The translations under genes and the position numbers were made by a program. A stretch of DNA of 64,000 bases, taken from a virus. The stretch is from the IMG/VR virus record IMGVR_UViG_3300043331_000441, positions 32,001 to 96,000 of that record. One strand, 5' to 3'. The notes beneath the pieces were generated by a model. The model worked only from the letters and a program-made list of their open reading frames with translations. It was not told the origin of the DNA and did not search any database. Below are positions 1-64,000 of the stretch, one piece after another (the first letter of the stretch is position 1; each line of letters begins with the position of its first letter).

Positions 1-110
1 CGTGATCGTTCGGTACAACCTTCGCGTAGACTTCGCGTTGTAAGGAGGCGTTTCTGATCGGCCTCCAGCCCTAGGCGGGCGAATCAAAACAACAAGAGGA
101 AGGACACATC

Positions 111-1061
111 ATGAGCGGTATCTGGGAGTCCGTGGACATCATTCAGTCCACCGACGAGAACGTGGCCAAGTACGTCTTCAAGAAAGACGACGCGGTCGCG
201 GAAGCTGTGCTGTACAAGTACCCAACTTACGACCAGCGCACGGTGATCTGTTGTTCCACGCAGTCGGGGTGCCCCGTGGGCTGCCGTTTCTGCGGTGCCG
301 GGGACTACTTCGTCCGCAGCCTCACATCAAGTGAGATCGTCGCGCAGCCCGTGCGGCTACTCGACGACACAAACGTCGATCCGGCACGAATCGAGCGGCT
401 GCAGATCATGTTCATGAGCATGGGCGAGCCGCTGCTCAACATGAAGGCGCTCATTCCCGCGCTCGCCGATCTGTACGACCGCTATCCCAACGCGGCGTTA
501 CTGATCTCTACCTCTGCGCCAAAGATCAACTACGACGAAGTGATCGGCATCTCGCGGGTGATCCCAACGATCGGGCTGCAGTTCTCGATCCACGAATCAA
601 CCGACGAGGCACGCGACAAGTTGATTCCCTTTAAGCAGAAGCTGTCGTTGGCATCGATCGCACTCGTTGGCCAACAGTGGTATCTCGCCACCGGACGCAG
701 GCCGTTCTTCAACTACTGCGCTCACGAGGGGAACTCGTCCGACCTCGACGCCGATCGCTTGCTCGGTCTCTTCGATCCTGCGGTGTGGGAATGCACGATC
801 TCGGTGATCTGTGAACGCGACGAGTCAGTCGCAGCGGCGAATGCGCGCCAGCGTGAGCTTGCGTTGGGTTTCGCCGGGAAGATGCTTGCGCGCGACTTCT
901 CGACGAGAACGTTTGACCCTGCCGGTCAAGACGACATCGGCGGCGGCTGCGGGCAACTGTGGTTTGTGCAGGACTGGATGCGGGAGCATCCGGAGCAGGC
1001 GCGTCCGTCAATCGGCCATAGCCTGCCGATGATTCATACACCAGCGCTCACGCCAGCGTGA
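111..1061 (+). CDS. RlmN/Cfr-family (class A) radical SAM RNA methyltransferase-like protein
   Basis: ICCSTQSGCPVGCRFC (CxxxCxxC plus the upstream conserved Cys), FMSMGEPLLN (cf. MGMGEP), C-terminal DIGGGCGQL (cf. AACGQL); RBS GAGGAAGG. Confidence 0.85.
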   Translation: MSGIWESVDIIQSTDENVAKYVFKKDDAVAEAVLYKYPTYDQRTVICCSTQSGCPVGCRFCGAGDYFVRSLTSSEIVAQPVRLLDDTNVDPARIERLQIMFMSMGEPLLNMKALIPALADLYDRYPNAALLISTSAPKINYDEVIGISRVIPTIGLQFSIHESTDEARDKLIPFKQKLSLASIALVGQQWYLATGRRPFFNYCAHEGNSSDLDADRLLGLFDPAVWECTISVICERDESVAAANARQRELALGFAGKMLARDFSTRTFDPAGQDDIGGGCGQLWFVQDWMREHPEQARPSIGHSLPMIHTPALTPA

Positions 1062-1075
1062 GAAAGGAGAACACG

Positions 1076-1303
1076 ATGAGTGAACCTGTGTGGCAAAGCA
1101 GGTTGGACGACAAGTACGACGTCAGCGTCACGCAAAACGACGAGGACGCATATAAGGGCACGCTCCGCGTCGTGGAAAACGGTGACGTGCTTCTCGAAGA
1201 GCCGGTCGGCATCTCCTATGGGGCACCCTTTGGGCCAGACGTTGCTGACGTGGCGGAATGGCAGCAGCGCGCCGCCGAATTCATCGATGGAAGGGAGACG
1301 TAA
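1076..1303 (+). CDS. hypothetical protein
   Basis: AAAGGAGAAC RBS at 1063 before ATG 1076. Confidence 0.75.
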   Translation: MSEPVWQSRLDDKYDVSVTQNDEDAYKGTLRVVENGDVLLEEPVGISYGAPFGPDVADVAEWQQRAAEFIDGRET

Positions 1304-1524
1304 TGGTTGTCCAGGTAGAACTGAGCGAAGAGGACTTCGCGCAGATCAAGACCGGCCTCAACCTGGCCGAGATGATGGCCGACGCGATCGCCGACGCAAC
1401 CGTGCCAGTCGCCGGGTTCAAGGCTGAGATTCTCGCAGGGATCGGCGTCGAGACAGGCAAGCAGCTGGTCAAACAGGCGTTGGAAGCGGCCGATCGCGCC
1501 AAGCTCGCGGTGCGCGGCAGATGA
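1303..1524 (+). CDS. hypothetical protein
   Basis: TAATG coupling to the upstream gene, GGGAG RBS. Confidence 0.7.
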   Translation: MVVQVELSEEDFAQIKTGLNLAEMMADAIADATVPVAGFKAEILAGIGVETGKQLVKQALEAADRAKLAVRGR

Positions 1525-1838
1525 TGCGCGAACTAACTCAGCCAGAGCTAGACAAGCTGCTCGGCGACTTCTTCGTCTGTCCGTTCTGCGAATCGGAGGA
1601 GTGGTACGAAGGCCCATCGGGTGGGATGTCGCAGAACGTGTACTGCGCTAATGAGGAGTGCGGCGCAGGCTTCAACGTGATGGGGCCCAAGCCCGTCAAC
1701 GTCGGCGGACAGTTGATCCTTCCGCCGAAGGGAGGCGACCCAGGCCCGGTTCTTACCCTGGTACAGCCAACGGTGGACGAGCCGGAGGTTCGGCTGCCAT
1801 GGTGGAAGCGACTCTTTGCACACCGGCATGAGCCATGA
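1521..1838 (+). CDS. small Zn-finger protein (paralogue of 30014..30310)
   Basis: CPFC...CANEEC; highly similar to the ORF at 30014. Confidence 0.8.
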   Translation: MMRELTQPELDKLLGDFFVCPFCESEEWYEGPSGGMSQNVYCANEECGAGFNVMGPKPVNVGGQLILPPKGGDPGPVLTLVQPTVDEPEVRLPWWKRLFAHRHEP

Positions 1839-2086
1839 GTGGTTGTTCGATCACCATTCGCCACCGAAGAGACGGCCCACGCTATGTCGTGCGCTACCGC
1901 ATAGGCGGACGCGATACGCCGCTCACACACGCGGGATCGTTCAAAACACTCGGCGAAGCAACCCTTCGTCGCGGGCTGATCCTCGACGAGCTGGCAATGG
2001 GGCGCAATCCGGCGTTGATCCTGCGCTCGTTGCAGGACGCAATCGAGGGCAAGACGGTGCCAATGCCTTCTTTGGATCAGAAGTGA
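1835..2086 (+). CDS. small protein resembling a stand-alone integrase arm-type DNA-binding domain
   Basis: YVVRYRIGGR...AGSFKTLGEA pattern; ATGA overlap with the upstream gene. Confidence 0.45.
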   Translation: MSGCSITIRHRRDGPRYVVRYRIGGRDTPLTHAGSFKTLGEATLRRGLILDELAMGRNPALILRSLQDAIEGKTVPMPSLDQK

Positions 2087-2202
2087 GGGGCGCCCTCGCA
2101 GAACTGTGGCGGGGCAACTGCACGTATCGGGAGCCGCAGGACGAGACGTGTCCGCGCTGTCGGCTGCGTCGCCGTACGGGCTGGCTCTGGATCCGCCGCC
2201 AT

Positions 2203-2264
2203 TTGACAAACTTGGCACTTCGCCGCGAAGTGCGTTAGTCTCGTCGCGGCGTTCAAAAGAACGC
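2203..2264 (+). promoter_or_regulatory. TTGACA hexamer followed by two inverted repeats (candidate operator region)
   Basis: TTGACA 2203-2208; GCACTTCG-ccg-CGAAGTGC 2215-2233; GCGTTC-aaaa-GAACGC 2249-2264. No canonical -10 at 17 bp spacing. Confidence 0.4.
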
Positions 2265-2329
2265 GAACGGCCCCAAGAAGCTCCCGTTTCCTGAGGCCGT
2301 CAAATCTCCACTCCAATTGGAGAGAAATC

Positions 2330-2641
2330 CTGAAAACCAGTCTACCCGATGGTACGGAAGTCAAACTGACGCGAGGCCAGTCGCGCGTCCTGATTCACAT
2401 CTTCATGTACCAACGGAGATTCATGCAATCTCCGTTTTGGCCAGAAATCGCACATGACACCGATATTCATCGGGGCGAGGTGGCCAAGATCCTCAGCAAG
2501 CTGAGGCGTCGCGGGTTTTTGACCTACGAAGAGAAGCCTCGCAGCATCCTGCTCACTGACGCAGGTATGCGCGTTGCCCTTGAGTGGTATCAGCAAAAGG
2601 GCGACACATGGCGAGCACCGCATCGCTGGAAGTACCTCTAG
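2330..2641 (+). CDS. LexA-like winged-helix DNA-binding protein (start uncertain: CTG 2330 or ATG 2405)
   Basis: The frame is open upstream of ATG 2405 and reads KLTRGQSRVLIHIFMYQRRFMQSPFWPEIAHDTDIHRGEVAKILSKLRRRGFLTYEEKPRSILL, matching the LexA N-terminal domain pattern; GGAG lies 7 nt before CTG 2330. Confidence 0.6.
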   Translation: MKTSLPDGTEVKLTRGQSRVLIHIFMYQRRFMQSPFWPEIAHDTDIHRGEVAKILSKLRRRGFLTYEEKPRSILLTDAGMRVALEWYQQKGDTWRAPHRWKYL

Positions 2642-2795
2642 CGCGCTGGACATACTCCGCCAGCGTTGCGTCGGCTGTACGTGGAGGTGCTCTCGTGCGA
2701 CGACGAGGGTATGCGGTGACGGCGAATGGTCAGGTGGAGGCGTGGAAGGGTACGGGGCGTGCTGCGCCTTCGGCTTGCACGAGAAAGGAGAACAG

Positions 2796-3020
2796 ATGAC
2801 AACGATCGAACAACCAATCACCGACGTCTGGGTTGATGACAAGGTGCCGGAGAAGTTCACGCACCTGTACAGGTCGTACTCCGATACGGCGTATTGCGGG
2901 GCGCCCCGCCGACTGAGTGTCTGCGCTGGGCATCCAGCAGTCACCTGGAAGCCAGGGATGATGAACTGCCCCATCGACGGCACGCCGATTTGCACGGAAT
3001 GCCTACTGCTTGCGGGCTGA
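2796..3020 (+). CDS. Cys/His-rich small protein (related to 5951..6226)
   Basis: AAAGGAGAAC RBS; HLY...AYCG...CPIDGTPICTECL. Confidence 0.75.
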   Translation: MTTIEQPITDVWVDDKVPEKFTHLYRSYSDTAYCGAPRRLSVCAGHPAVTWKPGMMNCPIDGTPICTECLLLAG

Positions 3021-3030
3021 AAGGAGAACA

Positions 3031-3429
3031 ATGCACCGCGAAGGCAACGACGACTTCGCCTTCAGGCCTGTCCACCAAACACAGATAGTCCGCGACGGCG
3101 AGTTCCTCTACGAGGAGGCGATCACGCCAGCCTGCGACTTCTGCTTGGACAGTCGCGTGGTCTGGGAGTATCCCTGCGCAACCTTCGTGCTCGACGATGA
3201 CTTCGGCTCAGACGGTGCGTGGCTCGCGTGCGCGCGCTGCGCTGAGTTGATCGAAGAACGGTTGCTGCCTGCGCTGACATTGCGCAGCCTGAAATCGAAG
3301 GAGGCCCGCGGCGAGAAGATCACTGGCGACGCCATCGATCGCATCGGCCGCATCCAGCAGGGCTTCTTCGACCATCGCAACGGCGAGCGGTTCGTATGCA
3401 AGGAGGCCGCGAATGCGCAGCAACCTTGA
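3031..3429 (+). CDS. hypothetical Zn-binding protein
   Basis: AAAGGAGAAC RBS; CDFC...WLACARC. Confidence 0.75.
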   Translation: MHREGNDDFAFRPVHQTQIVRDGEFLYEEAITPACDFCLDSRVVWEYPCATFVLDDDFGSDGAWLACARCAELIEERLLPALTLRSLKSKEARGEKITGDAIDRIGRIQQGFFDHRNGERFVCKEAANAQQP

Positions 3430-3706
3430 CCTACTGATGGCAGAGATGGGGAAGCACACCATACGAGCGCATGCGCTTCAAGACGAAGCCCGTGCCCTCG
3501 CGCGCGACGCAGGCGAACTACAGGCGATGGCGATGGCCGTAAGTGAGGAGATTCGCCTCGATGGGACACCGAACGCCGCGTCGATCCCGGAGAAGCAATG
3601 CCCGAATCGGTACGCGCACAAGTCTCACCTTTGGCGAGACGAGGACTACGGCAAGGCCGTTTGGCCGACATGCCGCTGTTCGGGAAGGAGCACTGACGCG
3701 ACATGA
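3413..3706 (+). CDS. hypothetical protein
   Basis: GGAGG RBS, overlaps neighbours in the operon. Confidence 0.65.
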   Translation: MRSNLDLLMAEMGKHTIRAHALQDEARALARDAGELQAMAMAVSEEIRLDGTPNAASIPEKQCPNRYAHKSHLWRDEDYGKAVWPTCRCSGRSTDAT

Positions 3707-3909
3707 CGCGCACGAAAGAAAGGGAACTCGTCGAGGAACAGCTTCTCGCTGAGCTTGCGCCCGACGTCAGAGCGCATCTCGAACAAATGATCATCGACCT
3801 AGAGACGTACGAGACGAGGGCAGCACAGGCGTTTGTAGTCGGGCGCGGCGGGCCGATCAGACGCATACGCGACTGGTGGCTACTGCGAAAAATGAAAGGA
3901 GAAACATGA
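3703..3909 (+). CDS. hypothetical protein
   Basis: Stop/start overlaps on both sides. Confidence 0.65.
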   Translation: MTRTKERELVEEQLLAELAPDVRAHLEQMIIDLETYETRAAQAFVVGRGGPIRRIRDWWLLRKMKGET

Positions 3910-4169
3910 AGCCAGTGACCGTCTCGCAGCAAAGAAAGAACGCTCGCGAGCGCGGGTTCGCGGTCGGATGCGGCTCAGGCCTACACATGGACATTGGGCG
4001 ATGCGACTGCCCGGAACCGATTCCTGATCCCTTCGATCCGGACTGGCGCGCATGGCCAAGCTGGCAGATGATCGTGCGCCACCCACTGCGCAGCATTTAC
4101 GTGCGGTTCTGGGGTGCGGGTACGCCGCGCTTCCAACTCCGCAAAGTCAAGGAAAGGAGAACAAAATGA
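3906..4169 (+). CDS. hypothetical protein
   Basis: AAAGGAGAAAC RBS before ATG 3906. Confidence 0.7.
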   Translation: MKPVTVSQQRKNARERGFAVGCGSGLHMDIGRCDCPEPIPDPFDPDWRAWPSWQMIVRHPLRSIYVRFWGAGTPRFQLRKVKERRTK

Positions 4170-4531
4170 CGTACCCCATAGCATCAGTGATCTACGGCTG
4201 CCCATATCCACAAGGGCACCCGGATGGCGACACGTTCGAGGCGCTCATGGACGACCACTTCGGCGAGGACGCGATCTTCGGCTTGTCGCAGGACGAAGAG
4301 TCACTGTGGGAAAGCAATTACAGCGCCTCCCCCAGCGGGGATCCCGCCGGATACTTTGGCGAACTGCTACACGCAGCCGATGGCTACTGGGAACTGCAGC
4401 CAGAGTGGTTTCAGCAGCCGGTTCCTGCAGACGTAGTTGTCCGCGTTGATGCCGCCTGGGAGACATTGCCAGAGCCGGTGCGCGAAGCCTTAGGGCGCCC
4501 CCGGTTGGCAATCGCATGGAGCGACTCATGA
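4166..4531 (+). CDS. hypothetical acidic protein
   Basis: AAAGGAGAAC RBS at 4153 before ATG 4166. Confidence 0.75.
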   Translation: MTYPIASVIYGCPYPQGHPDGDTFEALMDDHFGEDAIFGLSQDEESLWESNYSASPSGDPAGYFGELLHAADGYWELQPEWFQQPVPADVVVRVDAAWETLPEPVREALGRPRLAIAWSDS

Positions 4532-4698
4532 ACGAACTCCAGAACCCGACAATCGACGAAACGCCTGTAAGCGAAGACGAGGCCGAACCAGAACTCGCTC
4601 ATTGGATGCATCCCACAGACGTTCAGATGGAACTGATGAACGAGGGGCGCTTCCCACGGCTGGATGGACTGAGCTGGGTCTTCCCAGGAGGGCAGTGA
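4516..4698 (+). CDS. hypothetical acidic protein
   Basis: Fills the gap in the operon; start may be 4528. Confidence 0.55.
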   Translation: MERLMNELQNPTIDETPVSEDEAEPELAHWMHPTDVQMELMNEGRFPRLDGLSWVFPGGQ

Positions 4699-4702
4699 AA
4701 AA

Positions 4703-5482
4703 ATGAAGCGCGGACGACTGACCTTCCACAGCGAGACAGGCACGGAAGGTGGTTACTGGGCGTTCCAGGACGAGCAGTTCATCACGCTCGAACCGCCGAA
4801 GTGGGGTGTCTTCGCAGAGCGCGCCGTCTTCGATCCAGAGAATCCTGTACGCACGGGCGTCATGGCAAACGACGTCCACGTCCTCCACGACGGCGTATGG
4901 CTTCCGCTTCCTGATCCCATCCAGACAGACCCGGACTACTACATCTCATCTCTCTTCAACGGAGAGCACAAAGGGGACCGCGAGGCCGACGCGCGCCTGA
5001 TGGAACGCTACGGCTTCACAATGAAATACGCCGCCGACCGCATGAACGAGGCGGTCGGGGAGGGCAACTGGACGCTCGAAGAGCCAACCACTGCTGTCGC
5101 CAACGATGGCAAGCGCTACCACTATGGGGGCACCCCGCACGCCGAGCGTCCCTACGGCGTGCGACCGGGTGAGATCACACGTGGCACCGTCATCTGGGAG
5201 GACGGCGAAGAAGATGTCCGCACCTCCGCCGAGCTACTCGTCGAGCAGTGGAGCTATGAGGGGCTGCATTACCTCAAGGACGGCGACTACCTGCGCATCT
5301 TTGATCGGGAAGACCCATCCCAAGTTGTCTGGGAGGGAACGATCAGGCTCCGCCAGCACGAGCCGTTCGCAGAGTCAGCGTTCGGCTACTGGATTCACGC
5401 CGATCATGAAGGGGTGCCCCGCGAGGAATGGGCGAAGTTCTTCCTTGGGGACACGTACTCGGGAGAACTGGAGTCAGCATGA
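4703..5482 (+). CDS. hypothetical protein
   Basis: 259 aa ORF, typical codon usage, GGAGG RBS. Confidence 0.8.
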   Translation: MKRGRLTFHSETGTEGGYWAFQDEQFITLEPPKWGVFAERAVFDPENPVRTGVMANDVHVLHDGVWLPLPDPIQTDPDYYISSLFNGEHKGDREADARLMERYGFTMKYAADRMNEAVGEGNWTLEEPTTAVANDGKRYHYGGTPHAERPYGVRPGEITRGTVIWEDGEEDVRTSAELLVEQWSYEGLHYLKDGDYLRIFDREDPSQVVWEGTIRLRQHEPFAESAFGYWIHADHEGVPREEWAKFFLGDTYSGELESA

Positions 5483-5940
5483 GCGCATTGGAATTCACCC
5501 AGGACGAAATCAAGAAGCGCGAGGCGGTGCTGACGCCGCTGGATCCATCCCAACGCTACGACGCAGAAGCGTGGCTCTGTAGTTACGAGACGGACGCATA
5601 CGAGGATCAACTAGGGATCAGGCACAACGCGTGGGTTGTCTGGGACCGCCAGATCATCCACGTCACCCACTCGTTTGAGCAATACGAGTACTACGGCAGG
5701 GAGTTTTTCAACTCTGGTCGTTTCGGACGCTCGGACGATGAGCGTGAGTGGCGTTACCACGCGAACCTCGTTGATTACACCGGTGGCGGAAGCTGGGAGG
5801 TGACGCGAGGAGACGATGGTCTAGGCAATGGCCGTATCTGGCGGAAGGCTCCCTACACCACGCCGGACCTTCCCGTGCGTGGGTACATGCTGCCGAACGG
5901 TATGCGCGCATCCAAACTGATTCCAGGCGGCAACAGGTGA
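5479..5940 (+). CDS. hypothetical protein
   Basis: GGAG RBS, ATGA overlap. Confidence 0.7.
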   Translation: MSALEFTQDEIKKREAVLTPLDPSQRYDAEAWLCSYETDAYEDQLGIRHNAWVVWDRQIIHVTHSFEQYEYYGREFFNSGRFGRSDDEREWRYHANLVDYTGGGSWEVTRGDDGLGNGRIWRKAPYTTPDLPVRGYMLPNGMRASKLIPGGNR

Positions 5941-5950
5941 AAGGAGAACA

Positions 5951-6226
5951 GTGACAACAGAGTTAGAACAAGCCCCGGTCGAAGAGATCGGCGAGACGAC
6001 CGACGAGATCGACGAGATCCCTGAGATGCACGCGCATCTCTACGACAGCATCGATTCTGGCCTGACCTTGTCTGATGTCGCTCTTTGCGGCATCCGTCGC
6101 GACAACGATCCACACGCCTGTTACCACGATTCGTTCGATGGCACAGAACCGACGCTTTGGACAGGTCAGACAGCCTGTCCGAAGTGCGGCGCAACCTGTT
6201 GCGCAACTTGCCTCGCGTTGGCGTGA
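5951..6226 (+). CDS. Cys/His-rich small protein (related to 2796..3020)
   Basis: AAAGGAGAAC RBS; HLY...ALCG...CPKCGATCCATCL. Confidence 0.75.
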   Translation: MTTELEQAPVEEIGETTDEIDEIPEMHAHLYDSIDSGLTLSDVALCGIRRDNDPHACYHDSFDGTEPTLWTGQTACPKCGATCCATCLALA

Positions 6227-6241
6227 AAGGAGGACAACAAC

Positions 6242-6415
6242 GTGGAAGCAAGAACATGGCCCGATCACGCCAGCGTGACATTTGGTGATGTCCGCCGCGC
6301 GATCAAAGAGGCCCACCACCAAGCTTCGAAGCTCGCCGCCCAGACGGGCGCCCGCCGGGACAAGAAGCGCGAGGACAAACTGTGGCAGGTACTCAAAGAA
6401 ATGGAGTCCGGATGA
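6242..6415 (+). CDS. small hypothetical protein (57 aa, not in the ORF track)
   Basis: AAAGGAGG RBS, GTG 6242, TGA overlapping the next ATG. Confidence 0.6.
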   Translation: MEARTWPDHASVTFGDVRRAIKEAHHQASKLAAQTGARRDKKREDKLWQVLKEMESG

Positions 6416-6606
6416 TTTGGAAATCGATCGAGCATGCGATCGATGAGGCGATCGAACACGAACTGCGAATGGCATATCGAGCTGGCTATCGAGAGGCAGC
6501 GGCTATCTACGGGCGCAACGTCCACGCGATACAGCATGCGTATCAGGAATCGGACGACAAGTCGTACGTGTATGTGGCAGAGAGAAAGGAGACCATGAAT
6601 GGCTGA
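6412..6606 (+). CDS. hypothetical protein
   Basis: GGAG RBS, coupled to neighbours. Confidence 0.6.
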   Translation: MIWKSIEHAIDEAIEHELRMAYRAGYREAAAIYGRNVHAIQHAYQESDDKSYVYVAERKETMNG

Positions 6607-6844
6607 TGTGAAGCGATCACTTCTCGTGCGAGTCAATTCTGTCGCGAGAGTTTGCGAAATCCTCACCGGATACGGCCGAATCATCGGGATCGATCACGAA
6701 GGAACGATCACCTACGAACTCGAAGAGAAGGATGACTACGAGCTAGGCCGCCGCTCGTACGAAATCGAACACGAACTGAACGCTGAATTCACTGGCGCGT
6801 GCATCGTCAGCGCCATCAAGAAGAAAGGAAAGGAGACTACCTAA
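6599..6844 (+). CDS. hypothetical protein
   Basis: AAAGGAG RBS. Confidence 0.65.
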   Translation: MADVKRSLLVRVNSVARVCEILTGYGRIIGIDHEGTITYELEEKDDYELGRRSYEIEHELNAEFTGACIVSAIKKKGKETT

Positions 6845-7261
6845 ATGCTCAGAATCGGGAAGAACTCATGGCACTACTGGCTGTGGAAGCTCGGGCGTGA
6901 CGAGAATTCCAGGCCGAAGAACCTATGCAAGTACTTCTGGCATATCGCGATCGTCAAGGTGCTCTTGCCCGCGATTCTCGCGAGCTTCGTGCTACTCGGC
7001 GTCGCCACGCTCGGATGGCTGATCTGGGGGCACCCCGTTGAGTTCGGCGTCGGTCTCATGTTGCTGGTCGGCGGAACCGCAGCGGTTGTGGGCGTCATCA
7101 AGCTGACCGAAACGTATGTCGAGCACCGACGCGAGGTTGCGATGACGCGTCCGCCGAAGCCGAAGAAGCCGAAGAAGGAGAAGAAGCCGAACATCTTCTT
7201 TGAGTTCCTCAAGGCACGCAAGCGCAAGATGTGCCCGCTAATCGAAGTCGTGGACGACTAA
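6845..7261 (+). CDS. membrane protein (two hydrophobic segments, basic tail)
   Basis: Hydrophobic helices followed by a KPKKPKKEKK tail. Confidence 0.75.
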   Translation: MLRIGKNSWHYWLWKLGRDENSRPKNLCKYFWHIAIVKVLLPAILASFVLLGVATLGWLIWGHPVEFGVGLMLLVGGTAAVVGVIKLTETYVEHRREVAMTRPPKPKKPKKEKKPNIFFEFLKARKRKMCPLIEVVDD

Positions 7262-7275
7262 CAAAGGAGAACGAG

Positions 7276-8190
7276 ATGGCAACAACAACACGCAAAACAG
7301 CCACGAAGAAGATGGCTGCACCCACGGCATGGCCATTCTCCGTACAAGCAGTCAAGCTGAGCGACATGTTTATCGATTTTGGCTACCAACGCGAAACGCG
7401 AGGCCAGTTTGTTGTCACCAACGCATCCGACGACACATTCCGCCCTGACCTCGTCCACGTTCTCACGCTCTCCAAGCGAGCCGACGGAAGATACGCCATT
7501 GTCGATGGCGGGCATCGCTATCTGATGTTGATGGAGCGCGGCATCGCTGAGTGGACGGCGGTCGTCTACGAAAACCTCTCCTACGACGACGAGGCCGACC
7601 TATTCGTCGAGCTGAATTTCAGACGCAACTCCGTGCGCCCATACGAACGACACCGCGCAATGATCGAGGCGAAAGTCCCGATGGCACTCGCTCTCCGTGC
7701 CTGTGCAGAAGACGAAGGTTTTGTGATTGCGGCGAGTGCAAACGGGGAGAATGCGATCGGAGCCATCTCCTCGCTGGAAGAAGTCTTCCTCGTGGCAAAA
7801 CATGAGGCCGGGACGACCTTCCAGCGCCACGTAGAGGTCAGAAAGTGGATCACTACCTCCGAAACCGAAGGCCCTGATCTGCTGAGAAAGACCCTTGCGT
7901 CTCTGCGGGAGGCATGGTCCGACCGGGACTCATGGGCGCAAGGCAAGGCTGGGAACATGATCCGTGGCGTTGCGCGTTTTCTGGCCAAGCATCCTAACGT
8001 CACTGTGGAGGAGATGGCACTCGTACTTCGCCATTCCGACCCACTGAGCGTGCAGCAGGAAGCACGGCATCTGCAAAAGCCTGGCGCCGGGAGTGGCAAG
8101 GGGCGCCCCGTCGAGACAGTGGTAGAGCGTCTCTACAAGAAGCACGGGGACGCACGTTTACTCAAGAAGTCAGCAAAGGAGAACACATGA
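7276..8190 (+). CDS. ParB/Srx-like N-terminal domain protein (DUF6551-like)
   Basis: IDFGYQRE...YAIVDGGHR...DEADLFVELN pattern; AAAGGAGAAC RBS. Confidence 0.7.
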   Translation: MATTTRKTATKKMAAPTAWPFSVQAVKLSDMFIDFGYQRETRGQFVVTNASDDTFRPDLVHVLTLSKRADGRYAIVDGGHRYLMLMERGIAEWTAVVYENLSYDDEADLFVELNFRRNSVRPYERHRAMIEAKVPMALALRACAEDEGFVIAASANGENAIGAISSLEEVFLVAKHEAGTTFQRHVEVRKWITTSETEGPDLLRKTLASLREAWSDRDSWAQGKAGNMIRGVARFLAKHPNVTVEEMALVLRHSDPLSVQQEARHLQKPGAGSGKGRPVETVVERLYKKHGDARLLKKSAKENT

Positions 8191-8423
8191 CCGTTTCGAC
8201 GATGGACATCAAAGTCGGTGATCGTGTTGGCCGTCAGATGGGCAACGACGGCCCGATCATGTGGCTGACCGTCACTGACGTGGACGAGGAAATCATCCAC
8301 TGCAACCTGTGGACGTTCGATCGTGAGACTGGCGCAGAAATCGACGACAAGCTGCAATGGGGGCCGAAGTACGGTCGCACCGGCAGCTTCATCGTGCGCG
8401 TGCAGCAGGGCGTGGCCGCGTGA
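8187..8423 (+). CDS. hypothetical protein
   Basis: AAAGGAGAAC RBS. Confidence 0.75.
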   Translation: MTVSTMDIKVGDRVGRQMGNDGPIMWLTVTDVDEEIIHCNLWTFDRETGAEIDDKLQWGPKYGRTGSFIVRVQQGVAA

Positions 8424-8653
8424 AGATCGAGACCAACCGCGAGCACAACGTCGGTTATCTCTCGCTGTGTGAGATTGGGCCTGGGGAGGTCGCGTGCACG
8501 ATGACCGTGACTCCCCAGGTCGGTCCCGAACCGAGAACGCCGAGCATCAACCTCGATTTCGACTCTAAGGGCGCCCTGCTGGGGATTGAGTTTCTCGATG
8601 CAGAGACAGGGATGGCGCGTCTGCGTAGCGATCTCACTGACAAGGAGATGTAA
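8420..8653 (+). CDS. DUF2283-like protein
   Basis: VGYLSL...INLDFDSKGALLGIEFLDA signature. Confidence 0.7.
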   Translation: MKIETNREHNVGYLSLCEIGPGEVACTMTVTPQVGPEPRTPSINLDFDSKGALLGIEFLDAETGMARLRSDLTDKEM

Positions 8654-8928
8654 TGGCATACATGCGCGGCACGTTCTATGTGTGGGGAGACGGCGAGAAC
8701 ATCCACATCAACGATGTGGTGATGCCGGACGACGTATTCGACCAGCTTGTCGCAATGCGCTGGGCACAGATGACCGAGGAGGAGAAGGAGGCCGCGAAGC
8801 GGGCAGCTGTTGAGAACTACTCAGGCAACTTCGGCTGCACCAAACTGTGCGAAGAGATGGGCGTACCGTCGGCCCTCGATTGGGTCAACGATCTGGCTGA
8901 GCGGATGCGAAAGGAGAACGGTGTCTGA
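8653..8928 (+). CDS. hypothetical protein
   Basis: AAGGAG RBS, TAATG coupling. Confidence 0.7.
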   Translation: MAYMRGTFYVWGDGENIHINDVVMPDDVFDQLVAMRWAQMTEEEKEAAKRAAVENYSGNFGCTKLCEEMGVPSALDWVNDLAERMRKENGV

Positions 8929-9121
8929 CGTCAGATGGGAAAAGACGCTCTATATCGAAGCACGGACATCAGACCAAGATCATCAGGTCGAAACGCTTCA
9001 GTTCACCAGAGGAGAAGAGGAGGACGATCTACTCGTCATGCGCACACGCACAACCACCTACTTCTTCAGCCGCGCCGCGATTGAAGCGATCTACGATCTC
9101 CACAACGAGGTGCCGCGATGA
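8921..9121 (+). CDS. hypothetical protein
   Basis: AAAGGAGAAC RBS before GTG 8921. Confidence 0.7.
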   Translation: MSDVRWEKTLYIEARTSDQDHQVETLQFTRGEEEDDLLVMRTRTTTYFFSRAAIEAIYDLHNEVPR

Positions 9122-9393
9122 GCTGGACGATCAAAGTCGAACCCAGTGGGCTCGATGGACTCAACAAGATCATGTTTCCGTTCGAACGCTGGAAGTGGAT
9201 GGTGTTCGAAGACGACCACATGCCGCTGTTTGCACGCACGGTCAACGGCTACGCGCGCACGAAGGAACAGGCGTTCGCCAGGGGGGAGGAGTGCATCGAA
9301 GAGATCGTGCGCGACCGTGCTCTCCCGCCCCAGATGCCCAATCTCGAAATCCGCAAATACGTGCCAAGGTCAGAGCGTGACACGCAAACGTGA
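9118..9393 (+). CDS. hypothetical protein
   Basis: GAGG RBS, ATGA overlap. Confidence 0.65.
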   Translation: MSWTIKVEPSGLDGLNKIMFPFERWKWMVFEDDHMPLFARTVNGYARTKEQAFARGEECIEEIVRDRALPPQMPNLEIRKYVPRSERDTQT

Positions 9394-9694
9394 TCTGGAC
9401 TTCGAGACGCTCGTTGAGGTGACAAACACGAATATCGCGATCGGGCGCGGCAAGGTTAACGTTGCGCTCGCCGCGATCAAGGTTGCCTGGCAGTCCGAAG
9501 GGGGACGCCCCGAGGACCTGCATAAGGAGATTCGTCTGCGGGCTGCGGCGTACCGCGAAGTGTGGCCGACGCTGACGCTCACACCCACCGCGCTCGCCGT
9601 GCACTGGAAGCGCGTCGCGGCCGAGCGCACACAGAAGCGCGGATCCAAGGGGATCATCGACGAGATGCGAAGGGAGGAGAAACAAGATGAGTGA
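9377..9694 (+). CDS. hypothetical protein, possibly replication-related (LTPTALAVHW motif)
   Basis: Motif resembles the C-termini of some phage replication initiators; weak. Confidence 0.5.
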   Translation: MTRKRDLDFETLVEVTNTNIAIGRGKVNVALAAIKVAWQSEGGRPEDLHKEIRLRAAAYREVWPTLTLTPTALAVHWKRVAAERTQKRGSKGIIDEMRREEKQDE

Positions 9695-9902
9695 CATGGG
9701 AATCATCAACGTCGTCCAGATGACGGGAGAAGTGCGGATCGAACTTGAAGACGGCTTCTACATCTCCCTAAACCGAGGGGGAATGATCGTGGGCAAAGAA
9801 AGGGCACCCCAGGACGAGCACGCACATGTCAGCGCCCTTGGTGCTGATCAGATCGCACGGACGATCATGTCCTGGGAGTTTGTCAATGAAAATTCTCGTT
9901 AG
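9687..9902 (+). CDS. hypothetical protein
   Basis: GGAGGAG RBS. Confidence 0.65.
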   Translation: MSDMGIINVVQMTGEVRIELEDGFYISLNRGGMIVGKERAPQDEHAHVSALGADQIARTIMSWEFVNENSR

Positions 9903-10473
9903 CGGCGACTGGCACGGTCATACGTCTGCCGCCAAGGCCGCCGCCAAGAAGGCCAACCAAACAGGGTGCGCGTTGATCTTCCAGGTCGGCGACTTCGGCT
10001 TCTGGCCGCACACCGACCCCGACTACGTCCGCTTCCTCGCGCTCGGCGGTGGCTACTCGATCGATAAACAGTGGCGGCTCTCGCAGGGACCGAGTGGTCA
10101 GTACTGGTGGCCGCAAGAGACGATCACGCAGCGTGAGGTCTACACAGCGATCGAGGGCGGCGAGACCGACGTGATGTTCACGCATGATGCGCCGGAGGGC
10201 ACTGACATCGGCAATCCCATGTTTACTGAGATGCTCAAGAACACGCCCGAGTGTCATCAGAACCGTATGGCCGTGCGCGCGGTCGTTGATGTCGCGAAGC
10301 CACTACGCCTTTACCATGGCCACTTCCACCATCGCGAGGACTACATGCTCATCCTCGAAGACGGCACGGAGGTCGAGGTGTTCGCGCTCGCGGACTGGCG
10401 TGGCCTGCCGTTCGACAGCACTTGGACGGTGCTTGACACGGCAGGCATCAAACTGCAACGTGCAGTGACCTGA
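9886..10473 (+). CDS. calcineurin-like metallophosphoesterase, apparently internally deleted
   Basis: GDWHG, VGDFG, THDAP and HGHFH motifs present; GNH[DE] motif absent. Confidence 0.75.
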   Translation: MKILVSGDWHGHTSAAKAAAKKANQTGCALIFQVGDFGFWPHTDPDYVRFLALGGGYSIDKQWRLSQGPSGQYWWPQETITQREVYTAIEGGETDVMFTHDAPEGTDIGNPMFTEMLKNTPECHQNRMAVRAVVDVAKPLRLYHGHFHHREDYMLILEDGTEVEVFALADWRGLPFDSTWTVLDTAGIKLQRAVT

Positions 10474-10483
10474 AGGAGAACGT

Positions 10484-10678
10484 ATGAGGTTTAGTTTCAA
10501 CCACCTCGTCTACGAGGTGCCCGACGACGCAGGCATCAGCATCGAGGTCGTTGTTGATGACGAGCACGCCGATTACAACTTCGTGAAGGACGGCGATCAC
10601 ATCCCCATGCTCGGGGGAATCGACGAGGAAGGAAACCCGGTCGAATCATGGGAGGACGTCGGGATTCGGCGGCTTTGA
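10484..10678 (+). CDS. hypothetical protein
   Basis: AAGGAGAAC RBS. Confidence 0.7.
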   Translation: MRFSFNHLVYEVPDDAGISIEVVVDDEHADYNFVKDGDHIPMLGGIDEEGNPVESWEDVGIRRL

Positions 10679-10688
10679 AAGGAGAATA

Positions 10689-10985
10689 TTGGACTCAATG
10701 AGACTCGGTGCGGTGGCAGCAAGCGTTAAGCTCGGCCGCAGAGTCACCTTTCAGGCCTACGGCAATTCGATGAGGCCGCTTATCAAAAGTAACGAGATCG
10801 TGACTGTGCGTCCATTGCTCGTCCCACCGGAGCGGGGCGACGTCGTCCTCGCGCGCGTCAATGGGCACTGGTATCTCCACCTCGTCAGCGCGACGCGCCC
10901 AGGCCAGGTACAGATCTCCAACAACCATGGCCACGTGAATGGCTGGACATCGCTCAAGAATGTCGTTGGGATCCTCGAACGATGA
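10689..10985 (+). CDS. stand-alone S24/S26 peptidase-like domain
   Basis: GNSMRP (catalytic Ser), GDVVLARV...YLHLV; AAAGGAG RBS with TTG start. Confidence 0.7.
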   Translation: MDSMRLGAVAASVKLGRRVTFQAYGNSMRPLIKSNEIVTVRPLLVPPERGDVVLARVNGHWYLHLVSATRPGQVQISNNHGHVNGWTSLKNVVGILER

Positions 10986-11446
10986 CACGCGAGGAATCAC
11001 TCACGATCGTCGAAATGATCATCTCGGGCTGGCCTGATGCGAAGCCACTCGACCGCGACGAAATCGCAATGTACGCGCGTTCGATCCAGGACCTCGACGC
11101 GGAGCTGGCGACGCACGCGGTGCTCAAGGCACACAAGGAATCTCGGTTCCGCCCCGGGCCGCCTGAACTACGCGAGCGCGTACGCGCCGAACGCCGCAGC
11201 CTTGCCGCAGAGCTGCCGCCGATCGAGCCAACCACGGGGCGCCCCCTGCCGATGTGGGTCAAGCGCTGGATCTGTGCGCGCTTGCTCTACAAACGCTTCG
11301 GCAAGGAGCAGGACTTACGACGATTTCCCGAACAGGGGGACTTCGGCGATCTCACCCAGGAGGTGATGCCAGAGGGGGTATGGACGGAAGAGGCAGAAAG
11401 CGTCGGGGAGAAAGAATTCCACGACGCGTTCCGTAGAATGTTCTGA
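10982..11446 (+). CDS. replicative helicase loader/inhibitor-like protein (SPP1 G39P-like N-terminus)
   Basis: MTREE..I..II..WP...MY..SIQDLD...AV..HKESRFRP.PPELRE pattern. Confidence 0.55.
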   Translation: MTREESLTIVEMIISGWPDAKPLDRDEIAMYARSIQDLDAELATHAVLKAHKESRFRPGPPELRERVRAERRSLAAELPPIEPTTGRPLPMWVKRWICARLLYKRFGKEQDLRRFPEQGDFGDLTQEVMPEGVWTEEAESVGEKEFHDAFRRMF

Positions 11447-11465
11447 AAACTCAAAGGAGAACGAC

Positions 11466-12305
11466 ATGAAGAAGTTCCTCGTACTGCTCGCGCTAGCAGC
11501 GTGCGCAGTCATCGGCGTCGTCGCCGGAGTCGCATCCGGTGGCGGCAACCCGCACGGCGACAAGGTGACGATCTGTCACGCCGCCGGTCGGGAGGGCACG
11601 ACGCACTACGAGACACTGACGATCGGCTACCAGGCCGTGTACGGGCCAGCGGGCCACTTCTACGAGAACGGCACGCCGCGCGCCGGGCACGAGCAGGATT
11701 ACCTCGGACCGTGCAAGGGAGACACGACAGACACAACGCCGACAGACACAACCCCGACCGATACCACGCCAACGGATACGACCCCGACAACGCCCACTGA
11801 AACGACGCCCACGACACCGACTACCCCGACCACGCCGTCAAGTCCGACCGGCGCGGCCACGGTGATCTGTGACAACGGCGTCTACAAGGTGAGTGGCACT
11901 GTCGATGGACAGGCAGCAGACAGCGTGCAGCCCGCGACGATCCCCGGCTCGACGAAGGGTACGGTCGAAGTGATCGTCACGCGCGGTGACACGTCAGTAC
12001 GGACAAGCGTGACAGTCAATGGCGACTGTGGGGCGCCCCCAACGACGGCGACAACGCCGACGACAGCGGCAACCACGACCGCGACGACGCCCACGACAAC
12101 CACGACGCCGCCTACGGCAACGACGCCCGCCAAGCCGTCCACGCCGAAGACGGTCAAGCCACCGAAGCAGAAGACGACCTCGGTGAAGAAGGCGGTCAAG
12201 AAGCAGCCGAAGCTGACCGGTAACCCGAAGGTCGATAAGTGCAAGGACCTCGGGAACGGGACGATGCGCTGCAAGGGCGTCGTTGTCACCCAGGGCAGCG
12301 GTTGA
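11466..12305 (+). CDS. secreted Thr/Pro-rich protein with KVTICH...H..D..GPC domain
   Basis: Signal peptide, KVTICHAAG motif, two T/P-rich linkers, basic Cys-containing C-terminus. Confidence 0.8.
   Translation: MKKFLVLLALAACAVIGVVAGVASGGGNPHGDKVTICHAAGREGTTHYETLTIGYQAVYGPAGHFYENGTPRAGHEQDYLGPCKGDTTDTTPTDTTPTDTTPTDTTPTTPTETTPTTPTTPTTPSSPTGAATVICDNGVYKVSGTVDGQAADSVQPATIPGSTKGTVEVIVTRGDTSVRTSVTVNGDCGAPPTTATTPTTAATTTATTPTTTTTPPTATTPAKPSTPKTVKPPKQKTTSVKKAVKKQPKLTGNPKVDKCKDLGNGTMRCKGVVVTQGSG
11720..11840 (+). repeat. in-frame TDTTP/TPT tandem repeats
   Basis: DTTDTTPTDTTPTDTTPTDTTPTTPTETTPTTPTTPTTP. Confidence 0.85.
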
Positions 12306-12496
12306 TGGTCGTACATGGAAAGGGGGCGGCGCAAGCCGCCCCCAACCAACGCCAACGCCTCGCCGTGTGGTGGTGGGGCCTGAGCGACGTTGAGCGCAAC
12401 CGCTACCGCAAACGATTCATGAGTGCGGTCAAGAAGAACCGACGCTTCCGCACTTCGGTGTATCGCCTACTCGCCAGAGAGGAGAACAAGCCGTGA
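12305..12496 (+). CDS. small basic protein
   Basis: TGATG coupling. Confidence 0.55.
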   Translation: MVVHGKGAAQAAPNQRQRLAVWWWGLSDVERNRYRKRFMSAVKKNRRFRTSVYRLLAREENKP

Positions 12497-13248
12497 CGAA
12501 CACGAAATCATCAGATGAGATTGACCGCATTGCGCGATCATTCCACGAGGCCTACGAACGCCTCGCGCCCGAACACGGTTACGCAACGCGCCGCGAGTCA
12601 GCCGTGCCGTGGGATCAGGTACCGGAGAACAACAAGAAGCTGATGCGCGCTGTCGTAGCCGAGATAATTCCCGCCGAAGTGGTGGCTCTCCGCGCCGAAC
12701 TCGCAGAAGCCCACGAGACGCGAGAACTGGCGATCCAGAACGGGGCGCACAACGTGGACGTGCTGCATCAGCAACTCGTTCGCGAGCGTGCTGCGCGGGA
12801 AGCAGCCGAACGGGAACGAGACGAGTACCGCGAGGCCGCACAGAACTGGGAGCAGTCTGCACTCGTGGCCGCTGAGAAGCGGTGGGCTGCCGAACGGGAA
12901 CGAGAAGCGTGGCGCGACTGGATCGACAAGCCCCACAAGGACGACCGCTGGCGGGCCATCTTGCCCCTGCTCCCGCCCGAGTACCAAGGGATCGACAACC
13001 CCGTCGAGCGCCTGATCGAGCGTGCGGAGGCTGCCGAGGCCAGGGAGAAGCATCTAGGGACGCTGTTGCAGCGTGTGGCTGACTCCAAATGTCTCTGCGG
13101 CGGGGAATGGCACTGGACTGGCGTACAAACCCGCTGCACCGGATGCGACCGGGTAAAGGGTTACGGCACCGCTCCGAGGGATGCCGAGGTCATCCGTGCT
13201 GCTCTTGGTTCCGCCGCTGCCGCCGACACCACGGAGGACACGGCATGA
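12493..13248 (+). CDS. modular coiled-coil repeat protein 1
   Basis: GAGGAGAAC RBS; VVALRAELAEA, ERAAREAAERERD, RAEAAEARE and ALGSAAAAD linkers. Confidence 0.8.
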   Translation: MTNTKSSDEIDRIARSFHEAYERLAPEHGYATRRESAVPWDQVPENNKKLMRAVVAEIIPAEVVALRAELAEAHETRELAIQNGAHNVDVLHQQLVRERAAREAAERERDEYREAAQNWEQSALVAAEKRWAAEREREAWRDWIDKPHKDDRWRAILPLLPPEYQGIDNPVERLIERAEAAEAREKHLGTLLQRVADSKCLCGGEWHWTGVQTRCTGCDRVKGYGTAPRDAEVIRAALGSAAAADTTEDTA

Positions 13249-14834
13249 GCAACCCCATCGACGTGCTGCGCGAGGAGCGCGACCGCGAGCGTGCCGCCAG
13301 GGAAGCAGCCGAGGAACGCGCCAGCGTTGCCGAACGGGAACGAGACGAGGGCGTCTCCTACTGGCGAGGCAAGGCTGCCTACTTCGAGCGGCGTGAGAAG
13401 CTGGTCCGCGAGGCTGCCGAGGCCGAGGTGGTGGCTCTCCGCGCCGAACTCGCAGAGGCCAAGACAAACCAGTTCCCGGAGATAGACGAGTCCCTGTTGC
13501 CTGATTCGGTGAGTGGCGCTTCGTGGGACCCTGCGACGCTAACCGCGCTCGCGGAGGCGCATTGCCGCCATGCATGGGATCACAACATGGAAGTCAAGGC
13601 GTGGGTGGTGCTAACGCTGCTTGGCGAGCGTGCCGCCAGGGAAGCAGCCGAACGGGAACGAGAGGAGATGTTGCTCAACGAGGCTGAGGCGCGGCGGGCG
13701 GCAACTCTGGATCGCGAGCGTGCGGAAGCGGCCGAGGCCGACGCGAAACAACTACGGGAGGCGCTGGAACATATCCCCCGGTGCGGCAACTGCATGTCGG
13801 GCCGGACATGGGCCTGCGAGACGTACCAGGGCGCTCTCGGTTCCGCCGCTGCCGCCGACAAGCTCGACTCGTGCCCGCATTGCGGACTCAAAGGCAAGCC
13901 CTTCTGCTGGTGCGGCGAACACGCGCCCGTTCGTGAGGCTGCCGCCCGCGCCGAACTCGCAGAAGCCAACGCGCGAGCTGACAAGTGGCTCGCACGCTAC
14001 GAGGCAGAGCGAGATGACCGCGCGCGCGAGCGTGCCGCCAGGGAAGCAGCCGAACGGGAACGCCGCGATCTGGAGCAGCGCATGGACGACGAGATCGTCG
14101 CGCACGGCAAGACGGAGGAGCGTGCGGAAGCAGCCGAACGGGAACGGGACGAGTTGCTGGACGAGCGGTGGCGGTACGTGCAGGCGGTGGAGGCTGCCGA
14201 GGCGGACAACCAGCGGCTCCGGGACGCGCTGGTGCGCAAAGAGTCGGATGACCGCGAGTTCTGCAAGGGCGGCACGGAGACGTGTGAGCGCTGCGTCGGC
14301 TCATGCGGCATCGAGGAATCGTGGGACGACATCAAGCCGACGGCGATCGTCCAGGCGGTCGGCGGCGTGATCGAGGACGCCTATAGCCGGGTGAACCGCC
14401 CCGGCCCTGGCTCGTTCTCCGTCGATGGCGCGAAGTACGTGCTCGCAGTTGAGGCCAGAGCGGAGGCTGCCGAACGGGAACGAGACGCACTACGCGGCGA
14501 ACTAGAGCAGGCGTATGACTGCTGTGCGAGACCTTCCGGTACCTGCTTTGACCCGTCTGTTCTCACAAAGGTTGGGAGCGCGGATCCGAGTGCCGCCGAC
14601 GTGGACGGGGCCGACAAGCCCGATGTGGCCTCTGGCGGTCATCACGAGTCGGTGGGAGAGCGCCAGGGTAGGCAACCCGCGCTCCCGACACAACTGCTTG
14701 TAGACGCTGCCGGATTCGTCTGGCGCGACTTCGGCGAGGGCTACCTCTCCGGTTGCCCGTTCAATCCTGACAACGAGCCGCTGCCTGAGCCGATCACAGC
14801 CTACGTGAGAGCGGAGGCTGCCGAGGCCAGGGAG
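12679..14834 (+). repeat. dispersed in-frame direct repeat families (14-40 bp)
   Basis: GCCGAACGGGAACG exact at 12805, 12889, 13329, 13647, 14049, 14133, 14469 (and 29139); GTGGTGGCTCTCCGCGCCGAACTCGCAGA at 12679 and 13428; GCTCT[TC]GGTTCCGCCGCTGCCGCCGAC at 13201 and 13833. Confidence 0.95.
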
Positions 14835-15002
14835 CAACAGCTACGGGTCGACCGGCACGAAGCATGGGAGGCGCTCGAAGACATCCTCATGTGCGAGGGC
14901 GACTCGTTCACCGAGGTTGCAGAGCGGGCACGCCGAGGACTTGCCCGCAAGTGGGCCGCTCTCGCTTCCGGCCAGCCCGCCGACAGCCAGGAGGGGGCAT
15001 GA
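13245..15002 (+). CDS. modular coiled-coil repeat protein 2 with several Cys-rich inserts
   Basis: GGAGG RBS before ATG 13245; same linker repeats; CxxC modules between them. Confidence 0.8.
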   Translation: MSNPIDVLREERDRERAAREAAEERASVAERERDEGVSYWRGKAAYFERREKLVREAAEAEVVALRAELAEAKTNQFPEIDESLLPDSVSGASWDPATLTALAEAHCRHAWDHNMEVKAWVVLTLLGERAAREAAEREREEMLLNEAEARRAATLDRERAEAAEADAKQLREALEHIPRCGNCMSGRTWACETYQGALGSAAAADKLDSCPHCGLKGKPFCWCGEHAPVREAAARAELAEANARADKWLARYEAERDDRARERAAREAAERERRDLEQRMDDEIVAHGKTEERAEAAERERDELLDERWRYVQAVEAAEADNQRLRDALVRKESDDREFCKGGTETCERCVGSCGIEESWDDIKPTAIVQAVGGVIEDAYSRVNRPGPGSFSVDGAKYVLAVEARAEAAERERDALRGELEQAYDCCARPSGTCFDPSVLTKVGSADPSAADVDGADKPDVASGGHHESVGERQGRQPALPTQLLVDAAGFVWRDFGEGYLSGCPFNPDNEPLPEPITAYVRAEAAEAREQQLRVDRHEAWEALEDILMCEGDSFTEVAERARRGLARKWAALASGQPADSQEGA

Positions 15003-15202
15003 CGACGATCCGCGTGCGGGAACCAAGCAACGATGGGCGCCTAACCATCGAGTGGTACGCGGTCATGGGCGACGGCGCGTGGATGCTGCTCGACGGCGGA
15101 AACATCGTATCCATCCATGACTGGAAGTGGCAGGCACGACTCGCCCGACGACTGCTGCTCAGACAGCGCCAGCCCACCGACATCCAGGAGAACCCGGCAT
15201 GA
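14999..15202 (+). CDS. hypothetical protein
   Basis: GGAGG RBS, ATGA overlap. Confidence 0.65.
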   Translation: MTTIRVREPSNDGRLTIEWYAVMGDGAWMLLDGGNIVSIHDWKWQARLARRLLLRQRQPTDIQENPA

Positions 15203-15465
15203 CCTCGCCGCGGAATCGTTCCGCTGTTTGTACGCCGAGCGATGATCCGGTGTACGAGCGCTGCGGCACTTGTCTGGTCAGTTCACCGCTTGACGGTCAG
15301 TTGTACTGCGAGCGGCCAGCGGGTCACCGTGGCCCGCATCGTCTGAGCAAGGAAGACGAACGACGCTCCTCCCAGTTCTGGGCGAGGTGGATGCGCCGTG
15401 CGCTCGCCCGCGCGGAGGCCCGTGATGATGATCCCATCGGCACGGTCGAGGAGCGCCATGCCTGA
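15199..15465 (+). CDS. Cys/His small protein
   Basis: AGGAGAAC RBS; RCGTC...YCERPAGHRGPH. Confidence 0.65.
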   Translation: MTSPRNRSAVCTPSDDPVYERCGTCLVSSPLDGQLYCERPAGHRGPHRLSKEDERRSSQFWARWMRRALARAEARDDDPIGTVEERHA

Positions 15466-15658
15466 CCGTTCTGCTGCCGAAACACTCGGCACCGAGCAGC
15501 GCTGCTCGCACGTCGCGCTAGGTGACATAGAGAGCCGCTGCGAGCGCGAACACGGACACGGCGGGGCGCATCACTGCGCGGTCGATTCGGACCCGCATTG
15601 GAGGTACGTCATCTCGTGGTGGCCCAAGGACGCCCGCGCGGAGGCCCGTGATGCCTAG
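15458..15658 (+). CDS. Cys/His small protein
   Basis: GAGGAG RBS; RCSH...RCEREHGHGGAHH, similar to the preceding ORF. Confidence 0.65.
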   Translation: MPDRSAAETLGTEQRCSHVALGDIESRCEREHGHGGAHHCAVDSDPHWRYVISWWPKDARAEARDA

Positions 15659-15890
15659 CGCGTGCCCGAAGTGCGGCACCCCCGGCGCTGAATCCTTAAC
15701 GCATGTCTGCGTCGTGCCTGACCGTCCTGCTGCCGGTGCGCCCGCCTGCCCCGATTGCGGGCTTAGTGGCCGCTTCCGCCCTTCTCGGCTCCGTCCTCCG
15801 CTCTGGCATTGCGACGGGTGTGCCCGTGACTTCCCGCCCCCTTCCGCTGCCGGTGCGCCAACCACCGAGCCGACGAGCGAGGCGCGATGA
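15651..15890 (+). CDS. Zn-ribbon small protein
   Basis: CPKC, CPDC, CDGC; GGAGG RBS. Confidence 0.6.
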   Translation: MPSACPKCGTPGAESLTHVCVVPDRPAAGAPACPDCGLSGRFRPSRLRPPLWHCDGCARDFPPPSAAGAPTTEPTSEAR

Positions 15891-16054
15891 CGATCGAAGT
15901 GGTCGGCAGGCGCTCGGCGCTCCAGTACGCGGTGGACGCCAATGGCAACTGGTGGTGGAAGCACGATTTCAGCAAGCGGTGGCGTCCTGCCGTTTGCGTC
16001 AGGTCGATCCCGCACGAGATCCTCGCTCTCGCCGCTGCCGGGGTGTCGTCGTGA
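15887..16054 (+). CDS. small hypothetical protein (55 aa)
   Basis: ATGA and GTGA overlaps on both sides. Confidence 0.5.
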   Translation: MTIEVVGRRSALQYAVDANGNWWWKHDFSKRWRPAVCVRSIPHEILALAAAGVSS

Positions 16055-16419
16055 CCGGACGTCGGCTAAGAATCATCGTCTGCGGAAGTCGCAACTGGCA
16101 CGACCAACAACGAATCGCCGACCGCCTCGGCCACGTACCGGCCGACGCCACCATCGTCCACGGAGGCGCCCGCGGTGCCGACAGCATTGCTGGTGAAGAA
16201 GCGGCCAGACTCGGTCTTTTGGTCGAACCGCATTATGCCAACTGGGAGCGGTATGGACGCGCCGCGGGGCCGATTCGCAATCGCGAGATGGCCGACGCCG
16301 GTGCCGATCTTTGCATCGCCTTCCTTCAAGAAACACCTGACGCTCCGTCTCGCGGCACTCGTAATATGATCGACCAGGCGCGCGAACGAGGTATTCCAGT
16401 GGAGGTCATCGAGGCTTGA
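16051..16419 (+). CDS. SLOG superfamily protein (DUF2493/YspA-like)
   Basis: IIVCGSRNW...IVHGGARGAD...GRAAGPIRNREM...SRGTRNMI. Confidence 0.88.
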   Translation: MTGRRLRIIVCGSRNWHDQQRIADRLGHVPADATIVHGGARGADSIAGEEAARLGLLVEPHYANWERYGRAAGPIRNREMADAGADLCIAFLQETPDAPSRGTRNMIDQARERGIPVEVIEA

Positions 16420-17678
16420 GGCAATGCCCGAAGTGCGGCGATCCTATGGTCCAGTGGGGTCACGGCAGGATGGAACGCTGGCGTTGCCCGGCATGCCACC
16501 GGAAGCGGCGCAAGCAGTATCACGGCAAAGTCGAAATCATCGAGCAACCGGGATCACATCCGATGCCTGACGCGTCGGTGTTTGTGGACGATCACGATTT
16601 CAAGCTCTATATGGGCAACTGCCTCGACGTATTAGGCACGTTGCCCAGCGAGTCCGTCGATTGCGTGGTTACCAGTCCGCCGTATTGGGGGCTTCGTGAT
16701 TACCGAGCCGAAGGCCAGCTCGGCATGGAATCCACGCCAGAAGAGTTCGTCCAAAACATGACGTCTGTCTTTAGCGAAGCCCGGCGCATCCTTACTCCAC
16801 ACGGCACTTGCTGGGTTAATCTCGGTGATTCGTATACAAGTGGTGGCCGCACCTGGCGAGCACCGGATGCCAAGGACGCCTCAGGCGCACCACGAACAAT
16901 TGGTTCCCGCCCCGAAACTCCGCCAGGACTAAAGCCAAAAGATTTAGTTGGTATCCCCTGGCGCGTTGCTTTCGCGCTGCAGAACGATGGTTGGTGGCTT
17001 CGTAGCGACATTATTTGGTCGAAGGCCAACCCTATGCCAGAATCTGTTCTCGATCGTCCAACACGCTCCCACGAGTACATCTTCCTTCTTACGAAGCAAG
17101 CCCACTACTGGTGGGATATTGAGGCTGTGCGTGAACCGCACAATCCGGATAACCGCAGAATCACAACAGTGCAGGCCGGAGAAGGATCAATCCAACACCG
17201 TGACGGCGAACGCTGGCCAAACAGCGGTCGCAACATACGCTCGGTCTGGTCAATTCCCGCGCAACCGTATCCAGGCGCACACTTCGCAACCTTCCCGGAA
17301 GAACTCGCGCGACGCGCGATTGTCGCCGGATGCCCGCTCAAGGTTTGTCGTGAGTGTGGGAAACCATCCGAACGAATCGTTGAGCGCGACCGTGAAGATG
17401 TAGAGGGGTGGGCGCCCGTGCGCAAGCTAGAACACTCACAAGGCGCGGCCGAACAAGGCAACGGGCGCTTCGGCAATCCGCTTGTCACAACACTCGGCTG
17501 GACCGACTGTGGGCATAACAACTGGAGAAGCGGCATAGTCCTTGATCCGTTCATGGGCAGCGGCACGGTTGCCAAGGTTGCGCGCGACCATCAGCGCCAT
17601 GCTGTCGGCATCGAGTTGAACCCAGAGTATTGCCGCATGATCGCAGAGCGCCTGCAGCAGCTTTCTCTACTTGCCTAA
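16416..17678 (+). CDS. amino-DNA methyltransferase, class beta (N4-C/N6-A), with Zn-ribbon insert (alternative start 16563)
   Basis: VVTSPPYW motif IV precedes LDPFMGSGT motif I; HFATFPEEL. Confidence 0.93.
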   Translation: MRQCPKCGDPMVQWGHGRMERWRCPACHRKRRKQYHGKVEIIEQPGSHPMPDASVFVDDHDFKLYMGNCLDVLGTLPSESVDCVVTSPPYWGLRDYRAEGQLGMESTPEEFVQNMTSVFSEARRILTPHGTCWVNLGDSYTSGGRTWRAPDAKDASGAPRTIGSRPETPPGLKPKDLVGIPWRVAFALQNDGWWLRSDIIWSKANPMPESVLDRPTRSHEYIFLLTKQAHYWWDIEAVREPHNPDNRRITTVQAGEGSIQHRDGERWPNSGRNIRSVWSIPAQPYPGAHFATFPEELARRAIVAGCPLKVCRECGKPSERIVERDREDVEGWAPVRKLEHSQGAAEQGNGRFGNPLVTTLGWTDCGHNNWRSGIVLDPFMGSGTVAKVARDHQRHAVGIELNPEYCRMIAERLQQLSLLA

Positions 17679-17712
17679 CAACATGGCCCAATGCGGCCTA
17701 GAAAGGAGAACG

Positions 17713-18075
17713 GTGAGCAATGTTGATGTAAACGAAGATTTTGTGGTTTCAGTCCATGCACTCGAACGCTTCGAAGAACGGTTCCCAGAGGAATGGTCTA
17801 ACGATGCAGGCGTTGGCCAGTTGATCCACCGCGAGACGATGGATGCCCTGGAGGCTGGTCGTGTGTCGAGCATTCCGCCGCTTGAGTTTGCTGACAACGA
17901 CATCTCCCGTTGGAACGCACGCAAGTCCAAGATCGTCTGGGTACCCGACAAGACCCGCGGCTACGTGATCGTGGACGGCTACGAGGGGATGACCGTCGCG
18001 ACGGTGCTCACTGGGCAGCCAGCAGAACAGGCGCGTAATAAACTGTACGGTGCGACAAAAAGACCACGACGATAG
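17713..18075 (+). CDS. hypothetical protein
   Basis: AAAGGAGAAC RBS before GTG 17713. Confidence 0.75.
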   Translation: MSNVDVNEDFVVSVHALERFEERFPEEWSNDAGVGQLIHRETMDALEAGRVSSIPPLEFADNDISRWNARKSKIVWVPDKTRGYVIVDGYEGMTVATVLTGQPAEQARNKLYGATKRPRR

Positions 18076-18104
18076 AAAGCCAACCGGTTCAAGCCCGGTA
18101 AAGG

Positions 18105-18281
18105 ATGGTGGCCAAACATGACAGAGCCAAGCGCGAGAAGGAGATAAGGAACCAGGCGTACGCAAATCGCTACCGCCAGCGTGAGTGCAAGAAGTGCAAG
18201 CACCGCAGTTCCCGCCCAGGACGTTGTGTGATCTGTGGCGGCGATATGAAGCAAGGAAAGGAGAACAGTGGATCTTCCTAG
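18105..18281 (+). CDS. small Zn-ribbon protein (58 aa, not in the ORF track)
   Basis: ECKKCKH...RCVICGG. Confidence 0.55.
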   Translation: MVAKHDRAKREKEIRNQAYANRYRQRECKKCKHRSSRPGRCVICGGDMKQGKENSGSS

Positions 18282-18477
18282 GACGACGGCGCTCCGTCCA
18301 CGCCCCGTGTGGATGCGCCACCTCAAGCGATCGTTGATGAACCTGGAGGATCCCGGGCCTCCAACAGAGGCAGAAAAACAGGACGCGATCAAGGTCCTGC
18401 GTGATCCAGACAACGCCGGGGTGCCCGGCCTTTGGATCGAAGCTCATCGCATTTTCGATGAAGCAGGAAGGGAGTAG
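18268..18477 (+). CDS. hypothetical protein
   Basis: AAAGGAGAAC RBS. Confidence 0.7.
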   Translation: MDLPRTTALRPRPVWMRHLKRSLMNLEDPGPPTEAEKQDAIKVLRDPDNAGVPGLWIEAHRIFDEAGRE

Positions 18478-18479
18478 GA

Positions 18480-19148
18480 GTGGCAAAGAAGAAGAAGCAG
18501 CTCAAGACAGTCCTGACGTTTGTGCAGGACGAGACTGGCTCGATGATGGGGATCGCCGACCGGACGATCTCGGCCTTCAACGAATACTTCGACACGCTGA
18601 AGAAAGAGAAGGACATCGGCGACGTCGAGACGATCATCTGGCAGTTCTCCGATACGCAGACGGAGGCGCGCGTGCGCAAGCTCCACGAGGGCCCGCTCGC
18701 CGATGTACCGACACTCGACGCCCAGAGCTACCGGCCACGCGGTGTCACCCCGCTACTCGATGCCGTTGGAACAGCAATTCAGCAGGCCGAGGGCAAGAAG
18801 GCCGACCGTCATCTGTTCATCGTGCAGACAGACGGACTGGAGAACGCGAGCGTGGACTTCACGCGCGAAGAGATCGCAAAGCTCGTCGCGAAGAAAGAGA
18901 AGGCCGAGAACTGGACGCTCGTCTTCCTCGGCGCAGGTATCGCGAACTGGGTCAGCGAAGCACGCGCGATGGGGGCCACTGGCCAGTCCGTCACAAGCTA
19001 CGACCCTGGCGATCAGACAGTCGCTTACGCCAGTCTGAGTTCCACCGCCGGTGCGTTCCTGCGCACAAACAGCGTCAAGGCACACAGCCTTGGCTCAGAC
19101 ACCGAGAAGGAGATCAAGAGACGGAAGAAGACCACGCCGAAGTCGTAA
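18480..19148 (+). CDS. von Willebrand factor A (vWA) domain protein
   Basis: VQDETGSM (MIDAS DxSxS-like), RGVTPLLDAVG, IVQTDGLENAS. Confidence 0.88.
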   Translation: MAKKKKQLKTVLTFVQDETGSMMGIADRTISAFNEYFDTLKKEKDIGDVETIIWQFSDTQTEARVRKLHEGPLADVPTLDAQSYRPRGVTPLLDAVGTAIQQAEGKKADRHLFIVQTDGLENASVDFTREEIAKLVAKKEKAENWTLVFLGAGIANWVSEARAMGATGQSVTSYDPGDQTVAYASLSSTAGAFLRTNSVKAHSLGSDTEKEIKRRKKTTPKS

Positions 19149-19176
19149 TTCACACACCGGAGAAAGGAGAACAGCA

Positions 19177-19557
19177 ATGAGGCAGGTCACAGTTCAGAAG
19201 GACGATCTGATGGAGATCGTCAAGGCAAACCGCGACGAGCACCGCACGATCTTCGAGAAGGCCGTCGAGGGTTACCGCAAACGAGCGATCGAGATCCTCG
19301 AAGAGCACATCGAACGAATCAAGCACGGCAAGGTCGAGCGTGTCGTGGTGCAGTTGCCGGTGCCGCAGGATCACACGGCCGACTACGACCGCGTGCTGAA
19401 GATGCTCGACATGAGCGTTGACGACGAGGTCACGCTCGACGAGCAGGCGTTCGCCGAGTACGTGATGGACGACTGGCACTGGCAGCGGCAGTTCCTGACC
19501 GACTCATCTTCGTTCACGGCGCTTGCCGCTGCAAAGCTCGACCGACTCAACAAGTAA
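19177..19557 (+). CDS. hypothetical phage protein
   Basis: AAAGGAGAAC RBS; 126 aa helical ORF. Confidence 0.8.
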   Translation: MRQVTVQKDDLMEIVKANRDEHRTIFEKAVEGYRKRAIEILEEHIERIKHGKVERVVVQLPVPQDHTADYDRVLKMLDMSVDDEVTLDEQAFAEYVMDDWHWQRQFLTDSSSFTALAAAKLDRLNK

Positions 19558-19567
19558 AGGAGAACAG

Positions 19568-19732
19568 ATGCACGGCAAATCGTTCGCGGCGGGTGTCGCG
19601 GCTGGCGTACTTGGGCTGCTGTTGCTCAAGTCGCTCACCCACCTTTTCCTGCCGCTCCTAGTGATCGTGGGGATCATCGTCGTCGCGTACGTCATATTCG
19701 GCGGAGGTCGCAATGAGCGTCCACCCGCTTGA
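19568..19732 (+). CDS. small membrane protein
   Basis: AAAGGAGAAC RBS; almost entirely hydrophobic. Confidence 0.75.
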   Translation: MHGKSFAAGVAAGVLGLLLLKSLTHLFLPLLVIVGIIVVAYVIFGGGRNERPPA

Positions 19733-19910
19733 CGACGAAGAGGTTGTCTGCACCGTCACGCTCCTGCATACCCCGACCGGGGCAATTGCACAGCGGGCAG
19801 AGACGGCACCAGCAGACGGCCCTCCCGATGTAGATGGGGCTGTCGAGAAAGCAAAGAGGGGCGCCCTCGACAGCCTGCTCAGTCAACTCGAACAGATAGG
19901 TGGTGCATGA
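19713..19910 (+). CDS. hypothetical protein
   Basis: GGAGG RBS, overlaps neighbours. Confidence 0.6.
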   Translation: MSVHPLDDEEVVCTVTLLHTPTGAIAQRAETAPADGPPDVDGAVEKAKRGALDSLLSQLEQIGGA

Positions 19911-20983
19911 TGAGAAAGGCCCTGATCATCCTTGTGTTCTTGGCGCTGTTCGCCTTCCTGGCGACCGGTTGCAACGAGAACACGTCTGCCAAGTCCGACG
20001 AGACCGTTTGTGTGTTCGACGGCTCCGAACATGGCTCGCAAAAGTTGAAGTACCAGATCTTCCCTGGCCAGGAGCCGCGGAAGTCGGACAGCAACGACGA
20101 GGTTGTTCGCATTCCTACCTCGTTCCGTTTCTATGCCGCGTTCCGTGATCGCTCGCGCGCAGATGCGGGTGCACCAGAGTTCTATCTCGGCTACGCGAAG
20201 GACAACGTCCCTGTGCAAGTCGAGGGTCAGGACAAGTTCCGCTTCAACACCGACAACGCCTGTGAGTGGTATGCCCGCCACGGGCGGCGTAACGCCAACG
20301 ACGGAAACCTTGGCTTCAACGCTCGTTCGAACGAGTCAGCATCGGACTTCTCGCCGTGGGTGCGCTGGCTGAACGAGAACTTCGGCAGCGTGATGGCCGC
20401 AACGATCAAGGCCGAATCGAAGAACTTCACGTGGCCGGAGTTGGTGTACGGCGACGACCCGGAGGGGCCGCAGCGTTCCCAGGGCGTCGACATCGCCTAC
20501 GGCAAGTGGATCGGCTACAAGTTCACGCAGAGGCTGCAAGAGTCGATCGGTGGCTCGTTCTTCTGTGGCACCAACCCGGAAATCTGGGAGGGCTACGAGA
20601 TCGACAAGAACTGCCCGCCGATCTTCTTCGAGACCGGGCCAATCAAGACGCAAGACGACACCCTGATGACTCAGCACGCAGCCACGATTGCATTGCAGGC
20701 GAAGGCCAACAACGATGCGTTGGCGGCCAAGATCCGTGCCGATGCGCTGCGCAAGCAGCTTGCCGAAGAAGCGGTGGCGGCGAAGATCAGAGCACAGCGC
20801 GTTGGTTCTCAGCGGCGTGACGAGAAGACGAAGCAGCGCGTACTGCAGGAACAGGTGAAGACGGCGCGGTTGCAGACGCTTTCCGATCCGGACGTGCAGA
20901 AGTGCCTTGTCTACGCGAAGAGTGGGCTGGACTGCGACGGCAAGTGGCCGACCAAGGTGATTCTCGGACAGTCCGGGAGGTAA
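19907..20983 (+). CDS. lipoprotein, possibly SPFH/band-7-like with C-terminal coiled coil
   Basis: Lipobox LATG-C; central alpha/beta region then an A/K/E-rich coiled coil. Confidence 0.65.
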   Translation: MMRKALIILVFLALFAFLATGCNENTSAKSDETVCVFDGSEHGSQKLKYQIFPGQEPRKSDSNDEVVRIPTSFRFYAAFRDRSRADAGAPEFYLGYAKDNVPVQVEGQDKFRFNTDNACEWYARHGRRNANDGNLGFNARSNESASDFSPWVRWLNENFGSVMAATIKAESKNFTWPELVYGDDPEGPQRSQGVDIAYGKWIGYKFTQRLQESIGGSFFCGTNPEIWEGYEIDKNCPPIFFETGPIKTQDDTLMTQHAATIALQAKANNDALAAKIRADALRKQLAEEAVAAKIRAQRVGSQRRDEKTKQRVLQEQVKTARLQTLSDPDVQKCLVYAKSGLDCDGKWPTKVILGQSGR

Positions 20984-20987
20984 GGCG

Positions 20988-21773
20988 ATGGGACGCACCG
21001 AAACAAAGCTCACCGCCGGGTGGGTGGTCTGCGGTGCGATCTGGCTGGCATGGGCCGTGTTTGCGTTTGGTGCCAACCAAGCGAAGGACTCGAACTACCG
21101 CGACAAGCTCGACGCCGCAAAGACACAACAGGTGTTCTGGCGCGTCGTGGCAGGAAGAGAACAGGGCAACGAGAGCGGGGTGCTGAACAAGCTCGCGAAC
21201 GATTTACGAGCGACGCCCGCGTCGGAATTGGTCGACTTTCGTGGCGACTCCAACCGGTACGGCGGCATCACAGAGGCTCTCGGCTACGACCCGTTCAATG
21301 GCCCTAACTGCCAGGAATGCGGGCCGCTCGACGACGCAGTCGTAGCGGACGCAATCGAAATCAAGAAGGGTGGGTTGCAGGCGGTGGTGGCACGCCTGCA
21401 ACCTCCCAAGCCAGATCACGTCAGTGGACCACCGCTTGTCCTATGGCTCGTGTGGCTTGTATCGCTGCCGCTTGCGGTCTTCGGTTACAAGCGCTACGCA
21501 CAACACCGCCATGAAGTGAAGTACGGCGAGTACACACAGGAACTCGAACTCGCCGATTCGTTGTCAAGCGCAATGAAGGGCCTGCCCTCACCGCAGGCCG
21601 ACGAGCTGGGCGTCCTTCGCAGCAAGCTGCTGGAAGGAATCGATCAGCGCGTCAAGTACGGAGAAGATGAGGCGAAGCAGATGCGTCTGGCGGCGCTGAA
21701 GGAAGAAGCGCTCGCCACGCTCGAAGCCATTGATGAGGGCAACCGTGTCCTCGCGAAAGGAGAACACCAATGA
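20988..21773 (+). CDS. two-TM membrane protein with cytoplasmic coiled-coil tail
   Basis: Hydrophobic helices near residues 10-30 and 150-170; overlaps the pspA start. Confidence 0.75.
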   Translation: MGRTETKLTAGWVVCGAIWLAWAVFAFGANQAKDSNYRDKLDAAKTQQVFWRVVAGREQGNESGVLNKLANDLRATPASELVDFRGDSNRYGGITEALGYDPFNGPNCQECGPLDDAVVADAIEIKKGGLQAVVARLQPPKPDHVSGPPLVLWLVWLVSLPLAVFGYKRYAQHRHEVKYGEYTQELELADSLSSAMKGLPSPQADELGVLRSKLLEGIDQRVKYGEDEAKQMRLAALKEEALATLEAIDEGNRVLAKGEHQ

Positions 21774-22498
21774 AGCGTCTCAAGTTCATCCTCGCCTCCA
21801 TCTGGAGCGCGTTCCTTGGCAAGAAGGAAGGGCAGTACCACCGGGAGATCCTCGACCTCACCTATGAACAGATGACAGACGGTCTGGTCGAGGTGAAGCG
21901 TGACCTCGCAAACGTCGCGACTGCGAAGCATCGCATCCTGCAGTTGGTCGAGAAGGCACGTACCGAAACGCTCACGTTGGAGAGCAACGCCGTCGGCTTC
22001 CTCAACGCTGGTGACGAGCAGAGCGCACGCGAGAGCCTGGAGCGGAAGGCTGCCGTGTCTCAGCAGCTAGTGCAGCTGGAAAGCCAGGCGGCAGGCATCT
22101 CGATTCGACAGAAGGCGCTGGAAGACAACCAGCGTGAGCTGGAAACGCGCATCTCGGCGTTCAAGGCGGAGAAGGAAGTCATCAAGGCCCGCTACTCGGC
22201 AGCGCAAGCCACGGCGCGGATCGGTGAGACCGTCACCGGGATCAGCAAGGACGCGCGTGAGGCAACGAAGGCCGTGGGTCGGATTACCGAGCAGACGGAG
22301 GAGCTGGAGGCACGTGGCGACGCGCTCTCCGAGCTGATCCAGGGCGGCAGCCTGGAAGACGTGTTCAACCCTGGGCAGTCACCGCTCGACAGGCGGGCGC
22401 TCGAAATGGCGCGCAACGAAGCGGTCGAGAACGATCTCGCGCGGCTGCGTAAGCAGATCGGCCAGGGCACCCCTGCGCCCACGGGTGGTGGCAGCTGA
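21770..22498 (+). CDS. pspA: PspA/IM30 (Vipp1, bacterial ESCRT-III) family protein
   Basis: 242 aa; EILDLTYEQM...A..A...GDEQSARESLERK...KEVIKARYSAAQAT...EELEARGDALSEL pattern. Confidence 0.85.
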   Translation: MKRLKFILASIWSAFLGKKEGQYHREILDLTYEQMTDGLVEVKRDLANVATAKHRILQLVEKARTETLTLESNAVGFLNAGDEQSARESLERKAAVSQQLVQLESQAAGISIRQKALEDNQRELETRISAFKAEKEVIKARYSAAQATARIGETVTGISKDAREATKAVGRITEQTEELEARGDALSELIQGGSLEDVFNPGQSPLDRRALEMARNEAVENDLARLRKQIGQGTPAPTGGGS

Positions 22499-22716
22499 TG
22501 ACGCTCGCGGAGCTGCTCAAGGAACTCCCGAGCTACAACGAGGTTGCGGGGCACATGCTGCCGAGTGGTGAGCTATGCCTAATGCTGAACCACCGTGTCA
22601 CTCTCGATAACGCTGTCCTCGTCCGCGTACGTGCGGACGAGGACGTGCTCGCCTTCTACACAGAAGACGAAGCAGCGATCGAGGTGATCAACACAGGAGG
22701 CGACTGGCCATCATGA
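22498..22716 (+). CDS. hypothetical protein
   Basis: TGATG coupling. Confidence 0.65.
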   Translation: MTLAELLKELPSYNEVAGHMLPSGELCLMLNHRVTLDNAVLVRVRADEDVLAFYTEDEAAIEVINTGGDWPS

Positions 22717-22825
22717 AAAGATGGAAGGAGAGATACGACCGTTACATGTTCGCGCTAGGCGAACGATGGTCGATTGCGCTCACCGACTGGCTGCGCAAGA
22801 AGTTCAACCTGCCAAGGAGAGATGC

Positions 22826-22981
22826 ATGAGTGACGTCGAAAAAACCGTCGAAGAGACGCCGGATCAGTCGATCATCGTGGTCCGCGAACGGCAGTACATG
22901 TGGGCGATCTACTTCGCCTTCATCGTCCTTGTCGCAGCGATCACGTTTGGTGTCATGGAACTCCTGTTCGGAGGACGCTGA
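22826..22981 (+). CDS. small single-TM protein
   Basis: AAGGAG RBS; YMWAIYFAFIVLVAAITFGV helix. Confidence 0.65.
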   Translation: MSDVEKTVEETPDQSIIVVRERQYMWAIYFAFIVLVAAITFGVMELLFGGR

Positions 22982-23223
22982 TGGTCGGCATCGTTGATCG
23001 CGTACTCCGGCGTCTAGGGCTAAGACCGCCCTACGAGACACGTGATCGAGAGGCGACGTACCGCATCAAGGGTGGCCGTGTTCTTACCGACGCCGACATC
23101 CAGGCACTAGCCGATGAGGCGGAGAGGGGATACGACGTCGACGCACTCCGCAATATCACTGCGATGCCCGATGATGGCTCGGACGATCCTGAGGCACGGA
23201 AACGTATGTTGGAAAACACGTAG
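22981..23223 (+). CDS. hypothetical protein (RVLTDADIQALADEAERGYD motif, as at the N-termini of actinobacterial CopG/RHH proteins)
   Basis: Motif recognition; no RHH C-terminus evident. Confidence 0.55.
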   Translation: MVGIVDRVLRRLGLRPPYETRDREATYRIKGGRVLTDADIQALADEAERGYDVDALRNITAMPDDGSDDPEARKRMLENT

Positions 23224-23236
23224 AAAGGAGAACATC

Positions 23237-23506
23237 GTGAAGCGACAGCTTCCGGAAGGCGCGAAGGTCAAGTTCCAGCACGAGCGATTGTTCACGCAAG
23301 ACAGGCCGCTGAGCGCACAGCCGCGCGGCGGGAAGACCACCGCAATCGTCACGTTCGCTGATGGTGGACAGGTTCTGGGGGAAGCAATGTGCTCCTCCAA
23401 GGACAATTACTGCAAGCGCATCGGGCGCGACATTGCGCTTGGTCGCGCTTTGGCGAGCCTCGAAGCAACCGCAGACGCACAAAGCCCAGAAAGGAGAACG
23501 GCATGA
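23237..23506 (+). CDS. hypothetical phage protein
   Basis: AAAGGAGAAC RBS; GEAMCSSKDNYCKRIGRDIALGRAL motif. Confidence 0.75.
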   Translation: MKRQLPEGAKVKFQHERLFTQDRPLSAQPRGGKTTAIVTFADGGQVLGEAMCSSKDNYCKRIGRDIALGRALASLEATADAQSPERRTA

Positions 23507-23895
23507 TCAAGCCCAACAGCGCCGCCGAGGCAGTCGCACAGGGAGCCCAGTTGCTCGACGAGAAAGAACCTGGCTGGTGGCGCGAAATCGACCTCGGCAC
23601 ACTCGAACTCTCAAGCTGCAAGCGTTGCATCTGCGGGCAGCTTGGCGAAAGAAAGCGGAAATCGTACGAGAGCTATGTGCACGGAACCCTCGACGTGCCC
23701 ATGTACTTCGATGACGCCTGCTACGAGCACGGCCCGTCGTATTACGGTTTCGACTGTCTCTATGAGACCGTCGAAACCGTCGAACCGCTCGCGACATGGG
23801 ATGAACTGGACGCCGAGTGGGAGAAGGTCATCCTTGCCCGACGCGAGGCCGACAAGCTTGTCCCCGCTGAGGAGAGAGAGATGGTGACTACGTGA
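23503..23895 (+). CDS. hypothetical protein
   Basis: AAAGGAGAAC RBS; LELSSCKRCICGQL. Confidence 0.75.
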   Translation: MIKPNSAAEAVAQGAQLLDEKEPGWWREIDLGTLELSSCKRCICGQLGERKRKSYESYVHGTLDVPMYFDDACYEHGPSYYGFDCLYETVETVEPLATWDELDAEWEKVILARREADKLVPAEEREMVTT

Positions 23896-24146
23896 GCCGA
23901 ACCTACATTGTCTTCGGCTCCGACGACAAGCGGAACTGGAAGGACCTCGGCCCGTTCACCGCCGGGGGCGCCCCCCAGGCGATCAAACAGGCAATCGAGA
24001 AGACGCAACACGGACATTACTTCGCGGTTGCCGAAGGAAATATCACGGCGGTCACACCAGAGGTTCAACAGCGCGCACCGATTGTGCGGCTACGGCCGAT
24101 GGCGCGCGGGCAGCTCACAGTGGAAGACGCCCTCAAGGAGTCGTAG
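23892..24146 (+). CDS. hypothetical protein
   Basis: GTGA overlap with the upstream stop. Confidence 0.65.
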   Translation: MSRTYIVFGSDDKRNWKDLGPFTAGGAPQAIKQAIEKTQHGHYFAVAEGNITAVTPEVQQRAPIVRLRPMARGQLTVEDALKES

Positions 24147-24172
24147 GATCGGAGAAAACCTCCGGAGGGAAG

Positions 24173-24682
24173 ATGACCGAGATCGTCCCCGTCCCATCGC
24201 AAGGCATCCAGCTACTCGCCGAGTTAGAGAAGGCGGGGGCGATCACCAACACCGCACTCATCCTCCCACCAGACATACCGTACGAGCAGTGTGAATCACT
24301 CGCGACGATGCTCGGTCAGCTGCACCGCACGTCGCAGTGGCTGATCGGTGATTTGCTCAATCACATCGAACGGGTCTACGGTGAGACGTATGCACAGGCA
24401 GCGGAGGCAACAGGTCTCTCGAAAGGGGCGCTCATGAACTACACCTCTGTCTGCGCGCACATACCGCGCTCACGGCGGCGGCACAACGTGCCGTTCTCAA
24501 CCCACATGGAAGTTGCGTATCTCGAACCGACCGAGCAGGAACGCTGGTTGAGCCAGGCTGCCGCGAATCGGTGGACAAAGGAAGAACTGCGTGCTGCGAG
24601 AAAAGCAGAGGGCAATCACTCGCCAGCGGTAGTAGAATGCGTATGTGCAGCGTGTGGACATGTCCACACGCACACCGCATAA
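24173..24682 (+). CDS. LmbU-family-like DNA-binding regulator
   Basis: QWLIGD...YGETYAQAAEATGL...NYTSV...RRRHNVPFSTHMEVA...QERWLSQA...WTKEELR matches the LmbU pattern. Confidence 0.7.
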   Translation: MTEIVPVPSQGIQLLAELEKAGAITNTALILPPDIPYEQCESLATMLGQLHRTSQWLIGDLLNHIERVYGETYAQAAEATGLSKGALMNYTSVCAHIPRSRRRHNVPFSTHMEVAYLEPTEQERWLSQAAANRWTKEELRAARKAEGNHSPAVVECVCAACGHVHTHTA

Positions 24683-24705
24683 AAGGAGAGCAACAGCAAT
24701 AATAT

Positions 24706-24810
24706 GCGCCCGTAGCTCATTGGTAGAGCACCGGTCTGATTGGCCGGAGGTAAGCGCGAAAGCATAGGTGGGTTCATCGCCACCGAAAGGTTCGATTCCT
24801 GCCGGGCGCT
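24706..24810 (+). ncRNA. tRNA-like RNA 1 (anticodon position GAT) with a 32-nt insert in the T-stem
   Basis: Acceptor GCGCCCG/CGGGCGC, D-arm GCTC/GAGC, anticodon stem CCGGT/GCCGG, T-loop TTCGATT; T-stem GC|insert 24756-24787|AGG pairs CCTGC. Confidence 0.85.
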
Positions 24811-24933
24811 TACGCAAGAGAGCAGCGCACTCTCTAGGGCTGGGAAACGGGAAGCCGAAGCGTGGCAGCGGGGGCGCCCCGCGCAGAAGCCAATCCGTGC
24901 GATGCGGAGCACCGTTTCCCAGTACCGACTTAT

Positions 24934-25086
24934 CGGGATGTAGCTCAGTGGTAGAGCACCGGTCTGATGTACCGGAGGACGCGTCTGAAAAGACATAGGC
25001 ATTCCAGAAGGGCGACGTATTCGCGCTTTTGAGAAGCCGGAGCGAAATACTCCGTAAGCCGAAAGGTTCGAATCCTGCCATCCCGA
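24934..25086 (+). ncRNA. tRNA-like RNA 2 (anticodon position GAT) with an 81-nt insert in the T-stem
   Basis: Acceptor CGGGATG/CATCCCG, D-arm GCTC/GAGC, CCGGT/ACCGG, T-loop TTCGAAT; T-stem GC|insert 24983-25063|AGG pairs CCTGC. Confidence 0.85.
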
Positions 25087-25088
25087 CT

Positions 25089-25550
25089 ATGAAACGACCA
25101 ACACTCATATGGGCACAAGACCTCGGAGAACCCGAGTGCCCCTACGCACGACGCTGGGTTCTCAATCTTGGCTTCGCCAGTATTCGCGTCCACCACTGGG
25201 TCCGCAGCGACGACAAGCGCGCGCCGCATGATCATCCATGGTGGTTTCTGACACTGGTGCTGTCAGGCTCCTACGAGGATTGGGGCTATCCGGAACGCAC
25301 CGCCAAGGGCGCCCCGCGCCTGGATCACAAAACAGTCGATCCGCTCAAACGTGGCAGCGTGCGTTACCGGCCAGCCCATCACATTCACTCGGTGAGCGTC
25401 CCGCCGGGCGGATGCTGGACAGTCCTCCTCACGGGAAGGGAGCGCAAACAGTGGGGATTCTGGACGCGCCGGAAGGATGGCGCTGCGCGTTTTCTGCGTT
25501 CTGCGCGATACTTCTATAAGCACGGGCACCATCCGTGCGATCAGGAATGA
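25089..25550 (+). CDS. cupin-fold protein
   Basis: IRVHHW...PHDHPWWFLTLVLSGSYED...RPAHHIHSV...WTVLLTG...WGFW. Confidence 0.75.
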   Translation: MKRPTLIWAQDLGEPECPYARRWVLNLGFASIRVHHWVRSDDKRAPHDHPWWFLTLVLSGSYEDWGYPERTAKGAPRLDHKTVDPLKRGSVRYRPAHHIHSVSVPPGGCWTVLLTGRERKQWGFWTRRKDGAARFLRSARYFYKHGHHPCDQE

Positions 25551-25864
25551 AAGGAGAACAAGTGAGCGAGAGGCGAGCATTCCCTCACTCGCGCCAGCCG
25601 GTGTGCCCCACTGAATAAAGCCATGGAAGAATGCGACCACGACTGGGATGACGACTTCATGGGCGGTTCAATCTGCCGAAAGTGTCGTACGCATGTCTAA
25701 AAACGTCTTCTGGGAGGGCGTGTCTGCCAAGGATGACCCGCGTCGGTTCAGACGTCCAGTACGGGTGGATGGAAAGAATTGCCGTGACCGTCAACCCTGG
25801 GGAGGATTCACCGACCAGGAGCGATGTGAATGCGTCGGAGAATGCGAGTACGATCGCCGACAGA

Positions 25865-26167
25865 ATGAGGCTTCGTGACCCAGGACTCCTCGCGCTTCTT
25901 TCGCATACGTATGACGAATGCGCATTGTGTGGCACCACACAAAATCTGCACCTGCACCACGTGCTCTACCGCTCGCAAGGAGGTGATGATGTCCGTGGGA
26001 ATATCGTTTGCCTCTGCCGCTCGTGCCATGAAGCAGTTCACCGAGGCGATAAAGCTGCTCTCCACGCACACATCCGCCTCTTCCGGCCAGACGTCGTGGA
26101 ATATCTGCAAGGACGACTAGGTGTAGATGCAGCGAATGCACGTTTAGCGTCCGATGCCTGTGGATAA
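25865..26167 (+). CDS. HNH endonuclease
   Basis: CALCG...LHLHHV...GGDD..GN+VCLCRSCHEAVH. Confidence 0.85.
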   Translation: MRLRDPGLLALLSHTYDECALCGTTQNLHLHHVLYRSQGGDDVRGNIVCLCRSCHEAVHRGDKAALHAHIRLFRPDVVEYLQGRLGVDAANARLASDACG

Positions 26168-26188
26168 CATATCCCCAGGTGATTGTGG

Positions 26189-26509
26189 ATGGCAACAAAG
26201 CTGTACGACAGCCAGCGCTGGCGCGACTACCGTTCGCGCGTTCTCGCAGACGACGCTGAGTGCGCCTTCGCGCGCCTGGCGGGCGACTGCAGCGGCGCGC
26301 TGCAAGTTCATCACGTTGAGCCACTCGCTGACGGTGGGCCACCGTTTCCCGCCAGAGATGGCGTGGTTGTGTTGTGTGTCGCGCACCACAGCTGGCTCCA
26401 CGGCTGGAAGCGACGTAAGAAGCAGACCTGGAAAAGGTGTCCTCATCACCATGTGACGCCCGAAGGGCGTCGCCTGTGTGAACGTAGGCTGAACCGAGTC
26501 GCCGCCTAG
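26189..26509 (+). CDS. HNH endonuclease (terminase-associated gp74-like type)
   Basis: YDSQRWR..R..VL...C......C.....VHHVEPL..GG...VVLCVAHH. Confidence 0.8.
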   Translation: MATKLYDSQRWRDYRSRVLADDAECAFARLAGDCSGALQVHHVEPLADGGPPFPARDGVVVLCVAHHSWLHGWKRRKKQTWKRCPHHHVTPEGRRLCERRLNRVAA

Positions 26510-26539
26510 TACGTCCGATCGCAAAATTACTGTTTCCCC

Positions 26540-26935
26540 GTGGAAGTTTCCCCGGAGGAAAGGGCATGGGCTGCTGGTCTCTTCGAGGGCGAGGGTTGTC
26601 TTGCATACAGCAACGGACGCCCGCGTCTACAACTCAAGATGATCCATGAGGAAAGCGTTCGACGTGTTCATGCAGCGATTGGGCTTGGCAAGGTGTACGG
26701 GCCGTACGGCCCGTACACCAGCCAATTCGGTAGTAAGCCTGTGTTCATGTGGGTCGTCGACCAAGACGAGGTTGCGGAGGCAATCGAACTCTTGCGTCCC
26801 CATCTGTCAGAGTGGGCCGCCAAACGGCTTGATCGAACTGCGGACGAACGCATCAATGATGTTCCTCGTGCGGTGCGTAAGCCCAAGCGTCGCCGCCCGC
26901 CAGAGAACACAGATGCCGACGACTGGTTGTCATGA
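26540..26935 (+). CDS. LAGLIDADG-family endonuclease-like protein
   Basis: ERAWAAGLFEGEGCL motif, then RLQLKM...IGLGKVY. Confidence 0.75.
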   Translation: MEVSPEERAWAAGLFEGEGCLAYSNGRPRLQLKMIHEESVRRVHAAIGLGKVYGPYGPYTSQFGSKPVFMWVVDQDEVAEAIELLRPHLSEWAAKRLDRTADERINDVPRAVRKPKRRRPPENTDADDWLS

Positions 26936-26959
26936 CACGTGGATTAGTAGACTGTCATG

Positions 26960-27316
26960 ACGCATGGGCGGAGCATGGTGCGCAGCGAGAGGCTGTGACG
27001 AGGGTCGGCACACCCTGGTTGAAACACTCCGCCCTTGCACTAAGTAGTCTGTTCAGATCTGCGGCCCCAACCCGTCGAGCACGAAGGGCATCTTCACAGG
27101 CGGGAGGGCCGCAGAAAATCAGTGGGCCTCAGGTCTGTAGTAGCGAGTTGATCGCCGTGAACTGGCCTCGTGCAGCCTTTGTGAGCCGTAGTTGACGACA
27201 CGCTGCGGTGAGCAGGGGAAAGACCCGGCTAAGCGGGCGCCCACAAATCCCGGCACGCCTGACAGGGAAGTGTTCTCAGTGGATAGGGTCAGTACATCCG
27301 AGAACCGCCGGGATCA
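26960..27316 (+). ncRNA. ORF-free array of nested stem-loops (candidate structured ncRNA)
   Basis: GGGCGGAG/CTCCGCCC, CTGCGGCCC/GGGCCGCAG, GTGGGC/GCCCAC and ATCCCGGC/GCCGGGAT closing stems, each with inner hairpins. Confidence 0.55.
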
Positions 27317-27319
27317 TGA

Positions 27320-27406
27320 TCTGCGCAGAGGGAGACGGGCGCGCGGCCATGCGTCGGAATCAGGGGCGGCGACCTTCCCCCCGACGTATTCGTACGGACT
27401 CCCTCA
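27320..27406 (+). ncRNA. pseudoknot element copy A
   Basis: CTGCGC/GCGCGG crossing GAGGGAG/CTCCCTC, with a long inner hairpin. Confidence 0.6.
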
Positions 27407-27409
27407 TTT

Positions 27410-27481
27410 GCCCCGGTCGTTCAGCGGCCAGGATGCCGCCCTGTCGAGGCGGAGACACGGGTTCGATTCCCGTCCGGGGCG
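27410..27481 (+). tRNA. tRNA-Asp (GTC), no encoded CCA
   Basis: Canonical cloverleaf GCCCCGG/CCGGGGC, CCGCC-CT-GTC-GA-GGCGG, ACGGG-TTCGATT-CCCGT, discriminator G. Confidence 0.93.
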
Positions 27482-27573
27482 TCTGCGCAGAGGGGAGACG
27501 GCGCGCGCAGCGCGGAGTCGATGAAGGAACAGAACCTCCTCCCTTCATCGCCTGCGGGATCGGACTCCCCTCA
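27482..27573 (+). ncRNA. pseudoknot element copy B
   Basis: CTGCGC/GCGCAG crossing GAGGGGAG/CTCCCCTC; inner hairpin CGATGAAGG/CCTTCATCG. Confidence 0.6.
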
Positions 27574-27590
27574 GATGAAAGGAGAACACA

Positions 27591-27719
27591 GTGAAACTGC
27601 CGTTTCGACGTGCTGCGAAATATCGGACGCGCCGCCGGTGGGGCCGATGTCTGCTGTGCGGGCGCTTCGGGCGTCTCTACGATTGCGTGGGCGATTGGCT
27701 TTGTAGACGATGTGGATAG
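27591..27719 (+). CDS. small Zn-ribbon protein (42 aa)
   Basis: AAAGGAGAAC RBS; CLLC...CRRC. Confidence 0.65.
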   Translation: MKLPFRRAAKYRTRRRWGRCLLCGRFGRLYDCVGDWLCRRCG

Positions 27720-27912
27720 AGGTGATCAAAAACGCCAGACACGAACTTCCTGAGTAAGACTCCGGGCCCGACGTCCGTAGTCGGATGGTGGATGCTCTAC
27801 CCTCGTCGGAGGCCCCATCCTGGCGGCGTCTAGTTGGGAGTGATGCCCCAACACGCACCTGCACCTGGGAACAGAACGCAGGGCGTTTCATCACAACAGA
27901 AGGGAGAACACG

Positions 27913-28392
27913 ATGGGTTTACGAGAGATCATCACTGGCAGCGACGCCGAGGATAAGAAGCTCAGCGCGTCCGTCGGTCTACGGCCTTACAAGCGCTGGT
28001 ACTTCTTTGGCTGGAAGTCCCCGCAGATTCTCTACCGGCGGCTACGCAACAAGTACTACCCACTCAAGCGTCTGCGTTGGGCTTCACAACGCGCACGACG
28101 CGGCTACGACGACCCCGCGATCTGGAACCTCAATTCCACACTTGCGGAACTCACAGTGATCGGCTGCCGCAAGCATCGCGAGTACGGAAACGGGTACCCC
28201 GCAGAGTTCACCGAGGAGTACGGCAGCGGCGGCGGGTGGGAGAAATGGGAGGACATCCTGCGCCGCATCGAAGAGGGCTTCCAGGCCTGGCTTGATGAGG
28301 ACGGCTTCTTCCACGAGAAGCCAGAGCAGGAAGCGAAGTTCAAGGACGGAATGGCCCTCTATGGCGAATGGTTCGGTTCGCTCTGGGACTAA
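27913..28392 (+). CDS. hypothetical phage protein
   Basis: AAGGGAGAAC RBS; QRARRGYDD..IWNLN...GYP...WEDIL..I.EGF. Confidence 0.8.
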   Translation: MGLREIITGSDAEDKKLSASVGLRPYKRWYFFGWKSPQILYRRLRNKYYPLKRLRWASQRARRGYDDPAIWNLNSTLAELTVIGCRKHREYGNGYPAEFTEEYGSGGGWEKWEDILRRIEEGFQAWLDEDGFFHEKPEQEAKFKDGMALYGEWFGSLWD

Positions 28393-28404
28393 AGGGAGAA
28401 CACA

Positions 28405-28641
28405 ATGGTTGAGTGGACAGCAGCCGAGAAAGGCTTCTCGCTCTCCGACGATGAGCAGAACGGCGTCGTGATCGCCGTCAACACGATCCTGCGCGGCGCA
28501 TGGACACCCGCAGGAGTAGAGAAGTGGTGGGACCGCCCGCGACACGAGCTGCGCGGGGCCACACCCAGAGAGGCCCTGCCGTATATCCCAACGGACGTCG
28601 TGGAACTGGCGATTGCCGGGATGATGCAGGGCGGATCATGA
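28405..28641 (+). CDS. stand-alone Xre/MbcA/ParS antitoxin C-terminal-like domain
   Basis: WTPAGVEKWWDRPRHELRGATPREAL...DVVELA pattern. Confidence 0.65.
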   Translation: MVEWTAAEKGFSLSDDEQNGVVIAVNTILRGAWTPAGVEKWWDRPRHELRGATPREALPYIPTDVVELAIAGMMQGGS

Positions 28642-28651
28642 AAGGAGAACA

Positions 28652-28828
28652 ATGAGTGCTTCAACAACACCACAGGGGCACCCCAACAGGCGCGACGAGA
28701 TCATCCTTGCGCTCGCGATCTTCATGTGGATGGCTGTCGCGGCTGTCGCGTGGCTGGCGTACTCGTACTGGCACGGATTCGACCCAGAGCTGTGCCGCTC
28801 CTACGGGGGCTGCCAATGGACCGCGTGA
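28652..28828 (+). CDS. small single-TM protein
   Basis: AAAGGAGAAC RBS; IILALAIFMWMAVAAVAWLAY. Confidence 0.65.
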   Translation: MSASTTPQGHPNRRDEIILALAIFMWMAVAAVAWLAYSYWHGFDPELCRSYGGCQWTA

Positions 28829-28946
28829 CCCGCCGCATCGGATGGTGGCTCATGGGATGGCCGACCGGCGTTCGACGAGTAAACCAGTGGCTAATCCGCT
28901 ACGGCCCGTACCGCCTCGGTGCGTGGCTAGTCAACCGGAGGTCAGC

Positions 28947-29408
28947 GTGACCCGCCCGGACCCCGCCGACATCGACCACGCCCTCGCTGCGCGGAAGAAA
29001 GGGCTTGGCCTCACCAGGGCCGAGGCCTGGAGGCTTGCTGACGAGGTGGTGGCCCTCCGCGCCGAACTCGCAGAAGCCATCGAGCAGCGCAACGAATGGG
29101 CCGAGCGCGTCGAGGTCGTGCGTGCCGCCAGGGAAGCAGCCGAACGGGAACGAGACGGCTACAAGCAGACGGCCAACAGCAACCACTGGCGTGCGGAGGC
29201 TGCCGAAACCGAGCTGCGCGAGCTGCGTCTCGTAGTCGCTCGGCAGTTGACGCCACTCGATGTTGCCGTGACACACATCGACATCCTGCGCCGAAAAAGC
29301 GATGACTACACCCCACGGGAACGGGACAACGTCGCGATCATCGTCGAGTCGCACGCCGAGGAAGCACGGAAGGCGTTGTTCGATGCGCTTCGTGCGGAAG
29401 AGACGTGA
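28947..29408 (+). CDS. modular coiled-coil repeat protein 3
   Basis: GGAGG RBS before GTG; carries the same DNA repeats as 12493-15002. Confidence 0.8.
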   Translation: MTRPDPADIDHALAARKKGLGLTRAEAWRLADEVVALRAELAEAIEQRNEWAERVEVVRAAREAAERERDGYKQTANSNHWRAEAAETELRELRLVVARQLTPLDVAVTHIDILRRKSDDYTPRERDNVAIIVESHAEEARKALFDALRAEET

Positions 29409-29845
29409 GCTGGTGGTACGTCTCGTCGCCACGGATGACCGGCGGGATCGAACTCGACGAGAACAACGTCATCGTCGGGGGCGCCCCTATCTTCCGCCGC
29501 TTCTTCGGCCAGCCCGCCAAGAACCTGGGCAACTGGCTGCGCAAGCACGGTGATGTCGAGTTTCAGAGACTGACAGAGGGGAGGGCCGGTACCAGCCCGC
29601 CACGTCAGAGAGCCTCAGGGTCGCATTCCCCTCTCCCTGAGGCCACGCACACCTACACGTGGGGCAACAACCCCAAGCGCGCGACCCTCAAGGGCCGTGC
29701 CTGTCGCATCCTGTTGAAGGGGAGGATGCGATCGGTTATGGTCGAATTCGAGAACGGGCAGCGTGAGATCGTCTCGATACGCGCGCTGCGAGAAAGGAGA
29801 ACAGATGGCCGAAGAGACGAAGATGACCAAGCTGTGGACGCGTGA
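29405..29845 (+). CDS. hypothetical protein
   Basis: GTGA overlap. Confidence 0.55.
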   Translation: MSWWYVSSPRMTGGIELDENNVIVGGAPIFRRFFGQPAKNLGNWLRKHGDVEFQRLTEGRAGTSPPRQRASGSHSPLPEATHTYTWGNNPKRATLKGRACRILLKGRMRSVMVEFENGQREIVSIRALRERRTDGRRDEDDQAVDA

Positions 29846-30017
29846 CGGCCGCGTCTGGAACGTCCTCGGCGACCCCGAAGACATCTGGAAACGGGTTATC
29901 CAGATACCGACCAACGGGTCAACGACCCACTGGGTCGAGTTGACGACGCTCGACGGCTATGTCGTCCGCATCCGCAAGGATCATGTCACTACAGTGGCGG
30001 ATGTTGGTGCGGCATGA
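29805..30017 (+). CDS. hypothetical protein
   Basis: AAAGGAGAAC RBS. Confidence 0.7.
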   Translation: MAEETKMTKLWTRDGRVWNVLGDPEDIWKRVIQIPTNGSTTHWVELTTLDGYVVRIRKDHVTTVADVGAA

Positions 30018-30310
30018 GGGAACTAAGTCAGTATGAACTGGACAGCCTGCTTGGTGCCTACTTCATCTGCCCGTTCTGCAAGTCAGAGGAGTGGTATAAG
30101 GGCGGCGAAGGTGGCATGTCGCAGAACGTCTTCTGCGCTAACGAGGAGTGCGGCGCTGGCTTCAACGTGATGGGCCCCAAGCCGGTCAACCTCGGCGGCC
30201 AACTGATCCAGCCACCCAAGGGTGGCGACCCTGGCCCGCTGGAACCAGCACCTGTCAAACTGGACGCCCCGCCCACGCAGCTTCCCTGGTGGAAAAGGTT
30301 GTTCACATGA
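30014..30310 (+). CDS. small Zn-finger protein (paralogue of 1521..1838)
   Basis: CPFC...CANEECGAGFNVMGPKPVN...LPWWKRLF. Confidence 0.8.
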   Translation: MRELSQYELDSLLGAYFICPFCKSEEWYKGGEGGMSQNVFCANEECGAGFNVMGPKPVNLGGQLIQPPKGGDPGPLEPAPVKLDAPPTQLPWWKRLFT

Positions 30311-30510
30311 CGTGTGCGCAATGCGGTCGCAAGATGGACGAGCGGATCGAGACGATCTGGCAGCACGTCACCGGCTGGACGAAGAAGCGCGATCAGGGCG
30401 GCACAAATCACATCGCGCTCCGCGAAGAGCTGCCGGAAGTGATGTGCAACGGCTGCATGACATTACTGCTTGATGGCCTTAACCCGGGCCAGCAGTCGCT
30501 GGGCGTCTGA
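30307..30510 (+). CDS. small Zn-finger protein
   Basis: CAQC...CNGC; ATGA overlap. Confidence 0.65.
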   Translation: MTCAQCGRKMDERIETIWQHVTGWTKKRDQGGTNHIALREELPEVMCNGCMTLLLDGLNPGQQSLGV

Positions 30511-30788
30511 TGCCGCGCGTCAAGATGGTTTACCAAGAGCACGGCGAGTGGGCGCCCGCAAGCGCGCAGCCTGGCACCTGTAAGCATCCGCGCGACAGGC
30601 TGCGCTACGACAGCAACTTCGCCATGCCGATCCACATGTACTGCCGTGATTGCGGCACGCGTTATCTCAGCCCCTACCACGGCATGACGCAGGAAGAGAT
30701 GGACGAAGTGCGTGAACGCGCCAAGCAGCGGGCGATCGAATACGGATTCATGGACGAAAACGGCAACTGGCTCGACGACGATGACTGA
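30510..30788 (+). CDS. hypothetical Zn-binding protein
   Basis: CKH...YCRDCG; TGATG coupling. Confidence 0.65.
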   Translation: MPRVKMVYQEHGEWAPASAQPGTCKHPRDRLRYDSNFAMPIHMYCRDCGTRYLSPYHGMTQEEMDEVRERAKQRAIEYGFMDENGNWLDDDD

Positions 30789-30954
30789 TTACGGCATTAC
30801 GTGGACGCCAGAAGAACCCGATCTCTACAAGATCGAGTTTGAGGAAGCGATCGTTATGAGCGAGTCGGGGGATCTACGTATCGAGTTGCCACTTCCGCGC
30901 GGTACATTCCGCGTGCGCGTCATCGTCGAGACCGACGAAGAACCACAGGATTGA
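30781..30954 (+). CDS. hypothetical protein
   Basis: Overlaps neighbours. Confidence 0.55.
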   Translation: MTDYGITWTPEEPDLYKIEFEEAIVMSESGDLRIELPLPRGTFRVRVIVETDEEPQD

Positions 30955-31376
30955 GCCAAGAACTCGTCTACCCACTGACCGGCGAGGTCGTCTCCTACGA
31001 CGATCCGGCTGGCTGCGTGAGGCTGCTCGGCGAGATCCGTGAGCTGGAGCAGAAACTTAAGTCGCTCAAGTCAGAACTCACGCTCGCGTTAGAGCAGGAG
31101 TTCTCACGGCAGGGGCGAAAGACGATCGAGGTGAATGGCGTCAAGGCGGAGCTGCGTGGCGGCAGCGGCATCGTGTGGGACATCGAAGTCTTAGAAGAAC
31201 TGCGGCAGCTCGGGTTACCGGAAGAAAGGATGGACGAGCTGATGCAGGCTGAGATCACATACAAGGTCAACGGCAGCGTGGCGAAGCAGATTGCGGCAGC
31301 CAACCCTGAGTACGCTGATGTGATCGAACGCGCGAAACAGCGCGTCCCGAAAGCGACCTACGTCGCGCTTGGCTAA
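30951..31376 (+). CDS. hypothetical coiled-coil protein
   Basis: 141 aa ORF with TTG start and normal codon usage. Confidence 0.7.
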   Translation: MSQELVYPLTGEVVSYDDPAGCVRLLGEIRELEQKLKSLKSELTLALEQEFSRQGRKTIEVNGVKAELRGGSGIVWDIEVLEELRQLGLPEERMDELMQAEITYKVNGSVAKQIAAANPEYADVIERAKQRVPKATYVALG

Positions 31377-31709
31377 GGGCTCAGAGCAGCCGAGATGGGA
31401 ATGGTCGCGGGGGGTGAGGGAGTGTGCCGGTTGTGAGCGCACGCTCCGGATCGCAGACGTCCGCTGTTGGCACGCGGGCGCGGACGGCATCCCGGTCATC
31501 TTCTGCCACGAGTGCTTCCCCGGACGTTGGCGAGAGTGGCTTACATCTGCGCGCACGTCTGCGCAGGGCGATCACGACTGACGGCAGCATTGATCCAGAA
31601 GAAATTGTAGAGTTGATCGCCCGACAAATAGAACGAGCGAAAGGAGCAGCGATGCGTAGGACAATCTAGCCCTGCTGCGGATCAGCGGGGCGCCCCCAAG
31701 GAGGCGCTT

Positions 31710-31985
31710 ATGAAGCGCTGGCATGAGGAGCATGCGCTCATGTTCCGCCGTTGGAAGTTCGAGATGCGGCTGCATGGTTACGACTGGCGGAACCCTCCCG
31801 ATCCGAAGTGCGACCGCAAGGCGTGTCACTGCGCTGCCGGGATCGGTTCGATGCGGAAGAAGACACCGCTTGACTGTGGTCGCGCCCGCTGTGGTGTATG
31901 CCACGGCGATAAGTTCTATTCACCGAAGGCGCGCGCGAATAAGAAGCGCGCAGCGATCCAGTTTGAGCTGGACGCCATGGCATAA
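31710..31985 (+). CDS. small basic Cys/His protein
   Basis: AAGGAGG RBS; DCGRARCGVCH. Confidence 0.75.
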   Translation: MKRWHEEHALMFRRWKFEMRLHGYDWRNPPDPKCDRKACHCAAGIGSMRKKTPLDCGRARCGVCHGDKFYSPKARANKKRAAIQFELDAMA

Positions 31986-32162
31986 CCCCCAAAAAGGGTT
32001 GTGCATAACTGCTGCAAAGCACGGCATTTGACCGCGCTGTGCAGTAATGTCCTGACGTCAGTACAAGCAACGAGGAGGTGGTATCCAGAAGGACCCAGGC
32101 ACGGCCCAGCCGGTTACTCCCATGCCGTCGGAGTCGCCGGGCAAGCACGACTTGGAGGAGAA

Positions 32163-32996
32163 GTGAAACTAGTTGGATCTCTGTTGCTCTTGGCTGCGGT
32201 AGCCATCATCGCCGCAGCCGCACTCGCACAACCAAACGAGACGACCGGCATTCGCTACCAAGCAATCGGACCGGTCACAGCACAACCCGTTCGGGAGCAG
32301 GCGACCGTCAAGCAGAAGCTGGCACCGCTCAAGCTCCCCAACATCGCTGCCATGACCAAGGCCCTGTGGTCTGCTGACCGCACGGTCTTGCCGAAGCAGG
32401 CCACGTCGTCAGCAAACGTGATCCGCTTCTGGAATGGCAAGGGGCGCTGGCTGAGGGCGCCCCGACATGAGAAGTGCGCTGAGGTTCCATGGCAACGCTC
32501 ATGCACCGTCGCCCGCGCGAGTCTCCGTCTCCACACGGCGCTTCTGAACGTTGCTGAGAAGAGACTCCTGTACGAGCTACCCGAAACCAACGATTGGGTA
32601 ACCGCTGTGCAGATCGCGCAGCGTCCCTACCCGAACACGAAGTGGCCGCTGCTCGCACTCTCCGACCGGGAGGGTGGTTGGGGGCCGTGGGTGTGGTACA
32701 GCGGTGCTTGTGGCAATCCTCCGTGTCTATGGCAGGGCTACCACGTCGGTGGCGACAACGTCTCCGGTGCAGACACCGTTGGCGGCTGGATGCAGTTCCG
32801 CTACTCGACCTTCGCCCCGTACTGGAGGCAGGCTCAGGCTGATCTCAAGCGGCGCGGCTTCTTGATCCCCGAGATCGGGATGCCACCCGAAGGAGGGCCA
32901 ACAAAGTACGCAGGCTGGCTCTCGCCACTAGGTCAGGCCCTGACGGCTGGCTACATGTTCTACTACCACAAGCAAGGCTGTCATTGGTGCATCTGA
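32163..32996 (+). CDS. secreted lysozyme-fold (lytic transglycosylase-like) protein
   Basis: GGAGGAG RBS, signal peptide, DREGG (candidate catalytic Glu) and GWMQFRYSTF (cf. GLMQ/TF motif). Confidence 0.6.
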   Translation: MKLVGSLLLLAAVAIIAAAALAQPNETTGIRYQAIGPVTAQPVREQATVKQKLAPLKLPNIAAMTKALWSADRTVLPKQATSSANVIRFWNGKGRWLRAPRHEKCAEVPWQRSCTVARASLRLHTALLNVAEKRLLYELPETNDWVTAVQIAQRPYPNTKWPLLALSDREGGWGPWVWYSGACGNPPCLWQGYHVGGDNVSGADTVGGWMQFRYSTFAPYWRQAQADLKRRGFLIPEIGMPPEGGPTKYAGWLSPLGQALTAGYMFYYHKQGCHWCI

Positions 32997-33029
32997 TGTA
33001 GCCTGTGACTTGCCTAGCAAGCCTTTGCC

Positions 33030-33065
33030 AAAGAAAGGCCCGGACGAGAGTCCGGGCCTTTCTTT
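33030..33065. terminator. bidirectional rho-independent terminator between the two arms
   Basis: Perfect 16-bp inverted repeat AAAGAAAGGCCCGGAC-gaga-GTCCGGGCCTTTCTTT. Confidence 0.93.
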
Positions 33066-33071
33066 TTGCCC

Positions 33072-33446
33072 TCACGCCGACTTTGGTGTGCCAGCGTTGT
33101 TGGTCTGGTACACCAACGTGAGCGCTCCGACCACTGCGATGGCGATGGTCAACCATTCGCCCTGAGAGATCACATGGTCGTTCTCGTACGCGACTGTCCA
33201 CGCGGTCAGACCGGCAGTCGCCGCACCAAGCACGGCCTTGATGATCCCGCCCGCAACTCCCGGCACGTTCTCCGCAAACCATGTTGCGGCCGCGCCGCCG
33301 AGCACAACGAGCGCAACCTTGACCCAGCCTTCGGTATCAAGGTCATCGAGCGAGCCGTTCCCGATCGCCTGGGCCAGCGCAGTCAGGATGGCAACGACCA
33401 GCGCGATGATCGCCTTGCCGTATGGACCGAGGTTGATGTTCTCCAT
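33072..33446 (-). CDS. holin-like 4-TM membrane protein
   Basis: Four hydrophobic helices in two internal repeats; last gene of the lysis cassette. Confidence 0.7.
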   Translation of the reverse strand: MENINLGPYGKAIIALVVAILTALAQAIGNGSLDDLDTEGWVKVALVVLGGAAATWFAENVPGVAGGIIKAVLGAATAGLTAWTVAYENDHVISQGEWLTIAIAVVGALTLVYQTNNAGTPKSA

Positions 33447-33457
33447 TCATCCTCCCT

Positions 33458-33895
33458 CTAGACCAGCATGATCGTTGTAATCATGCGCCCTGAGCCGGTC
33501 GTTGTGGACTGTATTTCTCCTGCCGCGCCGCGATAGCGGCCCGTGCCACCGGTCACTGCGAACGTACCACTGAACTGAGAAGACGAGTTTCCGGCCAGCG
33601 TAATCGTGCCCAGAGGAAGGCGATACGAGCCGATACAGAAGCGCTGTTGCTGTGTGATCCAGCGACAGGTCAGATACATTCGTCCAATCGTGGTGCCGTG
33701 CCGATCGCGAAGAAACCATGACTCCTGTGATGAATCAGATACATGTCCACGGTTTCCGATTTCCCGATACTCGTAGGTAGCCAGGACTGCGCTGAGAATG
33801 ATCTGCCCCTTCTTGCCGGTTACGCTGGCAGCGTCGTACGCCATAGTGGAAGCCACAGTTGTGATGATCAGCAGAACTAGAGCGAGGAGCCGCAT
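33458..33895 (-). CDS. secreted allene-oxide-cyclase/dirigent-like beta-barrel protein
   Basis: Signal peptide; FAVTGGTGRYRGAAGEI signature. Confidence 0.65.
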   Translation of the reverse strand: MRLLALVLLIITTVASTMAYDAASVTGKKGQIILSAVLATYEYREIGNRGHVSDSSQESWFLRDRHGTTIGRMYLTCRWITQQQRFCIGSYRLPLGTITLAGNSSSQFSGTFAVTGGTGRYRGAAGEIQSTTTGSGRMITTIMLV

Positions 33896-34311
33896 CAACC
33901 ACCACCAGGGGGAATCTTGCATTCAGGCTCGTCCATTGGCTCCCGCGCTCTGATTGCATCGCGTAGGTTCTGAATATACGCAGCGCGCGCGTCAGTGGGC
34001 GGCGCTCTCAGCACGGCTTCGATTGTCTTATTGAGAATGTCAACCAGTACTGCATCCTGTGCTTCGTTTTGAACGCAGGCGAGAAATGCGGCGCGAGCAA
34101 TTGCTTGCTCGCGTCCTCGTCGTTCCGCGTCAAGGTCGAGGGTCAGTTTGGCGATCCGATTGATCTGTTCTCGGTTATTTTTAATCGACTCACGACCGGC
34201 GGCGAGTCGTTCGTTTGTCTGATTGCGGTAGACAAGAAATCCGCCGAGCAGCGCGAGCACAAGAATTGTCGCCATCGGAATAGCGATTACCGTCGCAACC
34301 CTGAACACCAT
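33895..34311 (-). CDS. single-TM coiled-coil protein (lysis accessory)
   Basis: GGAGG RBS before ATG 34311; TM followed by a helical domain with two Cys. Confidence 0.65.
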   Translation of the reverse strand: MVFRVATVIAIPMATILVLALLGGFLVYRNQTNERLAAGRESIKNNREQINRIAKLTLDLDAERRGREQAIARAAFLACVQNEAQDAVLVDILNKTIEAVLRAPPTDARAAYIQNLRDAIRAREPMDEPECKIPPGGG

Positions 34312-34423
34312 ACGCCGTTCCTCCGGCGTCAACGGCGTGTCGCCTCTTAAGAGAGAAGCCACCACATCAAGCCCACAAGAAGGGTGAGAAAGCAGACCTC
34401 AGACACAACGCGCAGTGTGGCGA

Positions 34424-34633
34424 TCATTTGCCGTTCTCCCACCGACCGACGAGGTACTGGATCAGCGCGCGTGCGGACAGGCGGCCGAGACACACGAGAA
34501 CGAGGAGGACGCCGACGGGAGGCCATGAATCACGCCATGCCATCAGGATGGCGATCCCGAGGCCAAGCGCGGCCGTCGCCGCATCGACGGTCTGCTGATA
34601 CCAAGCCCACCTCCGGTTCTCTTCTCCGGTCAT
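34424..34633 (-). CDS. small 2-TM protein (holin/antiholin-like)
   Basis: Two hydrophobic helices, in the lysis cassette. Confidence 0.6.
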   Translation of the reverse strand: MTGEENRRWAWYQQTVDAATAALGLGIAILMAWRDSWPPVGVLLVLVCLGRLSARALIQYLVGRWENGK

Positions 34634-34720
34634 GCCTCATGTGTCACGCCTGGACCCCCGCTGGCTTGGCAGTTGTGTGTCTGCGGCACGACTGATGGTA
34701 CGTCGCAGGTCGGTCAGTCT

Positions 34721-36010
34721 CTACGTTCCCAGCTGGGCCAAATCCACCCAATTTGCAGGGATCATGCCCTCAGACAGATAGACGCCGATCTGGCGTCCAT
34801 AGTTGTCGAGTTCTGCGCTGCCGCCGCGATACACGCTCATGCTCGTGTCGTTCCACAGACCGATCGCTGGAGTCGCGTAATCGAATCCGTGCTGCTCAAG
34901 CGCTGCCCACATCATCTTCGAAATCGGGAAGTGGGCGCCGCCGTCTTGCACGTAGCACTCCACGGTGGCGTGGGTGCAGTACGGACGCATGCGTTCGTAC
35001 TCAACCGTGGTCAGCTCGCCTTCTGGATGCTGGGTGGTCGGCGGGCGACGAGTGAACGTGTTGAACCCATACAGGGTCGTGAACACCGAGCGCGCGATGC
35101 CCTGCCCAACTCCGGCTTCGAAGTTGGCTATCGCCCGGTTGTACTCATCTGGCGTCTCGATCTGCGGCATATACCCGTCTGCACGAGTGAGCGCGATCAC
35201 TTCACCGTCATTTGGATGCGCGGACCCCCACAACACGACCTTCATGCCGAACTTGCGCACACGACCAGGTGCATCCATGTTGAACAGCGGCTCGCCATTG
35301 GCGATCTGCAGACCGACCGTGGCGACCCCGGCTGCCTTCATCTTCTGCCACGCCGTATCGAGATCGCGGTAGTCGGAATCGTTGAGCGGGCCCCACGCCG
35401 TTGACATGAATGGCAGCGGCAACATCCAGGTGTTCGCAGGACCGGGCGGTTGGGGCGGAGGAGGAGGCGGAGGCGGCGGCCCGAGCGGAACTGCCTGATT
35501 GATCTTTTTCAGATGCCCCCAGCACCACTGTGGGATCGATGCGGGAATGTTGGTTGGGCGAGGCGTAGCAGGGTTCGAGAACCGTTTGCGCTGCCATGCC
35601 GCCCAGTTGAGGAACGACCAGATGTACGGAGCGACAACAGACGGTTCTTTGGGAATGTTCGGTGGGATCGGCTTCGGCTGGTTCTGGAAACGCCAGATCG
35701 CCCACGTAAGCACCCACGAATGGGGACAAGTTGTGGTACCCGGAATCTGGATTGGCGCTCGTGCGTTGACGCCATCCAGCACGGCATACGCCCATGCCTT
35801 GATCCCATCCGGCTTGGGAAACGTCGTCGGACGCGGCTGGGGGCGCCCCTTCCTGCGCCAGATGCACCAGTAGAGAACCTCGTCGGCGTAGGCAGGAACG
35901 TTCGCGGGAACAGAATCAGGCCGGTCGGCGAGCTTGCCTGAGTTGATCCGCCAGACGATGTAGTCCTCAAGCCAGTCGTCAGGTGTGTCAGGCCAGGCCA
36001 CTTCCCTCAT
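34721..36010 (-). CDS. putative cell-wall hydrolase: Trp/Pro-rich N-terminal repeats, polyproline linker, glycoside-hydrolase-like C-domain
   Basis: Repeats W..WR....RP...P..IP.W; poly-Pro linker; alpha/beta domain with PQIET and ATVECY; lysis-cassette context. Confidence 0.55.
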   Translation of the reverse strand: MREVAWPDTPDDWLEDYIVWRINSGKLADRPDSVPANVPAYADEVLYWCIWRRKGRPQPRPTTFPKPDGIKAWAYAVLDGVNARAPIQIPGTTTCPHSWVLTWAIWRFQNQPKPIPPNIPKEPSVVAPYIWSFLNWAAWQRKRFSNPATPRPTNIPASIPQWCWGHLKKINQAVPLGPPPPPPPPPQPPGPANTWMLPLPFMSTAWGPLNDSDYRDLDTAWQKMKAAGVATVGLQIANGEPLFNMDAPGRVRKFGMKVVLWGSAHPNDGEVIALTRADGYMPQIETPDEYNRAIANFEAGVGQGIARSVFTTLYGFNTFTRRPPTTQHPEGELTTVEYERMRPYCTHATVECYVQDGGAHFPISKMMWAALEQHGFDYATPAIGLWNDTSMSVYRGGSAELDNYGRQIGVYLSEGMIPANWVDLAQLGT

Positions 36011-36149
36011 CCTCTTCACATTCATGACGAGGGTCGTCCAGCAACTCCTCAGGCGTGATGCCAAGAAGTTCGGCAGCCTGCGCCAACATCTCCGGTGACA
36101 GTTCGGCGGCCGTTACTTCACGAGCTGCCTCCCAATCAATCTCACTCAT
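35988..36149 (-). CDS. small acidic protein (53 aa)
   Basis: GGAGGAGGAG upstream; ATGA overlap with the 36146 gene. Confidence 0.55.
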   Translation of the reverse strand: MSEIDWEAAREVTAAELSPEMLAQAAELLGITPEELLDDPRHECEEDEGSGLA

Positions 36150-36373
36150 TGCTCCTCCTCCACAGGCGTCTCCGCCGCAACTGCGGTCAGGTGACTAACC
36201 CAGATCGCGTAGATCGACATGAAGCCGATGAACCACAGCTCATTCTTCAGCAGCCACCAGATCAGCGCGCCAGGGAAGATCCACAGGATCAGTAGCCAGA
36301 AGTTGATCGTCCGTCGATCTCGCGCCGAAAGCGATTCCGAGATCCAATCAGGCGGCCCATAAAGGAACCTCAC
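36146..36373 (-). CDS. small 2-TM protein
   Basis: Hydrophobic helices. Confidence 0.65.
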   Translation of the reverse strand: MRFLYGPPDWISESLSARDRRTINFWLLILWIFPGALIWWLLKNELWFIGFMSIYAIWVSHLTAVAAETPVEEEQ

Positions 36374-37212
36374 GGAACAAACCTGCGGATCGCTATCCTG
36401 TCATGTCTGTACGACGCGTCGAGCAGCTTGATTGGGTATGAGCCAAACGACCACACACGCCCACCGCCGAGATACAGCGCTTCATGCGAGGGATTGCCGC
36501 CGCGCCCGTAGAAGATCACATCGCCGAGCTTTGCGGAGGCAAGGTCTGGAATGTGCTGGCCAAAGAGAATCTGGACGTCGGTGTTCGTCCAGCGCCAGTC
36601 AACCTTGGGCAGGATGCCCGCCCAATGACAGCCACCTGCGATCGAGCCGGAACAGTCTGCGCGCGTTATCGACTCAGGGCGCCCCAGCTGCGAGGGGCGG
36701 TACTGGGAGTACGCGATTGCCCCTCGTCTGTTGTAGAGCGCCGTGTGCCACGCGAGCTGGCGTTGGATCATCGTGTTCAGCTTCGGCGTGATCAGTGAGA
36801 TCGCGAGACTGTCGAACCACGGAGCAAGCTTCCTCCAGGCAGCCTCGTCATAGACAGTGGGCGTCAACGGCAGTCCCAAGCGACGCCGTGTCTCGCGGAA
36901 GTCTCTCGTGAACGAACCGGGTCCGGTGTACTGCGACCATGTACGCCGCACTGACTTCGGCTTGGCCATTAGCATCGCGAGTCGCCCGCCACCGCGAAAT
37001 CGAGCGTGTGCGCGCTTCAGTGCATAGACCTTGTCTCCCTCGCTACCGGGTTCGCAGTATCGAAAGGGAACGACCAGGGAACCACTACCGATGGCGGTAA
37101 GAAACCGAACCTCTGGGGCCTCCGGCCGCTCCTTTACCGGGATGCTGTCGTCGCCGTCTTCGAGCGGTGGTTCATCGAGCGGCGCATTGTGGAAATTGTC
37201 GTAGACGTCCAT
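36370..37212 (-). CDS. endolysin, NlpC/P60 cysteine peptidase with N-terminal peptidoglycan-binding-like region
   Basis: ADCSGS catalytic Cys, GDVIFYG...SHEALYLGGG. Confidence 0.82.
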   Translation of the reverse strand: MDVYDNFHNAPLDEPPLEDGDDSIPVKERPEAPEVRFLTAIGSGSLVVPFRYCEPGSEGDKVYALKRAHARFRGGGRLAMLMAKPKSVRRTWSQYTGPGSFTRDFRETRRRLGLPLTPTVYDEAAWRKLAPWFDSLAISLITPKLNTMIQRQLAWHTALYNRRGAIAYSQYRPSQLGRPESITRADCSGSIAGGCHWAGILPKVDWRWTNTDVQILFGQHIPDLASAKLGDVIFYGRGGNPSHEALYLGGGRVWSFGSYPIKLLDASYRHDRIAIRRFVP

Positions 37213-37703
37213 TAGACAGCAGCAATCCATCCACCCGATGGGTCAACAACGAGGGAGTTGACACCATCAGGAACAAGCGGAATGCCACCAGCAGTACGCA
37301 GTTCATGCGCAGTGATCGGGACGATATTTGCGTCTGTCCCAGCCGTGGTGTCAGAGTCGTAGCCCCAGATACCGATATCCCACGTATCGCCTGCCGACAC
37401 GCCAGCAAACGTCTGCAACGGCAGAGTCAGCAGGATCCGGTTGTTCGTGTCGTCGACCGTGTAGGCCGAAAGAGAAGCGTCAGTCAGTGTCTTGCGCGCA
37501 TAGCCGGTGTTCGTGACCTCTGTGTATCCACCAGCGAGGATCGCCGCGAAGGTATCGAAGTCGGCGAGACCGTTGATCCCAGCCACGCTCCCCGACGCGA
37601 TGATCATCAGGATCAACGCGCTGTTTGTAGGGTCATTACCGTCTACGCGCGCGTATAGCTCGACCTCCCTACCTTTCGAGACATTGAACTGGACCGAAGC
37701 GAT
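37212..37703 (-). CDS. virion/tail structural protein, apparent ATC start
   Basis: The frame continues upstream of the tracked start as (I)ASVQFNVSKGREVELYARVDGNDPTNSAL; AGGGGTGA RBS precedes ATC 37703. Confidence 0.7.
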   Translation of the reverse strand: MASVQFNVSKGREVELYARVDGNDPTNSALILMIIASGSVAGINGLADFDTFAAILAGGYTEVTNTGYARKTLTDASLSAYTVDDTNNRILLTLPLQTFAGVSAGDTWDIGIWGYDSDTTAGTDANIVPITAHELRTAGGIPLVPDGVNSLVVDPSGGWIAAV

Positions 37704-37715
37704 GTCAGATCACCC

Positions 37716-37874
37716 CTATTTCGTCGGCGGCAAATCAGTGACCGCGGTCTGTGTCCCGGAGACAATCGCGCAGACCGGGTCGTAAACGACAGCGACGGCC
37801 TTGATCAGAGGTGGCGTGGCAACCTGAGTTGCGCCCCCGGAACAAACGGGGTCGTAAACGACGCCGCGGCTCAT
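37716..37874 (-). CDS. 52-aa protein with duplicated VVYDPVC motif
   Basis: Two copies of GTCGTTTACGACCC in frame. Confidence 0.55.
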   Translation of the reverse strand: MSRGVVYDPVCSGGATQVATPPLIKAVAVVYDPVCAIVSGTQTAVTDLPPTK

Positions 37875-37904
37875 GGCCCTAGAGTCTAGGGCCGGAGGCG
37901 GACA

Positions 37905-38252
37905 CTAACGTGGCTGATTGAGCCAGTAGTAGAACCCTGACACGAATTGCGCAAGGTCGGTCTCTAGGCCGGTGAAGCCATCGAGTGTGACTTCGGTACG
38001 GAGATCACCACCGTCAAGGGCGCATGAGACGACGCTCCCGTCTTCGTCTAACTGATCAGCCCACCAGTAGACGCGGCTGCCAAACACGTACGCAAGGTAA
38101 TCGTTGCCGAATCCGTAACTCAGCCTAAGCGGCGATATCTGCGCTGCACCGCCACCACCAGCATCGATTGTCCACAGGCTGTACTTGGGGTCCTTAGGAA
38201 CGTCTCGGCGGGGCCAATCGAGTAGCGGCAGGTTGACCACTAGATTCCCCAC
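37905..38252 (-). CDS. hypothetical tail-associated protein
   Basis: Operon position. Confidence 0.55.
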   Translation of the reverse strand: MGNLVVNLPLLDWPRRDVPKDPKYSLWTIDAGGGGAAQISPLRLSYGFGNDYLAYVFGSRVYWWADQLDEDGSVVSCALDGGDLRTEVTLDGFTGLETDLAQFVSGFYYWLNQPR

Positions 38253-39025
38253 TTCGACATCAGGTAACTCACGACGGTGGGGGCGTCGGTCGTGGAGAGC
38301 GTCGAGCCGAAGATCATGATCTCACCGATGAACCAGCGGGTGTAATCATTATTGCCGAACGAGTTGCCATTCATGCCGATACGGGTGGTGCGGCTGGCGG
38401 ACGGAGTACCGAGCGTGCCCGAGTAGCTGTTGTTGTTGTAGTAAAGGGTGGAGGATGCACCGCCGGTTGAGCGGTATCCGGCGACAAACGGGATTCCTTT
38501 GATGAATACGCCATTTCCAGTTGAGATAGAGTACGAGCCAATCTCGGAGTTATAGACATCAACGCTGCCACCGTTGCCAACATGAAATTGCGTGCCGCCT
38601 GTGCCGCCTTGTTGGCCGATCAGGGTGGGAAAGGTGGAGTAGTCAAAGAGACAACCGACAACAAAGGCTGAATCTGTTGCGTCCGAACGTGATGCATTCG
38701 ATGTGAGATAGCTTCCCGTCCAGGCGAACGATAGGTAGGGCATCATGTTTTTCTTTGTGCCACCAGGGATGCGGGCGAGTGGGACAGCCCCGGCGCTGAT
38801 AGAAAGCGCGTTGCCTGCACCAGAAAGATCAGTTATCGATGACACTGTGTTATCGGCGGTGAAAGTGATCGAGCCTATGTTGGATGGGTCCCACCACGCC
38901 ACGTCAGGGGTTACGGGTGGACGAGGGGCGCCGATCTGCCCGAAAGCCAGTCCGGGAGAGATATCGCGGTTTCCGGCGACCTTGGTGAGCCTACGACCGG
39001 CGATCAGTTGCTTCTCGGTGAGCAT
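38240..39025 (-). CDS. LamG/concanavalin-like tail protein
   Basis: WWDPS...ITDLSGAGN...WFIGEIMIF...VVSYLMSKWGI pattern. Confidence 0.7.
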   Translation of the reverse strand: MLTEKQLIAGRRLTKVAGNRDISPGLAFGQIGAPRPPVTPDVAWWDPSNIGSITFTADNTVSSITDLSGAGNALSISAGAVPLARIPGGTKKNMMPYLSFAWTGSYLTSNASRSDATDSAFVVGCLFDYSTFPTLIGQQGGTGGTQFHVGNGGSVDVYNSEIGSYSISTGNGVFIKGIPFVAGYRSTGGASSTLYYNNNSYSGTLGTPSASRTTRIGMNGNSFGNNDYTRWFIGEIMIFGSTLSTTDAPTVVSYLMSKWGI

Positions 39026-39383
39026 TAGGCTCGCGCCTGGACTACTTCGCCCTTGATCACGATCTTGTCTACGACTTCTGCCGACGCGACAATCGCGAGG
39101 TTGTTCCGCAGAATGCGACCGGCCTCGATTAGTACCCACCCGGCCTTTGATGGGATTGTCTGACGGGTCACATCGTCAGGGATCGTCGTGCCGCCCCAGC
39201 CAATCTCGACCCACCGGTCAGCCGTGTCGTCGTTGTACGCCCACAGCGTGACGATGTCACGATCCGTAGTCGAATTGACTGCCGTGTGGATAGCTGTGTC
39301 CGAGCCGTCGATCGGCCCTGCGGTCGTGACCTTGATTCCACGGCCATGCGTCGAGCCGGAGAGCGGCTGCTTGCTGTACGTGC

Positions 39384-39387
<4 letters not shown>
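39025..39387 (-). CDS. small virion beta-sandwich protein
   Basis: [14 protein letters not shown]...IHTA...+.LWAYN pattern; TAATG coupling. Confidence 0.7.
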
Positions 39388-40526
<1,139 letters not shown>

Positions 40527-40527
<1 letters not shown>

Positions 40528-43052
40528 CAGGGGAACTTTATACTGCCAAACGTAAGAATTGGTCCGGGCTCCCACGGGATGTAGGGATCAGGATCAAAGG
40601 GAATCACCCACAGTGTCGGCACATACTCGTTGGTGACCGGATGATTTGTGTCACAGAGTGAGTAGACGACGTTGCCCTTGGCGTACGTCTTATGCATCGA
40701 TCCATTATCCAGCCACAGACCGGTGCTGTTGTTACGACGACTTGCCCAACACGCTCCACCGCCTGTGCCGTCTTCTGCAACACGTTTGATCATCCACGAC
40801 CCATCACCGCTCCAGGAATTGGAATCGATCGTCAACCAGATCGATCCATCTGTGGTCGCGACTACATCACAGCCACTCGGATCAATCCACAACCCAACCT
40901 CTGAGTCGAAGGGACGAACGGTTGGGTATGTGATCAACCCACCCACTGGGTTGACCTTGGTGATATAGACGCCGTAGTCCAGTGATAGTCCATTACCGTG
41001 CGCAGATGCCAAGATTGGTGTCTCACCGTCATCGACAAACGAGAATCCTTGCTGCCAGTGCAGAATGGTTGGATCGCCCGGGGGATCATAGAGATCTGCA
41101 AAGTTAAAGTGTTGGTTGGCCCAACTCCCAGGGGCGCCCCCGTACTCCCACAACCACCACTCAAAGTGCGGCACGCCGGGATCGTGTGTAGTGGTTACGC
41201 CGTAATACGTACAATACGCGACTGTGGGATTTTCCCCAGGGCCATCTGACTGACAGAACGTCAGATCAACCTGGACGCATGTATAAAAGTCAACAACCGC
41301 GAGGTCGTTGGCGTCTCTATCGGCATTCGCGTGCGGATTGATCGGTTCCGGGATTTGCGCATCGACCCATGCGGAACCATTCCAGTAAAACGCAAACGGC
41401 ATCTGCGCTTCAAAGAGCGGGCGACTTACATCGGGATCGTTCTGACAGAACGTGATCCAAGGAACACCAAGCGGTGAACATTTGATTTGTGGTGCTGATG
41501 CGTTCGGGCTTCCGGCTGACGCCGCAAAGGTAGAAGCGGATTTGCCGACGATCTCCCCGCCTAGATCAGACCAGGATGCGCCTCCGACGTCGTACTTGCG
41601 GACGTGGATTGCCCAGTCTGCGTCACCGATAGCCATGTAGTCGCCCTTGTTTTCCCCGTAGGCGATAAAAAGATCAGTTCCGTCAGTATCCATGGAGAGA
41701 GACATGATGGTTCCCGCCCCAGTACTGGCGAAGACAAACGGGAATGACCCATCGCCACCAACACCAAAAGGATTGTCGCTTACCAATGACCACGTCGTCC
41801 CATTCCACTTATGGATCGCGGCGCGAAGATCACCAGTGTCACCAGGACTAATCGACTCGAAGAAAATAATGTAAACATCTCCGTTGTCAGTAACACATAG
41901 ATCTTTTTGCCATGTGTGAGACCCAGTCGATTCGTGTAGGAAGTTTGCTGGCGTATCGACATCTGGCCAGCCAACCGGGAGATCGGGAATCTCCAAAAGC
42001 TGGATGGGATCGCCAGGACGCCCCCCGGTCTCCTCCTTGTACCAGCGTAGGTCTTCGAAGATCGTGATATCGCCGCCGCTGCCGTGTGTCCCACTCGCGT
42101 AATACGCTGTAAATGAGAACTCAAACTCGTCCGCAGCAAGAACTGGCATAAGCCACGGCCCATCGTAATCAGATACACGCGGTGGATCACTGGTCTGATC
42201 TGTGAGTTCGATCCATTCATATGTCGTGCCCACAGATGGTATTTGGGTAGTTGTGAGTGGAAAACCGTTTCGTCTGATCTGGCAGAAGAAGAATTCCCCG
42301 GGAAGCGTTGCGCTCTTGAGGCGCGCGAAGAGACGCCAACGTCCAGGGCTTGGAAGATCTGCACCAGAGATTGTGAACGTTGGGACAACGTCGGTGATAT
42401 TGGGAAAATCAGAATATGGAAGCGGAGTTGAGTAGGTATCGAAGTTGTCGGCATCGTTGATGTAGTCGGCCCCAACAGTGACGGTCGCCTTGCCTCCATT
42501 AGCTCCGGCAAGAATATTGGTGATCGTTGGAGCGGCCGGAGTCAGTGTGTACGTGAGATCAAGAGAACCTTCTTCAACACCGTTGTAGTCGGCGACGATG
42601 ATGTACCAGACCCCAGTCTGGGACATGTCAGTAAGAAAACTGCCTGTCTCATCTCTGCTGCTGCCATAGAACTCACGCAGCACCGGAGGCGGCGTCTCGG
42701 TACCGTCCCCAAGGCCGCTACCTCCACCTGCGTATTGCAGCTTCGTAAAATCAGGTGTAGTCGGGTCCCATGTGTTGTCGTCTACCTTGAGGACGTCGAC
42801 GTATGGAAAAAAGCTCGCGCTGCCCCCCGTCTTTGTGACACTCAGATCCAGGGAGACGTTGTAGCCACCAGCAAATGTGCCCTCTAGATATGCGCTGAGG
42901 TCGAACTTCAGCCAAACCGTTGCCGCATATCCCCCCAAAGACACGAGTTCGTTTGTCTCGTTCCCCGCCCCAACAATCGAGAGCGACACAGAATGCGGGG
43001 CAGCATCTTGCTGCAACGCAAGCGCGTCCTGAATGTTGTCATATAAGGCCAT
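40527..43052 (-). CDS. large tail/receptor-binding protein, paralogue B
   Basis: 841 aa; N-terminus DNIQDALAL.QD shared with 43079..45664. Confidence 0.75.
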
Positions 43053-43078
43053 TTACGGGACGCCCCTGACCACCGTTC

Positions 43079-45664
43079 TCACGGCCTCTTAATGTCCCCG
43101 TAGACGAATTGGATGCATGACACATATGGCATCTTCAGTACAAAGATGCCATCCGCGAATTGACCTGATCCACCGTCGTCTAATTGGGTATCAGCACACC
43201 ACGCTGTGTAGGCAAAATCTCCCACGATCTTGATCGGATTGTTCGTCGTAGAGAACTGATACATAACCCAACGATTAGTTCGGTTGGCCCCATCTTCGGT
43301 TGCGGTTTCCATTATTGCTGGAACACCGGCCATCGCGAAACCAAGACTGAATCCGGGACTGGACTTGAGAATCTTCGGCTCGTAGTTGACGAGACTAGAG
43401 ATTGATTCTGACCACATCGCTCTATAGATCTCGCCGTCTGGGCCCATTGCAGATGAATTGCGCGACTGCCGCCATGGACCGGCGGACTTGCCTGGAAAAT
43501 CTGGGTTGTATAGCTCCCATTGTGTGCCGCCGTCGTTCATCACCCAGACATCCCAGATCTCATCATCTGAATTGAAACTTTGCAGCAGGTCACCGGCGAG
43601 AACGAGTTTCCCGAGCGTCTCATTCCAGAAAAGATCATGGTCAATTAATAGTCGTGACCAGAGGAAATTGGGGTCGGGTGCTGTGGTGAACCATTGGAGG
43701 CGATCGTTCCCTTCGATCGAGACCCAGTCAGTGATAATTTCGTCATGCCATCCTGTCCCGACTGTGTAACTGATCGTCTCGGTTGGGTATTCGTTCGCCG
43801 CGCGAAAATAGGTATAGACAAGCGTGAATCCATCAGTGACAAGGCCTTCGCCAGACCGGGCCGCAACCATCGCGCTGAGGCGATCGTAGAACCCGTTCTC
43901 CCCCGATACCTCGTAGACCCCACCGACAATGTCAGGATCGTTGGGGTCTGGGCAGTTGAGGTCTGTCCAGTTAGTTCCATTCCACCGCCAGACGGTCATG
44001 CGCCGGTCGTTGCCGGGTGACGAGACATCAAGCGTTTCCACAGCGGCGACGTAAACGTCCCCATTGCCTGGTGCAAGAATTTCGGGAGCTAGAACCGAAA
44101 GATCGTAGTTCCTCGTTTGGTTCGTGATCCCATACTTGTTCTGCCCCGTTCCCAGTTCTGTTACTGAATCATCAGAGGTATCGAGCGCGAAGCAATGCCA
44201 TTTGAAGAGTGTTTTGTCTGGAACTCCAGGAATGAATGTATCCCATTCCCAGAACGCGAAGTACACGAAGCCGTCGGCCTCTGACGCTTTCGCACTAACA
44301 CCCCATCCGACTTCCCTAAATGCAGTCGGAGGTGTGTTGACATTCAGAGTTGCGACTTGTGTCCAGTCGTCCGTATTCGGGTCGTATTTCTTGACCCCGA
44401 CCCATTCAAGGTTTGACGACTCGTCGTGGACGATTATGTAGACCGTGCCATCAGCGAGCGCGGCGATATCAAAATCAGCCCAATTGATCCCCCATGCGAA
44501 ATCACCTTCATCGTACGGCGTAATGCCCTGATCGGCCCAGATCTCGTCGAGTACGAACTTCTGCCCGCCCCAACCATTAGGACTTCCCCACACGTCCCCT
44601 AGTGGCGTTGCTGGGAATGCCAATGATGGCGTGCAGGCCGATGACGTGGGGGCGCCCGTGTCGCGGGTGAAGCACACTTGCCTGACGTCATAGGGAACAA
44701 GTGAAAACGGACTGGACGACAACTGCGCATCACTAACGGTGAGAATCTCGATTTCATCACCGGGCTGAAGAGGAATCCATGTGCCAGTGAACTCATCGTC
44801 GTTCGTAACCCATGTAGCGCCATCCAAGCCGTCGTAGGCGGAGAATGTGAAATCAGAATCGTCGTCTGGTGCTAGCGTCCCTGCCCCAAGAAACATGCGC
44901 CCATTGACGCGAGCGAGAACTCGGATCGACCCATTGTTCGCTGCGTTTACCGACATCTTCCCCGTAACAGACATCGTGTACTGCCCCGCTACTCCGGCCC
45001 AGGTAAACGTGAGCGTCGGCTCTTGCCCGTCTATTGGATAGTTGCCATTCGGCCATTGATCCCATGCTTCGCGCACGTAATTGGTATCGACGACGCTGGC
45101 GGTCGTGCTACTGGGGTTGATGATGTCGATAGCGTCGAAGCAGACTGGTTCTGCGTCGATCGTGACAGTGACGTCGGCCGCGCCATACGTCGCAAAATCC
45201 CAATCGGTTAGGAAGAAGTAGAAGACGCCATTATCACTTCTAAAGTCACCACCAGATGTGTTGGCCCCATTAAGTCCGCCACACAATAGAAATGTGTCTG
45301 CTGGTGGGTCTGTGGTGCCGTCTCCGATGAAGCGACTATTGAGGTCTTTCAGCTTTGAAAAATCGGGACTGGTCGGGTCAAAAGTTGCATCCGTGACCTT
45401 ATATACGTTTACATAAGGATGGAAATTGGCGTCCCCTCCGGTGCGTACAGCATCAAGTGTTACTTCGACGTTTGGATTGACCCCGTCGATCGCTACGGGG
45501 TAGCCGCTGAGGTCGATCTTCGCCCAAACGCCTTCCCATCCTTCGCCAAATGTAGATTCGTTGCCCTCGAACGTCGCACCAGTGGTGTCTAACGCCAGCG
45601 TGTGTGGAAGCCCGTCCTGCGTAAGGGCCAGGGCGTCCTGGATGTTGTCGTGGAGCGGTGGCAC
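43079..45664 (-). CDS. large tail/receptor-binding protein, paralogue A
   Basis: 861 aa; shared DNIQDALAL and DPT.PDF.KL motifs and a similar C-terminus. Confidence 0.75.
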   Translation of the reverse strand: MPPLHDNIQDALALTQDGLPHTLALDTTGATFEGNESTFGEGWEGVWAKIDLSGYPVAIDGVNPNVEVTLDAVRTGGDANFHPYVNVYKVTDATFDPTSPDFSKLKDLNSRFIGDGTTDPPADTFLLCGGLNGANTSGGDFRSDNGVFYFFLTDWDFATYGAADVTVTIDAEPVCFDAIDIINPSSTTASVVDTNYVREAWDQWPNGNYPIDGQEPTLTFTWAGVAGQYTMSVTGKMSVNAANNGSIRVLARVNGRMFLGAGTLAPDDDSDFTFSAYDGLDGATWVTNDDEFTGTWIPLQPGDEIEILTVSDAQLSSSPFSLVPYDVRQVCFTRDTGAPTSSACTPSLAFPATPLGDVWGSPNGWGGQKFVLDEIWADQGITPYDEGDFAWGINWADFDIAALADGTVYIIVHDESSNLEWVGVKKYDPNTDDWTQVATLNVNTPPTAFREVGWGVSAKASEADGFVYFAFWEWDTFIPGVPDKTLFKWHCFALDTSDDSVTELGTGQNKYGITNQTRNYDLSVLAPEILAPGNGDVYVAAVETLDVSSPGNDRRMTVWRWNGTNWTDLNCPDPNDPDIVGGVYEVSGENGFYDRLSAMVAARSGEGLVTDGFTLVYTYFRAANEYPTETISYTVGTGWHDEIITDWVSIEGNDRLQWFTTAPDPNFLWSRLLIDHDLFWNETLGKLVLAGDLLQSFNSDDEIWDVWVMNDGGTQWELYNPDFPGKSAGPWRQSRNSSAMGPDGEIYRAMWSESISSLVNYEPKILKSSPGFSLGFAMAGVPAIMETATEDGANRTNRWVMYQFSTTNNPIKIVGDFAYTAWCADTQLDDGGSGQFADGIFVLKMPYVSCIQFVYGDIKRP

Positions 45665-45897
45665 TACTCCTCGTAGAGTCCTGAGTAGAACCGTCTCAGG
45701 CTACGAGTGCTTCCGATGAGGCCCTGGCGCGCCTGAGACGTTCCCTGGCGCGCCTCAAGTTCCCCAGTGATCTGAAGAAGAAGAACCTCTAGTTCCTCAG
45801 TTTCCATGCTCTTCAGAGAATTCTTCTGTTTAAACGCAAACGCGATCTTGTCTTTTATCTTCTGCGTTTCTTCCTTGGACTTTCGTTCTCGTCTCAT
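45664..45897 (-). CDS. small helical protein
   Basis: ATGA overlap. Confidence 0.55.
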   Translation of the reverse strand: MRRERKSKEETQKIKDKIAFAFKQKNSLKSMETEELEVLLLQITGELEARQGTSQARQGLIGSTRSLRRFYSGLYEE

Positions 45898-46331
45898 ACT
45901 GTCATCTGTACCGGCCAATAGACGTACACATCGCCATCATCGAGTGGATTCACAGACATCACTCCTGCATACCAATCTGTACCTCCGCCGAAAACCGGGA
46001 ACGTATAATCGAAACTGATTGCCCTGTACGCGACGGGCAGAGTGAACGCGACGGTTCCAGTGACAGCTCCTGCCGTGAGATCAAGACGGCCGATGAACTC
46101 AGTAAAGCCATCGATTCCATGGCGAAATGCACAGTACGCCGTCCCGTACTGGGTAAAGCTGTTTTTCCAGACAGGCGATTCCCATGTCTCGCCTGGCGCA
46201 ACGTCGCCCGTGCCCCCGCTGACGTAGATGTAGGGGCCGGGCAGCACGGGCTTTCGCTGTTCGCGCCTGACGGCCTGGCGGTTCTCCTTGATTCTTCCGT
46301 ACGCCTGCTTGGGGCGAAGTGGTTGTGCCAT
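45894..46331 (-). CDS. minor tail protein
   Basis: Position after the hub protein; W.N.F..Y...C.FR...G....G...G.VAFTLP.AYR pattern. Confidence 0.65.
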   Translation of the reverse strand: MAQPLRPKQAYGRIKENRQAVRREQRKPVLPGPYIYVSGGTGDVAPGETWESPVWKNSFTQYGTAYCAFRHGIDGFTEFIGRLDLTAGAVTGTVAFTLPVAYRAISFDYTFPVFGGGTDWYAGVMSVNPLDDGDVYVYWPVQMTV

Positions 46332-47548
46332 TAGAGACCGTCCGGCGATCCGATGATGTCCGTGTATTCCGCAACACCATCTGCGTCGATGTTGATTTCG
46401 TATTCATACACGAGCAGGGAGCCTGAGTATCCACCTGCCAGGCGTGAGCCAGCTGCAACAGAGATCAGATCGCCGACAGCAAAACTCGCGCCGCCACCGC
46501 TTGCACGCTCTGGCTTGATACCAACAAATGTGCGCGGGACGGCCCGTAGATATGCCTCGTTAGCGAACATCTCCTCGAACAATGGACGCGCTGTGGTCTG
46601 CTCATCCTCGTTCGCATCGTGGATCTGGATTTCCTGCATATAGCCATAGGATCCACGTGATCCCATCCAGCGTGCCACGAGACCGGCGGGCCACAACGGA
46701 CCTGGCTCACCGCCATCTCCATCCGGGCCAGCGTTAGGCGCGGTTGGTGTGATCGAACCAGCCCAATGGGCAATGTCATTCGCGTTCCAGGGGCGCTTCG
46801 GCCCGAGCAGATACCAAAGAGCGTTGATCACTTCTTCCATGTCCACGGTGCGTTGCGCGGACTGCGAGTTAAAGGCGCCCGTCTGGTACTGGATCGCGAC
46901 CGAGCCAGTGAGGTCGTTGACGAAACCACCGTTCGTTAGATCGACCGTGCAGGAACCGAATCCTGGATTGACCAAGATGTTGAGTTGCCCAGTGCTCAGC
47001 AATGTGTCCGCCAGTTCCTGGAGGTTCATCGGCCAGTCAGCGGGCAGTCCTGTCATGTCTGGCCCGCCTGCCGCGACTGAATTCACACCCACCGGAAACG
47101 ACGTCCCTCCGGGGGCGAGCAGATCACAGTCATTGGCAGCTTCGATGAACGCAGCCATGATCGCGGGCGCGGTCACATTGTCTGTGATCACCGCAGTTGG
47201 ATTGGCAAGGTTGCACGGTCCTGGCGCGACCGACATGTTGAAACGATCGACTGCCCCGTAGCCAGTACCTGACTTGCACATGCGCTTGCTGAGATAGATC
47301 AGATGGTCGTAGGCCGTAATCTGCAAGTAGGTGGCGTTCTCGTCACCCTCAACTTCCGTGTACCAAATCGGCCCCGAGAACAGCAGGCCACCGTTCGAGA
47401 GATGCATCTCGCTTGTCCCGACGTTCGCCGTCACAAGATGGCCCGGCACACGCACGACAAGACTTGCGGGACGATTCAGCTTCGGACGCCAGGTGATCTG
47501 CTGGCAGTACGGAGTGATGTTCGTCCCATCGATATCTACAGACCACAT
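46331..47548 (-). CDS. minor tail (hub/Tal-like) protein
   Basis: 405 aa, second gene after the tape measure. Confidence 0.7.
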   Translation of the reverse strand: MWSVDIDGTNITPYCQQITWRPKLNRPASLVVRVPGHLVTANVGTSEMHLSNGGLLFSGPIWYTEVEGDENATYLQITAYDHLIYLSKRMCKSGTGYGAVDRFNMSVAPGPCNLANPTAVITDNVTAPAIMAAFIEAANDCDLLAPGGTSFPVGVNSVAAGGPDMTGLPADWPMNLQELADTLLSTGQLNILVNPGFGSCTVDLTNGGFVNDLTGSVAIQYQTGAFNSQSAQRTVDMEEVINALWYLLGPKRPWNANDIAHWAGSITPTAPNAGPDGDGGEPGPLWPAGLVARWMGSRGSYGYMQEIQIHDANEDEQTTARPLFEEMFANEAYLRAVPRTFVGIKPERASGGGASFAVGDLISVAAGSRLAGGYSGSLLVYEYEINIDADGVAEYTDIIGSPDGL

Positions 47549-47549
47549 C

Positions 47550-48017
47550 TCAGCTAATCGTGGGGTCAGCCGCTACAAGGGTGAACGAGAATGACTTCTC
47601 AAGCATGTTCCCAGAGGTCTGGAACTCTCCACCCTCAGTGCCATACGTGCAGCTGATCGAGTGCGCCCCGCCACCAGTTTCCGTCCAGGATAGGGTGGCT
47701 GCTGAATTCAATTGTGCTTCCAACGCAGACTTTGCATTACTGATCACTGCGTTGACAGCTGCGATATAAGCACTATCACTGATATCTGCCACCGATCTGA
47801 TCAGCACCTTGCCCGTGAATGTAATCACGCGCGGGCCGAAGAACGCGGCATGCACAATCCCGCCATCAGATTGCCCCTGTGGGTCGATCTGCTTGCGAAT
47901 CGGTGCGCCGTCCAAACCCTGGATGTCTCCACCTTCAAAATCGGTGTGGAGCGTGTCACCACTCGTTGCATTGACTGTTAGCGAGCCAAAGGTGTACTGA
48001 ACGCAGGTATCTGCCAC
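47550..48017 (-). CDS. distal tail (Dit-like) protein
   Basis: Immediately after the tape measure; GLDGAPIR...DGG...FFGPRVITFTG. Confidence 0.7.
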   Translation of the reverse strand: MADTCVQYTFGSLTVNATSGDTLHTDFEGGDIQGLDGAPIRKQIDPQGQSDGGIVHAAFFGPRVITFTGKVLIRSVADISDSAYIAAVNAVISNAKSALEAQLNSAATLSWTETGGGAHSISCTYGTEGGEFQTSGNMLEKSFSFTLVAADPTIS

Positions 48018-48019
48018 AA

Positions 48020-51000
48020 CTAGCCTTCCTGCGCTCCACGAGCGGCGTGAGACTCAACGAACCAGCGGCGACCGGCCCATGGATTGCCCTTCGTCTGCTT
48101 GACCGTGCCCGCGCCCTTGCCATTCGTTGTGTCATTACCGCTCTCGCTGAGGATCACCTGCGTCAACTTGTCCAACGCCGCGATCAGAGAGTCGTTCGAC
48201 GAGATCTGCTTATCGACGTCGGACCGCTTAAAGCGGAACCCGCCACGCACCGGGTCTTCAAGTGGTCCGCGCCCCGGAGCGAAGGCTCCGGTCGCGCCAG
48301 CACCCTGACGCCGCTTGAGGAACTGCGCGATATCCGCCGTGAAGCCAGTCGGGCCAGCAAACGGCTGATCGACATTGATCAAATTCCCGGCGATCTCGTT
48401 GAACCTGTCCGAGAACTGCTTCAACAGATCGAACGCGGTCGTGCCCTGCTTCGCCTTATCCGCGGCGTCTTCGAGCACGTTCTTGCGCTCGATCAACCAG
48501 TTGTTCAGCTCTGTGCGCAGCGCCGTTGTATCGCGTCCCGCCTTCTTCGCGGCAGCAATCTGTTTCGCGGTGTTCTTGATCTCAGCGTCGATCGCCTTGA
48601 GCAACGGATTCTTGTTGCCCGTCAGCTCGAACACTGAGCGCGCGAAGTCAACCTGTCCCTGGAGGCGATCCTCAAACAGCTGGTCGCGATCGTCGCGAAG
48701 TTTGTTGCGCTCCTCGACCGCCTTGCGTAGCAGGGCGCCCTCGACCCTGCCAAGACGGATCATTTCGTTGAGCTTCTTGATCCGCGCGTTGGTGATTCTG
48801 ATCTGGCCGGTGATGTCACCGACGGCCTGGGCCGCGTTCAGTCGCGTCTCGAACCGACTCTGCTGACGTTCAAAGCGCTGCTCCGCCATTTGCTGTTCGA
48901 GCGATGCAATGTTGTTATCGATCTGCTCAAGCGTGGTTCGCCTCTGATCGATCTGCTGTTCAGCAACCTTTCGGTCCTTGATGCCCTCATCAATGAGCGC
49001 AATCTCACGTACAGTACGTGCACGCTGGGCACGAAGAACCGCAAGATTGTCAGCAAGATCTGTGGTTTTCTCAGCGCGGATCGATCGTCTCTCTAGGCGC
49101 GATTGCGCTGGTTGTAGGGCATCAAGGAATGCCTGATCAGCCTTATCGCGCGACTCTTGAATATCATCGGCCTTTTGCTTTGCGTCAGCGGTGATCTGAT
49201 CGTTGTTGGACTTGATCTGCCCCGCAAGCTGTGCCTGATCTGCCAAGGCGGTCGAAAGCTCCTTCTTCGCTCGCGCTCGTGCCTTGCTCGGACCCTTTGG
49301 CAGCGTGCCCAAACGTTCAGTGGCGACTCTTTCCCGGCGCCTCGCGTCGGCAAGCTGCTTTTCGAGAACAGCGTTTTGCTGCGCGGGGCCACCACCAGCG
49401 ATCAGCACGCGGTTCATTTCGTCGATCAACGCCTGGGCGCCCTGATTGATCGTGGCGAGCGAACCAAGGAACGCCTGTGTCAGACCTCGTTGCAGCGATT
49501 TCCCAAATTCCTCACCAGTCAGCTCGCCTGTATGGGAGAACCGTTCGCTGCTCGTGGTCGACGCCACCGCCAGCCGGTTGTAAAAGCTCTTTGTGAGGCC
49601 AAAGACATCTGCCCCGGCAAGCTTCCGCTGCAAACCATCAATGACCGCCTGTCCAGCATCCGACCCTGCCTGCCCGCCCAGATTCGCAGGCAATTTAACA
49701 TCAGGAACCGTGAAAGGAATCTTGATTGGCTTTTGATTGGCAAGCTTCTGCAGTCGATCGATGAGAGGCCCGAGACCCTTGGCAAATTTCTGTTCCTCTT
49801 TTGTTCCTTGAGACAGTTCTCCCTGCATCTTTTGCAGACGCACGATTGCCTCGTTGAACCCAGGAAGATCAGGCTGCTCATTTAGCCTGTCGAGAACCTT
49901 TTGTACTTCCTTACTTGCATCCCTTGCGAAGAAACCGAGCTTTTCCAGGCCCTTCCCCACTGGATCAAGCGCAACCAGTGTTGCGGCTGGACTAACTGCC
50001 GCACCCGCAACGATAGGAGCGATCTTCTTCGCGTTCTTTTCTAGGAAACTACTCGTCTGCTTATCGACTTCTCCGGTATCAATTGGTCCCAATTTGATTT
50101 GTGGAACACTTCCCGCGATCCTCTTGGCATTATTGATTAGATCGCGGATCGCCTCGTTGGTTGCGTTGACGTTAGATGCAACTTGTCCTATCGTGTTGGC
50201 AAATAACGTAAGCGGACCAGCAACTACATTCCCAAGAGCTAGGCCCAACGTTGAAAGCTGATTTTTGAGATTCTCTGCTGCTCCAGCAAGTCCAGACATC
50301 CGAGCCGCAGCCAAGTTGGCTGCTGTGCCGGTCTTCTCTAGGCTCGTGATCTGGGCATTGAGGCCGGATGCGCCAGAACGCGCAAGAATCGCTGCACCGC
50401 GAATGGCATCCTGTCCGAAGATGACGGCGAGCGCCTGGTCGCGCTGCGCCTTGGTCAGATCTCGCGTTTTTTGGGCGAACTCATCAAATACATTGAGATT
50501 AATTCCGCCAGTTGCCGTGCGCAAATTAAGACCAAGTTCGTCGATGACCTTTTGAGCCTTCGTTGTCGGATTGATCAGCCTGATCAATGCGGTGCGGAAC
50601 GATGTACCAGCGTCTGAGCCACGCAACCCAGCGCGAGCAAACAGCGTTAGGGCGGCAACGGTCTGCTCCAGTGACAGGCCCGCCTGACGGGCAACCGCTG
50701 CCGATTGGCTGAGCGCAGTACCAATATCAACGATCGACCCCTGCGAGTCATTAGCAGCATTTGCCAATGTGTCTGCGACCCTGACGGCCTGATCACCGGC
50801 AAGACCGAAAGCGTTGAGCGCTGATGCGGCTAGCTCGGTTGCCTCGGCATTGTCGATCCCCGCAGCGGTAGCCAATTGCAGCACTCCACGGACACCATCG
50901 ATCGAGTCCTGCACACTAAGTCCAGCCTTGGAAAGCTCGGTCATTCCTTCTGCCGCGCTCTGAGCACTAACGCCAGGCAACGACACATCAGCACCAAGTT

Positions 51001-52723
51001 GGCGGGCCGTTTCGGTGACGCGAGTCATTTCGTCGGCCGTTGCGCCCGCAGTCACCCTGAAGGTATTCAGTGTTGACGAAAACTTTGCTGCCAGGCCGAC
51101 TGACTTAGCGAGCGTGATGAGCGCAGCTGATGTTCCCAAGAATGCAGCATTTGCCGCCAGCGCAGATCCACGCAAGCCGAGCAAGCTCAATGTATTGGCA
51201 AGAATTGATTCTTTGACACTCTTATTTGCCGCAACTCTCGCCGCTGCCGATCCAAGCTCTGCTGTCGTTGCCTTTGTGGTTTCGATCTGTGACCGTGCGC
51301 GAAGAAGAATATTCTCCTGGAGAAGAGGATTCTGAATTTGGAGCGCCAGTGTCTCTGCCTCAAGAGCCTTTGCAGCAGCAGCTCTAGAGAGACGCAATCG
51401 CTGGTTGGCTGCATCTTCTTCGCTCTTAGCGCCGACAATTTCTCCTGTTGATAGCGCTGCCTTCTGAGCTGAAACGGCGATAGCTGATTCGGCCTTTTGC
51501 AGCGTTCTCAAATCCGCGGCTGAAGCGAGAGTTCTTGTCTTGGTGGCCTCAGCTGCAGCGGTGCCAGCCTTGGTTGAGGCGATCAGCTCCTTGTTTCCCG
51601 TGTCTGTCGCTAGGGCGGCTGCCTTTTCTGCGGCTGCAACTCCAGCCGAGGCAACAGACCGAGCTTTATCTAGTTCAGCCTTCCGTTCAGACAGTGACAG
51701 GCCCGCGGCCAGTGACGCCTGGAGTCTTTTCTCTGCATCGGCCTGGAGTTCAGCAGACCTTGCAACGTTGGTGGCGATAGGATCCTTTACCGCGGTTTGC
51801 GCGACGCCTCTACCTGCCGCCGTAGACGCCTTTTGTGTCGCGTCGACTACCCGAAGGGTGCTCTTTGTCTTAGCGATATCTGCCGCAAGGCTGTCTTTCA
51901 TCTCGCGCGCGTTGCGCGCCAATGCAAGATTCTGCTCCGCGAGCGCCGCTTCGTACGCCTTAGCAGCGCCCCTCGCTGCGATCTGCTGTCTTGCGAGCGC
52001 TTCTGAGAGACGTTCTTGTCGTGTTGCTCCACTCGGAGCCTGACGCGCAAAAGCAGTCTTTGTGAGGGCTTCTTGGAAACGAGTCTCTGCCACCGTCGCT
52101 CTCTTGGTGGCGGCTGTTGTCTTATCTCTTGCTTTTGCGGTTTCTTCTGCCGCCTTTGTGGATTGGGCCAACGCCGGGGCGGCGGACACCGGTGTGGCGA
52201 CTACTACTGGCTGTGGTGCAGCTGCTGGTGCTGCCGTCCTCGTGGTGGCTGCCGCCGCGCCAGCAGCCGGGGCAACCGGTGCGACCACTCCCGTAGACGA
52301 CGCTTTGACTTCCGTTCTGAGCCTTTCCCTGAACCCCTTCAGATCTGGAACGACACGCACGCGAGCGACGACAGTCGCCGATGACTTGTTGACTCCCTCA
52401 CGGAGGCTCTTCTGGAATCCCGTCATCGACGGGACGGCATTTACCGTGACCGTGAACGGGATCTCTTGGGCCGCGGCCGCGGCACGCTTGACCCCGAACA
52501 TGAAGGCCCTGGTGTCAGCCTCGACGATTACTTTCGCGCGAACGAACTTGTTCGTCTCGGCAGTGACTTCGCGAACCTGTGAGCGGAAGAGCTTCGTATC
52601 TGCCCGGACGATGATCGTCGCGGTCTTACGCTCGATCGCCTCGATGTCCTTCTTGATGCGGAAGAAGAACGGCCGAGTGTCGGCCCTAACGACGATTGTG
52701 GATTCGCCGATGAACTCGGACAT
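48020..52723 (-). CDS. tail tape measure protein
   Basis: 1567 aa Ala-rich; TP901-type core ATADEM...ARQLG...SAAEGMTELSKAG...GVLQLATA...DAGTSFR. Confidence 0.95.
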   Translation of the reverse strand: MSEFIGESTIVVRADTRPFFFRIKKDIEAIERKTATIIVRADTKLFRSQVREVTAETNKFVRAKVIVEADTRAFMFGVKRAAAAAQEIPFTVTVNAVPSMTGFQKSLREGVNKSSATVVARVRVVPDLKGFRERLRTEVKASSTGVVAPVAPAAGAAAATTRTAAPAAAPQPVVVATPVSAAPALAQSTKAAEETAKARDKTTAATKRATVAETRFQEALTKTAFARQAPSGATRQERLSEALARQQIAARGAAKAYEAALAEQNLALARNAREMKDSLAADIAKTKSTLRVVDATQKASTAAGRGVAQTAVKDPIATNVARSAELQADAEKRLQASLAAGLSLSERKAELDKARSVASAGVAAAEKAAALATDTGNKELIASTKAGTAAAEATKTRTLASAADLRTLQKAESAIAVSAQKAALSTGEIVGAKSEEDAANQRLRLSRAAAAKALEAETLALQIQNPLLQENILLRARSQIETTKATTAELGSAAARVAANKSVKESILANTLSLLGLRGSALAANAAFLGTSAALITLAKSVGLAAKFSSTLNTFRVTAGATADEMTRVTETARQLGADVSLPGVSAQSAAEGMTELSKAGLSVQDSIDGVRGVLQLATAAGIDNAEATELAASALNAFGLAGDQAVRVADTLANAANDSQGSIVDIGTALSQSAAVARQAGLSLEQTVAALTLFARAGLRGSDAGTSFRTALIRLINPTTKAQKVIDELGLNLRTATGGINLNVFDEFAQKTRDLTKAQRDQALAVIFGQDAIRGAAILARSGASGLNAQITSLEKTGTAANLAAARMSGLAGAAENLKNQLSTLGLALGNVVAGPLTLFANTIGQVASNVNATNEAIRDLINNAKRIAGSVPQIKLGPIDTGEVDKQTSSFLEKNAKKIAPIVAGAAVSPAATLVALDPVGKGLEKLGFFARDASKEVQKVLDRLNEQPDLPGFNEAIVRLQKMQGELSQGTKEEQKFAKGLGPLIDRLQKLANQKPIKIPFTVPDVKLPANLGGQAGSDAGQAVIDGLQRKLAGADVFGLTKSFYNRLAVASTTSSERFSHTGELTGEEFGKSLQRGLTQAFLGSLATINQGAQALIDEMNRVLIAGGGPAQQNAVLEKQLADARRRERVATERLGTLPKGPSKARARAKKELSTALADQAQLAGQIKSNNDQITADAKQKADDIQESRDKADQAFLDALQPAQSRLERRSIRAEKTTDLADNLAVLRAQRARTVREIALIDEGIKDRKVAEQQIDQRRTTLEQIDNNIASLEQQMAEQRFERQQSRFETRLNAAQAVGDITGQIRITNARIKKLNEMIRLGRVEGALLRKAVEERNKLRDDRDQLFEDRLQGQVDFARSVFELTGNKNPLLKAIDAEIKNTAKQIAAAKKAGRDTTALRTELNNWLIERKNVLEDAADKAKQGTTAFDLLKQFSDRFNEIAGNLINVDQPFAGPTGFTADIAQFLKRRQGAGATGAFAPGRGPLEDPVRGGFRFKRSDVDKQISSNDSLIAALDKLTQVILSESGNDTTNGKGAGTVKQTKGNPWAGRRWFVESHAARGAQEG

Positions 52724-53067
52724 CAGCCCTTAGGACCTCCAAAATCAGAACTCTGCATCAGGGCCTGCAACATCGCCATCGAGGCATCGTTATCTGGCGC
52801 CCTCGGCGCAGGCTGCGCTTCACCAGTTTCACCGAGCTTCGAGTTGAGTTCATCCATTGCCTCTTGAAACTTCATTCCGTAGTCCCGATACACCTCGATG
52901 ATTAGCACCCGTGCCACATCAATGACGAGCGGGAATCTCACGCTGGCGGGATCGTGCCCCGCCAGCACAAGGCGTCCGTTTACGTAGCCGCGATTCGCTG
53001 CTGCCCATCCTCCGAGGGCTGAAGCTGCTCGGTAGGGGTTGGCGCGGAGGTGGTCTCCAGCAGCCAC
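52723..53067 (-). CDS. tail assembly chaperone, downstream (GT-like) frame
   Basis: Directly upstream of the tape measure, overlaps the G ORF by about 90 nt in the -1 frame. Confidence 0.6.
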   Translation of the reverse strand: MAAGDHLRANPYRAASALGGWAAANRGYVNGRLVLAGHDPASVRFPLVIDVARVLIIEVYRDYGMKFQEAMDELNSKLGETGEAQPAPRAPDNDASMAMLQALMQSSDFGGPKG

Positions 53068-53366
53068 CGATACAATTCAGCGTAGTGAGAGTGCGGAATC
53101 GGATTCTTCTTCCGCTTGGTTAGAGAGCGCCAACGGGCCACGCCGTCGTTGAAATCAGGGTCGATGAACAACTCGATCCTCTTGATGAAATCAGTGATTG
53201 TGTCGAACACGGTTGGGTCGGCAACGACACCGTCACCGTTGGTCTCCAGATCCTGGTTGTCCTGGTCGAAGACCTTCGCGATGTCCTCCCAATAGGGATA
53301 GATCCAGCGGAACACCTCTCCGCCGATCTCGAACTCGCGGTCCTCCACTACCGTAAATCTCTTCAC
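52980..53366 (-). CDS. tail assembly chaperone (G-like)
   Basis: GGAGG RBS, GTG start; position. Confidence 0.65.
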   Translation of the reverse strand: MKRFTVVEDREFEIGGEVFRWIYPYWEDIAKVFDQDNQDLETNGDGVVADPTVFDTITDFIKRIELFIDPDFNDGVARWRSLTKRKKNPIPHSHYAELYRWLLETTSAPTPTEQLQPSEDGQQRIAAT

Positions 53367-53391
53367 TTCATGCCCTCCCTGAGAGCGTTGA

Positions 53392-53922
53392 TTAGGTCCC
53401 CTGGACCACGTCGTAGCCGTCAAAACACACGGTGATTGACAGCCTGCTTCCACCACAACCGCCATTCGGTTGCAACGGAGCGAGGGCGCCCCAGATCACA
53501 TCGCAGCACCTGTCGAAAAGCTGTCCTTCTGCGATCAGGTGATAGAGGTGGTTCCAGAGTGCCCATTTGTCAGCATTGATCTGCGCGGCGGCCTCCTGTT
53601 GTTCGTTGGCTGGTGGTGGATTTCCATTGGTGTCAGGAACTGGCACACAACGAGAAGCTGTGACAGCGAGTTGGACGCGATTGATACGCGCGATGCTTGC
53701 GCGCGGCAAAGTCGGTGCAGAATCGCCTTCTGAGATCGGGGCGATATGTACGGCGAGCTGATCGCAGCAGTCGAGTGCGACTGGCCCAGGAGCGACAAAC
53801 GACCTCGCTGGTGCGCCAGACAACGTGGCGTCGTAGCTGGGAATCGTGTCGAGAGCTTCAATACAGGCGTCGAGAAACTCTGTTGCCAGCTCGTGAAGAT
53901 CTTGAGGGCCAATACCGCTCAC
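53392..53922 (-). CDS. tail terminator/completion-like protein
   Basis: Head-tail joining block; DCCDQLAV...GGCGG pattern. Confidence 0.6.
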   Translation of the reverse strand: MSGIGPQDLHELATEFLDACIEALDTIPSYDATLSGAPARSFVAPGPVALDCCDQLAVHIAPISEGDSAPTLPRASIARINRVQLAVTASRCVPVPDTNGNPPPANEQQEAAAQINADKWALWNHLYHLIAEGQLFDRCCDVIWGALAPLQPNGGCGGSRLSITVCFDGYDVVQGT

Positions 53923-54321
53923 CTAGGCCGTCTCTAGCCTCGCGAATCGTCCTCCGCCTCCACGCGACACATGCGCACCATGGAACGCCGGGATTGAGGT
54001 CTGATAGTCAGCCTTCGCCTCTTCTAGCGCAGGTCTGAGCCAGACCTGCTCGTTGTCCTCCTTGGAGGCGAGATATGCGGAGAGTTTTCCGGTGTTACGG
54101 ATCCCGATAAACGCTTCGAGGCCGACCGACGTTTCGATCACGTCGTAATCGACTGCATCGAGAATTTCATCGATGTTGCCGGAGTAGTTGCGAAGGATTT
54201 CGCGCACGTTGTCCCGCGCGTTAGTAACGACATCTTCGGCAAAGGCTCTTACGGTCAGACCTACGGGGCCTTCTTCTGACGCCGTGAGAAAGATCATGTT
54301 GCTCTCGTTGAGCTTTGCCAT
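53923..54321 (-). CDS. neck/tail completion protein (HK97 gp10-like position)
   Basis: Position; WLRPALE motif. Confidence 0.55.
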   Translation of the reverse strand: MAKLNESNMIFLTASEEGPVGLTVRAFAEDVVTNARDNVREILRNYSGNIDEILDAVDYDVIETSVGLEAFIGIRNTGKLSAYLASKEDNEQVWLRPALEEAKADYQTSIPAFHGAHVSRGGGGRFARLETA

Positions 54322-55485
54322 TCAGACCCCGAGTTTCTTCGCGTAGCGATGGGCGTCCGGCGACCAGGTGCGAGGTCTCTGCTGCATGCCCGCCACTGCG
54401 AATGCGTTGAGGAAGACATCAACCGCAGGGATGCCTGTCGCCCAACCACTGACGTCGCTCTTGCCGTAGAACCAGGCAATCGTCGCGGACTTGTCGATCG
54501 TCACGCCCTGTCGTGTGACTCTGACCGCGTTTGCGGGAATCTCACAGTCGCCTGCTCCACCCAAACACGCCTGATAGAGCTGGCAGGCAAGCGCGTTTGC
54601 TGCCTGCACACCAACGGCAGGCGGGTTCTGCCCGTACGTGTATGTCACCGAGAAGGTGCCGTCTTCTGTATCGGGCAGATCAAGAGCCTGACATGACGGC
54701 CATGACAACACAGTCGTGGGGTCGGCTGGGTCACGTACCCGTACGAGCCAACGATGGTTGTCGAGCCGATAGGTGTCGGGATCAACGACGTCGCCGTCGA
54801 TCTTGACCTGAGTGACTTCGCGAACGGGATAACCGGACAAGAGGACACGCGAAAGTGGGGCGCATCCACACGGGTCGTCGTCGCAGCCCCACGAGTTTCC
54901 AAGCCAATGCCATGGTGCAATGACATGTCCTCGCGAAAGCACCTGGATTCCGCAGCCGCAATTCGTTCGACAGGGGCGGACTGTCTTCGAGCAGAGCCCT
55001 GCAAAGAGACGCCCGGAGAGCGCGAACAGCACTTCCGAAGCAGCAACCACATGATCGTCGAGCGCGCTGAAGTCGGTGCCGACATCGACGCCGCAGCACG
55101 CCAACGCATCACTGCTTGTCGTCCACGCCGTGCACGGCCCGACCGCGAGGCCACCGTCATCGGGCGGAGGAATAGGCGGCAGCACCCCTGCCGAATCAGG
55201 GACAACGACAAGGTCTTCCGTGGAAACGGTCTTCGGGTCGAAAGAACCGTCGTATGACCAAAGGATCGAATACTGGCCGTCTGTCCCCGGCGCTGCTGGT
55301 GCATTCCAGGTGTAGACACCCGTCGGCGAGCCGCCGACAATGTTCTCTGTGATGTTGAGAGTCGTCGGGCCGACGACCGTGACGCCATCGTTGTCGACGA
55401 TCGAAACTTCAACTGTGCCAACGAGTCCGGTGATGCCGCTTTCGTAGACAGCCTCGAACGCCTGCGCCGCTCCGACGTAGATCAT
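54322..55485 (-). CDS. head-to-tail adaptor with extra N-terminal beta domain
   Basis: GPCTAW...ASEVLFALSGRLF.G.C..TVRPC...RVTRQGV pattern of actinophage adaptors. Confidence 0.7.
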   Translation of the reverse strand: MIYVGAAQAFEAVYESGITGLVGTVEVSIVDNDGVTVVGPTTLNITENIVGGSPTGVYTWNAPAAPGTDGQYSILWSYDGSFDPKTVSTEDLVVVPDSAGVLPPIPPPDDGGLAVGPCTAWTTSSDALACCGVDVGTDFSALDDHVVAASEVLFALSGRLFAGLCSKTVRPCRTNCGCGIQVLSRGHVIAPWHWLGNSWGCDDDPCGCAPLSRVLLSGYPVREVTQVKIDGDVVDPDTYRLDNHRWLVRVRDPADPTTVLSWPSCQALDLPDTEDGTFSVTYTYGQNPPAVGVQAANALACQLYQACLGGAGDCEIPANAVRVTRQGVTIDKSATIAWFYGKSDVSGWATGIPAVDVFLNAFAVAGMQQRPRTWSPDAHRYAKKLGV

Positions 55486-55512
55486 GCACCCAGTGTAGGT
55501 CTGGATGCGGAC

Positions 55513-56076
55513 TTACTTCACACGCCGGAACGCGAGACCGCTGCGGAGAAAGTGGTTGTAGGGATCCGTGTTGATTGCGGCCAGACGGCGACTCTGTTCC
55601 GTGAGCTTCTCGTCGAGGAAGTAACCGACTGCCGCAAGCGCACCACACCAGTACGGTTTCGGCTGGCAATTCACGTGATGATGCCCGCCCTGTCCTGGTT
55701 CCGCGTGCGTCATGACGACCAGCGTGCAGTGCTGGAAGCTGTCGAGAATGTTGGGCACGAACCGCTCTTCGACGTGCTCGACGAACTCGCACGACCAGCA
55801 GAGATCGAAGCTTCGCTCAAGCACGGGGGCGCCCCCGGTGTAGTCCCACTGCATGATCTCGGGCGCGTCCTGGGGGACGCCGTCGATGCCGAGCACGTCG
55901 CAGCCGAGCTTCTGGAAATGCGCGACTGCCTGCCCGTCGCCACAGCCAACGTCGAGTACCGAACGAATCCCAAGTGTACGCACGAGCCAGTCCCACAGAT
56001 CGGGGAACTGCGTCGCAGGATCACCACCGATGACGAAACCGCCGAGATGCTCAGCGATGTCCGTACCAGCCGCCAT
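55513..56076 (-). CDS. class I SAM-dependent methyltransferase
   Basis: SVLDVGCGDG, FDLCWSCEFVEH, GGHHHVNCQ. Confidence 0.88.
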   Translation of the reverse strand: MAAGTDIAEHLGGFVIGGDPATQFPDLWDWLVRTLGIRSVLDVGCGDGQAVAHFQKLGCDVLGIDGVPQDAPEIMQWDYTGGAPVLERSFDLCWSCEFVEHVEERFVPNILDSFQHCTLVVMTHAEPGQGGHHHVNCQPKPYWCGALAAVGYFLDEKLTEQSRRLAAINTDPYNHFLRSGLAFRRVK

Positions 56077-57154
56077 CCCACAATCCTGCCAGCTGACGGA
56101 ACCACGCCTCGTAGCGCGGCTTGACTGCCTCCAGCGACCACAACGCAGCAGCGCGGTCACGCAGACGCTTAGGACTGCTCTCAAGCGCCTGTGCGAGGCA
56201 CTCCCGCACATCGACGAGGGTGTTGAAGCGGTACTGCGGCTCCACCGTTTCGGTGAACGCTCCCCAGTTGGTCGTGATCGCTGGCGTGCCACACAGCTGT
56301 GCCTCGACCGCGACGCCACCGAATGGCTCGATGTAGAGCGTGGGCGCAAGCAACGCGCGTGCCTTGCCCATCAGTTCAGCGCGCTCCTTGGAGCCAACGG
56401 TGCCGAGATAGTGGACATCGCCCTCCATCCGCGTCCCGTCCTCCGCAATGATCAACCCTTCGCTTACCTGTCCCGCGCCTGGCCCGACCACCAGCAGCTT
56501 CATTCCCGCATTGCGTGCGATCTCGGACGCGACCTCGATACCCTTACGTCGGATCAACCTGCCGACAAAAAGCAGGTAGTCATCCTTCTTCTTCGTGAGC
56601 GGAAACTCGTTAAGGTCGAAGTAGTTGGGGATCACCGTGTCGTAGAAGCGACCATCGTGGATGCCCTTGCCGCCGTAGCAGTGGTGCCGCCAGGTGTGCG
56701 ACTCGAAACAGACATAGTTCGTGAACCAGCCGGAGTAGCCGACTCCGTACTCACACACGATCCGGTCGGAGAACGCACTGGCGATCGGATGCGATGCCCA
56801 GCCACCAGCGAGCAGAATCAGGTCTTCTTTTTCGACCCGTGAGGAAAGCTCCGCAACGGCACGGCCATTCATCGTGCGCCACGGTTCTTGCTCGTAATCC
56901 CAGCTCCCACCGAGCGTCGCCACATTGCTGGGGTTGAGGCCGGGGTACCAGCGCTGCCGCTCTTCCTCTGTATGGAGGGAGACGTGTTCTGTGACGGGCG
57001 CGTCGTTACGGTCGCCCCAGTAGAGCGTGACGTCCCAGTCGTCCATCATTCGACAGAACTTGAGCCCCTTCGCGGTATAGGCGCAAACTGTGATGTCGTC
57101 GGTAGTTGTGGTATGCGGCAGCCCGACCAGGTGTAGCCGTGGGTTCTTGCTCAC
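56051..57154 (-). CDS. GT-B glycosyltransferase (GT4-like)
   Basis: LLFVGRLIRRKG...EPFGGVAVEAQLCGTP. Confidence 0.9.
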   Translation of the reverse strand: MSKNPRLHLVGLPHTTTTDDITVCAYTAKGLKFCRMMDDWDVTLYWGDRNDAPVTEHVSLHTEEERQRWYPGLNPSNVATLGGSWDYEQEPWRTMNGRAVAELSSRVEKEDLILLAGGWASHPIASAFSDRIVCEYGVGYSGWFTNYVCFESHTWRHHCYGGKGIHDGRFYDTVIPNYFDLNEFPLTKKKDDYLLFVGRLIRRKGIEVASEIARNAGMKLLVVGPGAGQVSEGLIIAEDGTRMEGDVHYLGTVGSKERAELMGKARALLAPTLYIEPFGGVAVEAQLCGTPAITTNWGAFTETVEPQYRFNTLVDVRECLAQALESSPKRLRDRAAALWSLEAVKPRYEAWFRQLAGLWDGGWYGHR

Positions 57155-58101
57155 AGAACGCGGCCGTCAACCGAGATATCGAGCACAGCGTCCGTGCCAG
57201 CGAACGCCTGTACGGTTTCTCCATTCTCCAGCACAAAGAGTTGCCGCAGTTTACGTTCTGTGTCTGCTGGAATCGAATAGCCGTCGTATATACGCGTACC
57301 GGCCGCATCATCACCAATCGAGAGAGTGAAGTCCACCGGTGAGCCAGACGGATTAGAGAGATGAATCATCTCGATTAGACTACGTCCTGTCGAGGTAAGA
57401 AGTGTTGTTGGTGAGGTACCCAACCGCAAGGGCCCAGCAAATCGCCTCGGGCCCGCTAATGCCAGTGGTGGCCCTGGCCAATCTGTCGCTTTCGTGACAA
57501 CCGCATCCATCCAGGTGCTTTCCGTTAGTGCCTGGATGCCAATGTCGAAAGACTCTGCGTCCGCAGCGATGGATTTGCTGCCACCAGAGCAGACTGTCTC
57601 GGTCAGCGTCTCGGACATTGCGTCGGTGTAGTAGCGAACCTCAAGCGTGTCAGTTGAGTGGTTCGCGTAATATTCCACTCGCCACCATGCATCCAAGGGG
57701 ATTGTTGCGGTGCTCGTAGCAATCAGTCCCGCTGCCTGGTTGTACACCTCAATCTTGCCGGTCGATGTGATTCCCCATTGCCATGAGGTGCCGGTGCCTC
57801 CGGTTCGTTGATAGACGTTGGCCGCTAGATATGCGATGGCAGGGAAGGCCTCGCGATATACGCAAACTCGACCGTAGTACTCAGTCTGGGTCCCAAAGGA
57901 AGATTCCCATCTGAGATGTGCCGTCCCCCCACCACCGGTAGTCAGAAAGTGAGCTGAATTAACACCGATCGCCGGGGACTCGTCGTAGCTGATCGAATCA
58001 TTCTTGTTGACTACGTCCCAAGGACTCGCGTCGCCAGGATCCGATGTTGTGATCTCCTGTCCATTGGTACCTAGGTCAAAGTTGGCAGTTAGCTCAGCCA
58101 T
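57151..58101 (-). CDS. virion protein: lectin-like N-domain plus shared C-terminal beta domain
   Basis: N-domain homologous to part of 58105..60903; C-domain homologous to the end of 61276..62151. Confidence 0.75.
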   Translation of the reverse strand: MAELTANFDLGTNGQEITTSDPGDASPWDVVNKNDSISYDESPAIGVNSAHFLTTGGGGTAHLRWESSFGTQTEYYGRVCVYREAFPAIAYLAANVYQRTGGTGTSWQWGITSTGKIEVYNQAAGLIATSTATIPLDAWWRVEYYANHSTDTLEVRYYTDAMSETLTETVCSGGSKSIAADAESFDIGIQALTESTWMDAVVTKATDWPGPPLALAGPRRFAGPLRLGTSPTTLLTSTGRSLIEMIHLSNPSGSPVDFTLSIGDDAAGTRIYDGYSIPADTERKLRQLFVLENGETVQAFAGTDAVLDISVDGRVL

Positions 58102-58104
58102 ATC

Positions 58105-60903
58105 TCATATCCCCGCTGCGTAGCGATTGCTATCAACTACCGCAACCTCTTGAATTTTCCAACCTTGGTCGGGGTGCCCTCCGCCCCAATGCCATGGATC
58201 AGTCGGGCACGGGACAGGCTCGCCTCCATACGAGGCCTCGGTCACATTGATACGTACTCCCTGACATGAGATGGGTGAATCAAGCTCAACGTCATGAATC
58301 CATTGTTCATCCCAGTATGTTTCAACGACACACCATGAGTTGAAACCATCGCTTCCAAAATAGAACCATGGAGGTGTCGGCTTATTGATTTGTTTTCGAG
58401 TTATCCATTGTGAACCGTCGAACGTTTGAACATCAGCTTTAATAATAGTGCCAGCTGATTGCCAACTTGGTCCGCACCAAATAATCACACGCTCAATCGT
58501 TCTATTCCCACTCCAGACTAGTGTGAGATCAGATGGCACGTCCTCAGCGACATTCAACCCATCGGGGGCAATCCCCCAATTTGGGCCGTAGCCTGTCATA
58601 TACGCATCGTCTGCAAGCAATGCGTATGTGACTCCACCCAACTGTTTGGTTGTTGACGCAGGAGATATAGAAGCTCCGTTACCGAGTGGGCTATGCCCGT
58701 TGACGCGATAGACACTCGCACTAGCACCACTTGGTAGACGAACATACGTAGGAATGTCAGTCATTGACAACGTGATGCGACCCTTGCTTTGTGGCAACGT
58801 TCTCTCGTTGCCAAAGCCATCGACCACAACAATTCCATCAGACGTTCCATTGATGGTCAGTGTTATCGAGCCACCAGTCATGAATGAGGTCGCCATCAAC
58901 GCAAGCGTGCTGGCACCGTCAGCGTTCGTATAGACGTTCCCCATATACATGGCATTGCCAAACGTTCCAAAGTCAACTGCAGATGCAAATGGTTTGCCCC
59001 AGGTTTCCTCAGCGAGTACTCGTCCGAGTACGGCATGCGGATCAAGCGAGCCATCTGACCATTCAATGATCGCTGGGACGTCCCAGAAACCGTGCTGGAC
59101 GTCATACCACCAAGGGTTACGTTCGAATGGCAGTCCCATTTGCTCAAAAACAAGCGTTTCCAGGATTGCCTTCCTCGCACGCCGCGGGTGGTAGATGCCA
59201 TATGTGTTGCAATTAGCTCCAACTGATTCCGTCTGCCAAAGAGGCTTGCTGCTTTGCCCGTGCGCCGCAAGATCGTCCTTGAGCGCCTGGATGGTGAAGC
59301 GCCCAAGATTGAGGTCGCCAGTGACGAATGCGTTGTAAGCATGAAAGCTGATCGCATCGCAGTAGTCACCACCATCTGCGTCAAGAAATGGTGTCATTGG
59401 AAAGGTCGGCCCGATGGCAACCGGACAAGGGCCGATGGCTTTTGCATTTGCATTTCCCGCATGTACAGCATCAGCAAACTCTTGCATCTTGGTCGCTGTG
59501 AATGAGTCAGGAGCTGGCTCATTGAGAGGGCCCTCGTAATATTTGCAATCAGGATAAAGCGCCTGTACGACTGTCGTAACGCCAGCAATTTGTTCTGGTG
59601 TATATGCGCCACCATTAGGGAACGCAACCCATGGTTCGCGGGCGGGACGTTCTGGGTCTGGGATCCCATTATCAGCCCAGTAGGCTATCGTCAGGGCCAA
59701 CGATTGCTGGGCGTTGGCAATATCAGCCGTAGGATCTTCGGCATCTTCAATGCTAATTCGCGATGTGCCTAACCCCATGACTCCTTTCATCACAAAGTCA
59801 TTCCCGGCTATTGGGCCCCCGGAGACATCGCCACCAGGCATCGCTACGAAGTGAGGGTCGTCGCGGATCACGCAGAAGTTTGTGACACCGTAGCTGTAGT
59901 CATAATCCGCGTGGTATTCAGGGCCGGTGAGGTAGACCCGATACCAACCTGGCTTCCAGCCCCCCGTCGGAGCCGCTGGCACAAGGGTCGCCTCAGTGTC
60001 AAGCGTCGTCCCCTGCGAGACGATCTTGCCGAAGTAGTTACGCACGGTGTACACCAGCTCGGTAGCCAGATTTGGATCATGGTCATTTGCGCTGTACGGC
60101 CCCGGATAGCTGGTTGCGAACGCAACAACATCGTCCATGTAGATGTGCTCGCCAAGAAAGGTGCCACCAAAGCCAATGTCGTCAACCTCGTCGCGCATAG
60201 GAGCACCAGAACCGGAAACGACCTCAGTAGGAGTCGTGCTCTCGGCGTTGTTGAAGAGCTTCATTTCGAGCGTCTGCGGACCGTGGTTTGCGTGATATTC
60301 GATCCTGATCCACTGATTCGTTGCGATGGGTGTAGTGAACGTCAGCACCAGGGAGAAGGCCGCGCTGTACAGCTCGATGATTCCAGTCGGTAGTACTCTT
60401 GCCGACCAAGCGGCCTGACCCGCGGAGTCTGTCTGCAAGAATCCCCACGCCGAAGCTGGCCACGCAGGGTAGTACAAGTACAAGCGCCCGTAGTATTCGT
60501 TCGCGGTGCCGAAGTTGTTCTTCCACCAGATCGATGGTCCACCACCCGCGCCTGCGTTTTGGATCTTTGCCGCCAGCGATCCATGCGCCACTTGTTCGCT
60601 GCTGTAGGTAACACTGTTGCCTGCTAATGCTTCGATCAGCGTCCATGGTGTTAGTGATCCTTCGTCTGGGTCAGACGTAATCGGTTGTCCGTTGACCCCT
60701 TGCTCAAAATCAGCAGTGCACTTTGAGAAAGCCCCGAAGGGGATCGCGACTTCGTCGCCAACGTAATGAACTCCGTTGCGCTTTCGACCAGCCTTATTCC
60801 AGAGACAACGCCGGTAGTAACCTGGACGAGGCTGGCTAAGGCTCGGGAGTGTCAAGGTTGTGCCTTGATCATTTGTATTGAGCCATCCGAAAACATCACG
60901 CAA
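58105..60903 (-). CDS. multidomain virion glycoside hydrolase (clan GH-A, GH39/GH5-like) with lectin and discoidin-like domains
   Basis: GPLNEP (acid/base), DAISFHAY, KPLWQTES (nucleophile). Confidence 0.7.
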   Translation of the reverse strand: MRDVFGWLNTNDQGTTLTLPSLSQPRPGYYRRCLWNKAGRKRNGVHYVGDEVAIPFGAFSKCTADFEQGVNGQPITSDPDEGSLTPWTLIEALAGNSVTYSSEQVAHGSLAAKIQNAGAGGGPSIWWKNNFGTANEYYGRLYLYYPAWPASAWGFLQTDSAGQAAWSARVLPTGIIELYSAAFSLVLTFTTPIATNQWIRIEYHANHGPQTLEMKLFNNAESTTPTEVVSGSGAPMRDEVDDIGFGGTFLGEHIYMDDVVAFATSYPGPYSANDHDPNLATELVYTVRNYFGKIVSQGTTLDTEATLVPAAPTGGWKPGWYRVYLTGPEYHADYDYSYGVTNFCVIRDDPHFVAMPGGDVSGGPIAGNDFVMKGVMGLGTSRISIEDAEDPTADIANAQQSLALTIAYWADNGIPDPERPAREPWVAFPNGGAYTPEQIAGVTTVVQALYPDCKYYEGPLNEPAPDSFTATKMQEFADAVHAGNANAKAIGPCPVAIGPTFPMTPFLDADGGDYCDAISFHAYNAFVTGDLNLGRFTIQALKDDLAAHGQSSKPLWQTESVGANCNTYGIYHPRRARKAILETLVFEQMGLPFERNPWWYDVQHGFWDVPAIIEWSDGSLDPHAVLGRVLAEETWGKPFASAVDFGTFGNAMYMGNVYTNADGASTLALMATSFMTGGSITLTINGTSDGIVVVDGFGNERTLPQSKGRITLSMTDIPTYVRLPSGASASVYRVNGHSPLGNGASISPASTTKQLGGVTYALLADDAYMTGYGPNWGIAPDGLNVAEDVPSDLTLVWSGNRTIERVIIWCGPSWQSAGTIIKADVQTFDGSQWITRKQINKPTPPWFYFGSDGFNSWCVVETYWDEQWIHDVELDSPISCQGVRINVTEASYGGEPVPCPTDPWHWGGGHPDQGWKIQEVAVVDSNRYAAGI

Positions 60904-61265
60904 AGCTCGGTCTTGCCGCCGTTATCACGGCAGAACAACCGTGCGGTATTGGCGGCAGGTGTGGATGGTGCCGTCATCTCAGTGATCTCGATATAGGTCG
61001 TGATCGGCTGGCGTAGTCGTAGGGCGCCCCCGGATTGCTCTAGTGTTGCGTCATCAGGCGTTAACATATCGCCGGAATCTACTTTGTTTGTGTCAAGCTG
61101 GTTAATTGCATCCTGCACGGTGACTGCGGTGACATCGCCTGCTGGAGTATTGACGATGTTGTTGGCATCGATTGTCCCGTCAGCATCAATCGAGACTCCG
61201 AGGAAGTCGTTGAGGATCGTTCCCCACGCATCTGCGTCGTCGCCGACGATCGGCAGCCGAGACAT
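60852..61265 (-). CDS. small virion protein
   Basis: RLPIVGDDADAWGTILNDFL N-terminus typical of fibre anchors. Confidence 0.65.
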   Translation of the reverse strand: MSRLPIVGDDADAWGTILNDFLGVSIDADGTIDANNIVNTPAGDVTAVTVQDAINQLDTNKVDSGDMLTPDDATLEQSGGALRLRQPITTYIEITEMTAPSTPAANTARLFCRDNGGKTELCVMFSDGSIQMIKAQP

Positions 61266-61275
61266 CAGTTCCTCC

Positions 61276-62151
61276 TCATGTCAATCGTTGTCCATCGACA
61301 GTGATGTCGAGCACGTTGTTTGTGCCAGCAAACGCCTGCATGATCTCACCATTCTCCAGCGGCAGTACGAAGCGGAACTTCTTCTCGGAATCGGCTGCAA
61401 TCGATAGTCCATCGAAGATACGCGTTCCGGCGGCATCTGCGCCAATCGAAACAGTGAGATCAACGGGGCTGCCTGAGGGATTCTGTACATGGACCTCTTC
61501 GATCAGACTACGGCCGGATGACGTAAACAACGTGGCCGCTGATGTTCCGAGCTTGACTGGTCCCGCGAATCGTGTCGGCCCGGTAAGAGAAGAAGTTGTA
61601 TACGTGACCTCAAGACGAGGTTCTTGCGGTGCATCTTCCAGAGATGCGATATTGATGGCATTAATCGTTGTCGGTTGAGTAGTATTTGCAGGAGCAATTC
61701 TGATTCCCGTGTAACCAGTTTTGTTGATTCCAGTCAAGCCAGTTAGCGCAACAGTGTTGACGATGCCTTCCGTGAGATTATTGGGCTCGATCAGTGATAT
61801 TGCGTCACCAGATGATGTCTGCTCCCAATCGCCTGCTACTGATGGCTCTCCCCCAAAATCATAGAAATCAGCTGCATACGTAACACTGTTACCATTATCA
61901 ATGTTGACCGCATAGATAAGAAGATTTGCTGACGTGATAGTCGCGATATCTGGTAGCGATGAGGTGTCGAAGCGCATAAACGCGTTATCTACGAAGAAGT
62001 CGCCACCAAACTGCGTCTTGGATGCGACGAGAGTCGTTGTTTCTTCCGCAACAAATAGTCCCGTTCCAATATCGGCCCAGTTAGCAACGCCACCGCGGTA
62101 GCCCGTGCCGTCGTCGGTGTCGACCGCTATCGGAAAGGTGTCAGTCGGCAT
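61276..62151 (-). CDS. virion protein with shared C-terminal beta domain
   Basis: RFAGPVKLGTS...NPSGSPVD.T+SIG.DAAGTRI.DG...LENGE.+QAFAGT shared with 57151. Confidence 0.75.
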   Translation of the reverse strand: MPTDTFPIAVDTDDGTGYRGGVANWADIGTGLFVAEETTTLVASKTQFGGDFFVDNAFMRFDTSSLPDIATITSANLLIYAVNIDNGNSVTYAADFYDFGGEPSVAGDWEQTSSGDAISLIEPNNLTEGIVNTVALTGLTGINKTGYTGIRIAPANTTQPTTINAINIASLEDAPQEPRLEVTYTTSSLTGPTRFAGPVKLGTSAATLFTSSGRSLIEEVHVQNPSGSPVDLTVSIGADAAGTRIFDGLSIAADSEKKFRFVLPLENGEIMQAFAGTNNVLDITVDGQRLT

Positions 62152-62924
62152 CAGAGGACCCCGGGATCTTGGTATGAGACGAACCCGTGGCGTGGCTGAT
62201 AGGCGGCAGCGGCGGTGGTTCCGATCAGCGCGAACCCGACGACGCCCCACGCGTCGCTGTCGGTGATCGAGCCGGTGCCACCGTTGATCGTTCCCGCTGA
62301 CGCCATTGGCGCATCGATCAGATAGATGGCAGCGTCGTTGCCTGTTGCGGACGCAAACGACGCTTCCGTGGTCCAAGTGCCACCCGTCTCTCCGCTGAAC
62401 CCGGCGAACGGGTTGTCGTCGTTGATACCGAGCAGGTTGATCGCAAGTCGGTCGGTGTCGAGTGTTGTCACGCCGGTGTCGGCCGCCGTGTTTGACGTGC
62501 CAACCCCGTTCGCAGTGCTGCCCGCGCTGCCGTTCTCGATCACGGTCGCCAACGTCGTTCCGGTCGAAACGTTCTGGAACTCGTAGAACCGGAAATACAC
62601 GTCGTTGCCGCCGACGTTTGCGCCCGTCACCTCAGGAGCGCTCGTCGAGGTGGAGCGGCCGAAAAACACGTACTGGTTGGCGGCGGTTGGGCTGCCGATT
62701 GCGTACGGGTTGTTCGGAGCGGCCGTCCACGATCCCGAAACACCGGCCAAACTGAGGATGTTGGTGGTTGACGAGATCGTCGGCGGGCTTGAGCTTGTTC
62801 CGTCTTGCAGGTACTGGAAGATGATGACCCGGTTGGCGGCACCGGGCGAATGGCAGGTGGCGATCCATTCGCCCGATATGTCTTGGCCTCCGGTTGACGC
62901 TGCGACAAACGACGGGGCGGCCAA
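62151..62924 (-). CDS. virion structural beta-rich protein
   Basis: AAGGAG RBS, TTG start, TGATG coupling. Confidence 0.7.
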   Translation of the reverse strand: MAAPSFVAASTGGQDISGEWIATCHSPGAANRVIIFQYLQDGTSSSPPTISSTTNILSLAGVSGSWTAAPNNPYAIGSPTAANQYVFFGRSTSTSAPEVTGANVGGNDVYFRFYEFQNVSTGTTLATVIENGSAGSTANGVGTSNTAADTGVTTLDTDRLAINLLGINDDNPFAGFSGETGGTWTTEASFASATGNDAAIYLIDAPMASAGTINGGTGSITDSDAWGVVGFALIGTTAAAAYQPRHGFVSYQDPGVL

Positions 62925-62925
62925 G

Positions 62926-63030
62926 CTAGCCGGTCTCCTTGCCCACCACCGCCTCCATCCCAGTTGCTTCGTTCGCCTGAGTGCCGACGAACCGGCTGGC
63001 CGGGAACGTGATCCCAGATGGAGGCGGCAT
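62926..63030 (-). CDS. 34-aa peptide
   Basis: TGATG coupling with the upstream gene; region also forms an 11-bp inverted repeat (62949-62959/63017-63027). Confidence 0.4.
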   Translation of the reverse strand: MPPPSGITFPASRFVGTQANEATGMEAVVGKETG

Positions 63031-64000
63031 CACTGGTACCCGGGCGACACGTATCCGACACCAGCCGCACCGACTGGAACAAAATCACCGTCTGGCCTAA
63101 GTCCTATCTGGAACCACTCTCCAGTGATCGGCCATGAGCCGCCGGGGTTCCAGCAGGCCCAACACGTCGCATTGCCTGCCCATGCGGAGTGCTGCGACGC
63201 CCACGGGTGCCGGGGGTCAGTCTGTAGCCAGAGGTTCTCGTGGTACTCGGCCCAGACGGCGGTCTGCTTCCACAGCGCGTACCCGTCGGGGGTGGTGTTG
63301 ATGAAGTTCGTGTTGCGGTAGTCCCACGTGCCGAGCGGGTGCTGTGAGTACTGGCGCGGCTGCATCTGCAAGACGTTGCTGGTCGAGATGAAGGTGTCCT
63401 GGTAGAGCTTGAGCACGGTCGGCCCGTTCCACGACTGGATCGTGTCGGTGTGGATCTCGTTCGGATCACCGTCGGCCGTGTGCCAGACGGGGTGCAACGT
63501 CTCCAGCCTGCTGTTCTGCACCTGGACGGTGCCGCTGTTGCCACGGCTGTTCTCGATCGTGATCGCCTGGCCCATGCCCGAGCCGTGGATCCACATGCCC
63601 TCGATATGGATCGTCCCTGATTGCCCACCGATCATGAGTCCGCGCTGGTGGTAGTTGGAGTCGCCTGCAGCAGCGACCGTGTTGATGACGATCTCGCCGC
63701 CGATGATCACCACGTTGCGACCGCCGCGAACCCAGAGAGCAGGCATGTCCCTATTCGGGTTCTGACCCAACGGCGTGGACGGCATCTTGACGATGTAGTC
63801 CTGCCCGGCGGCCAGATCGAGGAAGCGGTTGCTGCTTGACACAGTAATCGTCGTTGGGTTCGACAATGCCGGGGGCGCCCATTTCAAGGTTCCCGACGGC
63901 GGCGGTGGAGGAGGCGGTGGTGGCGGCGGAGGAGGCGTGGTCCCATTGGAGATGGTCACAACCACCTGTTGTGCTCCACCCACGTTCCCAGCAGCGTCAT
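63030..64000 (-). CDS. partial (5' end outside window) beta-helix/polysaccharide-lyase-like protein with polyproline linker
   Basis: DAAGN Ig-like end, poly-Pro linker, then GGRNVVIIGGEI...IHIEGMWI...VQVQNSRLE...HTDTIQSW. Confidence 0.65.
   Translation of the reverse strand, partial: DAAGNVGGAQQVVVTISNGTTPPPPPPPPPPPPPSGTLKWAPPALSNPTTITVSSSNRFLDLAAGQDYIVKMPSTPLGQNPNRDMPALWVRGGRNVVIIGGEIVINTVAAAGDSNYHQRGLMIGGQSGTIHIEGMWIHGSGMGQAITIENSRGNSGTVQVQNSRLETLHPVWHTADGDPNEIHTDTIQSWNGPTVLKLYQDTFISTSNVLQMQPRQYSQHPLGTWDYRNTNFINTTPDGYALWKQTAVWAEYHENLWLQTDPRHPWASQHSAWAGNATCWACWNPGGSWPITGEWFQIGLRPDGDFVPVGAAGVGYVSPGYQ

Follow-up and report, generated by a model that had tools for sequence, protein, structure and literature searches.

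Phage early regions are rich in small proteins, and many of those studied are counter-defence factors. According to the modular theory of Susskind and Botstein, short conserved boundary (linker) DNA is said to lie at module borders, at the gene junctions of lambdoid phages. A comparable arrangement inside genes is reportedly found in the T-even phages, where 'His boxes' in the tail-fibre genes 37 and 38 are described by Tetart et al. 1998 as sites of crossover by which adhesin segments are swapped. Ea22 of lambda and Stx phages is an early, non-essential and oligomeric protein encoded by mosaic genes, in which a common coiled-coil region bears swapped, unrelated end domains (PMC10834534). The locus described here, from a 130-kb soil phage with about 60% G+C, is a clear new example of the way in which early genes of phages are known to evolve by cut and paste; its gene family, consisting of genes A, B and C and their relatives, is of the same kind as the mosaic Ea22 genes and stands outside the Ea22 family.

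The window analysed is a stretch of 64,000 nucleotides, and all positions refer to its first letter. Genes A, B and C are sited in the non-structural arm of the phage and, like the other features located below, lie on the plus strand. Gene A (12493..13248, 251 aa) has a GTG start with GAGGAG 8 nt ahead and is translationally coupled to gene B (13245..15002, 585 aa), the ATG of which is preceded by GGAGG and overlaps the TGA of gene A (ATGA). The third paralogue, gene C (28947..29408, 153 aa), has a GTG start after GGAGG. What the original prediction treated as one combinatorial repeat locus does contain the repeats, but these are not uniform and belong to two genes with an ATGA overlap. A helicase-loader-like gene is located 1.5 kb upstream of the A/B stretch, and a scan of 10800-16500 revealed neither a promoter-like site nor a convincing terminator.

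The genes contain four joints, which we term L1 to L4 and whose peptides occur in a fixed order: VVALRAELAEA (L1), ERAAREAAERERD (L2), RAEAAEA (L3) and a tail starting with ALGSAAAAD (L4). These are the four motif families predicted before, and all four are confirmed, in frame with the genes and in a single orientation. L1 (EVVALRAELAEA) is located at 12676..12711, with more copies at 13425-13460 and 29043-29078 and a degenerate one at 13941-13967; the copies in genes A and B have a 29-nt exact run in common. L2 is located at 12784..12822, with more copies at 13287-13316, 13626-13664, 14028-14066 and 29118-29156 and short copies encoding AERER(D/E) at 12886-12906, 13326-13346, 14130-14150 and 14466-14486; the L2 copies of genes B and C share exact runs of 28-37 nt. 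L3, the loosest joint family, lies at 13021..13041, and further copies are found at 13719-13739, 14121-14141, 14187-14207 (VEAAEAD), 14457-14477, 14808-14828 and 29190-29210. L4 (13201..13248) had been regarded as a further repeat; the repeat is there, but it opens a C-terminal tail, the end of which holds the Shine-Dalgarno site and the start codon of the following gene, i.e. ALGSAAAAD is followed by GGAGG and the ATGA stop/start. Other L4 copies are internal (13833-13859) or terminal (14958-15002), and GGAG...GCATGA closes the L4 tail in A and B and likewise in the next gene (14999-15202). Like L4, a cassette encoding ARAEARD includes the ribosome-binding site and start of the next gene.

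The likeness between the joint copies extends to the DNA level, as had been proposed. Among the codon pairs that encode the same residue in different joint copies, 257 of 328 are identical (78%), compared with 34% expected from the codon usage of the genome, a conservation measured within this one genome; the L3 family is looser, with 64% codon identity. AERE is encoded by other codons elsewhere in the genome. Exact copies of GCCGAACGGGAACG were predicted to number eight, which is correct for the window, where 0.01 would be expected from shuffles, but not for the A/B stretch, which holds seven, the eighth being located at 29139 in gene C. Likewise, a repeat described as 36 bp long is indeed exact, but measures 37 bp (13624-13660 = 14026-14062). 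When the genome was compared with itself, the joints made up 19 of 59 pairs and were the leading family among the short repeats of high identity, and their exact runs of 20-37 nt are flanked by unrelated sequence, as is characteristic of conserved boundaries. The joints resemble the boundary sequences of the modular theory in that short conserved DNA stands at module borders, where neighbours are exchanged by recombination, and in that L4 and the ARAEARD cassette hold a ribosome-binding site and start. They differ in that most of them are intragenic and code for a structural part of the protein instead of forming an intergenic signal. The T-even genes 37 and 38 are alike in that variable segments are reassorted by crossover at conserved in-frame motifs inside the gene; the products there are virion host-range proteins, whereas here they are non-structural proteins, with joints that are coiled-coil heptads.

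Conservation at the DNA level would also be expected if the repeats were DNA or RNA signals within the coding sequence, such as sites bound by a phage regulator or replication-origin iterons of the kind found in lambda O, and the helicase-loader-like gene upstream would fit an origin. We regard this as extremely improbable, since the copies extend across 2.3 kb (a further one is 14 kb away), keep to the reading frame without exception, are absent from the opposite strand, encode peptides that are conserved in relatives, and differ from each other at synonymous sites. Between joint copies we counted 16 synonymous and 5 non-synonymous differences, although the low number of residue changes is partly circular, because peptide identity had served to define the joints. 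The mainly synonymous nature of these differences indicates selection on the peptide and is the first point in favour of a different explanation, according to which A, B and C form an ordinary paralogous coiled-coil family, whose joints were kept for their peptide, whose inserts are old, diverged duplicates and in whose evolution recombination played no real part. The 78% codon identity and the exact runs of 28-37 nt, which stop sharply at unrelated flanks, speak against it.

The segments between the joints are highly diverse. In gene A, an RyR-like repeat comes ahead of L1, a helical insert of 24 aa separates L1 from L2, an insert of 68 aa separates L2 from L3, and a Cys knuckle stands between L3 and the L4 tail. 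Gene C encodes L1, L2, L3 and then a widespread C-terminal module (RQLTPLDV...); the N-terminus of its product is common to the metagenome proteins P0004, P0066 and P0071. Gene B comprises about four concatenated units with the same joint grammar as in A, and its interior retains a former tail at residue 197 and a former N-terminus at residue 384. A phmmer search with its product returned 103 matches, none of full length and each covering a single segment, and we interpret gene B as several small genes fused in frame. Its L1-L2 slot contains a 55-aa module (FPEIDE...SWDP...CRH.WDH; 13461..13625), and many stand-alone proteins of 60-140 aa match residues 74-146 of B. The commonest class of matches, mostly small stand-alone proteins, concerns a 42-aa module of B (LLVD..GFVWRDFG..CPFNPDNEP; 14682..14807). 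The predicted Cys-rich pieces could be located at 13090-13146, 13782-13817, 13872-13913, 14262-14306 and 14520-14546; the third of these, a CPHC...CWC knuckle, is encoded after the internal L4 copy. This CPHC module was found in six proteins in total, after L4 in P0053, P0066, P0071 and P0074 and without L4 in P0075. Searches of Pfam and PHROGs with A, B and the stand-alone relatives of the modules yielded nothing useful.

The original prediction held that different modules lie between the repeats. They are in fact unrelated, but many of them are helical spacers of just 13, 20 or 24 aa. Insert lengths range from 13 to 68 aa, the kinds being helical segments, Cys knuckles and the 55-aa domain, and this variation in length and kind is difficult to reconcile with old duplicates. 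The same holds for inserts that occur with different neighbours or in different slots, namely the CPHC module and NGAHNVD(V/I)LH, which occupies the L1-L2 slot in A and the L2-L3 slot in P0071. A diversity-generating retroelement was rejected as well, because the variable pieces are unequal in length and without similarity, unlike the equal-length repeats differing at adenines of such elements. In 13 of 14 distinct inserts the length equals 7n-1 or 7n+3 (P about 2e-5 after correction), i.e. insert lengths keep the heptad phase, which a paralogous family with selection on the peptide would also show.

The structural models are consistent with a rod. The model of gene A (pLDDT 83) contains a single long helix at residues 61-145 with pLDDT above 90, while the model of gene B is poor (pLDDT 56). 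In a homodimer model, gene A reached an ipSAE of 0.46 compared with 0.00 for the best control, a mark attained by 21 of 30 solved homodimers and by none of 23 solved monomers; the runs had at least 72% of contacts in common, with a partner pLDDT of at least 68. The modelled dimer is a parallel, in-register coiled coil with an a/d contact pattern over residues 62-143, and from this we infer that gene A probably forms such a dimer. The joints make up the core of the modelled dimer, which is again what selection on the peptide in a paralogous family would produce.

The relatives of the locus argue for recombination. In ten proteins, i.e. A, B, C and seven metagenome relatives, the order L1<L2<L3<L4 is kept, and the contents of the slots are almost all different (7 kinds in 9 instances for L1-L2, 7 in 7 for L2-L3 and 7 in 8 for L3-L4). 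P0003 consists of residues 1-96 of A, 18 new residues and residues 522-585 of B, the shared parts being 100% identical. Aligned to each other, P0183 and P0120 agree in 193 of 194 and 16 of 16 residues, and what separates the two alleles is a 72-aa cassette flanked by two L4 copies (AALASGQPAD); that near-identical alleles differ by whole joint-bounded cassettes is not expected if recombination played no part. When blocks sharing at least 80% identity were delimited, 30 of their 55 internal ends fell within 3 aa of a joint, compared with 15.8 +/- 3.3 by chance, and 1 of 5000 shuffles was as high as observed, although the events are not independent because the test reuses related proteins. The points of exchange thus coincide with shared joints, at the protein level in the relatives, which come from short, low-coverage metagenome contigs, where mis-joins at 30-nt repeats are possible too, and at the DNA level in two deletion contigs. 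Searches of GenBank phages at the DNA and protein level gave no match for A or B. Scanning IMG/VR with B, A, the gene C family and P0183 yielded nothing usable, A giving one distant match of its N-domain (L002), and a degenerate L1 pattern found no match there. The three proteins that matched a degenerate L2 pattern were rejected, all being unrelated and using codons unlike those here, as were 13 chance matches of a degenerate L1 DNA pattern to unrelated proteins in metagenomes. A metagenome scan with B and a scan of genome contigs for relatives gave no match.

The two deletion contigs come from other soil runs and affect the segment bounded by L2 copies 1 and 3 (13284..14054). In run X2, a contig of 824 nt (record 10) without mismatches joins 13283 to 14025, from L2 copy 1 to copy 3, so that 13284-14024 (741 nt) are lost in frame, with 29 nt fitting both sides. 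In run X3, 13284 is joined to 13624, from L2 copy 1 to copy 2; here 339 nt are skipped in frame and 28 nt fit both sides. The breakpoints inside joints speak against the paralogous family without recombination, which we consider unlikely overall. Logan contigs are built with k = 31, and if this value is correct, a repeat of 28-29 nt alone cannot collapse the assembly graph. The apparent joints 13461->14030 and 13663->13020 were rejected as variants, since the letters between their sides are gene C's own inserts and the contigs are gene C contigs mapped on gene B. Joints with sides of 20-26 nt (13944->15177, 13960->14462) were left out of the count. Short 88%-identity pieces of run X7 and many loose ends were left aside too, since they probably derive from other G+C-rich organisms.

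These contigs also bear on the question of whether gene B, with its 585 aa, and some relatives could be strain chimeras joined at 30-nt repeats. The record was assembled from a metagenome, the repeats, though shorter than the reads, come near small k values, the listed contigs of other runs often end at joints, and the junctions at 13425-13460, 13967-14025 and 14808-14858 are spanned by none of the pieces listed. Against this stand contigs of independent runs that pass with 0 mismatches through many joints and both flanks (12433-12826, 12713-13020, 12804-13283, 13181-13422, 13634-13960, 14025-14368 and 14149-14689), as well as P0066, which is collinear with residues 52-237 of B across four joints. 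Moreover, there are cassettes in the relatives that have no counterpart in this genome, and chimerism could not have generated them. We therefore judge an assembly artefact to be very unlikely.

From the module combinations of the relatives, the block ends, the L4-bounded indel and the in-frame L2 deletion contigs we conclude that the predicted shuffling at the repeats holds up; orthologues with identical module order and breakpoints away from the repeats were not found. Most likely, modules on a dimeric rod are reshuffled by homologous recombination, which takes place at the coil-coding joints and the gene-junction cassettes. Each family member would have a skeleton of an N-terminal module followed by L1, L2, L3 and the L4 tail. 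The joints would be short helices at the core of the parallel, in-register dimeric coiled coil, L4 doubling as a gene-junction cassette from which the following gene takes its ribosome-binding site and ATGA start. The exchangeable cassettes between them would be either helical spacers that keep the heptad phase or small globular pieces, i.e. the RyR-like repeat, the Cys knuckles and two widespread mini-domains. Recombination between joints, within the genome or between co-infecting relatives, would swap, delete or concatenate cassettes, and gene B would be a concatenation of about four units. Since the joints are near-identical over 28-37 nt and share frame and orientation, such recombination would spare both the frame and the coil. 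Searches of the phage with RecT, ERF, AAA_24 and RecA profiles gave no match, which is no proof that a recombinase is absent. According to the dimer model, the rod would dimerise and thereby pair the mini-domains it displays, and the rod family may act on host targets. It is conceivable, though doubtful, that the joints are identical in DNA because selection favours exchange itself, the rod serving as a dimerising 'display scaffold' on which cassettes that keep the heptad phase are continually reassorted in populations of soil phages. These cassettes would be small domains with binding or enzymatic activity against host defences, the RyR-like repeat being one example. If true, this would amount to a combinatorial counter-defence repertoire, with a logic comparable to pilin and surface-antigen cassette systems.

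For the role in host takeover or anti-defence that the original prediction proposed, the N-terminal module of gene A is the sole pointer. Phage proteins with an RyR domain (RyDEP) cleave or sequester the cADPR signals of Thoeris and thus evade this defence; RyDEP is a homodimer, as is the RyR protein of B. thetaiotaomicron, and its ligand or catalytic residues are H75, W78, H100 and D117 (PMC13232231). Residues 1-60 of gene A (12493..12672) qualify as an RyR-repeat fold: RyR repeats account for 25 of the 27 best Foldseek matches shown (best probability 1.0, E 0.08), and the top 16 matches of VIA-align are all RyR, with 60 residues aligned at an rmsd of 2.7-2.8 A, 18-25% identity and a Z of 7.5, a value that, being under 8, is not decisive alone. 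In about 60 homologues the RyR-like module is fused to other domains, and an H-x-x-aromatic motif (H18, Y21) is invariant or nearly so in the module family. ESM Atlas contributed one viral cluster at 0.75, which is a lead only, and among PDB sequences the N-domain profile found nothing but chance matches. PF02026 matched neither gene A nor any of 52 homologues scanned singly at E <= 1. The module of gene A resembles RyDEP in its fold, and its H18/Y21 motif recalls H75/W78; the homodimer model, with symmetric contacts at residues 13-59, predicts a two-fold pairing that would match the RyDEP homodimer. It differs from RyDEP in that PF02026 is absent from the 52 members and that the RyR-like part is one cassette of one gene and not the family core. 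By analogy, the module may point towards anti-defence or nucleotide-signal defence, which we regard as a lead only. Should cyclic ADP-ribose signals be bound by the RyR-like cassette, the rod would already provide the means of dimerising the RyR fold.

The predicted analogy to Ea22 proved fair, the models having long helices and the same joints bearing different cassettes, a likeness of design and not of membership. An hmmscan of A and B against Pfam-A returned no family at E <= 0.1, nor was the Ead_Ea22 profile (PF13935/IPR025153) matched at this level, and the one family listed for A at E <= 1 was Golgin_A5 (0.11). In contrast to Ea22, each gene here contains several joints in fixed order, with up to about four units per gene, the spacer lengths keep the heptad phase, and the host world is another one, that of a soil phage with about 60% G+C. 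Ea22 is pro-lysogenic. With this locus, mosaicism of the Ea22 type, described for phages of enterobacteria, reaches a phage group unrelated to them. It gives a clean grammar of protein building, with constant joints, fixed order and quantised cassette lengths, in an uncultured soil phage, and the joints are natural borders for dividing the proteins into testable mini-domains. Finally, the joints show in-frame fusion, splitting and reassortment of domains by recombination in natural populations.

The stretch at 12493-15002 is made up of gene A (12493-13248, 251 aa; GTG start after GAGGAG) and gene B (13245-15002, 585 aa), whose ATG is preceded by GGAGG and overlaps the TGA of gene A; a third paralogue, gene C, is located at 28947-29408. 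The four repeat families that had been proposed, referred to here as the joints L1 (VVALRAELAEA), L2 (AERE-type, including a 14-mer), L3 (RAEAAEA) and L4 (ALGSAAAAD tail), were all found as peptide motifs and as DNA copies in these three genes, with every copy in the coding frame and on a single strand. Indeed, the 14-mer occurs eight times (0.01 expected), but only seven copies are located within the stretch, the eighth being in gene C, and the longest exact repeat of the joint family is 37 nt instead of the 36 bp noted before. In a whole-genome self-comparison, the joint family accounted for 19 of the 59 repeat pairs. Identity ends abruptly at the joint edges, and the flanking sequences are unrelated.

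Same-residue codon pairs between joint copies were identical in 257 of 328 cases (78%) versus 34% expected from codon usage in 117 long ORFs outside genes A, B and C, and the four Arg codons of L2 (CGT, AGG, CGG, CGA) are each retained across copies. From this we conclude that the joint copies share descent or were homogenised, and are not convergent. The differences among the copies, 16 synonymous and 5 replacing, fit selection on the peptide, a count which is partly circular, since peptide identity was used to delimit the joints. Conservation, which the original prediction had placed at the DNA level, applies to both DNA and protein, the codon data referring to copies within this one genome.

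The order N-terminus, L1, L2, L3, L4 tail is kept in ten proteins (A, B, C and the related metagenome proteins P0003, P0004, P0053, P0066, P0071, P0101 and P0120), and gene B can be read as about four such units in series. At residue 197 of gene B, an internal L4 copy is followed by a CPHC module, and the piece NRPGPGSFSVDG... at residue 384 forms the N-terminus of P0082, a stand-alone protein. With gene B as query, an exhaustive phmmer search matched 103 proteins, one segment apiece and none over the full length. The contents of the slots between joints are nearly all different (seven kinds among nine for L1-L2, seven among seven for L2-L3, seven among eight for L3-L4), and the piece NGAHNVD(V/I)LH occupies different slots in different proteins. 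All relatives looked up originate from JGI metagenomes and are nearly all singleton clusters at 90% identity.

Gene C ends in a module (residues 99-148, 29241-29390; RQLTPLDVA.THIDILRRK...ERDNVA.IVE) with 23 invariant columns across 17 aligned proteins, all of which differ from one another N-terminally; it is another widely reused mini-domain. A roughly 60-aa cassette (YLIER...W...VEHGW) follows different tails in two unrelated proteins (P0183 residues 195-255, C-terminal part of P0178) and matches DUF2849 weakly, below the cut-off (E 9e-4).

The predicted exchange of modules at the repeats is supported by several observations, those on relatives being at the protein level. P0003 consists of gene A residues 1-96, 18 other residues, which are common to P0053, and gene B residues 522-585, the shared parts being identical. 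P0183 and P0120 agree in 193 of 194 and 16 of 16 aligned residues, the difference between them being a 72-aa cassette located between two AALASGQPAD copies. Among 13 family proteins, blocks sharing at least 80% identity had 55 distinct internal ends, of which 30 were located within 3 residues of a joint (15.8 ± 3.3 expected by chance; reached in 1 of 5000 shuffles); joints make up 18% of residues and, the proteins being related, cells and not independent events were counted. We also compared Logan contigs from four sequencing runs with window positions 10500-17500. In run X2, an 824-nt contig aligns to 12804-13283 and 14025-14368 with zero mismatches; in it, L2 copy 1 runs directly into copy 3, 741 nt (247 codons) are absent, and 29 nt can be assigned to either side. 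In a contig of run X3, L2 copy 1 runs into copy 2, 339 nt are absent, and 28 nt can be assigned to either side. If these contigs were built with k = 31, as we assume, a repeat of 28-29 nt would not be expected to collapse in the assembly graph, and the reads themselves would contain these junctions. Other Logan contigs confirmed, at many joints, the order given in the window, and a few junctions lacked a spanning contig among the pieces listed. Homologous sequence at the joints would allow modules to be exchanged or deleted in frame.

The model of gene A (folded with 52 homologues, pLDDT 83) comprises an N-terminal helix-loop-helix (4-58), a single helix (61-145) spanning L1, the insert and L2, a helix spanning L3 (170-197), and a small beta knuckle at the Cys motif followed by a tail helix. 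Gene B, folded alone, gave a poor model (pLDDT 56), in which the joints are placed in long helices. Thirteen of the 14 distinct L1-L2 and L2-L3 inserts are 13, 20 or 55 (7n-1) or 24 or 31 residues long (7n+3; P ~2e-5 after correction for class choice), the two classes differing by four residues, an offset known as a stutter in coiled coils. The two-copy model of gene A reached an ipSAE of 0.46 (best control 0.00), a value that 21 of 30 homodimers and none of 23 monomers of solved structure attained, with at least 72% of contacts shared between runs and a partner pLDDT of at least 68. Its two chains run parallel and in register, their contacts following a 3-4 rhythm over 62-143 with a 4-4 step at 76-80-84 within the 24-residue insert. 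This predicted interface supports a dimeric coiled coil for gene A.

Gene B is chained by an ATGA overlap to a 67-aa gene (14999-15202), and all three genes, A, B and this one, share the ending ...GAC-A.C-..G-GAG-...-GCATGA, in which a Shine-Dalgarno site precedes an ATGA stop/start overlap; L4 doubles as a gene junction. The 67-aa protein ends in ...PTDIQENPA, a tail type common to P0066, P0071 and P0120. An 88-aa gene (15199-15465) continues the chain by another ATGA overlap. In two small genes rich in Cys and His, a second junction cassette, an exact 23-nt repeat (15405-15427 and 15631-15653), codes for an ARAEARD tail, which also closes P0067; within the repeat, GGAGG precedes GTGATG, where the next gene starts. 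The locus is therefore a series of small genes that are coupled in translation and linked by conserved junctions.

The window covers bases 32001-96000 of the source IMG/VR record (130,556 bp, completeness rated 92%) and has a non-structural arm on the plus strand and a structural arm on the minus strand, the latter encoding a head-tail adaptor and containing an ORF of tape-measure-protein size (1567 aa); the metagenome runs containing the stretch are from soil and rhizosphere. Near the locus are a helicase-loader-like gene (10982-11446) and a DNA methyltransferase gene (16416-17678). Directly upstream lies the gene of a secreted 279-aa protein (11466-12305) with a signal-peptide-like start, long Thr/Pro repeats (DNA tandem repeats, period 15-30) and no match in Pfam or PHROGs. 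A YspA/cpYpsA-type SLOG gene (15703-16419; PF10686, E 2e-14), of a domain class linked to nucleotide-signal conflict systems, lies downstream, separated from the locus by two small genes. G+C is 65-67% at 12001-16000 and about 60% in adjoining 2-kb bins, which could reflect Ala/Arg/Glu-rich composition or a different origin. Elsewhere, 1524-1748 and 30014-30238 (both plus strand) share a 227-nt stretch with 81% identity, probably a pair of paralogous genes, and G000:C1:98300-103300, outside the window, holds dense 75-90% identical repeats of 30-150 nt over about 5 kb, a pattern like that of repetitive fibre or collagen-like genes.

In lambda Ea22 and its mosaic variants, different end domains are exchanged on a common coiled coil (PMC10834534). 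The proposed loose analogy is apt for the design of the family, a shared coiled coil with swapped domains, and does not extend to sequence membership, for which a Pfam search with genes A and B gave no match at E ≤ 0.1. In contrast to Ea22, the family has several intragenic joints in fixed order, cassette lengths that keep heptad phase, several units fused into one 585-aa gene (gene B), in-frame deletion forms in natural samples and an uncultured soil phage as its setting. The chained small genes with their conserved junctions correspond to the classical idea of boundary sequences; unusually, this locus also has joints inside genes.

No module matched a named family in Pfam or PHROGs, the only exception being a fold-level RyR likeness of gene A. 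For residues 1-60, RyR repeats made up 25 of the best 27 Foldseek rows (best probability 1.0, E 0.08) and all of the top 16 VIA-align rows (Z 7.5, rmsd 2.7-2.8 Å, 60 residues aligned). In about 60 homologues, this 50-residue piece is fused to nucleases, HTH, receiver or LexA domains, and the Pfam RyR profile matched none of those scanned. Phage RyR-domain proteins are homodimers which cleave or sequester Thoeris cyclic ADP-ribose signals (2026 preprint, PMC13232231), and the two N-domains are placed as a symmetric pair in the gene A dimer model. The effector or anti-defence role originally suggested is not established as a function of the family; given the fold match, the modelled symmetric pairing and these phage proteins, however, anti-defence represents a testable lead for one cassette, the RyR-like cassette of gene A.

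Follow-up and report, generated by a model that had tools for sequence, protein, structure and literature searches.

The locus described here lies on an IMG/VR virus record (IMGVR_UViG_3300043331_000441) of 130,556 bp that is 92% complete, and of which bases 32001-96000 constitute the window, i.e. the whole stretch of 64,000 nucleotides that was analysed and in whose coordinates all positions are given. The record encodes a portal, a major head protein and TerL and thus belongs to a tailed phage. TerL shares at most 36% identity with its counterparts in cultured phages, the nearest of which are phages of Proteobacteria, and on the basis of these relatives the host is taken to be bacterial. The sequencing runs that match the locus are 21 DNA metagenomes from soil, rhizosphere and wetland, and there is no RNA run among them. 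The contigs recovered from four of these DNA metagenomes are short and identical to the window, and they contain neither sequence variants nor a joined (insert-free) form of the RNAs.

Two tRNA-shaped RNAs, here called tl1 and tl2, precede a gene for a thiol-dioxygenase-like cupin on the same strand (Table 1). They are separated by a spacer that folds into a long imperfect hairpin (fold of 24811-24933: -53.1 kcal/mol, z -2.78), for which no counterpart was found in related loci. Promoter and terminator predictions over 23800-26300 yielded nothing that exceeded shuffled sequences.

Table 1. Features of the tl1-tl2-cupin locus (positions in the window)
Feature	Position	Strand	Description
tl1, tRNA-shaped RNA	24706..24810	+	105 nt; anticodon loop CUGAUUG; discriminator U; no encoded CCA
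tl1 cargo	24756..24787	+	32 nt, in the T stem at 50/51: GC-GAAA-GC hairpin, AUA, GGUGG/CCACC hairpin, GAA
Long imperfect hairpin in the tl1-tl2 spacer	24837..24926	+	perfect 11-bp base CUGGGAAACGG/CCGUUUCCCAG
tl2, tRNA-shaped RNA	24934..25086	+	153 nt; anticodon loop CUGAUGU; discriminator A; no encoded CCA
tl2 cargo	24983..25063	+	81 nt, in the T stem at 50/51: GUCU-GAAA-AGAC hairpin, AUA, GGC...GCC stem, GUAAG motif, GAA
Thiol-dioxygenase-like cupin gene	25089..25550	+	153 aa; ATG 2 nt beyond the tl2 discriminator; Shine-Dalgarno sequence absent

Both RNAs match the Rfam tRNA family (RF00005) well above its gathering threshold of 29 bits, tl1 with 41.8 and tl2 with 46.5 bits, and the matches span the whole model with one large insertion each, located directly before the T hairpin. 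Such a match establishes a tRNA-like fold and is not proof of tRNA function. No Rfam family other than tRNA was matched across 24600-25200, even at E<=10, and ARAGORN called neither RNA. When the two inserts are taken out, all 21 cloverleaf pairs form in tl1 as well as in tl2, which bears out the claim that two near-canonical cloverleaves underlie these sequences. The acceptor stems (GCGCCCG/CGGGCGC in tl1, CGGGAUG/CAUCCCG in tl2) are unrelated in sequence and nevertheless perfectly paired, while the D stem is GCUC/GAGC in both, the anticodon stems are CCGGU/GCCGG and CCGGU/ACCGG, respectively, and the T stem is in both copies GC|AGG opposite CCUGC, split between positions 50 and 51. The 5' halves of the two RNAs are nearly identical. 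The tertiary 15-48 pair covaries, being U-A in tl1 and G-C in tl2. Since a variable loop of the normal 5-6 nt comes before the split, the cargo resides inside the T stem and does not represent a long variable arm.

The folds of tl1 and tl2 have a z-score of about -2.6 each, and the proposed structures of cloverleaf plus cargo are 3-6 kcal/mol worse than the unconstrained minimum free energy. We conclude that the architecture is real and, judging by sequence, selected, as had been suggested from the differing acceptor stems. The grounds that exceed chance expectation are the fold z-scores, the full compensation in these stems, the covarying 15-48 pair and the presence of T-split homologues on four other phage contigs (see below).

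A canonical elongator tRNA was taken to have a 7-nt anticodon loop with U33 and a purine at position 37 (A37 in the case of ANN codons). The loop of tl1 has U37 and that of tl2 has G37 and U38; together with the lack of a contiguous 5-bp T stem in both, this means that they depart from a canonical tRNA-Ile(GAU) in T stem and anticodon loop alike. The combination of a GAU triplet and A73 is found in tl2 and in three of the related RNAs introduced below (L048, L096 and L097), and tl1 has U73.

The inserts in tl1 and tl2 follow a common grammar, i.e. a GAAA-capped first stem P1 (GC/GC or GUCU/AGAC), AUA, a second stem P2 (GGUGG/CCACC or GGC/GCC) and GAA, in which the sequences of P1 and P2 differ between the copies. 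The second hairpin of tl1 has an 8-nt loop, GUUCAUCG, and the GGC...GCC stem of tl2 encloses a long hairpin followed by a GGAG/CUCC hairpin. The grammar proposed in the preliminary description thus holds in the folds, with the restriction that two GCC triplets compete for the GGC of tl2 at near-equal energy (-29.8 vs -28.6 kcal/mol). Likewise, the insertion point between 50 and 51 stands for tl1 and tl2, with the restriction that the 5' boundary of the tl1 insert can slide within GCGC. In relatives, inserts are found at 51/52 and 52/53 as well.

The product of the downstream gene has no match in Pfam, and it is similar to the viral protein family phrog_4786, annotated as 'cysteine dioxygenase' (E 3e-31). 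Its AF2 model has a pLDDT of 95, and the best folds in the PDB are those of ergothioneine, mercaptosuccinate, 3-mercaptopropionate and cysteine dioxygenases. Residues H47, H49, H98 and H100 are invariant among the homologues and include the histidines of the 3-His metal site, and the N-terminus agrees with that of the homologues. We found 227 homologues of the protein in metagenomes and none in 185,579 species genomes (GTDB).

Cupin-encoding loci were collected from IMG/VR (49), JGI (13) and cultured phages (2), and 52 distinct ones were counted. The closest relatives of the cupin (P0001-P0018, 59-87% identity) are on contigs outside this set, and the two closest JGI loci (L092 and L093) end at the start of the gene. 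A tRNA-like RNA is present on the same strand within 700 nt upstream of the cupin gene in 32 of the 52 loci (within 60 nt in 21 of these) and within 700 nt downstream in 5 of the 52 (upstream vs downstream, Fisher 3e-8), where it should be kept in mind that the loci are situated in tRNA-rich islands, so that the adjacency is somewhat inflated. In about 20 of the 52 loci the model that was used detected no tRNA-like RNA within 700 nt. The gap between RNA and cupin start is 0-15 nt in several cases (L065, L056, L053 and L051) and amounts to 360 nt in L048. The same order of RNA and cupin is found in the cultured Caulobacter phage CcrColossus and Rhizobium phage RHph_Y1_11, in which the RNAs carry no annotation and, in the latter, the annotated coding sequence of a methyltransferase begins inside the RNA. 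Many AT-rich and alphaproteobacterial phages have, between RNA and cupin, a gene for a small amino-methyltransferase, of which no homologue was found in the phage of the window. Tandem arrays of two to four RNAs occur in the window and in L043, L044, L053, L084 and L099. Besides the cultured phages of Caulobacter and Rhizobium, soil and freshwater have yielded members of the family, and related loci also contain tmRNA and GOLLD. As far as these genomes show, the link between RNA and cupin is a positional one.

The upstream RNAs have a common shell, composed of an invariant D arm UAGCUCA..GG.AGAGC, a T loop GGUUCGAnUCC and a variable paired acceptor stem with mostly A73 and often an encoded CCA; the D arm, the T loop and the pairing of the acceptor stem are their best-conserved parts. 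Their anticodon loops count 6-9 nt or hold cargo of 10-260 nt, and U33 is often absent. ARAGORN labels these RNAs with anticodons of 2 or 4 nt, CUA, UCA and similar. The upstream RNAs are therefore best regarded as predicted non-decoders. A GAU (or UAC) triplet in the loop is kept across distant phages. Among 19 relatives without large insert, 94.7% of the alignment cells pair and compensatory changes are seen at 17 of the 21 pairs, a result matched by none of 500 shuffles; 16 of the 19 have G-C or A-U as the 15-48 pair. With the model R1, for which these 19 relatives were the input, tl1 reaches 41 and tl2 43.6 bits. tl1 and tl2 display what characterizes the family, namely the same-strand upstream position and the conserved shell combined with a non-decoding loop, cargo or T-stem bulge.

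The tl1/tl2 locus had no blastn match in cultured phages, and single flanking proteins did not lead to related loci. Of the patterns run against IMG/VR DNA, CCGAAAGGTTCGANTCCTGCC and GGTAGAGCACCGGTCTGAT matched nothing and GAAAGGTTCRANTCCTG gave 37 matches, every one of which was due to chance or coding sequence. A pattern of the anticodon arm gave 11 matches in IMG/VR, nine of them coding and two in ordinary-looking tRNA-Ile-like genes with A33, and a pattern of the cargo type found in L096 gave 46, which were real only on the contig of L048 itself. A pattern search of genome contigs returned 18 matches, all attributable to chance or to half-tRNAs at att sites.

Four further RNAs upstream of cupins (in L048, L096, L097 and L101) carry a large insert in the T stem, which supports the family of T-arm-extended tRNA mimics that had been surmised from two copies. 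The insert is at 50/51 in tl1 and tl2, at 51/52 in L096, L097 and L101, and at 52/53 in L048, and the T-split set thus comprises six RNAs on five contigs. As MAFFT misplaces the cargo in an alignment of tl1 and tl2, pairs in the T-split RNAs were counted with hand-made scripts. Cloverleaf pairing is perfect in the five full-length T-split RNAs, in which four different acceptor stems are fully compensated, and once the insert is excised, each of the six is left with a perfect 5-bp T stem. The loop is in every case 7 nt long and reads NNGAUNN, position 33 being A in L048, L096, L097 and L101.

In the cargo of these latter four, GAAA lies 5' and (N)AGUA(A/G) 3' of a long stem, flanks that resemble the loop E / sarcin-ricin (bulged-G) motif, in which AGUA faces GAA between Watson-Crick pairs, a CC-GAAA-GG hairpin being equally possible; tl1 and tl2 have AUA and GAA instead. 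The inner hairpin of the L096-type cargo covaries (U-A, C-G and U-G at one pair) and has an 8-nt loop like that of the second hairpin of tl1, the loop sequence of which resembles those in L096/L097/L101 (GUUGAUCU, GCUGAUCU, GGUAAUUG). The T-stem site and the GAAA element are common to both kinds of insert and their layout is different, so their homology is uncertain; moreover, covariation within the cargo is thin because there are only six T-split RNAs from five contigs.

Structured cargo is not confined to the T stem, an aspect that the preliminary description did not touch upon, nor did it touch upon the tie with the cupin gene. It resides in the anticodon loop in L044 (two RNAs), L051, L073/L089, L091, L084, L103, L045, CcrColossus (two RNAs) and RHph_Y1_11, and in the D loop in L055, L069 and L102.

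A 1-nt bulge at 50/51, 51/52 or 52/53, on the same strand of the T stem, is seen in about nine relatives that lack a large insert. According to the cupin tree, the locus L095, which is sister to the L096 clade, has such a bulge, and the large-insert state requires at least two origins. Since insert-less relatives keep the bulge, the interruption itself, and not a seamless T stem, looks like the trait. Together with the repeated origin of inserts, the bulges imply that the 5' strand of the T stem is a hot-spot, at which a bulge has repeatedly grown into a domain.

These observations bear directly on the question whether the inserts are introns. The preliminary description had offered a new minimal intron as one explanation, and we now consider it improbable that the inserts are small introns which a host or phage activity excises to produce molecules resembling tRNA-Ile(GAU). 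The restoration of a 5-bp T stem in six out of six RNAs would fit excision, as would the presence of relatives' inserts at several tRNA positions, a situation reminiscent of archaeal introns. Nevertheless, a bulge-helix-bulge (BHB), i.e. two 3-nt bulges separated by a 4-bp helix with a splice site in both, was not found at the insert boundaries in tl1, even in relaxed form, and within 8 nt of either side of the junctions in the other RNAs there are only scattered, non-homologous candidates. RtcB (PF01139), the splicing endonuclease (PF01974, tRNA_int_endo) and RNA ligase (PF09414) are absent from the 92%-complete phage genome. No Rfam intron or ribozyme was matched at E<=10 in 24600-25200 or at E<=1 in ten related loci or the cultured phages, and inserts of 32 and 81 nt have no group I or group II covariance-model core and compare poorly with the roughly 200 nt or more of such self-splicing introns; 32 nt is to our knowledge too small for any known self-splicing RNA. 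Furthermore, the insert-less relatives retain a bulge precisely at the site, and even the 'spliced' molecules would have non-standard loops, with U37 in tl1 and no U33 in L048, L096, L097 and L101. Published cases of 'enigmatic' phage tRNA introns (Devoto et al. 2019, PMC6784885) do lend the idea some precedent.

Several more specific candidates were considered and rejected. An archaeal virus with a BHB intron does not agree with TerL relatives that are bacterial phages, with tmRNA and GOLLD in related loci or with the missing BHB. The strings CUGAUG and CGAAAC evoke a hammerhead, of which the rest of the core is absent and which has no Rfam match; hammerhead, twister, pistol, hatchet and HDV-like ribozymes had no Rfam match in the region or in ten related loci. 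A group I intron within the large anticodon-loop cargo of relatives likewise found no match.

The reading that we prefer, with a probability of roughly 0.55, is that a tRNA-shaped, non-decoding RNA with a functional tie to the cupin operon keeps its cargo. Because a phage-wide family precedes the same cupin gene, these are probably working RNAs and not broken tRNAs or introns. In this scenario tl1 and tl2 would be paralogues within a phage-specific, non-decoding family that heads the operon of the thiol-dioxygenase-like cupin and is co-transcribed with it. The kept parts of the shell (acceptor stem, D arm, T loop and 15-48 pair) would provide an L-shaped fold and would allow host RNase P and RNase Z-type enzymes to excise the RNA from the transcript. 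As the ATG lies 2 nt after tl2 and lacks a Shine-Dalgarno sequence, such a cut would leave a near-leaderless cupin mRNA. The cargo, a structured expansion from the bulge hot-spot on the T-stem 5' strand, would stay in the mature RNA, where it presumably meets the two T-stem halves in a four-way junction. The base pairs in the region of the T stem that is interrupted here set the affinity for EF-Tu, and the interruption, in combination with the odd anticodon loop, may well exclude the RNA from both EF-Tu and the ribosome. The mature RNA could then work in trans as substrate, adaptor or regulator of the enzyme or enzymes of the operon; its cargo and the conserved GAU triplet would be the recognition surfaces.

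In an alternative reading, the RNAs act in cis only, as punctuation that recruits RNase P and RNase Z and frees a leaderless, stable cupin mRNA, with an anticodon arm and cargo that are near-neutral. The tight spacing of tl2 and the cupin start without Shine-Dalgarno sequence, and the spacing of 0-15 nt in several relatives, agree with this, as do the strict same-strand upstream position and the fact that the best-conserved elements (D arm, T loop and acceptor pairing) are the ones that processing enzymes read. Punctuation does not, however, call for tandem arrays of two to four RNAs, for an RNA 360 nt upstream (L048) or one that precedes the methyltransferase where the operon includes that gene, for a GAU (or UAC) triplet kept across distant phages, or for cargo hairpins that retain their pairing and have loop motifs in common. 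In addition, the interruption of the T stem is expected to hinder rather than help recognition by RNase P. We therefore regard a role in cis only as unlikely.

The maintained triplet also brings to mind decoys for host defence nucleases that target tRNAs, in which case the tRNA body and the GAU loop would be the bait and the link with the cupin would be incidental co-transcription. It is known that phage tRNAs can escape nucleases through altered anticodon loops. Elbow and fixed loop triplet are conserved where decoding features have been lost, and the family is restricted to phages, with none in 185,579 species genomes. Yet a decoy would leave unexplained why very different phages have a near-obligatory cupin (and methyltransferase) partner and why cargo appears at three different sites, and no defence or counter-defence gene was identified beside the RNAs; we consider this function very unlikely. 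That tl1 and tl2 are decaying pseudo-tRNAs with junk insertions, as their rejection by ARAGORN and their non-standard anticodon loops might suggest, is far less probable still, in view of stems that are perfectly compensated both between paralogues and in relatives with a cupin identity of about 50%, and of the conserved insert site, motifs and position before the cupin.

A decidedly speculative proposal, which we think improbable, is that the RNAs serve as dedicated carriers or adaptors in an RNA-dependent enzymatic pathway, where the cupin (together with the methyltransferase, if present) would act on the RNA itself or a group attached to it by an ester bond, with the cargo as docking site of the enzyme. 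The requirements of a synthetase, of CCA addition and of processing could then account for what has been kept, i.e. the acceptor stem, A73, GAU/UAC and, often, the CCA in relatives, and EF-Tu and the ribosome would be barred by the break in the T stem and the deformation of the anticodon loop. If true, it would amount to a phage-encoded, tRNA-scaffolded tailoring system without described counterpart.

If the cargo is retained, tl1 and tl2 represent a new class of phage non-coding RNA, which would constitute a natural example of the extent to which a tRNA fold tolerates decoration, useful for RNA scaffolding, and would provide a handle on the role of the widespread 'cysteine dioxygenase' genes of phages. 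Should the inserts be spliced after all, the implied bacterial or phage mechanism of tRNA splicing would be new and equally notable. Such RNAs are systematically invisible in phage genomes, because tRNA finders miss them and false starts of coding sequences overwrite them, as in RHph_Y1_11.

Mimicry of tRNA as such is well known, for instance from tmRNA, viral tRNA-like structures (TLS) and Y RNAs. A shell that is split in the T stem by a domain, and a family with cargo at three sites that is tied to one enzyme operon, are not described in Rfam or in the literature searched. The bacterial Y RNAs of the YrlA type (RF02553), which are partners of Ro60 and common in phages, similarly join a structured module to tRNA-like elements (D arm, T arm and elbow), and the phage of the window itself encodes a Ro60 with an adjoining Y-like RNA. 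In YrlA, however, the Ro-binding stem is made up of the 5' and 3' ends, and the acceptor end is closed, whereas the 7-bp acceptor stem of tl1 and tl2 is free and their anticodon arm complete; their module lies inside the T stem, they are located 57 kb from the Ro60 gene, and they do not match RF02553. The class II tRNAs (Leu, Ser, Tyr and Sec) have an extra helix on the same face, between the anticodon arm and the T hairpin. That arm is one hairpin, which leaves between 45 and 48 and is followed by a continuous 5-bp T stem, whereas the cargo of the T-split RNAs is a multi-helix domain that starts after 2-4 T-stem pairs. The BHB introns of archaeal tRNAs are comparable in that they include short inserts away from 37/38, among others in the T arm, the excision of which restores a cloverleaf; unlike these, tl1 and tl2 have no (relaxed) BHB, a host that is apparently bacterial, and neither endonuclease nor RtcB.

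Within the family, the RNAs of CcrColossus and RHph_Y1_11 share with tl1 and tl2 the cupin family, the upstream position on the same strand, the shell of D arm and T loop and the loop motif GAU(G/A)A, but they have cargo of about 155-200 nt in the anticodon loop and a methyltransferase gene before the cupin, as opposed to a 7-nt loop, cargo in the T stem and no methyltransferase in the case of tl1 and tl2. A parallel outside phages is offered by the non-proteinogenic tRNA-Gly of Staphylococcus, which serves the peptidoglycan bridge and in which the T-stem pairs 49-65 and 51-63 are altered and EF-Tu is bound poorly. Conserved interrupting sequences with an unexplained mechanism have also been reported for the 'enigmatic' tRNA introns of the Lak megaphages (Devoto et al. 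2019, PMC6784885). These were called by tRNAscan in eukaryote mode and lie in the anticodon loop of otherwise decoding tRNAs, and the report includes no cupin operon, T-stem position or model of a structured cargo (PMC6784885). The staphylococcal molecules differ from tl1 and tl2 in that they have base-pair substitutions only, normal anticodon loops and proven aminoacylation; the likeness consists in a job away from the ribosome, putative for tl1 and tl2, and in the location of the interruption, which falls in the same region of the T stem.

The start codon of the thiol-dioxygenase-like cupin gene lies 2 nt 3' of the discriminator of tl2, the second of two tRNA-shaped RNAs whose T stem is split by structured cargo, and no Shine-Dalgarno sequence was found before it (window 25087-25091). 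This short gap, together with the RNA-to-cupin spacings of 0-15 nt in four loci of other phages (L065, L056, L053 and L051), suggests that the cupin mRNAs are leaderless and are made by tRNA 3' processing. The spacer between tl1, the first RNA, and tl2 contains a hairpin (see table) that could be a processing site or a further small RNA; a counterpart was not found in related loci. At the 5' flank of tl1 (window 24683-24715), a strong Shine-Dalgarno-like AAGGAGAG is followed after 14 nt by ATG CGC CCG TAG, i.e. a 3-codon mini-ORF that overlaps with the first bases of tl1.

In two cultured phages, tRNA-shaped RNAs carry cargo in the anticodon loop. In Caulobacter phage CcrColossus two of them, with about 170-200 nt in the loop and ACCA at both 3' ends, take up the 'empty' 675-nt gap that precedes gp358 (methyltransferase) and gp359 (cupin). 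In Rhizobium phage RHph_Y1_11 the start annotated for a 'putative DNA methyltransferase' CDS (1773-2492) overlaps with the RNA and is probably wrong.

The cupin module, i.e. the cupin gene with its upstream RNAs, with or without the methyltransferase, has its home in structured-RNA-rich islands: in other phages, GOLLD RNAs and a tmRNA lie 1-2 kb or less from it. In one phage a RidA/L-PSP family gene (L087:2535-2978, E 4e-22) directly precedes the cupin gene and replaces the methyltransferase. Two IMG/VR loci (L114 and L115) hold tRNA-Ile(GAU)-like genes that are ordinary except for A33 in place of U33, and their loop, CAGAUAA, is identical to that of L101, another phage locus.

Coordinates of the features (genome, whole virus record)
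Feature	Position	Strand	Remark
Long hairpin, tl1-tl2 spacer	window 24837-24926		11-bp perfect base; z -2.78
HNH endonuclease gene	window 25682-26167		just downstream of cupin
Second HNH endonuclease gene	window 26540-26935		just downstream of cupin
Canonical tRNA-Asp(GUC)	window 27410-27481		just downstream of cupin
PspA/IM30 family protein	window 21770-22498		phage-encoded; E 5e-18
Ro60 orthologue	genome 113707-115335 (L039:17707-19335)	-	outside window; TROVE + vWA_Ro60, E 1e-41 to 1e-49
Y-RNA-like gene	genome about 116022-116165 (L040:22-165)	-	outside window, upstream of Ro60 gene; Rfam tRNA + fold
GOLLD RNA	L069:1405-1840		177 bits
GOLLD RNA	L079:2258-2654		193 bits
tmRNA	L044:1226-1591		103 bits
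tRNA-shaped RNA	L116 (CcrColossus, NC_019406) 1404-1676		unannotated
Second tRNA-shaped RNA	L116 (CcrColossus, NC_019406) 1692-1936		unannotated
tRNA-shaped RNA	L117 (RHph_Y1_11, MN988558) 1783 to about 2009		anticodon-loop cargo about 165 nt

Homing-type endonucleases and phage tRNA regions are a familiar pairing, as with the HNH genes 3' of cupin. The PspA/IM30 family, also represented in the window, is a membrane-stress protein family that is unusual in phage.

The same phage encodes a Ro60 orthologue with an adjoining Y-RNA-like gene. The latter consists of a tRNA-like domain, which scores 53.5 bits to Rfam tRNA at model positions 6-65 only, and a long terminal stem that closes this domain (z -3.99). 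The Rfam model of YrlA, the bacterial Y RNA that partners Ro60, gave no match to it at gathering score. The two genes are a YrlA-type module.

Follow-up and report, generated by a model that had tools for sequence, protein, structure and literature searches.

The window analysed here, 64,000 nt in length, corresponds to bases 32001-96000 of a 130,556-bp IMG/VR virus record from an uncultured phage (~130 kb, 60% G+C, 92% complete according to CheckV). At its centre of interest is a tRNA-Asp locus whose flanking genes are all encoded on the + strand, as are all of the locus features described below in window coordinates. The upstream part of the locus carries a 169-aa ORF and two tRNA-like RNAs (24706-24810 and 24934-25086), which are followed by a cupin / cysteine-dioxygenase-like gene, three HNH-type homing-endonuclease ORFs (25682-26167, 26183-26509 and 26540-26935) and then an ORF-free stretch (26936-27590) that contains the tRNA-Asp gene. 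Next come a possible ORF of 42 aa, headed by a strong ribosome-binding site, and then a 159-aa gene. Hidden ORFs in 26932-27594 were considered and rejected, as the pattern of G+C by codon position differs there from that of the phage's real genes. Codon-position G+C and folding both mark 26936-27319 as a structured leader without an ORF, in which one domain (27058-27115) is closed, according to the fold and the arm counts, by the palindrome arms UCUGCGGCCC/GGGCCGCAGA. Scanning 26200-28600 for promoter-like or terminator-like sites returned none, from which we infer that the tRNA-Asp stretch is likely co-transcribed with its neighbours. We also found no CCA-adding enzyme, RtcB, RNA ligase or RNase III encoded by the phage, so processing of its tRNAs would require the host machinery.

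The tRNA-Asp gene itself (anticodon GUC, 27410-27481; RF00005 at 60.4 bits, with ARAGORN in agreement) has the acceptor stem GCCCCGG/CCGGGGC and the discriminator G27481, directly after which the sequence reads UCU and not CCA, so that CCA is unencoded. On either side of it lies one copy of an RNA module, with copy A (87 nt) at 27320-27406 and copy B (92 nt) at 27482-27573, each delimited by alignment to the other and by a covariance model. The first base of copy B is the +1 position after the discriminator, and its 3' end directly adjoins the ribosome-binding site GAUGAAAGGAGAACA of the possible 42-aa ORF, a sequence that belongs to a repeat family, with a GTG at 27591. Copy A is separated from the start of the tRNA by only the three nucleotides UUU; on its other side, a stem formed by CCCGGC (27249-27254) and GCCGGG (27307-27312) is followed by the 7-nt AUCAUGA and then by copy A. 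The first-pass annotation, made from sequence, had described copy B as beginning at the first nucleotide past the discriminator of a tRNA without CCA, which the sequence and the tRNA call bear out; its placement of copy A holds at the tRNA side, 3 nt before the gene, but not at the other, where AUCAUGA intervenes between the module and the closed domain that it was said to follow immediately.

Neither copy is itself a tRNA: within 27300-27600, the cloverleaf model RF00005 matches only 27410-27481. A pseudo-tRNA origin of the modules was likewise rejected, as tRNA-His, tRNA-Asp and tRNA-like RNA 1 show no significant similarity to them, the sole likeness being a heptamer of the modules, GAGGGAG, that equals an acceptor strand of tRNA-His. 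The terminator scan listed no site at copy A or copy B, which are followed only by UUU and by the ribosome-binding site, respectively.

The two copies share a 26-nt block at the 5' end, UCUGCGCAGAGGG(G)AGACGG(G)CGCGCG, and a 13-nt block at the 3' end, CGGACUCCC(C)UCA, while the sequence between these blocks cannot be aligned. Both middles nevertheless fold as hairpins, of -22.0 kcal/mol in A and -21.7 kcal/mol in B (z of -1.4 and -2.3), and the stability of the modules as a whole is unremarkable for their composition (z of -0.9 and -1.8). A covariance model built from copy B alone recovers copy A at 25.6 bits (E 0.003 in the 64-kb window), and neither the window nor the remaining genome yields a third. 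Reading, alignment and covariance model thus all support the earlier description of two copies with common ends, and folding supports that of middles that differ in sequence and yet are both hairpins.

Each copy is closed by a purine/pyrimidine helix, P2, which consists of 7 bp in copy A (GAGGGAG/CUCCCUC) and 8 bp in copy B (GAGGGGAG/CUCCCCUC), with every pair standard. The additional G-C pair in copy B is a matched 1-nt indel on the two strands (alignment columns 11/136), and P2 dominates the thermodynamic ensemble of both copies. In copy A, a 5' tail with the palindrome UCUGCGCAGA (27320-27329, of which 27321-27326 would be the 5' strand of a candidate crossing helix, P1) leads into the P2 5' strand (27328-27334), which pairs with 27399-27405 at probabilities of 0.61-0.997 when 26936-27600 is folded whole. 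These are followed by a conserved junction, ACGGGC (27335-27340), the candidate P1 3' strand GCGCGG (27341-27346, assigned by its duplex with 27321-27326), a variable hairpin P4 (27349-27389, folding as 9 bp + 4 bp + 2 bp) and the 3' block (27395-27406), made up of CGGA (27395-27398), the P2 3' strand (27399-27405) and A27406. Bases 27328-27329 belong to both the palindrome and P2. Copy B repeats this order, with the palindromic tail at 27482-27491 (candidate P1 5' strand 27483-27488), the P2 5' strand at 27490-27497 pairing with 27565-27572 (probability 0.53-0.92 in the same fold), the junction ACGGCGC together with two possible P1 3' registers at 27498-27516 (from duplex energies and prefix folds), the variable hairpin P4 GAUGAAGG/CCUUCAUC at 27520-27549 (extendable to 27506-27556 in the fold), and the 3' block at 27561-27573, comprising CGGA (27561-27564), the P2 3' strand (27565-27572) and A27573. 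In both copies, CGGA thus stands directly before the P2 3' strand.

The candidate helix P1 would cross P2 and make each module a pseudoknot. It comprises 6 bp, with CUGCGC, starting at +2, pairing with GCGCGG in copy A and with GCGCAG in copy B; copy B offers a choice between this register (27505-27510) and one of 7 bp that begins at +1 (UCUGCGC/GCGCGGA, 27482-27488 with 27510-27516). Duplex energies are -8.6 kcal/mol in A and -9.3 and -10.5 kcal/mol for the two registers in B. With the knot penalty excluded, the knotted totals are -32.7 plus -8.6 kcal/mol against -37.5 for the nested fold in copy A, and -38.3 plus -9.3 against -40.7 in copy B. Prefix folds of growing transcripts place P1 in the minimum-energy structure of copy A at lengths of 28-70 nt, when the 3' strand of P2 has yet to be transcribed, and both registers appear in copy B. 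The conserved 5' block also ends precisely where the P1 3' strand ends. The only difference between the copies within P1 is A versus G, which gives U-A in one and U-G in the other with pairing kept, and the alignment of these two sequences contains no two-sided substitution in P1. Random 8-mers of the genome pair equally well with the same internal loop in 7-10% of trials for A and 2-3% for B, and a bare descriptor of the P1/P2 topology matches ~100 loci in the genome by chance. P1 is thus a possible and, by the modelled energies, competitive crossing helix with weak support, and the preservation of two crossing helices proposed earlier comes down to the matched indel of P2 and a single one-sided wobble change in P1, seen between two sequences.

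A competing partner for the same strand is the other copy of the module. Both copies open with the same 10 nt, UCUGCGCAGA, a perfect palindrome that the 130-kb genome contains at 27320 and 27482 and nowhere else, and it is by being perfectly palindromic that two identical copies become able to pair with one another. (The palindrome had gone unremarked in the earlier sequence reading.) In the nested fold of 26936-27600, the six pairs at the core of such an inter-copy helix (27322-27327 with 27484-27489) reach probabilities of 0.88-0.99, and the helix is worth -12.8 kcal/mol over 8 bp or -17.3 kcal/mol over 10 bp, more favourable than the -8.6 to -10.5 of P1. Its arms, UCUGCG/CGCAGA, also close a 10-bp stem upstream, where 27058-27067 pairs with 27106-27115. 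By these folding results, inter-copy pairing is a genuine rival to P1, though its probability is inflated because RNAfold forms no pseudoknots and, being unable to place P1, assigns the tails to each other partly by default. One could go further and suppose that the tails 27320-27329 and 27482-27491 are paired in the functional RNA, enclosing hairpin A and the tRNA in a stem that stacks on hairpin B, and that this stem would be the substrate of a double-strand-specific host nuclease or would keep the tRNA immature until opened. We regard this as unlikely: the tail of copy A is free to pair locally during transcription, 160 nt before copy B; the outermost 2 bp conflict with P2; the palindromes are identical in both copies and hence yield no covariation signal; and the conserved ACGG, GCGCGCG and CGGA are left unexplained.

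Elsewhere in its genome, too, the phage repeatedly sets a stable stem directly against tRNA-type genes. At tRNA-His (genome 4480-4550), a perfect 13-bp stem with the 5' strand UGGCGUCAGAGAG starts from +1, and tRNA-like RNA 1 continues into UACGCA-AGAGAG-CAGCGCA-CUCUCU (24811-24835), an element with its parts in the same order as in copies A and B and with the inner hairpin missing. Related phages offer further cases, such as a cupin locus (L018) where a GGGAGGGG/CCCCUCCC hairpin ends 1-5 nt 5' of the first tRNA-like gene, and a 124-kb phage with hairpin spacers within its 26-tRNA array. Separately, a resemblance of the GAGACGGGCGCG stretch to the tRNA-His trailer was set aside, being marginal, with 14-19 of 300 shuffles reaching the same score, and lying in a different structural place.

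The end motifs of copy A also recur. Across 261 kb (both strands), GCGCA-N0-2-GAGRGRG and CYCYCUCAUUU each have exactly one further occurrence (against 0.55 and 0.2 expected, respectively), and these lie 138 nt apart, in the correct order, flanking one unit of a Y-RNA-like array directly upstream of the phage's Ro60/TROVE gene (124 bits). The purine/pyrimidine closing stem with its flanks thus looks like the phage's standard closure of small RNA units and not like part of a catalytic core. The same recurrence, found only around this Y-RNA-like/tRNA-like unit beside the Ro60 gene, would fit a reading in which A and B are themselves stable end-paired stem-loop RNAs, which the cuts that process the tRNA would set free to act in trans, for instance with Ro60 or another protein. 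Their terminal stem, internal loop and upper stem resemble the build of Y RNAs of the YrlA type, and the conserved junction nucleotides would suit a protein-binding site. However, the Ro-binding-type GGGCCGGAG...GGUUAUC motif at the head of the array's units is missing from the modules, which also have no tRNA-like module and no match to the Y-RNA or YrlA models of Rfam; copy A has no known cutting site at its 5' end, and copy B continues directly into a ribosome-binding site. On balance we consider an independent small-RNA role rather improbable.

We also searched for relatives of the modules beyond this genome. In distant-mode blastn against 50,697 phage records, neither 26900-27950 nor copy B returned more than tRNA matches and chance 20-30-mers. 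A 19-nt core pattern had no match in the viral contigs of IMG/VR and three chance matches, none with a partner strand, in 185,579 prokaryote genomes. Patterns anchored on the tRNA fared similarly in viral contigs, with the tRNA-Asp 3' half retrieving two tRNA arrays and the T-loop plus UCUGCGCAG retrieving six AT-rich phages, all of them unrelated. Approaching through the neighbouring genes, a search that also covered one metagenome scan, we examined relatives of the 159-aa protein (loci L002-L015) and of the cupin (L018-L028), none of which has the tRNA-Asp locus or the modules; the closest relative seen was a Logan contig of 70 kb on which each of the two neighbour genes has a close relative (P0023 and P0046). 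Two covariance models, R1 from copy B and R2 from A and B together, were applied to the window and the whole genome as well as to 37 loci and five records of related large phages; they revealed no further copy, giving only weak matches at 43576-43625 of G002, at 24642-24672 and 31558-31623 of the window, and at 3411-3474 (minus strand) of the cupin locus L018. Homologues beside other phage tRNAs, whose absence the first-pass annotation had named as counting against its proposal, were thus not found in the phage, viral-contig or prokaryote collections, and as judged by these searches the modules are orphans with support from one genome.

That proposal was that the two elements are self-processing ribozymes. 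Its natural point of comparison is the theta ribozyme, an HDV-like RNA of phages that, at tRNAs, lies within 1 nt of the tRNA end in 77% of cases, with only 4.5% of the associated tRNAs encoding CCA (Kienbeck et al. 2024, PMC10879173). Copy B resembles it in starting at the first base past the discriminator of a CCA-less phage tRNA, and both copies have a 5' strand able to pair across a second, element-closing helix, a variable P4-like hairpin and, at the level of sequence, a C-N-R-A strand immediately before the closing 3' strand. Taken singly, several HDV-type features are present: a candidate P1 of 6-7 bp at a tRNA 3' end, albeit one that random 8-mers match in 2-10% of trials; a P2 of 7 bp (A) or 8 bp (B); and a candidate catalytic C in the CGGA at 27395-27398 and 27561-27564.

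The HDV active site is made of P3, L3 and P1.1, together with a G at +1, and this core is lacking. The modules leave 6 nt (A) and 7 nt (B) from the end of the P2 5' strand to the start of the P1 3' strand, where P3/L3/P1.1 need about 13, so that the 3-bp P3 and L3 are absent, as is a canonical P1.1, with no L3 in either copy. By eye, a 2-bp P1.1-like pairing is conceivable in copy A between G27338 G27339 and C27347 C27348. The base at +1 is U in both copies, in contrast to the G1 at the theta cleavage site (PMC10879173). No Rfam 15 ribozyme family matched at E<=10, including in a 301-nt segment searched with the laxest filters, and a permissive HDV-like descriptor gave no match on either strand of 27250-27650, although the rest of the window provides 25 start sites by chance. 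The setting differs as well: the second module lies upstream of the tRNA and not behind another tRNA, the source is an environmental phage of 60% G+C where theta phages are gut Bacteroidota or Bacillota phages, and neither the CCA-adding enzyme nor the DRB0094-type RNA ligase for which theta-bearing phages are enriched (PMC10879173) was found here. Given the missing room for P3/L3/P1.1, the U at +1 and the lack of Rfam and descriptor matches, the modules are not HDV-like or theta ribozymes, in line with the first-pass view that this is no canonical HDV fold.

What would remain of the ribozyme proposal is a new small self-cleaving class, with an HDV-like knot and a C-N-R-A strand but without P3/L3, in which each copy would cut at its own 5' edge, copy B freeing the 3' end of tRNA-Asp and copy A freeing the upstream non-coding RNA. 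Several observations would suit such a class: the position of copy B at the exact +1 of a CCA-less phage tRNA, as in theta (PMC10879173); the 5' block ending with the P1 3' strand; the conserved CGGA; a knot that is energetically competitive, with P1 the first helix to form in growing transcripts; and the economy of a single function, 5'-edge cutting, that would account for the common core of both copies. Against it stand the missing active-site parts and the U at +1, the empty descriptor and Rfam searches, a P1 without two-sided covariation that random 8-mers match as well, a bare topology frequent by chance, helix components that serve at other places in the genome as ordinary closing stems, the absence of the theta-enriched CCA-adding enzyme and RNA ligase, and the lack of homologues, and together they make self-cleavage very unlikely in our judgement. 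Of the broader alternative offered by the first-pass annotation, a new or reduced ribozyme or a 3'-processing signal, the ribozyme half is unsupported and the 3'-processing half fits the exact abutment on the tRNA.

A feature acting at the DNA level, in which the palindromes bind a dimeric protein or the module ends are recombination or mobile-element termini tied to the homing endonucleases, would draw on the perfect palindrome TCTGCGCAGA with its two occurrences 162 bp apart, the three HNH-type endonuclease ORFs immediately upstream and conserved ends that form an 11-bp imperfect terminal inverted repeat, but is extremely improbable given that the matched indel keeps pairing and the unrelated middles both fold, which indicates selection on RNA, that the G-U pairs U27322-G27345 and G27351-U27387 work on the + strand only, that there are two copies only, with no phage RNA polymerase gene found (in a search whose control was uninformative), and that the 19-nt core has only its three chance matches among prokaryote genomes. 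The sequence GGGAGAC, known from T7 leaders, raised the idea of a phage-polymerase promoter, which was rejected on the grounds of two sites only and no conserved upstream part; a T7-type polymerase gene was not found in the phage, although the control for this search was uninformative.

The reading that we tentatively prefer, at somewhat less than an even chance, is that A and B are diverged copies of a non-catalytic, cis-acting module that punctuates the transcript and clamps the RNA ends created there. Each module would consist of a conserved base, made up of an 8-nt tail, the 7-8-bp purine/pyrimidine closing helix and the junctions ACGG and CGGA, and of a freely varying apical hairpin. The transcript would be punctuated in the order of three homing-endonuclease genes, a leader of ~380 nt, copy A, tRNA-Asp, copy B and the next genes. 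We infer that host RNase P would cut at G27410, leaving an upstream RNA that ends in the helix of copy A plus a 4-nt AUUU overhang, which may be too short a grip for 3' exonucleases. A host 3' endonuclease, e.g., RNase Z, would cut after G27481, such that the downstream mRNA would begin with copy B. The tail of copy B would be hidden by pairing, either with its own internal loop (P1, as an H-type knot) or with the palindrome of copy A, and might in this way keep 5'-end-dependent nucleases off the newly made end, which would stand directly before the ribosome-binding site. Both modules may additionally insulate the fold of the tRNA from its highly G+C-rich neighbours.

Several lines of evidence point to such clamps. 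Conservation follows the fold, with the conserved blocks at its base and the variable part in its apical hairpin, the closing helix stays paired through a matched indel, and the placement is exact, with A at -3 and B at +1, among same-strand genes with no promoter- or terminator-like site. A similar design is seen at tRNA-His, at tRNA-like RNA 1 and at the Y-RNA-like unit, as well as in the hairpin near the tRNA-like gene of the L018 locus and the hairpin spacers of the 124-kb phage, and, as neither a CCA-adding enzyme nor RtcB, an RNA ligase or RNase III was found in the phage, its tRNAs would need host processing. Other observations argue against them: single-stranded junctions (ACGG, CGGA) and a tail that are 100% conserved, next to completely diverged hairpins, are more typical of a catalytic or protein-binding core than of a passive clamp, which has no evident need of them, the stability of the folds is not exceptional (z of -0.9 and -1.8), a 3' cap and a 5' cap need no common sequence, and no relatives were found, with conservation seen within one genome.

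Punctuation of transcripts by tRNAs is known from mitochondria, and in E. coli operons tRNAs are co-transcribed with mRNAs; at MALAT1/mascRNA, RNase P creates a 3' end that a nearby structure protects. The present locus resembles these systems in that a tRNA inside a longer transcript would set the ends of its neighbours, with stable structures at the would-be ends (A at -3, B at +1), and differs in that the flanks are two copies of one module with conserved junctions. Protection of a 5' end by a knot also has a counterpart, as exoribonuclease-resistant RNA knots (xrRNAs) reportedly also stall the bacterial RNase J1 (MacFadden et al. 2018, PMC5760640). The candidate fold of the modules would share with xrRNAs a compact build ahead of RNA worth protecting, in which a second helix closes the loop that takes up the paired 5'-most nucleotides. 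The modules show no sequence or covariance-model likeness to any Rfam 15 xrRNA family, and the ring topology of xrRNAs is not one that their sequence can demonstrate.

To our knowledge, little is understood of the ways in which phages release tRNAs and other small RNAs from the long transcripts that contain them, and we know of no cis-acting device described at phage tRNA 3' ends other than the theta (HDV-like) ribozyme. The tRNA-Asp locus presents a conserved, twice-used module that differs from theta and is positioned with single-base exactness on both sides of a tRNA; as its support comes from one genome, we keep the claim modest. With its Ro60 gene, Y-RNA-like array and tRNA look-alikes, the phage appears to invest heavily in RNA biology. 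Self-cleavage by the modules, if true, would establish a new ribozyme class; if they are clamps or nuclease blocks, as we tentatively prefer, they would represent a small, naturally occurring part with which RNAs excised from polycistronic transcripts could be insulated and stabilised.

Beyond copies A and B, the two related folded RNA modules that bracket tRNA-Asp, we also found stems beside other tRNA-type genes of this phage. Outside the window, tRNA-His and its structured trailer occupy G000:C1:4480-4646 of the whole phage record (locus L032), where a perfect 13-bp stem (UGGCGUCAGAGAG...CUCUCUGACGCCA) begins at +1 after the tRNA and closes the ~96-nt trailer; the acceptor strand of this tRNA, GAGGGAG, is identical to the copy A strand of P2, the closing helix. 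Within the window, a short element at 24811-24836 (UACGCA-AGAGAG-CAGCGCA-CUCUCU) lies directly 3' of tRNA-like RNA 1, with its parts ordered as in copies A and B, and combines a 6-bp stem with a possible crossing helix that, at 3 bp, is too short to distinguish from chance. A hairpin at 24642-24672, located in the last 40 nt of the ORF at 24173-24682, precedes the same tRNA-like RNA by 34 nt; its tail, UAUGUGCA, is similar to UCUGCGCA, and its 8-bp stem (GCGUGUGG/CCACACGC) is followed by A. Against R1, the covariance model built from copy B alone, this hairpin scored an E-value of 0.19, a match that taken by itself falls short of significance.

Searching for the copy A end motifs (GCGCA-N0-2-GAGRGRG and CYCYCUCAUUU) across the genome revealed only two other sites, G000:C1:116168 and 116030 on the minus strand, 138 nt apart and on either side of one unit of a repeat array. 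This array, of at least six units (G000:C1 ~115380-116420, minus strand; L035 3380-4420, read on the minus strand), lies outside the window and directly upstream of a gene for a Ro60/TROVE protein (G000:C1:114226-115254, minus strand, L045/L046; PF05731, 124 bits, E = 3e-37) whose open frame is 551 aa. The units begin with (U/G)GGGCCGGAG...GGUUAYC and contain a T-arm-like GGUUCGAAUCC, and we take them to resemble Y RNAs of the YrlA type. One unit contains a tRNA-like body (53.5 bits to the Rfam tRNA model, over model positions 6-65 only). In the first unit the parts run from T-arm to acceptor 3' strand, UUCG loop, acceptor 5' strand and D-arm, an order suggesting that its layout may be permuted.

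We also observed paired segments in the ORF-free leader that precedes copy A, where a 10-bp stem (UCUGCGGCCC/GGGCCGCAGA) closes a domain at 27058-27115, its outer arms each matching one half of the palindrome found at the start of both module copies. In the closed domain before copy A, inspection by eye showed two possible pairings, one between CUGAC (27259-27263) and GUCAG (27288-27292) and the other between GUUCUC (27272-27277) and GAGAAC (27300-27305); judged from sequence, these pairings within 27259-27305 would be candidate crossing helices. Directly upstream of this non-coding/tRNA-Asp stretch are three consecutive homing-endonuclease-type ORFs (25682-26935) matching PHROG HNH families, the third of which (26540-26935) has phrog_5046 ('HNH endonuclease') as its sole match and, by eye, a LAGLIDADG-like AGLFEGEGC motif.

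Related phages carry hairpins next to tRNA-type genes as well. At a related cupin locus (IMGVR_UViG_3300027907_000049, L018:3406-3474), two tRNA-like genes are present, and a stable hairpin with the closing stem GGGAGGGG/CCCCUCCC ends 1-5 nt upstream of the first one, the same placement that copy A has relative to tRNA-Asp. In a related 124-kb phage (IMGVR_UViG_3300048851_000098) with 26 tRNA genes at G001:C1:34600-42100 (L047, L050, L062), the spacers of the array hold either small ORFs beginning directly after a tRNA or long hairpins from +2, such as GGCAAUGAC...GUCAUUGCC after the tRNA at 41269-41339.

Downstream of tRNA-Asp, no convincing ORF was found at 27720-27912 (~190 nt), between a 159-aa gene and a Cys-rich 42-aa ORF with a strong ribosome-binding site and G+C by codon position that is not gene-like. 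Finally, within 27520-27590, the 5' strand of the copy B hairpin (GAUGAAGGAAC) is similar to the ribosome-binding site just 3' of it (GAUGAAAGGAGAAC), and the 3' strand could pair with that site (-9.4 kcal/mol) in place of its own partner (-13.4 kcal/mol). This alternative pairing might represent a translational switch, or merely the trace of a duplication.
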